Virus record (IMG/VR): IMGVR_UViG_3300017971_000579
Coordinates: 1 to 33,619 of that record
DNA from: a virus
Taxonomy: Duplodnaviria; Caudoviricetes
Direction: 5' to 3' (one strand)
DNA length: 33,619 nucleotides
A program made the position numbers and the translations under genes. Position 1 is the first letter of the stretch; every line of letters starts with the position of its first letter. Of the stretch, positions 1 to 33,619 are shown piece after piece. The notes beneath the pieces are model-generated. The model was not told the origin of the DNA. It saw nothing but the letters and a program-made list of their open reading frames with translations, and searched no databases.

Positions 1-38
1 ACTTACGTGGAGTGTGGCCGTCAAATACCGGAAGGGCT

Positions 39-764
39 ATGAGCAAGGTAAGCATATTCACTGCGGCTGTAGGCGATTATCCTCATGCCAGAAACTATGT
101 GAGAAATCTATTTCATGGATTCGTAAGTGGTCTTGGATGTGATTTCACGATGTACGTCGTAACCGACTTGGAAGAGGTTGCCCACGATGATTATTATCTG
201 AACATCGTACCTTTAGGGGAAAAGAAAATTGTTCCGGTATATCCTGATCGTCGTGTCTGGGGTTGGTGGAATCTCATGGAGTTGTACCGTCCTGACGCTC
301 CTTGGTCAGATGGTCACGTCATCATGACAGGATTGGATACGGTGATTCGCGGGGATGTCAGCTGGTTAATCCAGCCATGGCCGATGTATATGAGGCCAGT
401 CAGGGAATCTCTGGGCCTCAAGGGTGCTTACGATGGAAGCTACGCTGATGGGGCTGTCTGTCTTCCTCCAGATTTGCACTATAATGAAGTATGGAAGGGA
501 TACTGCGAAGGTGTCAGTGAGGAATTAACGTGGAAGCAGAAGCGTTCATTTCCTATGCATGTTTACGTGACTCAAGCGATTAAGAGCATGTATCAGAATC
601 AACCGTATTTCTGGCAAGACAGGTTCCCTGGTAAGCTTTGCAGTTACAAGGAGCCTGAGCCGAAAATTGATGAGCCTGAGGAGCCTTTGGTGATATTCCA
701 CGGTAAACCTAGACCTCATGAGGCAATTGAGCAAAGTCCGTGGATAGGGAAGTATTTTAGATGA
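39..764 (+). CDS. Phage glycosyltransferase-like protein (GT-A fold, nucleotide-diphospho-sugar transferase type)
   Basis: Motifs WGWWNLMELY, DxD-like GLDTVIRGD, CSYK and C-terminal VIFHGKPRPHE resemble a common phage GT family. ATG at 39 after GAAGGG is preferred to GTG at 12. Confidence 0.7.
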   Translation: MSKVSIFTAAVGDYPHARNYVRNLFHGFVSGLGCDFTMYVVTDLEEVAHDDYYLNIVPLGEKKIVPVYPDRRVWGWWNLMELYRPDAPWSDGHVIMTGLDTVIRGDVSWLIQPWPMYMRPVRESLGLKGAYDGSYADGAVCLPPDLHYNEVWKGYCEGVSEELTWKQKRSFPMHVYVTQAIKSMYQNQPYFWQDRFPGKLCSYKEPEPKIDEPEEPLVIFHGKPRPHEAIEQSPWIGKYFR

Positions 765-1447
765 GGACCGTAGCCGTACTCGCAAATGGGCCATCGCTAA
801 AGAAATTCTGGCCATCTACAGGTATTGAGGACTACGAACTGGTTATAGGATGCAATACAGCTGCGTGGCTGTTTCCAGTGGACGTGTGGTGCGTTCTGGA
901 CCCTGTTGTAATAGAGTTGGCCATTCCAGGATCGAAAGCTGATATGGAGCATGGTACTGCTCAGGGTACTCCACTGTACAATCGAACTATTTCCATTCCG
1001 GAAAGCATTGCGACTTTCGAGAACATGAAGGGACTGGAGCATGTTCCGGATTCCGTTAGAATGGATATGCCATGGTACGGAAAAAGCCATAAGATCATCA
1101 ATAAGCCGATCCTTGCTCACTCGGATTTAAAGAGCTGCAATTTCACGTTTCCAAATGCGCTTGTAGTTGCTCAGGTGCTTTCCCGTGGCGGTCAGGTGGA
1201 CGTGTACGGCATGGATATTTCCACTGAGCCCGACGTTTGCGGAAAATGGGGTGATCGAGCTGCCGGAAGATGGAAACGCGAATTACCGTGGATAGCAGCT
1301 GCGTGGAGGCCAGAATGGAGAATATTCGGCAATGCTTCTCAGGACGTGCGTGATTTCCTCAAGGGAAAGATACCGTTTACCCAGATAGCGAAGGTAGTCG
1401 ACAAGTACAAGGGCGGGAAGACTGAAAGAGTAGTAACTCTTAGGTAA
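761..1447 (+). CDS. GT29/GT42/MAF(DUF115)-like putative glycosyltransferase
   Basis: N-terminal VAVLANGPSL, then IGCNTA, WCVLD and VDVYGMD follow the sialyltransferase/MAF-like pattern (GNGPS...G.N...D...G.D). Overlaps the end of the upstream gene. Confidence 0.6.
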   Translation: MRTVAVLANGPSLKKFWPSTGIEDYELVIGCNTAAWLFPVDVWCVLDPVVIELAIPGSKADMEHGTAQGTPLYNRTISIPESIATFENMKGLEHVPDSVRMDMPWYGKSHKIINKPILAHSDLKSCNFTFPNALVVAQVLSRGGQVDVYGMDISTEPDVCGKWGDRAAGRWKRELPWIAAAWRPEWRIFGNASQDVRDFLKGKIPFTQIAKVVDKYKGGKTERVVTLR

Positions 1448-1453
1448 TTAAAA

Positions 1454-1482
1454 TTGACACCTAGACGGGATGATTCCATAAC
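1454..1482 (+). promoter_or_regulatory. Putative sigma70-type promoter for the tRNA-like gene
   Basis: Perfect TTGACA at 1454-1459, 17-nt spacer, weak -10 CATAAC, about 15 nt upstream of the tRNA 5' end. Confidence 0.45.
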
Positions 1483-1497
1483 TGAATCCAGTTTTTT

Positions 1498-1570
1498 AGA
1501 AGGTAGGTCCGGTGACCCGCTGGGGCTCATATCCCTGGTTAGATCAGTTCAACCCTGATACCTTCTCCCA
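1498..1570 (+). tRNA. Non-canonical tRNA with CAU anticodon (Met/fMet/Ile2 identity unresolved)
   Basis: Acceptor stem AGAAGGT/ACCTTCT (7 bp perfect); D-stem GGTC/GACC with CGGT loop; anticodon loop CTCATAT closed by GGG/CCC; T-arm ATCAG-TTCAACC-CTGAT; C73 and encoded CCA. Confidence 0.8.
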
Positions 1571-1603
1571 CTTTTCATATTATTATGAATTCAGCGACGT
1601 AAG

Positions 1604-1640
1604 GGCCTCCTCGTTCCAGACAAGCGGGGAGGCTTTTTTA
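1604..1640 (+). terminator. Rho-independent terminator downstream of the tRNA
   Basis: GGCCTCCTCGTT pairs with AGCGGGGAGGCT and is followed by a T-run. Confidence 0.8.
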
Positions 1641-1679
1641 TTTGCCTATAACAGTCGATTCTTCCATAGAATCATAGTT

Positions 1680-2105
1680 ATGCCGACGAATTCTCAGATT
1701 CGTACTGAACAGCGAAGGGTCCAGGGACAACAGGTTGTCCAGGATAGTCGCACGCAAAACATTAATCTGAGGCTGGAGCGGGAGCTGAACATATTGAGGC
1801 GGCTGATCGGTAGTGCGTCAGGGGCTATTCCAAAGCGTAAAACGATAACGGCTGCTGATTCACCTTATAATGCTCCTGAGAATACGCTGGTTATCTGTGA
1901 TATGAGTACAGGCGATATAGACGTGTATTATCCTTTGAATTCCATATATGGAGTATCTGTAGCAAAGAAGGGCGATGACGGTACTCTGATGGTGTATCCT
2001 GGATCAGGAAGAACGATTGAGGGCGACGTGAGTGCAGAAATATTAAATGACGGTGATTGCCTGACAGCTAAATTTGACGGCACAAGTGATTGGAGAGGGG
2101 TATGA
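1680..2105 (+). CDS. Putative virion accessory/short fibre protein
   Basis: Probable start is ATG 1680, because the track's upstream extension runs through the tRNA and terminator. N-terminal helical segment, then a beta-rich domain (ITAADSPY...VICD...TIEG...FDGTSDW) typical of phage fibre/baseplate modules. Confidence 0.55.
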   Translation: MPTNSQIRTEQRRVQGQQVVQDSRTQNINLRLERELNILRRLIGSASGAIPKRKTITAADSPYNAPENTLVICDMSTGDIDVYYPLNSIYGVSVAKKGDDGTLMVYPGSGRTIEGDVSAEILNDGDCLTAKFDGTSDWRGV

Positions 2106-3790
2106 GCAAGTTTGGTGAGTTAAGAGGTAAGCTGGATACAAACAACAGCTCCAGCGCCAATCTGGGCATAGGTGGCGTGTTCCCTGGGGCGTCTACGGAA
2201 ATCAAGGACTACAGTTCTATAGCGGTGGCCGTGTATTCTGATGTGGCCAGTGCTGTAGATGGGCTTTCCATCCAGCAAAGTGCAGATGGATCAAATTGGT
2301 ACTGGTCGGATGAGTTCACGATAGCAGCTGGAGCAGCTAAGGTATTCACTGTAGCTCCTCACTTGCAATATCTCAGGGTACAATATACAAATGGTGGAAC
2401 CATACAGGGAACGTTTGAGCTAGCTGTAGTTCTGAAGGGAAAGGCAATAACACCGTCTACTCATAGGATTCAGGACCCTATTGCCGATGATGACGATGCA
2501 ACGCTTTCAAAAGCAATTATTACAGGAAAGAAGGATGATGGCACATTTGATAATGCCAGCCTGACAAACAAAGGGCAATTCAAGGTATCAATTGAGGAAT
2601 ATGGAGATACTCCAGCTGTGGATGCGTTTGCTCGCCTTCGCGTCTCTAATAATTTTACGATATTCGACTCAAAACAGCTTCACGACGATCAACCTTTATT
2701 CTGGGACGAGTCACTTGGAGGAGCTGCCTCCAGTGCTCATAGTGCCACGGATGCTAGGGTCAGGATGACTCTAACAGCTAATGCAAACGATTTTGCTATA
2801 CGTCAGACAAAGCAGCGTTTTAATTATCAGCCAGGAAAATCACAGCTATTCTTCATGACGTTTTGTAGCCAGCAAACGGCCGGAATGACAAAAAGAATAG
2901 GGGTTTTTGATGGTACTGGAGCAAATTACCTTACGCCTCATAACGGAATATTCTTCAAGTGTGACGGTGATCTTTCGTGGAATATTGCGAAGAACGGAAG
3001 CACAACCGAAAGTGTATCTCAGTCAAATTGGAACGTGGATCCGTTAGATGGATCAGGGGTGAGTGGTATAAACCTGGATATGGATGCCACTCAAATCATA
3101 GTTATCGACTTTGAATGGCTGGGTGTTGGCCGTGTTCGTGTTGGATTTGTAATCAATGGGCTAGTCTACTACTGCCACTATTTCAATCACGCAAATGACA
3201 GCACGTTTAACAGCGTCTATATGTCGACTCCTAACCTTCCGTTAAGGTATGACGTGCAAACTGACGGCACAAGTGGAGGCGATCTGGATCATATCTGTTC
3301 TACAGTAATTTCTGAAGGAGGCATTGAGGAAACTGGAATCCTTCGAGGGGTGGATAGCGGAAATGCTTTGATTTCAAGCTATGGAACTGGAACAACCTAC
3401 GCATTGCTTGGGATAAGACTGAAAGCTGCCTATAAGGATGTGACCATTATTCCTCAATCATTGGAGATAATTGCTGGTTCATCAGATAGCTTTAAGTGGG
3501 AGTTGCACCTTAATCCAACGGTTGGAGGAACGTTTACCTATGCTGATCTTGCTAACAGTGCGTTACAAACAGCTTCAGGTGGAACAGGTGAAACGATAAC
3601 TACTCCAGGAACGATAATTGCCTATGGAGGCGGGTCAGCATTGTCGCGTCAGTCTTCGGCTGAGTTAAAGACGGCATTGAGATTGGGTTCAACCATAGCG
3701 GGAGTACAGGATACGCTTGTTTTGGCTCTAAGGCCTCTTACAACAAACCTCTCTCAGTGGTCGTGCTTGAATTTCAGGGAATTACTGTGA
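2102..3790 (+). CDS. Virion structural protein (beta-sandwich; family seen in aquatic phages)
   Basis: ATGA overlap with GGAG RBS. Motifs DAFARLRVS..FTIFDS, FNYQPGKS, DFEWLGVGRVRVGFVI, CHYFNHAN and YMSTPNLPLRY. Confidence 0.65.
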   Translation: MSKFGELRGKLDTNNSSSANLGIGGVFPGASTEIKDYSSIAVAVYSDVASAVDGLSIQQSADGSNWYWSDEFTIAAGAAKVFTVAPHLQYLRVQYTNGGTIQGTFELAVVLKGKAITPSTHRIQDPIADDDDATLSKAIITGKKDDGTFDNASLTNKGQFKVSIEEYGDTPAVDAFARLRVSNNFTIFDSKQLHDDQPLFWDESLGGAASSAHSATDARVRMTLTANANDFAIRQTKQRFNYQPGKSQLFFMTFCSQQTAGMTKRIGVFDGTGANYLTPHNGIFFKCDGDLSWNIAKNGSTTESVSQSNWNVDPLDGSGVSGINLDMDATQIIVIDFEWLGVGRVRVGFVINGLVYYCHYFNHANDSTFNSVYMSTPNLPLRYDVQTDGTSGGDLDHICSTVISEGGIEETGILRGVDSGNALISSYGTGTTYALLGIRLKAAYKDVTIIPQSLEIIAGSSDSFKWELHLNPTVGGTFTYADLANSALQTASGGTGETITTPGTIIAYGGGSALSRQSSAELKTALRLGSTIAGVQDTLVLALRPLTTNLSQWSCLNFRELL

Positions 3791-3800
3791 TGTAAAATTT

Positions 3801-4238
3801 ATGGATAGAGAGCTAACAGGGAAACAGAAAAAGGCTCTCCAGAATCATGCTAAAGGCATGGATAAAGGAGAGGCCTATATCAAGGCTGGATACAAATGTA
3901 AGAGCAATGCAGTGGGCTCTGCGGCTATGGTTCGGCTGTTAAAGAACGTTAAAGCTAAGTCTTACCTCGATGGATTGCTGGAACAGGCTACCTCAGAAGC
4001 GGTTCTTACTATCAGGGAAAAACGGGAATACCTTGCGAGTTTGGTCAGGACTCCGGTCGGTCATGTCGATCTCGATAGTCCACTTGCTCAGGAAGTCCAG
4101 CATACCGAGGATGGAACGAAGATCAAGATGCCCGATAAACTGCGTGCTCTCGATCTGGATTCAAAGCTGGCCGGCGACTATGCTCCGGTAGAGGTGGAGG
4201 TAACGAATTCGCTATTGGACCAGATTAGGGGTGCTTGA
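3801..4238 (+). CDS. terS: Terminase small subunit
   Basis: LTGKQKK...EAYIKAGY...RLLKN HTH pattern, C-terminal KIKMPDKLRALDL, located upstream of terL. Confidence 0.85.
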   Translation: MDRELTGKQKKALQNHAKGMDKGEAYIKAGYKCKSNAVGSAAMVRLLKNVKAKSYLDGLLEQATSEAVLTIREKREYLASLVRTPVGHVDLDSPLAQEVQHTEDGTKIKMPDKLRALDLDSKLAGDYAPVEVEVTNSLLDQIRGA

Positions 4239-4328
4239 TGGATATTTATTACCTAAAAGTGTCGGAGTTATAGGGGGTTATACGACGAAAAATGGATATT
4301 TGCGACAATTTAGCGCACTAACGTAAGT

Positions 4329-4544
4329 ATGATCGACCAATACCTGAAGAAGGATGTGGAGTTGCTGGGCGGTCCCTATGATGGTGGAACCATCCATGAT
4401 TTTCTGTGGAAGCTGAAGGTGGGACAGCTATTAATAATCACCGTCCCTAATGAATACGATGGAAGAACCTACCAGCATTCGTACAGGGTGTGTCGTTGTG
4501 GTGATTTGGCTGAATACGTGTCAACGCGGGAGGTTCCGGCATGA
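4329..4544 (+). CDS. Hypothetical protein
   Basis: 71-aa ORF with a common phage LxGGPxDG motif; ATGA overlap with terL. Confidence 0.6.
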   Translation: MIDQYLKKDVELLGGPYDGGTIHDFLWKLKVGQLLIITVPNEYDGRTYQHSYRVCRCGDLAEYVSTREVPA

Positions 4545-6163
4545 AGTACAATCTGGCAGGCTATGAATACCAGGCAATCGACTTGGAGGAATACACTCTC
4601 ACGGATGATATGACCGATGAGGAGCTGATTGAATGCCTGAAGGATCCGCTTTTTCGCATTTGCAACCTGTACAGCATCATTTCAAAGAAGGTTGAAGGGA
4701 ATACCAGGAAGATCAAATTTACTCCTCGATGGGAGCAGAGGGTGGTCCTGCACGCGATATTCGTGGATGGGTTCCGCAGGATTGCGGTTCCGAAGGCTCG
4801 TCAGCTGGGATTCTCGACACTGTTTGCGGTGATCCTCTTCGACCAGGCCTATTTCCAGAATGAGATTCAGGCCAGTATTGTCGACCAGACTCAACTCGAT
4901 GCCACTGAGAAGCTGGATAAGGTGAGGTTTGCATGGGAGAATATGCCTGAGCGGTTGAAGGATGCGCTTAAGCTTCCGGTGAACAACAATAAGGAAATGG
5001 CGTTCACGAACAACTCCAGCGTAAATGCCGGCAAGAATTCCCGTGGTGGTACAAATCACCTGATGCACATATCTGAGCTGGGACCGATTGCCTGGGATGA
5101 TCCGGCCAGGTCCACGGAAATCATGACAGGTGCGATTCCTTCTGTGCCTCAGGATGGCTATATCTTCATAGAGAGCACGTTTAAGGGCGGAAAAGGAGGA
5201 GACTGGTACAATATCCTCAAAAGTTCGCTGGAGGTCCCGTTTGAGCTGCGTACTGAGCGTGATTACCTCGTGCTGTTCTTTCCGTGGTACTTCGATAAGG
5301 ATTATCAGGTGTATGGAGATATTCGTCGGGTGGATCGTGAGACGATGGAGTATTTTGATGTGACCGAGAAGGAAATGCGAAAGCGCGGAATTCCTTTCAA
5401 GTTCAATGACGATCAGAAGATATTCTATCAGCTGGAGAAGAATCGGCTGGGCCAGTTTATCAAGCAGGAGTATCCGACGCTGATCGAGGAGATGTGGCAG
5501 GTACGCGAAGCTGGTCTGATCTTTGCTCCTAAGCTGGATGCTCAGCGGGCAGCTGGCAGGGTAAATGAGCATGTTGCCTATTACTCAGGGTTTCCCGCCT
5601 ATACTGCTTGGGACATTGGGGCTGCGATCAATACGAAGTGCTGGATATTCCAGGTGATAGGAGACAACATCAATTTCCTTCAGGCCTTGTCTGGAGGTCC
5701 TGACTGTGACACTCCTGGAGATTGGGCTGATCGACTCAGGCAGCTACCCTACCGATATGGAGGGCATTTCCTTCCTCCGGATGGTGAATTACTCTGGCAG
5801 AAGCTCCTTCAACAAGCCGGCATGGTTGGCGTGGCGTGCGTGGAAAGGTATGTGAATGTCTGGGATCCTATTCGCGATGCACTGAGTTCATTCAGCCGGT
5901 GCGGGTTTTCGACGATTGGATGCGGGAAAGGCGATGATAGCGGTCTGGCTGCTTTGGACTACTATCACTCGAAGGAAGAGAAGGATGGGGCTACGATCAA
6001 GGACGTTCCAGTGCATGACTGGAGTTCACACTACAGCTCTGCATTCTGTACAGCTCACCAGGCAATCAGGGAAGGACTTCTGATTGACAGGAGCGCGATT
6101 CCTGCTAATGCTCGCACGAAGGATGAGGATATACCTGTGACGGGGGCTCCTAGAAGGAGGTAG
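4541..6163 (+). CDS. terL: Terminase large subunit
   Basis: Walker A KARQLGFST, Walker B LMHISE, motif III EST and nuclease motif YTAWDIG...HDWSSHYSSA. Confidence 0.95.
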   Translation: MKYNLAGYEYQAIDLEEYTLTDDMTDEELIECLKDPLFRICNLYSIISKKVEGNTRKIKFTPRWEQRVVLHAIFVDGFRRIAVPKARQLGFSTLFAVILFDQAYFQNEIQASIVDQTQLDATEKLDKVRFAWENMPERLKDALKLPVNNNKEMAFTNNSSVNAGKNSRGGTNHLMHISELGPIAWDDPARSTEIMTGAIPSVPQDGYIFIESTFKGGKGGDWYNILKSSLEVPFELRTERDYLVLFFPWYFDKDYQVYGDIRRVDRETMEYFDVTEKEMRKRGIPFKFNDDQKIFYQLEKNRLGQFIKQEYPTLIEEMWQVREAGLIFAPKLDAQRAAGRVNEHVAYYSGFPAYTAWDIGAAINTKCWIFQVIGDNINFLQALSGGPDCDTPGDWADRLRQLPYRYGGHFLPPDGELLWQKLLQQAGMVGVACVERYVNVWDPIRDALSSFSRCGFSTIGCGKGDDSGLAALDYYHSKEEKDGATIKDVPVHDWSSHYSSAFCTAHQAIREGLLIDRSAIPANARTKDEDIPVTGAPRRR

Positions 6164-6165
6164 TT

Positions 6166-6213
6166 ATGAAAAAAGAAATCAAGCGTAACATAACCCGTCA
6201 AATTAAGAAGTAA
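6166..6213 (+). CDS. 15-aa basic mini-ORF (MKKEIKRNITRQIKK)
   Basis: Strong AAGGAGG RBS; TAATG stop/start overlap with the next ORF. Confidence 0.35.
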   Translation: MKKEIKRNITRQIKK

Positions 6214-6377
6214 TGCCGATTGTCAGGGGAATAGTAAGGAGCATTGTGCGTAGTATTACCAGGGATATTACTGGTGATGAGCCTGCTCCGGTTGTTTATG
6301 AGCAATTTGTCACTTCGGCTGGGTTGAATTTCATTACCTCCGATGGCGATAACTTTTCAGTAAGGGATGCAGCATAA
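6213..6377 (+). CDS. 54-aa hypothetical protein, absent from the ORF track (MPIVRGIVRSIVRSITRDITGD...FSVRDAA)
   Basis: Open frame that fills the gap, with TAATG coupling at both ends. Confidence 0.6.
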   Translation: MPIVRGIVRSIVRSITRDITGDEPAPVVYEQFVTSAGLNFITSDGDNFSVRDAA

Positions 6378-7480
6378 TGGCAGATTATAATTCAGCATAT
6401 ACAGGGGCTCAAATTGACGCTGCACTGGCAAGATCGTTGTCGATGCCTGAGTTTAAAGGAGAAAAGGCTAACTATGCTGCTCTACCTGCGGCAGGTAATG
6501 CGGGTGATACATGGCTTGTGTTAAACGGTACAGGAGTTTGGCCTTTTAATAGGAAGTCTGCTGGTTTCTACAGGGATGACGGTGCAGCGTGGGTTCACAT
6601 GGGATGGGATATTTCCTCTCTTCAGACGGATTCTAATTGGGCAATGAAAGATGAGTCTGATGCCACTAAGTTATTCTCAATGCAACTTTCTGGTATTACT
6701 ACAGGAAACCAGCGGGTAATGAGCGTTCCTGATAAGGACTTTGAGCCGGATGATAAGGACGATACCAGAATACCTACTGACCTTTCCGTTGCCACTGGAA
6801 AGATACAAGATGAGGCAGTAACGTATGCCAAGATGCAACACGTCAGCGCAACCGATAAGTTGCTTGGACGATCAACCGCCGGAGCTGGCGACCCTGAAGA
6901 AATTGACTGCACGGCAGCCGGTAGAGCCTTGCTTGATGACGCAACCGCAGCGGATCAGCGAACGACTCTAGGACTTGGAGATGCCGCCACCAAGGGAGTA
7001 ACCGGATCGGATGCAAATGCAGTTACCGGAACTGCTGGAACTGATGGTAACCTTGTAGAGTGGAATATTGACGGTGACGTAGTGGATGGTCCAACTCCTC
7101 CTAGCGGTGATATAGTCGGAACATCAGACACACAGACACTCACAAACAAGACCCTTACCGCTCCGGTCATCACACCGTCAATCAACACCCAGACCGGAAC
7201 GACTTACACGCTAGTCCTTACAGATCAGAGCAAGATTGTTGAGCTAAATAACGCATCAGCCAACACGGTAACAATTCCGACTAATGCGAGTGTAGCCTAT
7301 CCGACAGGAACACAGATAATGATTTCCCAGATTGGAGCAGGATTGACCAGCGTTGAAGGTGACACCGGAGTGACTGTTAATGGTGTGAGTGCTGGCAGCG
7401 TGGACAGTCAGGGGCAATGGTATGCTCTGGCACTGTACAAGCGGGCAACGAATGAATGGGTAGTGATCGGAGGAGCATAA
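6377..7480 (+). CDS. Fibre-like virion protein (head or tail fibre)
   Basis: YTGAQIDAAL N-terminus, fibre repeats (KIQDEAVTYAK, AGRALLDD...RTTLGLG, TQTLTNKTLT) and C-terminal TYTLVLTD...TVTIP...Q.GAG...W domain. Confidence 0.75.
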   Translation: MADYNSAYTGAQIDAALARSLSMPEFKGEKANYAALPAAGNAGDTWLVLNGTGVWPFNRKSAGFYRDDGAAWVHMGWDISSLQTDSNWAMKDESDATKLFSMQLSGITTGNQRVMSVPDKDFEPDDKDDTRIPTDLSVATGKIQDEAVTYAKMQHVSATDKLLGRSTAGAGDPEEIDCTAAGRALLDDATAADQRTTLGLGDAATKGVTGSDANAVTGTAGTDGNLVEWNIDGDVVDGPTPPSGDIVGTSDTQTLTNKTLTAPVITPSINTQTGTTYTLVLTDQSKIVELNNASANTVTIPTNASVAYPTGTQIMISQIGAGLTSVEGDTGVTVNGVSAGSVDSQGQWYALALYKRATNEWVVIGGA

Positions 7481-7902
7481 TGAGTTTAATTAATGTCAAC
7501 ATTCCAGGGACTCCGGTAGTGGAGCGAAACGGAAGAATAATCTACCGGGTCAACGAGTGGGGAGCAACTGCGACAATTCCGGCAACGGCAACACCTCAAG
7601 AACTGGCAGCAATAGGATTGTACGAGAGGGTCATGGTTGAAGATCCGTTTGATCCTGCAACGCAGAAGCTTGGATCGAGAACGGGTCCGGTGCTCGATTC
7701 CGTGGCAGGAACCGCAACATTCACAAGGGCAGTAGTAAACCTGACTCAAGATGAACTGGACAGTATTGCAGAAGCAGAAGCAAACAATCAGGAACGTGAC
7801 CAGTTAAAGGCAATTTACGAGACCTTCAAAAACGCACAAGCAACCAACGCACAAGCGCAAAAGGCAATCGCTTGGTTGATTAAGAACATGGCAGGAGTAT
7901 AA
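7480..7902 (+). CDS. Putative fibre-associated/assembly protein
   Basis: TAATG-coupled start at 7480 with GGAG RBS; FDPATQKL...VVNLTQDEL pattern typical of small genes next to fibre genes. Confidence 0.5.
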   Translation: MSLINVNIPGTPVVERNGRIIYRVNEWGATATIPATATPQELAAIGLYERVMVEDPFDPATQKLGSRTGPVLDSVAGTATFTRAVVNLTQDELDSIAEAEANNQERDQLKAIYETFKNAQATNAQAQKAIAWLIKNMAGV

Positions 7903-8576
7903 TGCATTTACTAATTCCAGGGATAGCAAATCAAAGCAGTGGAGGCGCAGGCGGAATTACTCTGCCAGATGCCGAAGCGTACTGGAAGCTGGACGGTAAT
8001 GCTACGGACTCGCATGGCAGTAATGACCTAACCAATAACCATTCCGTAGGTTTCACAACCGGTAAATTGAATCAGTGTGCTAGTTTTGCTGATGACTATA
8101 ATGATAGTTTGTCGATTACCGCTGCTCCAACTGATTACCCATTTACATTCTCCTGTTGGTTTAAAACCACTAACACTCAGCGAGCCGCCATGATCGTATT
8201 TGTAAATGGTGGTGCTGATTTTTGCATGTTAGAAGTGACCGGTAGCGGGTATTTAGCTGCACGCGCCTTTATCTATTCATCCACATCCTCCTCCACCTGC
8301 AATGATGGCAACTGGCATCATGGGGTTGCAGTGTTTGCATCGGCAACTAGTCGACAAGTGTATCTTGATGGAGTAGCTGCTACGGCAAGCACGGGTAACT
8401 GGGCGTTTAATTCGAGTGTGGATACAATCAATGTAGGGAAGTACGGTGGTGGTAAAGCGTTTGATGGTGAGATAGACGAAGCAATTTGGTTCAATGTGGC
8501 ATTAACAGCCGACAACGTATCGGACCTTTACGGAGACGGAACACCGCCATCCTACGATGACATTACTTGGACTTAA
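7902..8576 (+). CDS. LamG/concanavalin A-like lectin-domain virion protein
   Basis: AYWKLDGNATDS, FTFSCWFKT, DGNWHH, VYLDG and FDGEIDE...ALT are LamG-like jellyroll motifs. Confidence 0.85.
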   Translation: MHLLIPGIANQSSGGAGGITLPDAEAYWKLDGNATDSHGSNDLTNNHSVGFTTGKLNQCASFADDYNDSLSITAAPTDYPFTFSCWFKTTNTQRAAMIVFVNGGADFCMLEVTGSGYLAARAFIYSSTSSSTCNDGNWHHGVAVFASATSRQVYLDGVAATASTGNWAFNSSVDTINVGKYGGGKAFDGEIDEAIWFNVALTADNVSDLYGDGTPPSYDDITWT

Positions 8577-8624
8577 ATAGGAAACAGTAAGTGATTTAAC
8601 ACGGTCAACAATAGCAGTGTGCGT

Positions 8625-9239
8625 ATGACAAATTTTAGTACAGATTATTCAGTTCATGGAACTCTGAATCCTTCAGTCGAAGCGTTTCGGGTCTACATGC
8701 GCGAGTATTGTCCTAGGGGTCCTCACGAGGATTTGGAGCTGTTCCTGATCCTGCATTACGTCAGAAGCGATCACCGTTACTTCATTATGGCGAAGCCGGT
8801 TAACAAGGATTTGATAGGTACTGCTGAATCCTGGAAGATTGTGGATCCGCTCTACCGATTTAATGAGGATGAGTGTAATGCATGGCACGTCTACCTGACT
8901 GCCGGCGAAGGGAAATACTTGTTCGATGATCTGCCTAAAGACCTGGCTCATCTGAAGTACGTCACCTATGAGCGGAAAAATATATTGCGTTGCTTTCCAC
9001 TTGAGACTTTAAAGAAGAAACTTACAGGAGGTAAAAATGGAAGAGGATCTACTATTTTACAATTCAACGTTTGGCCGTCAGGGGTTCGAGAAGCAAATGG
9101 GGATGCTTCACTTCAAGGGAGGAAGTGCGGTCAAGGCCAGTCCATCTCCGCCTCCGGTAACGGAACGCAAAACGGAAGTCATCCAGGCAGAACGGGATGC
9201 AAGGCGATTAGTCAGAAACCGTCGAGGCTACTTAGCTAG
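8625..9239 (+). CDS. Hypothetical phage protein upstream of portal; C-terminal ~67 codons overlap the next gene
   Basis: Globular-looking core (FIMAKPV...AWHVYLTAG...YVTYERKNILR). The start codon is uncertain. Confidence 0.55.
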   Translation: MTNFSTDYSVHGTLNPSVEAFRVYMREYCPRGPHEDLELFLILHYVRSDHRYFIMAKPVNKDLIGTAESWKIVDPLYRFNEDECNAWHVYLTAGEGKYLFDDLPKDLAHLKYVTYERKNILRCFPLETLKKKLTGGKNGRGSTILQFNVWPSGVREANGDASLQGRKCGQGQSISASGNGTQNGSHPGRTGCKAISQKPSRLLS

Positions 9240-9324
9240 TACAATTCTGGCTGGAGAGACTGGAGCGGGTCAGGCTCAACAGAATGGCCGTGTTGGTGTG
9301 AACAGGCTTCTTGGTGGTGGATAA
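9037..9324 (+). CDS. Small virion protein typical of the position just before the podovirus portal
   Basis: Strong AGGAGG RBS; FKGGS...PSPPP...RRGYLASTILAG...LLGG pattern. Confidence 0.75.
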   Translation: MEEDLLFYNSTFGRQGFEKQMGMLHFKGGSAVKASPSPPPVTERKTEVIQAERDARRLVRNRRGYLASTILAGETGAGQAQQNGRVGVNRLLGGG

Positions 9325-9476
9325 TGGAAGGCATGTTCTTCAGTTGCGCTCTCTCGTGTGAAAACCGGCTGGATCAGCTCAATCGGGCGTACAAGGGTGT
9401 TGGAGAGGTTTTCAATAATCAGATTACCGTTATAGGAGTACATTATGAGCGACAAACTGGCAGAACAAGAATGTGA
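9324..9476 (+). CDS. Possible 50-aa hypothetical protein (MEGMFFSCALSCENRL...)
   Basis: TAATG-coupled to the upstream gene and fills the gap to the portal. No recognised motif. Confidence 0.3.
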   Translation: MEGMFFSCALSCENRLDQLNRAYKGVGEVFNNQITVIGVHYERQTGRTRM

Positions 9477-11133
9477 TGCGTGGCAGGCCATGGAAGCGGC
9501 TGCTGCGAATGAGCGCAATGGGTGGCAGGATATTTCCGATTACGTAGCTCCTCAGAAGAGTGCAATCACTGGATCGAAGAGTTATTCCATCGAGGAGTAC
9601 GCTGATAAGATTTACGACACTGAGGCGGTTCATTCCAATAGCGTGCTGGCATCCGGTCAAATGGACTACATGTTATCGGGCAAGTGGTTTGAGTGCATTC
9701 CTGAAGACAAGGATGCTCCTCAGGATGCGAAAGACTGGTACAAGCGGGCCGGTGAAACCCTCCTGGAGTTCCTTCCTGACACAAATTTCCCTCTGGAAAT
9801 GCATGAATTCTTCCTGGATCGTGGTGGATTCGGGACCTCTCACGTCCACTGTGAGGAGGATGAGGAAGACATCATGTATTTCGTACACGCTCCTATCGGC
9901 ACGTACTACATTCAAGAGAATCACAAGAAGCTGGTGGATACAATCCGTCGATGCTTCAAAATGGATGTCTACCAGGCTGAGCGGTTCTTTGGTGAGGAAA
10001 ACCTGAGTTCTTCATTCAGGAAGCTCAAGGACAGTAAGAGTGCAGCTGATAAGATTAAGAAGCTTGATGTCATTCATACTATCCGGCCACGGCGCAAGGA
10101 TGAGCGTGAGCAGGGTAAGATTGATGCGGTCAACATGCCTATTGCCTCGATATACGTGTGCAAGGAAGATAAGCATACTCTCAGGGAATCCGGTTATCCG
10201 GAACAGCCATTTAGCGTATCCAGGTTTGAGCGATGGGGAGATACCGGATATGGATGGTGTCCATCCCACATGGTACTGTTCACTATCCGTCAGACTCAGG
10301 ACATTGAGCGGGATATGGATGCCGTGTCTGAAGTGCAGGCCTTCCCTCGTACTCTTTCTCCGAAGGGTGTTGTCTCCAAGATCAGGCTGGAGCCGGCTGG
10401 TGTGACTTCCTACGATCCGAATGCTGCCAATGGTGCGAAACCTGAATTCTGGGGTCTGGAGAGTGATATTCGTCCAGGATTGGAGCGTGCTGAGCAGAAG
10501 CGTGAAATCATCAGGCGTGCGTACTTTGTGGACTTGTTCCAGATGCTCACGAATATGGATGAGGTCAAGCGGGAGAAAACAGCATTCGAGGTATCAAAGA
10601 TGCTGCACGAGAAGCTGACAAGGATCCATCCTACTTTCGAGCGAATCAAGATGGAGGTATTCAAACCTCTGCTTACCAGGATGTTCAATATTGGATTCAG
10701 GGCGAATCTGTTCGATGACCCTCCAGCAAGCGTCTACAAGGAGCGTAATCCTGGGAATTGGGTGATTCCTGCTCCGAAGTACAGCTTCACCTCCAAGCTG
10801 GCTATGGCTGTTCGATCAGCTGAGAATACTACTTTCTTCGAGTGGTGGGCTATGATGGCTCCTATTATGGAAATCATGGGTCCTGAGGCATTTGTGACTG
10901 AGTTGAATTTCACTCGGATGATCCGTATGACTGGCGACAATCAGGGAGTCAGCGTCGACTTCTTCAACTCACCTGAGGAACGCAAGGCTATCGAGGCGGA
11001 AATTCAGGCTCAAAAGGAAGCTCAGGCTGCTATGGCCATGGCTGAATCCGGTTCAAAGGTGGCCTCGAACATGTCAAAGCTGCCTCAGGAAATCATTCAG
11101 GGAGGTCCACCTCAACGGACAGGTACAGTTTAA
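9445..11133 (+). CDS. Portal protein (head-tail connector, T7 gp8/BPP-1 type)
   Basis: 562 aa; IYDTEA, ESGYPEQPFSVSRF..YG.CP, IRRAYFVDLF, KTAFEV and PLLTR.F motifs; gene order. Confidence 0.93.
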   Translation: MSDKLAEQECDAWQAMEAAAANERNGWQDISDYVAPQKSAITGSKSYSIEEYADKIYDTEAVHSNSVLASGQMDYMLSGKWFECIPEDKDAPQDAKDWYKRAGETLLEFLPDTNFPLEMHEFFLDRGGFGTSHVHCEEDEEDIMYFVHAPIGTYYIQENHKKLVDTIRRCFKMDVYQAERFFGEENLSSSFRKLKDSKSAADKIKKLDVIHTIRPRRKDEREQGKIDAVNMPIASIYVCKEDKHTLRESGYPEQPFSVSRFERWGDTGYGWCPSHMVLFTIRQTQDIERDMDAVSEVQAFPRTLSPKGVVSKIRLEPAGVTSYDPNAANGAKPEFWGLESDIRPGLERAEQKREIIRRAYFVDLFQMLTNMDEVKREKTAFEVSKMLHEKLTRIHPTFERIKMEVFKPLLTRMFNIGFRANLFDDPPASVYKERNPGNWVIPAPKYSFTSKLAMAVRSAENTTFFEWWAMMAPIMEIMGPEAFVTELNFTRMIRMTGDNQGVSVDFFNSPEERKAIEAEIQAQKEAQAAMAMAESGSKVASNMSKLPQEIIQGGPPQRTGTV

Positions 11134-11145
11134 TCGATCAGGATA

Positions 11146-11454
11146 ATGGAATACAGTGCAAGGGAAAGGGCTGAGGCCTATCGGTATGTCTTTGGACGTG
11201 ACGGTAAACGTAACCGGCATCAGGAAATCGTGTACCACGAGCTTTGTGGCAAGTGGAAATTCTACTCGTGCTTCCAGATGGTTCCTGGTGTAGGCGTGGA
11301 TACCGTTCTTGCTGCTCAGAATAGTGGCAAGGTCCAGGTTGCGGAAGCCATTCATAACAATTTAACCGTACCGCTACGTGACATCGAGGGCGATAACGTA
11401 GAGGTAACTAAGAAGCCCTCAGAGAGTAAGGAGAAAGATCATGTGGATGAATAG
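11146..11454 (+). CDS. Bbp19-like small protein after portal
   Basis: AYRYVFG...V..EL...GK.QV...I pattern and position between portal and scaffold. Confidence 0.6.
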   Translation: MEYSARERAEAYRYVFGRDGKRNRHQEIVYHELCGKWKFYSCFQMVPGVGVDTVLAAQNSGKVQVAEAIHNNLTVPLRDIEGDNVEVTKKPSESKEKDHVDE

Positions 11455-12466
11455 AGGAATTTTGCGCGATGAAGCCGGTGAAGGAGGCGAAGGCGGTGGC
11501 GGGGCAGGACCCTCAGCTGACACGCTCCTCGGTGAAGGTGCAGATGGAGCTGGGAATAACGGCGGTTCCGAAGGGGGCGGTCAAGAAGGTGGCCAGCCGA
11601 CTCCAAACAGTGATGCCGGTACAGCGAATCCCTGGTACTCCGGACTCTACAACGAGAAAGGGGAATTCTCGGAAAACTGGACTGAACGACTTCCAGAACA
11701 CTTGAAGGAGCATAAGGACTTCCTTGGCCGGTATAAGACTATCGACGTGGCGATGTCCAGCCTGGTAGAGAAGCAGAAAGCTCTTTCTTCTAAAGGTCTT
11801 GCTCGTCCGGAAGAGGGGGCTCCTCAGGCGATTGTCGATGAGTTCAATGCCAAGCTGCATCAACTCAATGGTGCTCCAGGGAATTCTGGTGACTACGATT
11901 TCAGTCCTCCGGATGATCTTCCTGAGCATCTTCGCTGGGGTGATGACGAATCAACTCGTATCCAGGAGGTACTGCATAAACACCATGCTTCTCCGCAATT
12001 AGCTGGTGAAATCCGTGATGTCTACACGAAGATCATTGCTGAACAGGAGGATGGTGCGATTGCTCAGTTCAATAAGAACGAAGATGCTGCGGTGAAGGCC
12101 TTGGGTGATGATCTTGGAAAGGTCAGCTCTGATATGCAGGCCACCATGAAGATACTCGGTTTTGAAGCAGACGACATGAAGGTGATGCTCAACAGTGCGG
12201 TACAGGCCGGTCTGGGTGAGAAATTCATGCGTAATATGGCCAGCCTGAAGGGACTGATTGATTCCGACAAGTTTGTGAATCTCTCCGGCGCGAATGAAGG
12301 CGGTGTGATGGGCGGTCAGGGGCAGAACTATGAAGAACTGGCAGCGAAGGAGCTTGATTCCATGTATGCAGCTGAGAAGGCAGGGGATCATGCAGCTGTA
12401 GCTCGTCACCGTCAGCAGGAGGATCAGTATAGAAAACTGGCTGCTCAGCAGAAAGGAGGTAAATAA
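11441..12466 (+). CDS. Capsid scaffolding/assembly protein
   Basis: Gly/acidic disordered N-terminus, W.E.LPE.LK and P.....YDF motifs, helical body; gene order. Confidence 0.75.
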   Translation: MWMNRGILRDEAGEGGEGGGGAGPSADTLLGEGADGAGNNGGSEGGGQEGGQPTPNSDAGTANPWYSGLYNEKGEFSENWTERLPEHLKEHKDFLGRYKTIDVAMSSLVEKQKALSSKGLARPEEGAPQAIVDEFNAKLHQLNGAPGNSGDYDFSPPDDLPEHLRWGDDESTRIQEVLHKHHASPQLAGEIRDVYTKIIAEQEDGAIAQFNKNEDAAVKALGDDLGKVSSDMQATMKILGFEADDMKVMLNSAVQAGLGEKFMRNMASLKGLIDSDKFVNLSGANEGGVMGGQGQNYEELAAKELDSMYAAEKAGDHAAVARHRQQEDQYRKLAAQQKGGK

Positions 12467-12468
12467 TC

Positions 12469-13143
12469 ATGGCACAACAGAAATTTGAAGGATACAGCCT
12501 GGAGTCAGGTGATGTCTTCCGTCAGGGAAAGAAGATCGCTGAAATAACTGATACCGGTTATGAGATGTCGAAAGGTCAGGCTCGATTCAAGGTGATGGTT
12601 GGGAAATTCCTGAAGGCAAATGGTGTTGAGCCTGAGGAGAAACCTCAAGCAGCTGTACCGATCCGTCACTATGAAGCTCAGATGTACAAGGAGCGGCATG
12701 GAAAGTGGCCGGAAGGATACACTCCACCTGAGGACAAGAAGGAAGAGCCAGTGAAAAAGAAGGCTCGTCCTCCCGCTCCTCCACCTGATGCTGAACCAAT
12801 CAAGCAACCTGGTATTAAGCCGGTTACTGAGGCTCCTATTGAAGAACCTCCTGAACCTCCAGGAATGGAAGGCGACAAGGAAGTTGCTAAATATCCTAAG
12901 GCGAAGGCTCAGGATTTGGCTGATGAAATCAATCAGGCTGATGCGGTTGAACCAGTCAGGACCGGTAAATTCGCTCTGCCTGCCGGCACTCAGCTGCAAG
13001 TACCTCCGAAGGAACGGACATTTCCTGGTCACAAGGCGACTATGATCTTCCAGAAAAACGGACGATCATATCAGCTTGGGCTAGATTATGAGCCAACTGA
13101 AGAAGATATGCTTGCAGAAATCGAGAAATTCAGAGAGCCTTAA
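12469..13143 (+). CDS. Pro/Glu/Lys-rich hypothetical protein
   Basis: AGGAGG RBS, 224-aa ORF with a low-complexity centre, followed by a terminator. Confidence 0.7.
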   Translation: MAQQKFEGYSLESGDVFRQGKKIAEITDTGYEMSKGQARFKVMVGKFLKANGVEPEEKPQAAVPIRHYEAQMYKERHGKWPEGYTPPEDKKEEPVKKKARPPAPPPDAEPIKQPGIKPVTEAPIEEPPEPPGMEGDKEVAKYPKAKAQDLADEINQADAVEPVRTGKFALPAGTQLQVPPKERTFPGHKATMIFQKNGRSYQLGLDYEPTEEDMLAEIEKFREP

Positions 13144-13206
13144 TCCCCTACGATGTGGTGATTAATATTACTGATTGTTTTGGTTACTTAATATTCTTGT
13201 TATTGG

Positions 13207-13240
13207 ATAGACCTCTGAGAAATCGGGGGTCTATTTTTAT
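13207..13240 (+). terminator. Rho-independent terminator
   Basis: ATAGACCTCTGA-GAAA-TCGGGGGTCTAT hairpin followed by a T-run. Confidence 0.8.
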
Positions 13241-13246
13241 GTAGCC

Positions 13247-13276
13247 TTGACAGTAGCTATTTCGATGCATTAGACC
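13247..13276 (+). promoter_or_regulatory. Putative promoter for the capsid operon
   Basis: TTGACA at 13247-13252 directly after the terminator; weak -10 (TTAGAC or TAGACC). Confidence 0.4.
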
Positions 13277-13283
13277 ATAAGAC

Positions 13284-13377
13284 GACATAGCCGATACCTC
13301 TCGTGTCACGGGACCCGGCGATTCAGCCAGAAATGGCAGCTTCGCCCTCCGCAATGGAGACACCCGAAGTCGATGTT
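13284..13377 (+). ncRNA. Candidate structured leader RNA upstream of the major capsid gene
   Basis: Closing stem GACAT/ATGTT encloses three hairpins: GCCG..TCTCGT-GTC-ACGGGA..CGGC; GCCA-GAAA-TGGC; GCTTCG..TCC-GCAAT-GGA..CGAAGT. Confidence 0.55.
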
Positions 13378-13420
13378 TCACACACATTAACTTAAATCTC
13401 TTTTTACACGAAAGGTTAAA

Positions 13421-14326
13421 ATGTCTAATCCGAATCTTCCTAATCATTATCAGGATGCATTCACGAATCGTTGGGTGGATCGCATTCAGCGGGAGATGAG
13501 TCTTTTGGCCAATACTGTTTCTATCGATTCAGTAAACGGTTACCGAAAGAAACTCGACCAGCTGGAAAAGCAGGCCATGCGTAAAGTCGCTGCCCGCCAC
13601 GCTCAGACTCAACAGGACCAGTTTGATACCTTCATTCGTTGGCTCTATACTTCCAAGTATGAGCTGAGTAACATCATTGACGAATGGGACGATGTTGAAC
13701 TTGGTGAGCTGATTGCTCCTACTGGCCGCTTGACGGTCAATCACACGTTCGCTTACAACCGGGCGAAGGACCAGACAATTGTCGATGGCGTTGAAGGCGT
13801 TGCATATACCGGTGAAAACGGTGCTACGCTTATCTCTGTTCCGTCTACTCAGATTGTCCAGGATACCTTCACGAAGGCTGGTACTTCGGTACAGTCTGGC
13901 CTCATCTTTGATAAGGTTGCTCGTGCAAAGCGTATCTTCCGCGGGAACGCCCTCATGACTGGTCGTGAAGTCTGTGCCGTTATCGGTCCGGACGACGAAG
14001 AAGACCTGATTGTTGACGTGAACGAAATCCGTAACCGAGATTTCTCTGCGGTCGCTCCTATTGATAAGGGTGGCCTCCATGAGGAATTCTGGATGGGATT
14101 CAATTGGATCGTTGGTGACGATGATCTGTTGACTACCGCCAGCAATGTTACCAATTGCCTCTTCTACCATAAGCGGCACATTTGGTTTGGTGACGGCCAG
14201 CGTCGGGCAAATATCGACATCCTTCCAAATCAGAGTCACGCAATCCAGGTACGCTCTCGCTGCCGTATGGGTTGTACTCGTGATGAGGAAAAGGGTGCGG
14301 TAATCGTTGAAACTTATCACGCTTAA
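13421..14326 (+). CDS. Major capsid protein
   Basis: 301 aa; AYNRAKDQTIV, L..G....WMGFNWI, IDILP...HAIQV...MG.TR..EKG.V motifs of this podovirus MCP family; AAAGG RBS; gene order. Confidence 0.9.
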   Translation: MSNPNLPNHYQDAFTNRWVDRIQREMSLLANTVSIDSVNGYRKKLDQLEKQAMRKVAARHAQTQQDQFDTFIRWLYTSKYELSNIIDEWDDVELGELIAPTGRLTVNHTFAYNRAKDQTIVDGVEGVAYTGENGATLISVPSTQIVQDTFTKAGTSVQSGLIFDKVARAKRIFRGNALMTGREVCAVIGPDDEEDLIVDVNEIRNRDFSAVAPIDKGGLHEEFWMGFNWIVGDDDLLTTASNVTNCLFYHKRHIWFGDGQRRANIDILPNQSHAIQVRSRCRMGCTRDEEKGAVIVETYHA

Positions 14327-14364
14327 TCACGAGCGTGACAATCGTCAGAAAGGAATAATTCCAA

Positions 14365-14832
14365 ATGGCTAAGAAAAATAGCGATGTTGTAGTTGCCCAG
14401 CTGAATCCTACTGCCAAGGCTCAGATTGACGAAATCAAGCTGATGGGTAATCTCAGTTACGTTCGTGCCTCGTACACGATTGTATCTGGTGATGCTGCCG
14501 GCGACGTAATTCGTCTTGTCGAAGTCCCTGGGGGTGTAGAGCTGATTCCGCATCTGTCTAAGACCAATACTGACGGACTCGGTACTGGCGTTACTGTCGA
14601 CATTGGAGACAATGATGATACTGACGCTGTAGATGCCGACCGTTACGCAGATGGACTGGACGTTGCGGCTTCTGGTGGCGACTTCTTTGATGCGAATGCG
14701 GTATCAGCCAGCCTGACTCCGTATGTCACTCAGAAGAAGTGCTACATTCAGGCCACTCTCGCAGTTACATCTGCGGGCAGTTTGACTGTTGGTAAGAAGA
14801 TCATCTTCCGGATGGTATTTGCCCGCCGTTAA
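14365..14832 (+). CDS. Capsid cement/decoration protein
   Basis: Follows the MCP; beta-rich, with AAGDVI.L..VP.G and VDIGD...DADRYADGLDV patterns. Confidence 0.65.
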   Translation: MAKKNSDVVVAQLNPTAKAQIDEIKLMGNLSYVRASYTIVSGDAAGDVIRLVEVPGGVELIPHLSKTNTDGLGTGVTVDIGDNDDTDAVDADRYADGLDVAASGGDFFDANAVSASLTPYVTQKKCYIQATLAVTSAGSLTVGKKIIFRMVFARR

Positions 14833-14872
14833 GCGAAGTAGATTTCCCTTGTTACAGGTATATCCACTGATC

Positions 14873-14908
14873 GAGGCCTAGTCCATCCACGGGCTAGGCC
14901 TCTCTTTT
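14873..14908 (+). terminator. Rho-independent terminator after the capsid genes
   Basis: GAGGCCTAGTCC-ATCCAC-GGGCTAGGCCTC followed by TCTTTT. Confidence 0.85.
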
Positions 14909-14936
14909 AAAAACAAGTCTTCCAGTTAATTAAGCC

Positions 14937-15563
14937 ATGATTTCAAAGACAGCTATAGCAAATCAAGCACTGACGCGGCTAGGTGACTGGCTGATACAGG
15001 ACATCGACGATTCCCAGTCTGTTCCGTCAGTCCGTATCAAGACAATATTCGACCAGTCTGTAAGGGAATTGGGTCGGATGTATCCATTCAGGTGTCTCCA
15101 GGCGAGGCAGCAACTCACCGTCAATGCGGCTGCTCCTGATTTTGGATACAATTACAGTTACAATCTTCCGGATAACTGGCTGAGGATGATTACGCTCAAT
15201 GATATTGATGCGTGGGATAATGATGATTGGTATGAGATTGAGGGGCGTACCCTCCTGACCGATCACGATGAGGCGAAGATTGTGTACACTCAGTATGTGG
15301 ATGACTCCACGAAGTACGATCCTTTGTTTGTGGCCGCTCTGGTGGTCTATCTGGCCGCAAAACTGGCTAAGCCGATAGCGGGCGATGAGGATCAGGGAAG
15401 GTTGCTGATGGCTGAATTTAAGCAGATGGCCTTTCCGAATGCTGCGGTTGTCGATGGCGACGACGATAGCAGAAGGCCACGCAAGCCGACTGACCGAAGC
15501 GAATGGATTCAGGGTCGTCGGTACAATAAATTTGGGTGGATGAAGTCTCAATATCCCTGGTAA
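14937..15563 (+). CDS. Tail tubular protein A / adaptor (T7 gp11-like)
   Basis: IANQALTRLG, Y.LP.NWLR, YEIEGRTLLTD and YDPLFVAAL...LA.KLA motifs. Confidence 0.88.
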   Translation: MISKTAIANQALTRLGDWLIQDIDDSQSVPSVRIKTIFDQSVRELGRMYPFRCLQARQQLTVNAAAPDFGYNYSYNLPDNWLRMITLNDIDAWDNDDWYEIEGRTLLTDHDEAKIVYTQYVDDSTKYDPLFVAALVVYLAAKLAKPIAGDEDQGRLLMAEFKQMAFPNAAVVDGDDDSRRPRKPTDRSEWIQGRRYNKFGWMKSQYPW

Positions 15564-15566
15564 ACC

Positions 15567-18440
15567 ATGAATCAAAAGCTGAACAATACCCAGCTGGCCT
15601 TCAATGCTGGCGAATTCTCTGAGTCTGCCAGTGCCAGGGTGGACATGGAGAAATATCTCACTGCTGCCAGAATACTTGAGAATTTCCGAATCAACAAGCA
15701 GGGTGAAATGTTCAAGCGTAACGGTTTTGATTACGTTGGAGCTGCCAAGTATGCGAATAGGGTATGTCGTGTGCTTCCCTTTGAATTTTCCCGTACTACG
15801 TCCTTTACTGTTGAATTTGGACATCAGTACATGCGGTTTTTCTATGCCGGTTCCGGTCAGCAAGTCGAGGTGTCAGCCGGTTCCGGTACTACCGCCACTG
15901 TTCCATACGAAATTGCTACTCCATATCTGGAGGCGGATTTGTATGAGGTTCAATTCTCTCAAATCAATGATGTGGTGTTCATCCACCATCCTGATTACCA
16001 GGACCGCAAGCTGAGCCGACTGGCTGATGATAATTGGACGCTGGAGGCCATTGATAACCTTCCTCCTCCTCTGCTCGATGAGAATATTTCAGACATCTAC
16101 CTGACTCCGAGTGCGAAGACTGGTACAATCACGATCAATGCGGCTGTTCCAAGTGGGTCAACTGATGATCCTGATATTTTCTACGATGGGCATGTGGGAT
16201 CCATTTGGCAGATACGTCACTTACGGGAAGGGACCAGTGAAGAGGAATACCTCGATGGAGCTGGTACTACGACATCAACGGCTATTCCAATTATTGGCGA
16301 ATGGACCCTAAGGACCTATGGGTTTTGGGGTGGAACGCTGTATCTGGAAAAGAAGGGAAGCGGTGATTTGGATTTCAGGGTGATTCGTCAGTTCGATGGA
16401 GATAATGATAGAAACGTGGATTCCAATCCTCTTGATGGTGGTGATACTGAGGAAGCTCTATATCGGTTCCGGTTTGTGCGGGATGCTGGATGGGCCTTGC
16501 CAAGTGGTGTAACCGATCGTCCTCGATGTGTTTTGGAGGCTCCTGAGGCATTCATAGCCGGCCTGGTTAAGATCACTGCTGTTCCGAGTGGCGTGGAGCC
16601 ATATAGTAGCGTTACGGCTGAAGTCTTGGAGGATATTGAGGCAACCGATGATACTACTTACTGGTCTGAGCCACTTTGGAGCGACTATCGAGGTTGGTCT
16701 GCATGTGTGGATTCGTTTGAGAATCGACGGTGGGCTGCTGGTAACGATTACCGGCCATTGAACTTCCAGGCATCCAAAACGGATGACTATGAGGATTTTG
16801 ATTACGGCACTGCTGCTGACAATGATGGAATGAATAAGCGCATCAGCGCGAATGCCCAGAATCCTATCCGGTGGATTGGCAACCTCAATGGGCTGCTTCT
16901 TGGTACTTCAACTGAGGTATGGGCTCATTTGACTGAGGATGGGGATATTCTGACTCCTACCAGCGGGAATGTTCGTCGTCAGACTGCAATCGGATCGAAG
17001 GCAATTCAGCCTCTTACGCTGGAGGATGTGCTCCTGTTCGTCCACAATACCGGAAGACGGCTTTATGAGTTAGCTCAGGATAATGCCAGTGTCTTCAGCA
17101 AGCACGCTGCAAACGATATGACGGTATTGGCCGATCATATTGCTGGTACGGGTGAGGGATTTATTACCATGGCAGCTCAGCGGGATCCGGATAATCTGAT
17201 TTGGACAAATCGTGAAGATGGTGAAATGCCTCTGATGACCTATGAGCGACAGCATAATGTTGTTGGCTGGACAAGGCAGGTAACAAATGGAGTGGTTGAA
17301 AGCATTGCTGTAGTCTCTGAGCGGGTGTGGATAAGCGTAAAGCGTACTCTTCCCAGCGGTGAAGTACGGTATATAGAAAGGCTCAATAATAATGATTACA
17401 AGGCACTTGGAAAGCTCTATGCTCAGCTCCTTGATAGCGCATCATCCTTTGGTCCTGCTGCTACTGGCACTATCACTTCTATTAGCAATGCGCGTCCGGC
17501 TGTGGTGGAAGGTGATACAACTGGACTCGTCAGCGGTGACCTTGTTGAGCCTTCAGGAATATCTGGAATTACGAAGCTCAATGGCAATTTCTACAAGGCT
17601 CTCAATATTACCTCGTCATCATTTGAACTCTATGAAGAGGATGGGGTTACTCCGGTCGATACCAGAAAAGACGTTGAATGGGACATCGTAAATGTTACTG
17701 ACACGACTCCTGAAGTTACGGTGAATACGGTTCTGTCTCATGATTTGGTTGTAGGTGACTATGTGGACATTGATGGGGTTACTGGCAGTGCGGCGGTGCT
17801 TCTTAACGGAAAGCGTTTTCAGGTTACAAGCGTGCCATCAGGAGGAACCAGCGTAACGATAAACCTGTATCCTACTTTGCTGACGTGGACGGCAAATGGT
17901 GGGACTATCAAACTGGCTTCTGGAGAATCTTCTGCTGGATCAGGAGGGACTTGGAGAGAGGTTTTCCGGACACTCAGTGGACTCGATCACTTGGAAGGCC
18001 TTGAAGTTGAATGCTGGGGCGATGGCGGAAATGCCGGAAAGTACACGGTATCAGGTGGCGCAATCACGTTGGACGATCCGAAGGCCTTTGGCTACGTTGG
18101 TCTTGCTCAGACGGCTTTGTACAAGTCTATGAGACTGGATGCCACTTCTCAGGGTAACCTACAGGGAAAGAAGCGCAGAATAAGCTCACTCGTTGTACGA
18201 ATTTTCGAGTCTGGTCCGTTTGAATACTCTGCTGATGGTATCGATTGGTACGATGCGCGGGTAAATACCTTCTCTCAGAATCTTTGGGGCGAGGCATGGG
18301 ATCTGGAATCTGAGGATGTTCAGCTGTCATTTCCTGGATCATTTAATTTTGAGGGCTACATTTACATTCGACAGGCTTCACCTGCTCCCCTAAAGGTGAA
18401 AGCTATAACAGTGAACTTTGAGGCTTCAGAAGGTGGATAA
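15567..18440 (+). CDS. Tail tubular protein B / nozzle (T7 gp12-like) with an inserted tandem domain
   Basis: FNAGEFS...RVD, LPFEFS, EFG..YMRF, Q.NDV.FI.H, MTYER..NVVGW, RYIERL, GLDHLEG and GKKRRIS motifs. Confidence 0.9.
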   Translation: MNQKLNNTQLAFNAGEFSESASARVDMEKYLTAARILENFRINKQGEMFKRNGFDYVGAAKYANRVCRVLPFEFSRTTSFTVEFGHQYMRFFYAGSGQQVEVSAGSGTTATVPYEIATPYLEADLYEVQFSQINDVVFIHHPDYQDRKLSRLADDNWTLEAIDNLPPPLLDENISDIYLTPSAKTGTITINAAVPSGSTDDPDIFYDGHVGSIWQIRHLREGTSEEEYLDGAGTTTSTAIPIIGEWTLRTYGFWGGTLYLEKKGSGDLDFRVIRQFDGDNDRNVDSNPLDGGDTEEALYRFRFVRDAGWALPSGVTDRPRCVLEAPEAFIAGLVKITAVPSGVEPYSSVTAEVLEDIEATDDTTYWSEPLWSDYRGWSACVDSFENRRWAAGNDYRPLNFQASKTDDYEDFDYGTAADNDGMNKRISANAQNPIRWIGNLNGLLLGTSTEVWAHLTEDGDILTPTSGNVRRQTAIGSKAIQPLTLEDVLLFVHNTGRRLYELAQDNASVFSKHAANDMTVLADHIAGTGEGFITMAAQRDPDNLIWTNREDGEMPLMTYERQHNVVGWTRQVTNGVVESIAVVSERVWISVKRTLPSGEVRYIERLNNNDYKALGKLYAQLLDSASSFGPAATGTITSISNARPAVVEGDTTGLVSGDLVEPSGISGITKLNGNFYKALNITSSSFELYEEDGVTPVDTRKDVEWDIVNVTDTTPEVTVNTVLSHDLVVGDYVDIDGVTGSAAVLLNGKRFQVTSVPSGGTSVTINLYPTLLTWTANGGTIKLASGESSAGSGGTWREVFRTLSGLDHLEGLEVECWGDGGNAGKYTVSGGAITLDDPKAFGYVGLAQTALYKSMRLDATSQGNLQGKKRRISSLVVRIFESGPFEYSADGIDWYDARVNTFSQNLWGEAWDLESEDVQLSFPGSFNFEGYIYIRQASPAPLKVKAITVNFEASEGG

Positions 18441-18894
18441 CGCGATAGCAGAAAAACCAAATGTCGGTGACCTGGAGAAGGCAATGCTCCAGACTGAAGG
18501 TGTGCTTGTTGGTAGTCAGACCGACGACATCTGTAAGCTTGCTCATCACTTTGCTCCAGGGGTCTACGGTCGGGAAATCACGATACCGGCTGGAATGGTA
18601 GTAGTAGGCCACCGCCACAAGGAAGCGACTATGAATGTCGTTCTGAGCGGTCACGCTTGGCTGGTTTGTGAGGGGGATGATCCTAAACTGGTAGGTCCTG
18701 GAGTCTTTGTTTCTCAGCCTGGAGTGCGTAAGGCAGCTATTGCAATCAGCGACTTCAGGATCATAAATATCCATCCTACTGAGGAGACTGATCTTGAAAT
18801 TATCGAGGGACTGACAATCGATAAAAGTGAGGCCTTCATGGAGGCTGAAAGACTGATGATGACCGTGAACAAATTTCTGGAGGGATCTGAATGA
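18433..18894 (+). CDS. Cupin-fold protein
   Basis: HHFAPGVYGREITIPAG.VVVGH.HK...S.PG..K...NIHPT.ETD. GTG 18433 is the likely start, but this is uncertain. Confidence 0.75.
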   Translation: MDNAIAEKPNVGDLEKAMLQTEGVLVGSQTDDICKLAHHFAPGVYGREITIPAGMVVVGHRHKEATMNVVLSGHAWLVCEGDDPKLVGPGVFVSQPGVRKAAIAISDFRIINIHPTEETDLEIIEGLTIDKSEAFMEAERLMMTVNKFLEGSE

Positions 18895-19352
18895 GTTGGG
18901 TATCAACGGCACTGGTGATTACAGCTGTAGGCACTGGATACGGTGCTTATACCTCCTATAAGACTGGAAAGATTCAGGAAGCTCAGCTGAAAGAGGACGC
19001 TCGTCAGGTAAAGCTTGATCGCATTGCTCAGGAAGAAGAGGAAAGGGAGTTGCGTCGTCGGGCTCGTCAAGCGGGCAAGCGTGAGCTTGGAGCAATTGAG
19101 GCACGTATAGCCGGTATGGGATTGGCAATGGAAGGTTCTCCACTTGTGGCATTCAGCCTGAATGCGGCACGTCAGGAGCTTGAATTCCAGGAGTCAAAGC
19201 GCCAAAGCGATATTTTTGGGACTCAGGCTCAGCGAAGAGAGAAAGGTTTGATTTATCAGGGTCACCTGGCACGACTATCCGGAAAAATCGGGGCAACATC
19301 CACACTGCTTAGCGGTGCTTCAAGGATGGCCACAATGAAAGCGAGTACATAA
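18891..19352 (+). CDS. Small internal virion/ejection protein (T7 gp14-like position)
   Basis: Hydrophobic N-terminus, coiled coil, G....GSPL motif and G/A-rich C-terminus; gene order. Confidence 0.7.
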   Translation: MSWVSTALVITAVGTGYGAYTSYKTGKIQEAQLKEDARQVKLDRIAQEEEERELRRRARQAGKRELGAIEARIAGMGLAMEGSPLVAFSLNAARQELEFQESKRQSDIFGTQAQRREKGLIYQGHLARLSGKIGATSTLLSGASRMATMKAST

Positions 19353-19354
19353 TC

Positions 19355-20824
19355 ATGGCAGCTGGTGATATTCCAATTCGTAATATGCCTGGAGTCAGCA
19401 GGACTGAGGGAACTCCTTTGATCGGTACTGCTGGTATTGCTCAGGTGGGACAGGCTCAGCAACGGCTGGCTGGTGCTATCGGTCAGGCTGGAGATGCTGC
19501 GATGGCATTTGCCCAGAAGCGTCAGCGCACAAATGATGTGGCGGCTGAATCTGATGAACAGCTGGGAATTACTGCTACGAATGAGAAGATCGATGTAAAT
19601 CTACAATCTGAAGAGTACCGGAACGATCATGAAAAGTGGGTCGATATGGGTACTGATTTGTGGGATCAGCGTTCTCAGGCAATGGAGGAAAATCTGACGA
19701 AGTACGGTGTCTCTGACGAGGCTGCTGAAACGATTCGTACCAGATATAGCGTTTCTCGTGAAAAGTCTCTTGGTCGTCTTACTGAGCAGGCTCTTGCCCG
19801 TGATTGGGAGTTGAAGATGACCACTATCACGATGTCAGCTCAGGATTATTACAGGAATGAAATGTGGGATGCGGGTGATCGAAAGATTGATTCCATCGGA
19901 TTGCCTGAACCTGAGGCGGAAGCACTGAAATTTAAGCTCAAGCATGAGGCTGACTATCAAATGGCTGAGCAGGAGCTTCGTTCAATGGTCACTCCTGACG
20001 ATTACAAGGCCTTCATGGACATGCTGATGGTCAAGGAGGGCGAAGGCGACGAATCAAAGTTTGTAAATTACAAGGGACTTCAGCCAGACTCCAGGAGAAC
20101 GCTTTTAGGATATGCTGATGCTCGTATGCGTACAGCATTACGGGACCAGGCCAGTACGCTCAGGACATTCAATAAGGCTCTTGCCAGCGGAAATGCGACT
20201 GATGATGACATCAAGGTAGCTGCTGCGAAGGGTACTGATCCATTCGTTGTAGAGCAGATGCAGCGGGCAATGGAGGCCAAAACTGTCTACGAGGAGAATA
20301 CCACTGAATACCAGAAGCTTGCTGATGAAATGACGCTCAGCTGGTATCACAAGGGATTCGGAATGGATTGGGTTCCTGCGGCTTTGAAAAAGGACATCCC
20401 TGAGGAGGCGTACAACAAGCAGCTGAAGAAGATTGCAGATAGCGACTTTACTCCAGCCTCGAAGCGTAAGCTGGTGGACCTATGGCTGGATTGGCGTTAC
20501 CAGGATGCCGTTGAAGATGGTCAGCTGATGCTGGCCGGCTTCGATGAGAAGGTGAACTTGGATGATGCTGACAAGCGCAAGGTTACTGACATGTTCGACA
20601 TGTACAAGGAAGCTAATGGCTACGGCGATTGGGCTCCTGAGGCGATTTCGGGTATTGCCAATGAGCAGCTGCGTGATCTTTTCATGTGGATCCACAATAC
20701 GAAGGACATCACTGAGGATATGTGGAGCCTGAAGCTCAATGACTACCGTTCTCAAATTTTCGGTAAAATTGCTGATGAACAGGCTTCTCAGGAGGCCGCA
20801 ACTGGTGATATGTTCGGATTCTGA
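19355..20824 (+). CDS. Internal virion/ejection protein (T7 gp15-like position)
   Basis: G/A/Q-rich N-terminus, then all-helical; lies between the small and large ejection proteins. Confidence 0.65.
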   Translation: MAAGDIPIRNMPGVSRTEGTPLIGTAGIAQVGQAQQRLAGAIGQAGDAAMAFAQKRQRTNDVAAESDEQLGITATNEKIDVNLQSEEYRNDHEKWVDMGTDLWDQRSQAMEENLTKYGVSDEAAETIRTRYSVSREKSLGRLTEQALARDWELKMTTITMSAQDYYRNEMWDAGDRKIDSIGLPEPEAEALKFKLKHEADYQMAEQELRSMVTPDDYKAFMDMLMVKEGEGDESKFVNYKGLQPDSRRTLLGYADARMRTALRDQASTLRTFNKALASGNATDDDIKVAAAKGTDPFVVEQMQRAMEAKTVYEENTTEYQKLADEMTLSWYHKGFGMDWVPAALKKDIPEEAYNKQLKKIADSDFTPASKRKLVDLWLDWRYQDAVEDGQLMLAGFDEKVNLDDADKRKVTDMFDMYKEANGYGDWAPEAISGIANEQLRDLFMWIHNTKDITEDMWSLKLNDYRSQIFGKIADEQASQEAATGDMFGF

Positions 20825-23800
20825 TGGATGCCAATGCTAAATACTTCAAGGATGGATTAGAAAGTGGACTCTCAGCTATTCCTGAGGATTCGCGCAATAC
20901 GCTATTGATGGCTGCTGATGCCTCTGGTGATAGGAACGATTACCTGTATAAGCGATTCAACTCGAATTATATTGCTCATAAGTTTGGCAAGGACAGGGAA
21001 GCAGTCTTCAAGGACTATGATACCTATTCCAAAACCTATCTTCCTGGAGCTGGTGACAATGCGGCCGCTCATTATGGCGCAATTCAGGCGTACTATCGTG
21101 AGCATGACGGCAAGGTGGTGCGTCCACAGGTTCGGGTAGAGAATGAGGTGGAGCAGGAAAAGGCACGAATCAGAGAGCTTCCTGGTGCTATGCTGGCCGG
21201 TGGTGCTCGTTCACTCCTGATGAAATCCGGTGGTACTGCTCAGATTGTGGCCGATGTACAGGTTCCTCTTCAATATGATGATCCTGAATTACCGGAAATC
21301 TTCGATAAAATTCGCGCAATCGATCCGGTAGCATTTGCCAATTACAACATTGGAATGCTCCAGCGTGGCCATGTTCCATCAGGAATGCAGATGCTTCGAC
21401 CTGAGCAACGTGCTGAAGCTGAGGAACTGATGAAGCGTGGTCGTCAAATTGGGATGCGTGCTCAGCAACGTCGTCGGGAAGTGGCGGCTGAACTGCCGGC
21501 TACTGACTTGGCTGATACATTTCGCAAGTCTGCTGGAAAAATCCATAAGGTATATGGTGTATCTGATGCGACTGCTAATAGTTTCTGGGGTCAGATAGCC
21601 ATGGGTATAGGCCAGTTGGCTCCTAATGCGCTTGCTACACTGGCTGGTCCTGCTGGATGGGGAACGATTTTTACTGAGGCCTATGAGGAGGCATATTCTG
21701 ATTACGTTGGTACACTTGAGGAAGGCGAGCTGGCTGATCCAGGTGAGGCATTTAGATATGCAGCGAGCTATGGAACGGTCAGTACTGCACTGGAAAAGAC
21801 TGGTATAGATACTATCCTAAAGAACGTCTTCAAAGAAGGTAAGGACCTGACGCTGAGAGAAGTATCAAAGCGGATTGCTGCTGGTGGATTCGGTGAAGGT
21901 GTTACTGAGGCATCCCAGGGACAGGCTATGGATATGCTGGCCAGAATGACCGGTGTGGATCCTGAGCGTGATTTGTGGTCAATGGATGTCCTTCGTAAGC
22001 GAATGGTAGAATTTGGCGTGGGGATGTTCACTGGACAGGCGGTGACTGCTGTTGGGGTTGGTACTGGTGCAGCTGTAGAAAGCTCCCGCGGGAAGCAGTA
22101 TATTTCAAACCGTCTTGGACAACCACTGAGTAAGGAAGACTTTGCACTGCTGAGAAAGCATAAGACTGACGATCAAATTCGTGAGGCCTTGGCGGATCCG
22201 GCCACGGGAGACATCCTGGTGAAGGCTGCGAATGGGGATGTCGATGCTCAGAAAATGTACAATGCTCAGGCGTTGGTCGATTCCGATATGTTTGTGCCGA
22301 CTATAAATGTCGGGAATACTCAGTTTGGGGAAGTGAACGGAAACCCCGTGATGGTGAATCCTGACATTGGAGCGATTCCACTGGATATGACCAATCCTGA
22401 ACATGCAGCTATTTTCCAGCGTGCTCAGCAACTCCAGGAAGAAAAGGAGCTTGTCCGGACGGATGTGGATGAGGTGCAGGCTCGTGCTGCTTACAATGAT
22501 TTCTATGGTGCTCAGGCTCAGCGTATCATGGTGATGCCAGAAACCGGTGAAAAGATGGCGACTGAAGCGATACCTGAGCCTAGCATAGCAGAACGCGAAG
22601 GCCAGTATGTTGTATTTGGACCAGGCGAAGAGGAGATTGCTCGTGCTGACACCATGCAGGAGGCTCGTGAAGCTGCCATGGATTTCAAAGTGCAGGAATC
22701 TCAGAAGCTCGGTCAGGACCTCCAGGACTTTCTTGATTACTTTGAATTCATATCCGGTATCGAGGCTGATGTGGATGTGGAGGCTCCTATGTCCTATCGT
22801 CGGCTTATCGATGAAGGTAAGATGAGCGAGGCGGCTGCTCGTGAGTGGATCAGCAAAACCACGAATTTTAATACCACTGATGAAATCGAGTGGGCTCTGG
22901 AAAACAGCATTGTCCTGGGAAGCTCAATCAGCGGGTTCAAGCGTAGAGCTTGGCAGGATGCGATAAAAATCTACAAGGGGGCCAGCTACTTCACAGTCAT
23001 AGAGGAGTATTCTGAGGCGTACCTGAAGGCTGCTATTGAGCGCGATGGTGATCTGACATGGGAGGACCTTCAAACCTGGAAGCTCGACTATGAGCGAAAG
23101 ACTGGCCGGATTGAGTACGGAAATGACAATGCTGGCTTAACAGAATGGTTTTCAAATAGATCGATCGATTACGTGACCGGTCGGCTGAATCAGGATGAGG
23201 CGGCTGAAATTCCATCTGGTTTCAAGCGGTTCCTGGTACAGTTTCAGGCGTACATGAAGCATATTATGGCTCGTGCTACTCAGCTGATGCAGCTGCGTCA
23301 GGCTGGACAACTCGATGCTGCGTTAGAGCGTCACCTGGAGCGGGCAACCGGTCTGGATGCTCAGTATGTTGAAATGAGGTTGAAGGCACTGGAGGAGCAA
23401 GAGGCTGGTCCTGATCCTACAATGGAGTTGACTCAGGTGATTCGTCGCATGGGTGGCATTGTCAGTCCTTCTCGTGCTGAGGCAATGGTGGCCGGTCGTG
23501 AGGGTACTGAATTTGCTGGTGAGCTGCGGGAAGTCTGGGAAGAATATGGTCGTGGTCGTGGTCTGGCGATATTCCGCAAGCAGGGTGATACGCTCGATCA
23601 GATGTTACTCAGGTTGCGAGATGAAGGTTTTACCTTTGATACTCCATCAGATTTGATTGAGGCAATGAAACGCTCAGCCAGGGGCGATGCTATCTATCCG
23701 GATTATGCTGGGGTGGCTGAGGATTTGGATACATTCCAGGCGGTTCCTAAGATTGATGAGAAAGGTCAGCCTGCTCCGAATCAAACTTTCATGACTGCTT

Positions 23801-26800
23801 GGCATGGTAGTCCTCACAAGTTCGATTCCTTTGATCTTCAGAAGATTGGGACTGGTGAAGGTGCTCAGGCCTATGGGTGGGGATTGTATTTTGCTGAAGG
23901 TCGTGGGGTTGCTGAATGGTATAAAAATCAATTATCACGTCCAGATACTACCGCATTTATGCGTGAGCTGCTTCTAACAAAAGGAAGGAAGGTAGCGTCA
24001 GAAATCTCATGGAGACTCAGTCAGGGAGAAAGTTTGCAAAGCATAAAGGATTCCATTGAGGGAAGCCTTGAACAGGCTAAAAGATGGAAATCTGAAGGAA
24101 CTAACACTGAAAGCAATCAGGCTTTTATTGATGGAGCTGAAATTGCTCTCAAGCATTTGGATTTAATTGAGGAGCAAACTGGATCAGTCTATCAGGTGAA
24201 TTTAGCTGCTGACGAAGATGAATATCTGTTGTGGGATGAATCACTTAGCGAACAAAGTGAGAAAATTAAAAATGCTTTTGAGCAGCTATTGAAAACGGAA
24301 GCCGCTAAAAAAGCTGATGATTCACTTTACGGAAGTGTGCTTGAGAGAAAAGGACAGTTCGTAGATCCTATAGGTAAGGATATTTATGCAATAGCCTATG
24401 AAGCCCAGACACCCAAGGAAGCTTCTCTTTTGTTACATTCTCTAGGCATCCGTGGAATCAAGTATCTAGATGCTACCTCCAGGGGGTTTTATGTAAGAAC
24501 TTTTGTGAATGGAGAACTCTATTCAGAGACTCGATGGGATACAAGAAATCAGGCTGAACAACATGCAAGGCTGAAACGCGAAGAAGGTTTTGAAACAAAG
24601 ATAGAACGTAAAGGCAACTACAACTATGTCATATTCGATCATCATGATGTGACGATTGAAGAAACCTTTCAGGCGGTGACCAATACTGAGGCCTTCAAGA
24701 ATTGGTTTAAGGAATCGAAGGTTGTCGATGATGATGGTGATCCTCTGGTTGTTTATCACGGTACTCGTGATATGGAATTTGAGGTTTTTGACTATGCCAA
24801 AATCGGGCAGCAAGGCAGGTCCGAAGGACAGGGGTTTTACTTCACTAGCGATCCAGATGTTGCAGCTGGTTACGGTTACAGGGGTCGGGTTATTCAAGCA
24901 TACCTGAGTATTCAAAAACCGATGGAGCTTAACCAGAAAGGATTTGATGAGGATACTCTTAGGGACATCTTGTGGAGGATTGCTGAATTAGAACATGAAT
25001 ATGATCCTGAAATATCAATAGATGATGGGTATCTATCCAATTTTGGAGGTCTTGAGGGTGCTGTAGAACTTGTATCTCAGGACGAAGAGGCTCTTGAACA
25101 GCTTGGCGGTGTAGTCGGTGCTGGAGTAGATCCGGAGTTTGTTAATAAGGCTGTTACTGAAGTTACAGGGTATGATGGCGTGCATGTACCTGGTGGATTT
25201 GGTAACCGTGGAGGTCGTGGCGGTGAAATATGGGTCGCATTTGATCCTTCACAGATAAAAAGTGTGGATGCAACTGCCTTCGATCCAAATGATTTACGTA
25301 TTACCTTTCAGGACACTTTCCCTCGAAATTCCCGTGTAACTGCATCTGAGCAGACCGGAATTCCTAACAAGCAGCTGTACGAAACTGACCACGATTGGGA
25401 TAATTATTCTGATCTGGAGCATGACATGATGGAAGTGGCTAGGGATGAGAAGAGTAAGATTCTGGGTAAGCCGGTGCAGCTGACACGTCAACAAGCCGCT
25501 AGAACTTATCGGGCTGAGGATTCAGGTTTTCGTCAGGCCATATCGAATATCATTTCTCCAATAGCCTCAAAGCTGCGTAGGATCAATCTCGCGCTGTCCC
25601 AGCGACTCAGGGCTCATGATGGTGTGGTAATGCGCCGTAAGAGCGAATACAGGCGTTTGGCTCTGCCATGGGTGAAGAAGATGGAGAAGCTTCCTGATAG
25701 CGTCCAGGATGAGCTAATAATTGCTTTGAGGGATGATCCTGCTGAGGCTCAGCGAATCATGAAATCCTATCGCATGTGGGAAGATTTCCAAGTTATTAAG
25801 AAGGTCCTAGATAGCCTGTACAAGGCTCAGCGCGATATGGGTGATGAGTTGGGATACCTGGAGGATTATTTTCCGTTCCGCGTGAAGGACTATAAGGGCC
25901 TCTATACAGAAATGTATGGCGAGGATGCTGAGGAAGCAACAAAGCTGGAAACGGTGATCGCTGAAGCTCGTGCGAAGGCACACGCGAAAGGTCAGGAGCT
26001 TGATGAGCATGAACGTGAAAGAATAATTTCCGTATATCTTAGGGGTTATACGAAAGGTTTGGGGGCAAAACCTGGATTCCAAAAGGAGCGTACCATGATG
26101 CAACTGGAGTCCAGGTTCCTCCCTTACTATGCAAGTCCATCTGAAGCACTGTTTTCCTACATTGATCGTGCGGTAGATCGTATCGAGGCGAAGAAATTCT
26201 TTGGTCCTCATGCGGTGATTGACAATGAGCTGAAGGTGAACGCTGCCGGCGAGGATGTTGTGATGTCCAGGCTGAACGAAATGGAGAGCGTTTCAGCCAT
26301 GGTGAATGATCTGATTGCGAAGGGCCAGATTGCTCCTCGTGATGTGGATAGGGTAAAGCAGCTGCTTACCGGCCGATTCCGATACCAGTCAGCTCCTAAG
26401 TGGGTCCAGCGTGCGAAGGCACTGACGTATCTTTCATTACTTAATGATGTTTCCGCCACGATCACTCAGGTCGGAGATATTGCTTGGGCTTTGTATCTGG
26501 ATCCGATTGGAGTGCTTCCTTCTTTGGCGCGGGCAACAGTGGGACGCTCGAAGATTGCGGTAGAGGACCTTGGGATAGAGCGAATCGGTCAGGAATTCGA
26601 GAATCCTGGAAAGCTGTACAAGAATCTCGATAGGATGTTTCGATATATCGGTTTCTCCTACATGGACCGCATCGGCAAGGAGACTCTGATAAACACGGGA
26701 ATTAATAAGCTTCGTAAGCGTGCATCGAAAGGAAAGCTACGAGGAAAGGACAAGGAGATTTTGGTAGCAACATTTGGCGATAAGGCGAGCCAGGTAGAGA

Positions 26801-27429
26801 AAGACCTTGCTGCCGGTAACGTCACTCCAGACGTGCAGCTGATGGCCTTCCTGATCCTTTCAGACTTCCAGCCTATATCTGTATCTGAAATGCCTGAATT
26901 CTATGCCAGGAGCGGTACAGGGCGACTTTATTACACGCTCAAGACATTCACGTTGAAGCAGCTGGATGTTTTTCGTCGTGAGACAATCGATGAATTTGCG
27001 AAGGGCAACTATAAGGATGGGGTGAAGAATCTTATCATGTTGTCCATGGCCTTCTATATGGCGAATGTTCCGGTCGACTGGTTCAAGGACTGGATGTATG
27101 GCCGGCGTACCGATCTTGATGATGTGGCAATTGATAATCTTTGGAAACTGTCTGGATTCAGCCGGTACTATGTTTATTACATGCGCGAGGAGGGTCCTGT
27201 GGACTTGTTCTATGGTCGTATCCTTGCTCCTGCTATGCCATGGATTGAGAATCCTTTCAGCGACATGAAGATGGCCTATGACAAGTTCACAAAGGGCGAA
27301 GACATGCAATGGGAAGATTTTGAGTCCGTCCGGATGATTCCCGGTATTGGGAAAATGCTTTACTGGTGGACTGGAAAAGGTAAGGTGAAAACTGAAAGAC
27401 GCTTAGAGCGTGAAGAAAATGAGGACTGA
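20824..27429 (+). CDS. Large internal virion/ejection polyvalent protein with two ADP-ribosyltransferase-like domains
   Basis: 2201 aa; GEGVTEASQ ejection-protein motif; AWHGSPHKFDSFD...GTGEGAQAYGWGLYFAE; FKNWFKESKVVD..G.PLVVYHGT...GFYFT...GYDGV...VAFDPSQIKS (ART-PolyVal-like); helical C-terminal domain. Confidence 0.8.
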   Translation: MDANAKYFKDGLESGLSAIPEDSRNTLLMAADASGDRNDYLYKRFNSNYIAHKFGKDREAVFKDYDTYSKTYLPGAGDNAAAHYGAIQAYYREHDGKVVRPQVRVENEVEQEKARIRELPGAMLAGGARSLLMKSGGTAQIVADVQVPLQYDDPELPEIFDKIRAIDPVAFANYNIGMLQRGHVPSGMQMLRPEQRAEAEELMKRGRQIGMRAQQRRREVAAELPATDLADTFRKSAGKIHKVYGVSDATANSFWGQIAMGIGQLAPNALATLAGPAGWGTIFTEAYEEAYSDYVGTLEEGELADPGEAFRYAASYGTVSTALEKTGIDTILKNVFKEGKDLTLREVSKRIAAGGFGEGVTEASQGQAMDMLARMTGVDPERDLWSMDVLRKRMVEFGVGMFTGQAVTAVGVGTGAAVESSRGKQYISNRLGQPLSKEDFALLRKHKTDDQIREALADPATGDILVKAANGDVDAQKMYNAQALVDSDMFVPTINVGNTQFGEVNGNPVMVNPDIGAIPLDMTNPEHAAIFQRAQQLQEEKELVRTDVDEVQARAAYNDFYGAQAQRIMVMPETGEKMATEAIPEPSIAEREGQYVVFGPGEEEIARADTMQEAREAAMDFKVQESQKLGQDLQDFLDYFEFISGIEADVDVEAPMSYRRLIDEGKMSEAAAREWISKTTNFNTTDEIEWALENSIVLGSSISGFKRRAWQDAIKIYKGASYFTVIEEYSEAYLKAAIERDGDLTWEDLQTWKLDYERKTGRIEYGNDNAGLTEWFSNRSIDYVTGRLNQDEAAEIPSGFKRFLVQFQAYMKHIMARATQLMQLRQAGQLDAALERHLERATGLDAQYVEMRLKALEEQEAGPDPTMELTQVIRRMGGIVSPSRAEAMVAGREGTEFAGELREVWEEYGRGRGLAIFRKQGDTLDQMLLRLRDEGFTFDTPSDLIEAMKRSARGDAIYPDYAGVAEDLDTFQAVPKIDEKGQPAPNQTFMTAWHGSPHKFDSFDLQKIGTGEGAQAYGWGLYFAEGRGVAEWYKNQLSRPDTTAFMRELLLTKGRKVASEISWRLSQGESLQSIKDSIEGSLEQAKRWKSEGTNTESNQAFIDGAEIALKHLDLIEEQTGSVYQVNLAADEDEYLLWDESLSEQSEKIKNAFEQLLKTEAAKKADDSLYGSVLERKGQFVDPIGKDIYAIAYEAQTPKEASLLLHSLGIRGIKYLDATSRGFYVRTFVNGELYSETRWDTRNQAEQHARLKREEGFETKIERKGNYNYVIFDHHDVTIEETFQAVTNTEAFKNWFKESKVVDDDGDPLVVYHGTRDMEFEVFDYAKIGQQGRSEGQGFYFTSDPDVAAGYGYRGRVIQAYLSIQKPMELNQKGFDEDTLRDILWRIAELEHEYDPEISIDDGYLSNFGGLEGAVELVSQDEEALEQLGGVVGAGVDPEFVNKAVTEVTGYDGVHVPGGFGNRGGRGGEIWVAFDPSQIKSVDATAFDPNDLRITFQDTFPRNSRVTASEQTGIPNKQLYETDHDWDNYSDLEHDMMEVARDEKSKILGKPVQLTRQQAARTYRAEDSGFRQAISNIISPIASKLRRINLALSQRLRAHDGVVMRRKSEYRRLALPWVKKMEKLPDSVQDELIIALRDDPAEAQRIMKSYRMWEDFQVIKKVLDSLYKAQRDMGDELGYLEDYFPFRVKDYKGLYTEMYGEDAEEATKLETVIAEARAKAHAKGQELDEHERERIISVYLRGYTKGLGAKPGFQKERTMMQLESRFLPYYASPSEALFSYIDRAVDRIEAKKFFGPHAVIDNELKVNAAGEDVVMSRLNEMESVSAMVNDLIAKGQIAPRDVDRVKQLLTGRFRYQSAPKWVQRAKALTYLSLLNDVSATITQVGDIAWALYLDPIGVLPSLARATVGRSKIAVEDLGIERIGQEFENPGKLYKNLDRMFRYIGFSYMDRIGKETLINTGINKLRKRASKGKLRGKDKEILVATFGDKASQVEKDLAAGNVTPDVQLMAFLILSDFQPISVSEMPEFYARSGTGRLYYTLKTFTLKQLDVFRRETIDEFAKGNYKDGVKNLIMLSMAFYMANVPVDWFKDWMYGRRTDLDDVAIDNLWKLSGFSRYYVYYMREEGPVDLFYGRILAPAMPWIENPFSDMKMAYDKFTKGEDMQWEDFESVRMIPGIGKMLYWWTGKGKVKTERRLEREENED

Positions 27430-27432
27430 TAA

Positions 27433-29652
27433 ATGACCGTACAAGCAGATTTTGTTCCTGAGCAGGTCGAGTTACAAACTGGATCCGATATTATCACCGT
27501 CAATAGTCCGATTTTGGATGAGACTCATATTCAGGTATATCGCTCCAGGAGTAACGTAAGGACGTTACTAACGCTTAATAGCCACTATACAGTATCAGGA
27601 GTGGGTAATGAGAATGCATTTACTGTGACGATGGTAGGTCAGGCTGTAGGTGATATTATTACTGTTTATCGTAATATGCCATTCACCCAGCTTCAGGATA
27701 TTCAGAATGGCACTCCTCGTAGCGGTCCACTTGCTGAAAAGGGATTGGATGAGCGAAACATGGAAGGCCAACAGTTGAAGGAGAATTATCAGCGAGCTTT
27801 AAGGCTACCGTTTGGGGAGGATCCTGGAAATTCTGGAGAACTACCTAGTCCCGATGATAGGCGTGGTAAAATTCTTATTTTCGATGACACTGATGCAGCT
27901 TTACCGTCTGTTGTAAATCAGGGAACATCTACTGGAATTACTGGAGCAGCAAGGCAGTATGGAATTGTTTCAGCTATGACTTCAGACACTTCAATTGTGT
28001 CTGTTGCTACTGGCCAGGCAATTTTACTTAGGGGATATTATGCTGATGGTGATTTTGGTCAGGCAATTACTCTTATTGTTGAGGCTGGGGCTTCTGGCTT
28101 GAATTCATTTTTGTTAAATGATGGCCGTTATGCGAACTTGTATGTAGATGGTTATATTCGTCCTGAATGGTTTGGTGCTAAGGGGGATGGGGTAACTGAT
28201 GATATTGCCGCATTCAATTCAGCGTTGAGTTATCTGGGTTCTCAAACTACTGGAGGGACTGTGCTGCTAAGAGCAGGTAAAATCTATGCCGTCAGTCAGG
28301 CCATCGTTTATACGAATCATTATCAGACGATAACTGGCGAGGGTGGACTTGCCAGAATTATATCGACATCTACCGATGACGCTGTTCGTTGTGAATCATG
28401 GTTTCGTTGTGCATTGCGCTCGGTGGACATCCGATCATCTACATGTAAGACGCTTATTAGGGTTGGCGAGGGTGACACATGGTATTTCAGCGGTAGAGAC
28501 ATCTATCTGGAGGGAAATGGAAGCGTCATTCAGGGTGTGTGCCTTTGGAATGATACGGCTGGTGATGTTCGTGATTATTTTCACGAATGGCATCGCGTAC
28601 AGGTTCGCAATTGTGATTATGCTTTTGCAATTGGTGTGGACTTTTCAACAGGATCCTATGTGGCTGCTGGCGAACAGGTTAATCGTATTAAACTGCTCGA
28701 TTGTGATGTCTACGGTGCTTCTGAATATGCAGTTGTTTTAGGCAATGGAAATGGACACTATATTCATGGTATTCACTTCACCAATGCGGTTGCAGGGTGT
28801 AAGGCAGATTTCTATATATCAAATACTAATTGGAACCACATTACCTCTCAACATGAGTCTGGTGCTGACCATGCGATTCACTTTGAAAGTGCATTCCCTC
28901 TTGGGATGAATATTCAGCCGTTTATATTTTTGACTTATGCTGTTGGTCCTATTGCGACTGGAGCCTTTGGTTCTCCTGTTGCGGTGACCAATCAACTCAC
29001 AAGCCTGTTCAGTTTGGCGGTGGATCAGACTAATGCCTATGGGACCGTTTTGAGAGCGAAGAATGTTGTTACTGAGGCACTGCGCGGAATGACAGCCAGG
29101 GAGCTTGCTATAATTGGTGACGACACTGATGAAATCAGCATGAAGTTTGCTGATAACTCGGTGGCCTTTCCTACACTTGGAAGCCAAGTATTTCAAATGC
29201 TTCCGAATGGAAATATGAACCTTTTGGAGCACCCTGCCTACGAGCGAACATTTGCTGCAAATATTACCCTTACTTCATTTACTGAAACCGACATTGATTG
29301 GGATACATTGATTAATGAGCGTGGATCAAACACTTATGCTACTCCCTCAATGTCGTTGACTCCTGGACGGTGGCTGATTTCGCTTACCCTGGAACTTCCA
29401 AATGTTGCCGGTAATGACGGAGATCCAATTTGGGTGCAGATTGTGAACCAATTTACAGGAAGGCGAATTGCTGCCGGTAATTTTGCTCAGTCCACCCAAC
29501 CGGGAGACTGGTACATTAATTTGAGCGCACTAACTTATGTTTCAAACTTGAATGAGATTTATAAGGTTCGTGTTCGATCTGCTGGATCTAGTTCAACGAT
29601 TATAAATGGCGGGGCAACACATTCATTTATTTCAGCCATGAGGCTACCGTAA
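27433..29652 (+). CDS. Tailspike/tail fibre (T7 gp17-like N-terminal anchor plus beta-helix depolymerase-like body)
   Basis: N-terminal Y.VSG...ITVYR..P.TQ...E..LD...QQL; PEWFGAKGDGVTDD.AAF start of a pectate-lyase-like beta-helix. Confidence 0.85.
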   Translation: MTVQADFVPEQVELQTGSDIITVNSPILDETHIQVYRSRSNVRTLLTLNSHYTVSGVGNENAFTVTMVGQAVGDIITVYRNMPFTQLQDIQNGTPRSGPLAEKGLDERNMEGQQLKENYQRALRLPFGEDPGNSGELPSPDDRRGKILIFDDTDAALPSVVNQGTSTGITGAARQYGIVSAMTSDTSIVSVATGQAILLRGYYADGDFGQAITLIVEAGASGLNSFLLNDGRYANLYVDGYIRPEWFGAKGDGVTDDIAAFNSALSYLGSQTTGGTVLLRAGKIYAVSQAIVYTNHYQTITGEGGLARIISTSTDDAVRCESWFRCALRSVDIRSSTCKTLIRVGEGDTWYFSGRDIYLEGNGSVIQGVCLWNDTAGDVRDYFHEWHRVQVRNCDYAFAIGVDFSTGSYVAAGEQVNRIKLLDCDVYGASEYAVVLGNGNGHYIHGIHFTNAVAGCKADFYISNTNWNHITSQHESGADHAIHFESAFPLGMNIQPFIFLTYAVGPIATGAFGSPVAVTNQLTSLFSLAVDQTNAYGTVLRAKNVVTEALRGMTARELAIIGDDTDEISMKFADNSVAFPTLGSQVFQMLPNGNMNLLEHPAYERTFAANITLTSFTETDIDWDTLINERGSNTYATPSMSLTPGRWLISLTLELPNVAGNDGDPIWVQIVNQFTGRRIAAGNFAQSTQPGDWYINLSALTYVSNLNEIYKVRVRSAGSSSTIINGGATHSFISAMRLP

Positions 29653-29711
29653 TGAGCATCAAAAGAGAAATTATTTCTCAGCTAAATTGTTAATATAGAT
29701 AGGAGATAACT

Positions 29712-29981
29712 ATGATTATAACTGCAAACGGAACTCGGATAGTAAGGCCTTCACCTGGTAGGACATACAGCTTTGAGGCTCTAAACATGCCAAGCGGGGC
29801 AAGCGTGGCTATTAAGGCCGCGAATGGTGGAGTAGCTGGCCAAATCTATGATACGCTAAGCTCTGCTGATAGTGTTGTGGTTGGTCCAGTGGCCGTGAAC
29901 GAGATTCACGTAGTTACCACTGGATTAAGTTCTGGCGAAAGCATCACACTGGCATTCAGCAAAACTAAGGAAGAATCCTGA
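29712..29981 (+). CDS. Hypothetical small beta-rich protein
   Basis: AGGAG RBS, 89 aa. Confidence 0.65.
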   Translation: MIITANGTRIVRPSPGRTYSFEALNMPSGASVAIKAANGGVAGQIYDTLSSADSVVVGPVAVNEIHVVTTGLSSGESITLAFSKTKEES

Positions 29982-30118
29982 TGAGTAATCCATTACCTGC
30001 TTTTAAAGGCTTATTCTGGGGAAAAGGGCTCAAGGGAAAAGCCGGAACCATTATTCTGGTATTGATAGCTGTAGCGGCGTATCTGTACCACTTTCACGGG
30101 ATTGGGCTGGGGGCCTAA
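29981..30118 (+). CDS. 45-aa single-TM membrane protein (holin/antiholin candidate), absent from the ORF track
   Basis: TGATG coupling; MSNPLPAFKGLFWGKGLKGKAGTIILVLIAVAAYLYHFHGIGLGA. Confidence 0.6.
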   Translation: MSNPLPAFKGLFWGKGLKGKAGTIILVLIAVAAYLYHFHGIGLGA

Positions 30119-30121
30119 CCA

Positions 30122-30763
30122 ATGAAAGAAAAACTGCTGGCATTACTGAATAAGCGTGTCACATGGACATTTAAGGTATGGCAGTGGGGTCTTATTGCCA
30201 TTGCTGTTGCCTTGGCTGCTCTGATGTCCGGATGCGTTACCGATCACCAGAAGGGGGGAGGAGCTACTACTGAGGTAGAAGCAGGGTCGACTAAAATGTA
30301 TCCTCCTACCAGGCCAGCTGCTAAACCTCCTGAGAATGTGAAGATTGAGCAGGTCGAGCCAGGTGCTCCTCCTGTTATTCATCAGACAATTACCCAGCCT
30401 GAGAATCCGGAAGGCAGCTCCTCGATGTCCAGCAAGCAAACGACTACTACAATTCATCCGGATGGTACAGTGGTGGTCAACAATACTGAGACGGAAACTG
30501 AGATAGGTGGATCTCAGGACTATGCTGCAATACTTAAGGAGTACGGAAAAACGGATTACTTCAAAAGCATGATATTTTCAATATGCTTGTTTGCTGGAGC
30601 GTGGTTGTCTTGGAGAAGGGAATGGCCTCTTGTTGCTGCGTGTCTGGCTGCTGGTGCTATTGCCAGCCTGTTTGTGGCGTGGTGGGCAGGGGCTCTATCG
30701 GTTTTAATCTGTTGTGGTCTATATATCGGTTACAAGGTTGCACTACCAATTCAACCTTCTTAG
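30122..30763 (+). CDS. Putative lipoprotein with C-terminal TM helices (unimolecular-spanin-like)
   Basis: Hydrophobic signal ending LMSG-C38, Pro/Thr-rich middle and 2-3 hydrophobic C-terminal segments. Confidence 0.5.
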   Translation: MKEKLLALLNKRVTWTFKVWQWGLIAIAVALAALMSGCVTDHQKGGGATTEVEAGSTKMYPPTRPAAKPPENVKIEQVEPGAPPVIHQTITQPENPEGSSSMSSKQTTTTIHPDGTVVVNNTETETEIGGSQDYAAILKEYGKTDYFKSMIFSICLFAGAWLSWRREWPLVAACLAAGAIASLFVAWWAGALSVLICCGLYIGYKVALPIQPS

Positions 30764-30768
30764 GAAAA

Positions 30769-31140
30769 ATGGAAGAACATCTGTTTCAAATACTACTCGC
30801 AATAATGATAATCCTTCTGGGTGCGGTGGGAACGCTGTTCATGGTCGGCTGGAAGACAATCGGCAAGCGTAACGACGAGCAACTGGAATGGATGCGGGAT
30901 ATGTCAGGAAAACTTGAGGAACAGGGCTTAATGCTCAGGGAAATCAATGTACGAGTGGAAGGACTAGACGACATCAAGCGAAAGCAGGAGCACGATCACA
31001 AGGCCATTCGTGACCTCGATAAACTTACCGAACAGCTGAAGATTCGTGTTAATAATCTTGAGGACTCAATTGAGAACATTAAATCGTTCTGCATCCAGGA
31101 ACACGGGAACAGGATCGATCCTACTGCGAAGAGGCCGTAA
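30769..31140 (+). CDS. N-terminal TM plus coiled-coil protein (lysis-region, holin-like)
   Basis: ATG 30769 after AGGA; MEEHLFQILLAIMIILLGAVGTLFMVGW followed by heptad repeats. Confidence 0.6.
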   Translation: MEEHLFQILLAIMIILLGAVGTLFMVGWKTIGKRNDEQLEWMRDMSGKLEEQGLMLREINVRVEGLDDIKRKQEHDHKAIRDLDKLTEQLKIRVNNLEDSIENIKSFCIQEHGNRIDPTAKRP

Positions 31141-31315
31141 CGTGTAATGGCTTCAGTGCCTTCTCAATTCGCTCAAGTTCGTCCTGGGTGAATTCGCTAC
31201 CCCTATATACTTTCTGCATGATGCGGATGTAGCTAAGTCCGGCATCTTCGCATATCAGTGCCATGTTTAGCTTCTTCCGAACGGCAATAAGGCCTTCCTG
31301 TGTTAATTGAGCCAT
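31121..31315 (-). CDS. Small HTH-like (Cro/Xre-like) DNA-binding protein
   Basis: 64 aa; LICEDAGLSY..I...RG.EFTQDELERIEKAL pattern. Confidence 0.55.
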   Translation of the reverse strand: MAQLTQEGLIAVRKKLNMALICEDAGLSYIRIMQKVYRGSEFTQDELERIEKALKPLHVTASSQ

Positions 31316-31323
31316 CGAGAATA

Positions 31324-31352
31324 TTTGTGTACAGTTCTACGGGTATGTCAAT
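31324..31352 (-). promoter_or_regulatory. Putative promoter for the HTH gene (near-leaderless transcript)
   Basis: Minus-strand TTGACA, 17 nt, weak -10 ACAAAT, then ATG about 7 nt later with no SD. Confidence 0.35.
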
Positions 31353-31358
31353 TAAGAT

Positions 31359-31490
31359 TTACTTACAGGCATCAGTGTGTCTATTGTTCATGGTTGCGTG
31401 GTCGGTGATGAACTCTTCAATTAGCTCAAACCAATCCCCATTCGCAATCTGCACCCAATCCCCCTGTTTAATTTCGTCCGTGTTAATCAT
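31359..31490 (-). CDS. 43-aa hypothetical protein, absent from the ORF track (MINTDEIKQGDWVQIANGDW...)
   Basis: AGGAGG RBS and ATGA overlap with the upstream gene. Confidence 0.5.
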   Translation of the reverse strand: MINTDEIKQGDWVQIANGDWFELIEEFITDHATMNNRHTDACK

Positions 31491-31711
31491 TGGTTGGCCT
31501 CCTGTACTGCTTCGATAATCGCCTCGTCTTCGCTTAAATTCTTGTCGTTAAAATAAATCCCTGAACAGGTTATTCCGATGCCTACACTTAGGTATTCATA
31601 TTCATAAACGAACCTATCGTCATAATCTACTCGCCTGAGATTAACCAGCATTGCCGGATTACCGTCTTTCCTGATCTCAACTGTTACGTGATTTGCTTTG
31701 CTTTTTTCCAT
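31487..31711 (-). CDS. Hypothetical protein
   Basis: 74 aa, GAGG RBS, tightly packed in the minus-strand operon. Confidence 0.6.
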   Translation of the reverse strand: MEKSKANHVTVEIRKDGNPAMLVNLRRVDYDDRFVYEYEYLSVGIGITCSGIYFNDKNLSEDEAIIEAVQEANQ

Positions 31712-31712
31712 C

Positions 31713-31904
31713 TCAATCCTCTCTGTTTTTAGTAATTGCTGTTGCTATGATATACGGTGCAAAGATCATTAATACCACTACTGCAACTGGCCAGAATATG
31801 CCAACGGCAAAACCTATCCCGATGTCATCATCACCCACGGTCACTTGCCACAAGTACACAGCAAGGATAGCGATTACCCAATATAAGATGATGCACGTAA
31901 TCAT
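31713..31904 (-). CDS. Small two-TM membrane protein
   Basis: Two hydrophobic segments with a FWP motif; AGGGG RBS. Confidence 0.6.
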   Translation of the reverse strand: MITCIILYWVIAILAVYLWQVTVGDDDIGIGFAVGIFWPVAVVVLMIFAPYIIATAITKNRED

Positions 31905-31949
31905 TCCCCTTCCTCACTTTCTGCCAGCAAATTTTATAGAAGGAAAACT

Positions 31950-32447
31950 TCAAAGAATTTCGAGAAAATATCCCCATTTATTTTGCTTACTCAGGCGGGC
32001 TTTCGCCTGGTCTCCGTATGCTATCAGAACGGATGGACCTCCGCTATTGTGGCCTTTGGGGGATGGGGATCCGTCCGGCTTAAAAAATGACACTCTCCCG
32101 CGAAGAAATAGAAGAGCGGATGCATGCGGCCAAACGTTATCAAAGAATGCTCTTGTCTCTGTCCTGGCAAACGTCAGCGCGATTCCATTATTGTGAAGGG
32201 CCATGCGCTCGAGCCAGATCGGTAATTCCCTACCGTATGGTGGATTGCACCACACGAATCCTTTCCAGATATCCAGGAGGCCATTGTCCTTCTCGGTTAT
32301 CATCCTGGTGGCGGTTCTCCATGGCTGGGGCTCTGCCGCACACGGATCCAGATCAAAAGGGCCGAGGCCGTCTACTATCCACTTTGGTGTAATCCATGCA
32401 TCACTGCTCTTTTTGGATCTCCGGTGTGGTGGTGGGGCTATGCTCAT
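31950..32447 (-). CDS. Phage DNA N6-adenine methyltransferase (phage Dam family)
   Basis: W.TP, FDLDPCA, VWCNPPYG catalytic motif, ARTET and FLRGR..F. Confidence 0.9.
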   Translation of the reverse strand: MSIAPPPHRRSKKSSDAWITPKWIVDGLGPFDLDPCAAEPQPWRTATRMITEKDNGLLDIWKGFVWCNPPYGRELPIWLERMALHNNGIALTFARTETRAFFDNVWPHASALLFLRGRVSFFKPDGSPSPKGHNSGGPSVLIAYGDQAKARLSKQNKWGYFLEIL

Positions 32448-32728
32448 TTCTCTCTTGTTGCCATGTGATAAACCACAGCCAGGAGTTCATTCGGGCTTTC
32501 TCCGGCATCACTCAAAATCCGAGCCAGTTTTAAACCAGCTTCAATTTCGTTTACCTCTCTGAGCACCGACTCATGGGATGCTTTGAGGTTTGCAACCTCT
32601 TGCTGGCTGGCGGCGAGTTGCTGCTCCAGTTTATCTACCACTTCTTTTTTAATAAGCAGTAACATACCTTCAACACTCTGTGCATCCTTATGGTTGCGCC
32701 AATACGTGATAAATTCAGCGTCACTCAT
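32444..32728 (-). CDS. Coiled-coil hypothetical protein
   Basis: 94 aa, overlapping both neighbours at stop/start junctions. Confidence 0.6.
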   Translation of the reverse strand: MSDAEFITYWRNHKDAQSVEGMLLLIKKEVVDKLEQQLAASQQEVANLKASHESVLREVNEIEAGLKLARILSDAGESPNELLAVVYHMATREK

Positions 32729-33074
32729 CGTCCTGTCCTTTCAGTGCTCGGCACATTTGGGCCAAATATTCCTTATCAAGAGCAACATCTAAACCTGAGT
32801 GCTCATCATGTGCTATTGATTCCTTGGCGAAATCAATGCCTAGCTCAAGGGCCTCCCGCGCCTCGGCCAGTTCGCGCATGTGTCGCTTGACGGTGCCGAC
32901 AATGCAGGAGTCGTCCGGGTCAAATTCAATGGCGTCCCAGATCTGGTCGAGTTGGTGTTGTCTGAAATTGGAGAACTTCCGCGCCTCGGCCAGTTGCTTT
33001 CGCAATGACTCATTTTCAGATTCAAGTGCGGATAGATCAAACCCACTAATGGTTACGTCATGTGACCTACTCAT
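32721..33074 (-). CDS. Coiled-coil hypothetical protein (Ead/Ea22-like architecture)
   Basis: 117 aa with a repeated LAEAR segment; coupled to both neighbours. Confidence 0.6.
   Translation of the reverse strand: MSRSHDVTISGFDLSALESENESLRKQLAEARKFSNFRQHQLDQIWDAIEFDPDDSCIVGTVKRHMRELAEAREALELGIDFAKESIAHDEHSGLDVALDKEYLAQMCRALKGQDDE
32723..32742. repeat. 20-bp direct repeat, copy 1 (ACTCATCGTCCTGTCCTTTC)
   Basis: Identical to 33069-33088; spans the RBS, start and stop-proximal codons of a gene junction. Confidence 0.85.
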
Positions 33075-33618
33075 CGTCCTGTCCTTTCTCGTCCATCATC
33101 TCAGCCATTCTTGACTCACAGAAATCAGCGGCGATTGTGCGGCTTGCTTTGTATTTCTCTTTGCCATCGGAAATGTACTTTCTGAGATCATCCAGTGTTC
33201 CGCTAAAGCAACCACAAAAATATCGGACCTCATCAGCAATCAGGACGGCTAACAGTTTTCTGCCACATTCGCCATGATCGCTCCATGAAACCTCCACACG
33301 CTTTATGCTTGTGACGTTTTGGAGATCGGCCCCACGGAAATTAGCCCCACGGAGCTTGGTCCAACAGAGATCGGCCCCACGGAGCTTGGTCCAACTGAGA
33401 TCGGCCTCTCTGAGATCGGCCTCTCTGAGATTGGCCTCACAGAAATCGGCCTCACTGAAATCGGCCCCACGGAGCTTGGCCCAACCGAGATCGGCTCCAC
33501 GAAGATCGGCCTCACGGAGATCGGCCTCACGGAGATCGGCCCAACCGAGATCGGCCCCACGGAGATCGTCCCAACGGAGATCGGCCCGTTTGCCACCTTG
33601 TCCATTTAGCCACTTCTT
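33067..33618 (-). CDS. Pentapeptide-repeat protein, 5' end outside the window
   Basis: The frame is open from the window edge (KKWLNGQGGKR-ADLRW-DDLRG-ADLGW-ADLRE...) through 18 A(D/N/K)Lxx-type units and continues in frame into the 33067-33297 ORF (CGCFSGTLDDL domain). Confidence 0.9.
   Translation of the reverse strand, partial: KKWLNGQGGKRADLRWDDLRGADLGWADLREADLREADLRGADLGWAKLRGADFSEADFCEANLREADLREADLSWTKLRGADLCWTKLRGANFRGADLQNVTSIKRVEVSWSDHGECGRKLLAVLIADEVRYFCGCFSGTLDDLRKYISDGKEKYKASRTIAADFCESRMAEMMDEKGQDDE
33069..33088. repeat. 20-bp direct repeat, copy 2
   Basis: Identical to 32723-32742. Confidence 0.85.
33316..33585 (-). repeat. 15-bp-period coding tandem repeat (18 pentapeptide units)
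   Basis: GCCGATCTCCGTGRG-like units on the minus strand. Confidence 0.9.
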
Positions 33619-33619
33619 A

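Follow-up and report, generated by a model that had tools for sequence, protein, structure and literature searches.

A compact initiator-type tRNA(CAU) with a rebuilt core in a marine phage and in unrelated viruses

A compact family of CAU tRNAs found in unrelated viruses is a conserved structural variant of initiator-type tRNA; a function in translation initiation is proposed for it here from its sequences. The member that forms the subject of this analysis lies in the window, by which is meant the whole stretch of 33,619 bases that was analysed, a viral record that is 61% complete. On balance, the window tRNA is likely to be a phage initiator of this family with a rebuilt core, which would fold into the usual L shape, receive methionine from the host synthetase and, in the course of infection, top up the pool of tRNA available for start codons. 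The compact geometry is known for mitochondrial tRNA-Ser(UCN) and tRNA-Pyl. The full-text literature searched, in the parts available and with most subscription papers, older work on T5 tRNAs among them, outside it, holds no initiator or phage case of this geometry and no description of a compact initiator-type phage tRNA family.

The virus of the window is a marine phage, with podovirus-like genes for terminase, head-tail connector, capsid and tail-tube proteins. The stretch is present in two metagenome runs, from sediment and seawater, which may be its source, and no RNA dataset is found among the listed runs that contain it. The nearest cultured capsid relatives belong to Pelagibacter podoviruses, at only 28-30% identity, which is too distant for host assignment. 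Terminase relatives come from two other viruses, in the examined stretches of which there is no tRNA, and an exact-pattern search for close homologues returned nothing but identical copies of the window's own virus. A plasmid search gave no record matching more than 80% of the query. The tRNA gene occupies the gap between the ORFs at 761-1447 and 1680-2105 and is, according to ARAGORN, the sole tRNA of the record. No integrase was found among the 32 plus-strand ORFs scanned in this 61%-complete record, and no pyl genes among the scanned window ORFs.

Some further features of the genome may be recorded. A glycosyltransferase is encoded upstream of the tRNA (window 12-764 and L002:413-1521); in an overlapping record it is preceded by ORFs that read by eye as sulfotransferase-like and hexapeptide-repeat acetyltransferase-like, a possible glycan-modification cluster. 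In the virion gene block, positions 20824-27429 encode a protein of 2201 amino acids, residues 1302-1484 of which form an ART-PolyVal ADP-ribosyltransferase domain. An open frame built from short repeated peptide units (33305-33619) closes the record.

Table 1. Features of the tRNA region (positions are those of the window)
Feature	Position	Strand	Basis or remark
TTGACA, possible -35 box	1454..1459	+	sequence; not listed by promoter scan
Compact tRNA-Met(CAU), encoded CCA	1498..1570	+	ARAGORN, fold, family model R1
Acceptor stem, 5' strand	1498..1504	+	7 bp with 1560-1566; A1-U72, G2-C71, A3-U70
Connector, single A, no U8	1505..1505	+	sequence
D arm: 4-bp stem, 4-nt loop C16 G18 G19 U20	1506..1517	+	sequence, covariation
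Anticodon arm: 7 pairs (3 G.U), CAT at 1528-1530, U38	1519..1539	+	fold, alignment
Variable loop, 3 nt	1540..1542	+	sequence, family counts
T arm: 5 bp; loop with TTC and C59 (predicted C16 partner)	1543..1559	+	alignment, covariation
Discriminator C73 and encoded CCA	1567..1570	+	sequence, family counts
Likely spurious 5' extension of ORF 1680-2105	1512..1679	+	crosses tRNA and terminator
Intrinsic-terminator-like hairpin, 15 pairs, T tail	1601..1637	+	terminator scan

ARAGORN calls the gene as tRNA-Met(cat), and its cloverleaf is the minimum-free-energy structure, with 23 of 23 pairs formed at -22.2 kcal/mol. A forced canonical fold, with a 2-nt connector, 3-bp D stem and 5-bp anticodon stem, was rejected, having only -14.7 kcal/mol against the -22.2 of the compact fold. 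Compared with shuffled sequences, the folding energy shows no excess over chance (z -0.61) and is uninformative as evidence; the fold is considered real because homologues of the same geometry carry two-sided changes. The window tRNA has a four-helix cloverleaf, a 7+5 acceptor/T helix, G18G19, TTC, a 7-nt anticodon loop and CCA, and is devoid of U8 and A14. The 73-nt fold of the original prediction therefore stands as written, in agreement with the sequence, the minimum-energy structure, the ARAGORN call and the same-geometry homologues, and so do its single-nucleotide connector (no U8) and 4-nt D loop (no A14), a geometry that the family shares. A high-scoring canonical cloverleaf alignment was sought as a refutation and is absent: the Rfam tRNA model RF00005 (29-bit cut-off) has no match to the window tRNA at E<=10, and U8 and A14 are missing. 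The family model R1, which includes the window in its training set, gives the window tRNA 79.1 bits, against 53-59 for the canonical initiators inspected.

The first match to a cultured phage obtained by BLAST was the tRNA-Met of Aeromonas phage MQM1, which has the same D arm as the window. Pattern scans covered viral, metagenome and genome contigs, and among at least 298 loops examined at least 24 distinct sequences passed a fixed-geometry filter; two of these, L085 and L241, are better read as long forms and were left out, giving a strict set of at least 22. Two members of 74 nt (L039 and L071) were left out of the alignment and tree, and L025, a near copy of L021, out of the test of bases 16 and 59 described below. 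The family geometry consists of a 1-nt A connector, a 4-bp D stem, a 4-nt NGGU loop, a 6(-7)-bp anticodon stem and a 3-nt variable loop. The earlier estimate of 3-4 nt for the variable loop agrees with the family, in which it has 3 nt in 20/22 members and 4 nt in 2/22. The connector is A in 22/22 strict members, as the scan patterns require, and also in 4/4 copies found by BLAST.

The 20 aligned 73-nt sequences share a mean pairwise identity of 64% and show two-sided changes at 18 of 23 pairs, in all four helices, a figure matched by 0 of 500 shuffles. Paired cells make up 93.9% of the alignment, compared with only 40-54% in slid structures; the 93.9% is inflated because the aligned set was pre-filtered for paired stems, and the spacing from GG to anticodon was fixed by the patterns. 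Unaided, RNAalifold recovered the same helices, leaving open 1:72 and the seventh anticodon pair. Two-sided changes affect 6/7 pairs of the acceptor stem and 4/4 of the D stem, in which 98.8% of cells are paired. The seventh pair of the anticodon stem is paired in 13/20 sequences with no two-sided change, and is A.C in 4/4 Bacillus/crAss copies. It is thus not a conserved Watson-Crick pair, and the family anticodon stem is best described as 6 bp plus one irregular layer. The proposed extension of this stem to 6-7 bp through G-U pairs holds for the seven pairs of the window and for the sixth pair, which covaries, but not for the seventh as a family trait.

As the 20-sequence set had been filtered for pairing, checks for selection bias were needed. 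When the letters of the D stem and acceptor were left free, a 1-nt connector appeared in 16 of 48 distinct matches (at least 48 being found), and in 12 of those the D stem was a perfect 4 bp closed by a 4-nt loop; by eye, the remaining four have a stem of 3 bp and a loop of 5 nt. Pattern-free BLAST revealed the exact geometry in herelleviruses of B. subtilis (BSP14, BSP36 and 035JT004) and in the crAss-like cr85_1. Records with at least 80% coverage of the BSP14 query number 21, duplicates counted, and four of them were checked base by base. A recent D-arm deletion in the window copy was considered and is ruled out by the at least 22 sequences of the same geometry, their two-sided changes and the BLAST-found copies; the refutation foreseen from homologues with normal D arms likewise failed. 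Covariation, which was to be sought among phage homologues, was found, and with it the view of a structurally divergent phage tRNA, of conserved compact geometry with compensatory changes, is upheld. Simple decay had been argued against from the start, and this agrees with the formation of all 23 pairs, the two-sided nature of the departures and the conservation of the geometry in the family.

It was originally proposed that the tRNA sits in its own transcription unit, flanked by TTGACA and a terminator. Both elements are present (Table 1), but neither exceeds chance by count: TTGACA followed by a gap and ATAA occurs once against 0.35 expected and was seen in 30/100 shuffles, and terminator-like sites in the region number 2 against 2.7 expected. 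No -10 box for this TTGACA passes the sigma-70 scan. A separate transcription unit for the window tRNA is plausible from the TTGACA and the hairpin, although support for the promoter is weak. At 1472-1488, just 5' of the tRNA and overlapping the putative -10 region, lies a small inverted repeat of 5 bp with a loop of 7 nt, and behind it a T run.

That annotation may miss or hide the gene was foreseen correctly. The Rfam tRNA model has no match, and the protein collection contains a 197-aa ORF from 1512 (P0001) that overlaps the tRNA; because this ORF runs through it, the tRNA gene can be hidden. A homologue search with the ORF-1512 protein returned nothing beyond the window's own protein. ARAGORN misses three strict family members, and standard tools under-call the compact tRNA family. 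Near-compact and long-form CAU tRNAs at L257:2998-3069 (phi38:1) and L260:492-567 (Pectobacterium phage My1) are absent from the GenBank annotation.

Judged by its conserved stems, the compact family is derived from an initiator tRNA. The window tRNA has the CAU anticodon with three G-C pairs (29-31:39-41) adjoining the anticodon loop, and each of these pairs is present in 19/20 aligned sequences, GGG being part of the scan patterns. In the aligned family G2-C71 is found in 18/20, C3-G70 in 18/20 and G4-C69 in 11/20, and 1:72 is unpaired in 13/20, whereas the window has a paired A1-U72. A38 is retained in 12/22 compact members and A73 in 15/22. C73 occurs in 6/22 compact members compared with 1/70 canonical viral initiators (p 6e-4), and U38 in 8/22 compared with 9/70 (p 0.02), near-copies being kept in both counts; an encoded CCA is present in 15/22 and 18/70, respectively. 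The three G-C pairs do not hold throughout, since U31.G39 is found in the Bacillus/crAss copies, with A29-U41 in two of them. In every Bacillus copy examined, U1-A72 is paired and the G-C run is weakened.

The initiator features listed in the original prediction survive in part. The CAU anticodon and the three G-C pairs stand, whereas A1-U72 is specific to the window and the R11-Y24 pair is probably not homologous. The second D-stem pair is purine-pyrimidine in 16/20, but the longer relatives suggest that the connector A is the old A11, in which case the pair cited as 11-24 would be another one. Similarly, C73, described as atypical for Met, is indeed rare in canonical viral initiators, but it is a trait of the window copy and not of the family.

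The determinants of the formyltransferase, according to the available part of PMC9976931, are the 1:72 mismatch, G2-C71, C3-G70, G4-C69 and A73; PMC11231383, also available in part, was a further source consulted for initiator features. Of these determinants the window copy has G2-C71 only, with A1-U72, A3-U70, A4-U69 and C73 at the other positions, and it is probably poorly formylated. For E. coli MetRS the CAU anticodon alone is sufficient, again according to the accessible text of PMC9976931. The initiator-type stems would argue against a tRNA-Ile2 (lysidine) identity. No second, canonical initiator was found in 21 records with a compact or near-compact copy, most of which are incomplete (four viral records are at least 90% complete, and two GenBank genomes are included); canonical initiators should have shown in these records, as they score 53-59 bits with R1. 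In L210, a separate elongator-type CAU tRNA is found beside the compact one.

Base 59 is a pyrimidine in 21/22 compact members, whereas 63/70 canonical viral initiators have A59. C16 is accompanied by C59 in 16/16 rows and U16 by U59 in 10/13, and base 16 is identical to base 59 in 26/29 rows with a pyrimidine at 16 (p 0.008 in the compact set, where the pattern had been spotted before being tested). The identity was repeated in a second set (12/13, p 0.005) and is unrelated to GC content; the Bacillus/crAss copies have U-U in 3/4 and U-C in 1/4. When 66 column pairs were scanned blind, 16:59 came second (p 0.005), which is not significant after correction, and base 16 is a purine in 6/22 compact members. 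The contacts C16:C59 and U16:U59 are those described for the tRNA-Sec elbow in the available part of PMC7609411, and the Y16:Y59 covariation suggests an elbow of the tRNA-Sec type.

Longer relatives of the compact form exist. L021 and L022 have N8, A9 and a 6-bp D stem with A11-U24, closed by the same 4-nt loop, whilst intermediate relatives (MQM1, L067 and Pectobacterium phage My1) have a 5-bp D stem and one to three connector bases; A11-U24 is found in the long or intermediate forms L021, L022, L260, L067 and L007. All forms have the same number of bases between G18G19 and the anticodon, a spacing which the patterns fixed but with which the BLAST-found copies agree; phi38:1 is an exception, being one base shorter. 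It is likely that an ancestor exchanged the U8-A14 and 15-48 tertiary layers for a 6-bp D stem and 4-nt loop, as in the long forms, and that the loss of nucleotides 8-10 then gave the compact form, A11 becoming the connector. By pairing with 44-45, the freed bases of the 3' D strand would extend the anticodon stem, which would in turn preserve the distance from elbow to anticodon. Compensation between helix layers is reportedly a rule for odd tRNAs, put forward by Steinberg and co-workers.

The carriers of the compact tRNA are unrelated viruses, with a GC content of 34-67% around the gene. None of the family loci tested shares a protein match with the window, and the Coraliomargarita contig L074 carries a different phage, again with no protein match to the window. 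A pattern scan of 185,579 cellular genomes gave two matches, in phage-like or tRNA-array DNA. One is on a contig that by eye appears to encode phage head and tail proteins; the other is in a 20-tRNA array (L075:4649-6622), likely mobile, on a Latescibacterota chromosome, and this genome has a canonical initiator elsewhere. The pattern recognises only 10/22 family members, so that cellular copies of other sequence are possible. Under strict filters, with four matches inspected, the 151 genomes of the phylum of G001 contain one compact copy (that of G001 itself) and one intermediate-looking form. A cellular origin was considered and rejected on these counts from the 151 genomes. A single origin of the compact form is compatible with the tree (p-AU 0.956), which is built on 54 columns and has no well-supported branch, and in which the window copy is the longest branch (0.87). 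Bacillus phage BSP12 (L283:155-201) retains an intact 5' portion of the compact tRNA, but has unrelated sequence in place of the T arm and acceptor 3' strand. This truncation implies that the gene is dispensable in some lineages.

Other unusual tRNAs were observed in phages during the scans. An unannotated UAU (Ile) tRNA of compact design, with a 1-nt A connector, 4-bp D stem, 4-nt loop and 6-bp anticodon stem, is present in Cellulophaga phage phi38:1 (L257:3723-3795) and in Calle_1 (L258:3841-3913). In phages or tRNA arrays, tRNA-Trp(CCA) genes that have a single connector nucleotide and a D loop of 4-5 nt occur at L007:1294-1367 (MQM1, where the gene is unannotated), L075:6022-6095, L238:5058-5130, L210:2896-2965 and L258:4517-4586. 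A strict scan for other anticodons gave one match, and the remaining examples were parsed by hand. In the wider group of CAU tRNAs, A54 replaces T54 of the T loop in L021, L025, L055, L060, L084 and L117; eukaryotic initiators have A54. A 70-nt CAU tRNA at L111:281-350 has a D arm that is smaller still, and ARAGORN finds 86-nt CAU tRNAs at L035:3951-4036 and L042:3951-4036, in which the D loop has 4 nt and the variable region is long. Phage tRNAs with a CUA (amber) anticodon are found at L023:1793-1876 and L035:691-765.

If the window tRNA is a phage initiator, host enzymes that destroy or block tRNA-fMet may act only poorly on it, owing to its altered D arm, N38 and N73, which is the least secure step of the proposal. 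Against this step, there is no single escape mutation, as A38 is kept in 12/22 members and A73 in 15/22. The window copy may serve start as well as internal AUG codons. A bolder idea, advanced tentatively and with more doubt than confidence, is that phages have evolved an architecture of their own, with a tRNA-Sec-type elbow and Ser(UCN)-type helices, which makes an initiator for bacterial ribosomes that is invisible to host immunity directed at tRNA, and that tRNA-Trp and tRNA-Ile have come to use this chassis too, as a natural, under-annotated and immune-proof scaffold. Rather unlikely, by comparison, is a working Met tRNA whose main use is in elongation, or which goes unformylated in both steps. 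In mitochondria a single tRNA-Met serves both initiation and elongation, and the paired A1-U72, A3-U70, A4-U69 and C73 of the window would suit such a role, as would the paired U1-A72 and weakened G-C run of the Bacillus copies; the 1:72 mismatch, G2-C71 and C3-G70 of most family members would not, and in L210 the elongator's place beside the compact tRNA appears to be taken. A decoy that takes no part in translation, and instead titrates a host nuclease, toxin or sensor directed at tRNA, is unlikely. It would explain why the gene is often the sole tRNA of its record (in the window and at several other loci), why an initiator-like anticodon arm and acceptor end flank a rebuilt core, and why the Rfam score as a tRNA is poor, but not the retention of CAU, G18G19, TTC, A58, the 7+5 acceptor/T helix and, in most members, an encoded CCA, nor the presence of the gene in full tRNA arrays (L075, L210 and L200) in which no other initiator was seen.

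It is quite improbable that the tRNA is functional but owes its compact core to neutral drift, with selection relaxed as it is in mitochondria, and plays no part in evading defence: a graded series of D-arm reduction does exist, the same design recurs in phage tRNA-Trp and tRNA-Ile, and the BSP12 copy is truncated, yet unrelated phage families retain the form, which is nearly absent from cellular genomes (2/185,579, by a pattern recognising 10/22 members), and C73 and U38 are enriched relative to canonical viral initiators. It is very improbable that the window copy is a decaying pseudogene or the remnant of an integration site in a family that is functional elsewhere. Its long branch, the loss of its formylation determinants and its weak promoter might be read in that way; against this, its 23 pairs all form, its departures are two-sided (A3-U70 in place of C3-G70, for example), the gene is complete, ending in CCA and followed by a terminator, and the plus-strand ORFs scanned include no integrase.

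Should the compact initiator be functional, U8, A14 and a canonical D loop would be dispensable for bacterial initiation, and phages would be able to counter tRNA-targeting immunity by rebuilding the core of a tRNA, beyond making point changes. The series from long to compact forms would represent a visible route for the evolution of such cores. As cultured B. subtilis phages have the same fold, the question of why phages carry tRNAs becomes directly testable.

That phage tRNAs act as nuclease-resistant variants is a general proposal, set out with the cleavage of tRNA-fMet by VapC in the available part of PMC10264068, and the T5 tRNA-Lys, active against PARIS, is a demonstrated nuclease-proof case (PMC11464382, in the part available). 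Both the T5 tRNA-Lys and the compact tRNA are phage-encoded variants of nuclease-targeted tRNAs. In the former, and in the cases of PMC10264068, as far as the accessible texts go, point changes lie near the anticodon; in the latter the whole core is rebuilt and resistance is proposed. Cas12a3 trims the 3' ends of tRNAs, with no discriminator rule given in the available part of PMC12851939, and the accessible portion of PMC12482277 shows no atypical tRNA.

Amongst tRNAs of unusual structure, comparison may be made with tRNA-Sec and the tRNA-Sec-like allo-tRNAs, as described in the available part of PMC7609411. The 4-nt D loop is common to both groups, and the 16:59 contact is here predicted from covariation. 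A 6-bp D stem is found only in the long relatives, the compact form having 4 bp, and the latter has neither the long variable arm nor the 12-13-bp acceptor domain (7+5 here). The Rfam tRNA-Sec model was the best match, below threshold, for 7/13 family members, and the model RF01852 has no match to the window tRNA.

The architecture had been likened originally to that of tRNA-Pyl. tRNA-Pyl reads the amber codon, and that of M. barkeri, D. hafniense and Methanomethylophilus alvus agrees with the compact form in having one connector nucleotide, a short D loop, a long anticodon stem and a small variable loop. In the window, however, the anticodon is CAU and not CUA, the connector is A, and G18G19 and TTC are kept, whereas both are missing from the tRNA-Pyl of Methanosarcina barkeri and Desulfitobacterium hafniense (PMC7609411, available part). 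Because G18G19 and TTC are retained, the likeness to tRNA-Pyl gives way to a closer one, with mitochondrial tRNA-Ser(UCN). The type I form of the latter in mammals has a 1-nt connector, a small D loop, a 6-bp anticodon stem, a 3-nt variable loop and G18G19 with TTC, according to the same partly available source, and the compact phage tRNA matches all of these features. It differs in its Met anticodon, its initiator identity, its viral origin in a tailed-phage context and, presumably, its use on bacterial ribosomes, and also in having one extra layer between the D and anticodon stems; the likeness appears to be convergent, not homologous. The compact tRNA belongs to none of the families compared, be it tRNA-Ser(UCN), tRNA-Pyl or tRNA-Sec.

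With bacterial tRNA-fMet (E. coli metZ/metY) it shares the CAU loop, the three G-C pairs and G2-C71, together with C3-G70 and the 1:72 mismatch as family-wide traits, and the two are of equal length 3' of the anticodon. The compact form is 3-4 nt shorter 5' of the anticodon and has no U8, A14 or G15; its anticodon stem is of 6-7 bp, its variable loop of 3 nt, and it has a pyrimidine at 59. The window copy deviates further by A1-U72, A3-U70 and C73. Although this copy misses several features of tRNA-fMet, the compact tRNA most likely works like a bacterial initiator.
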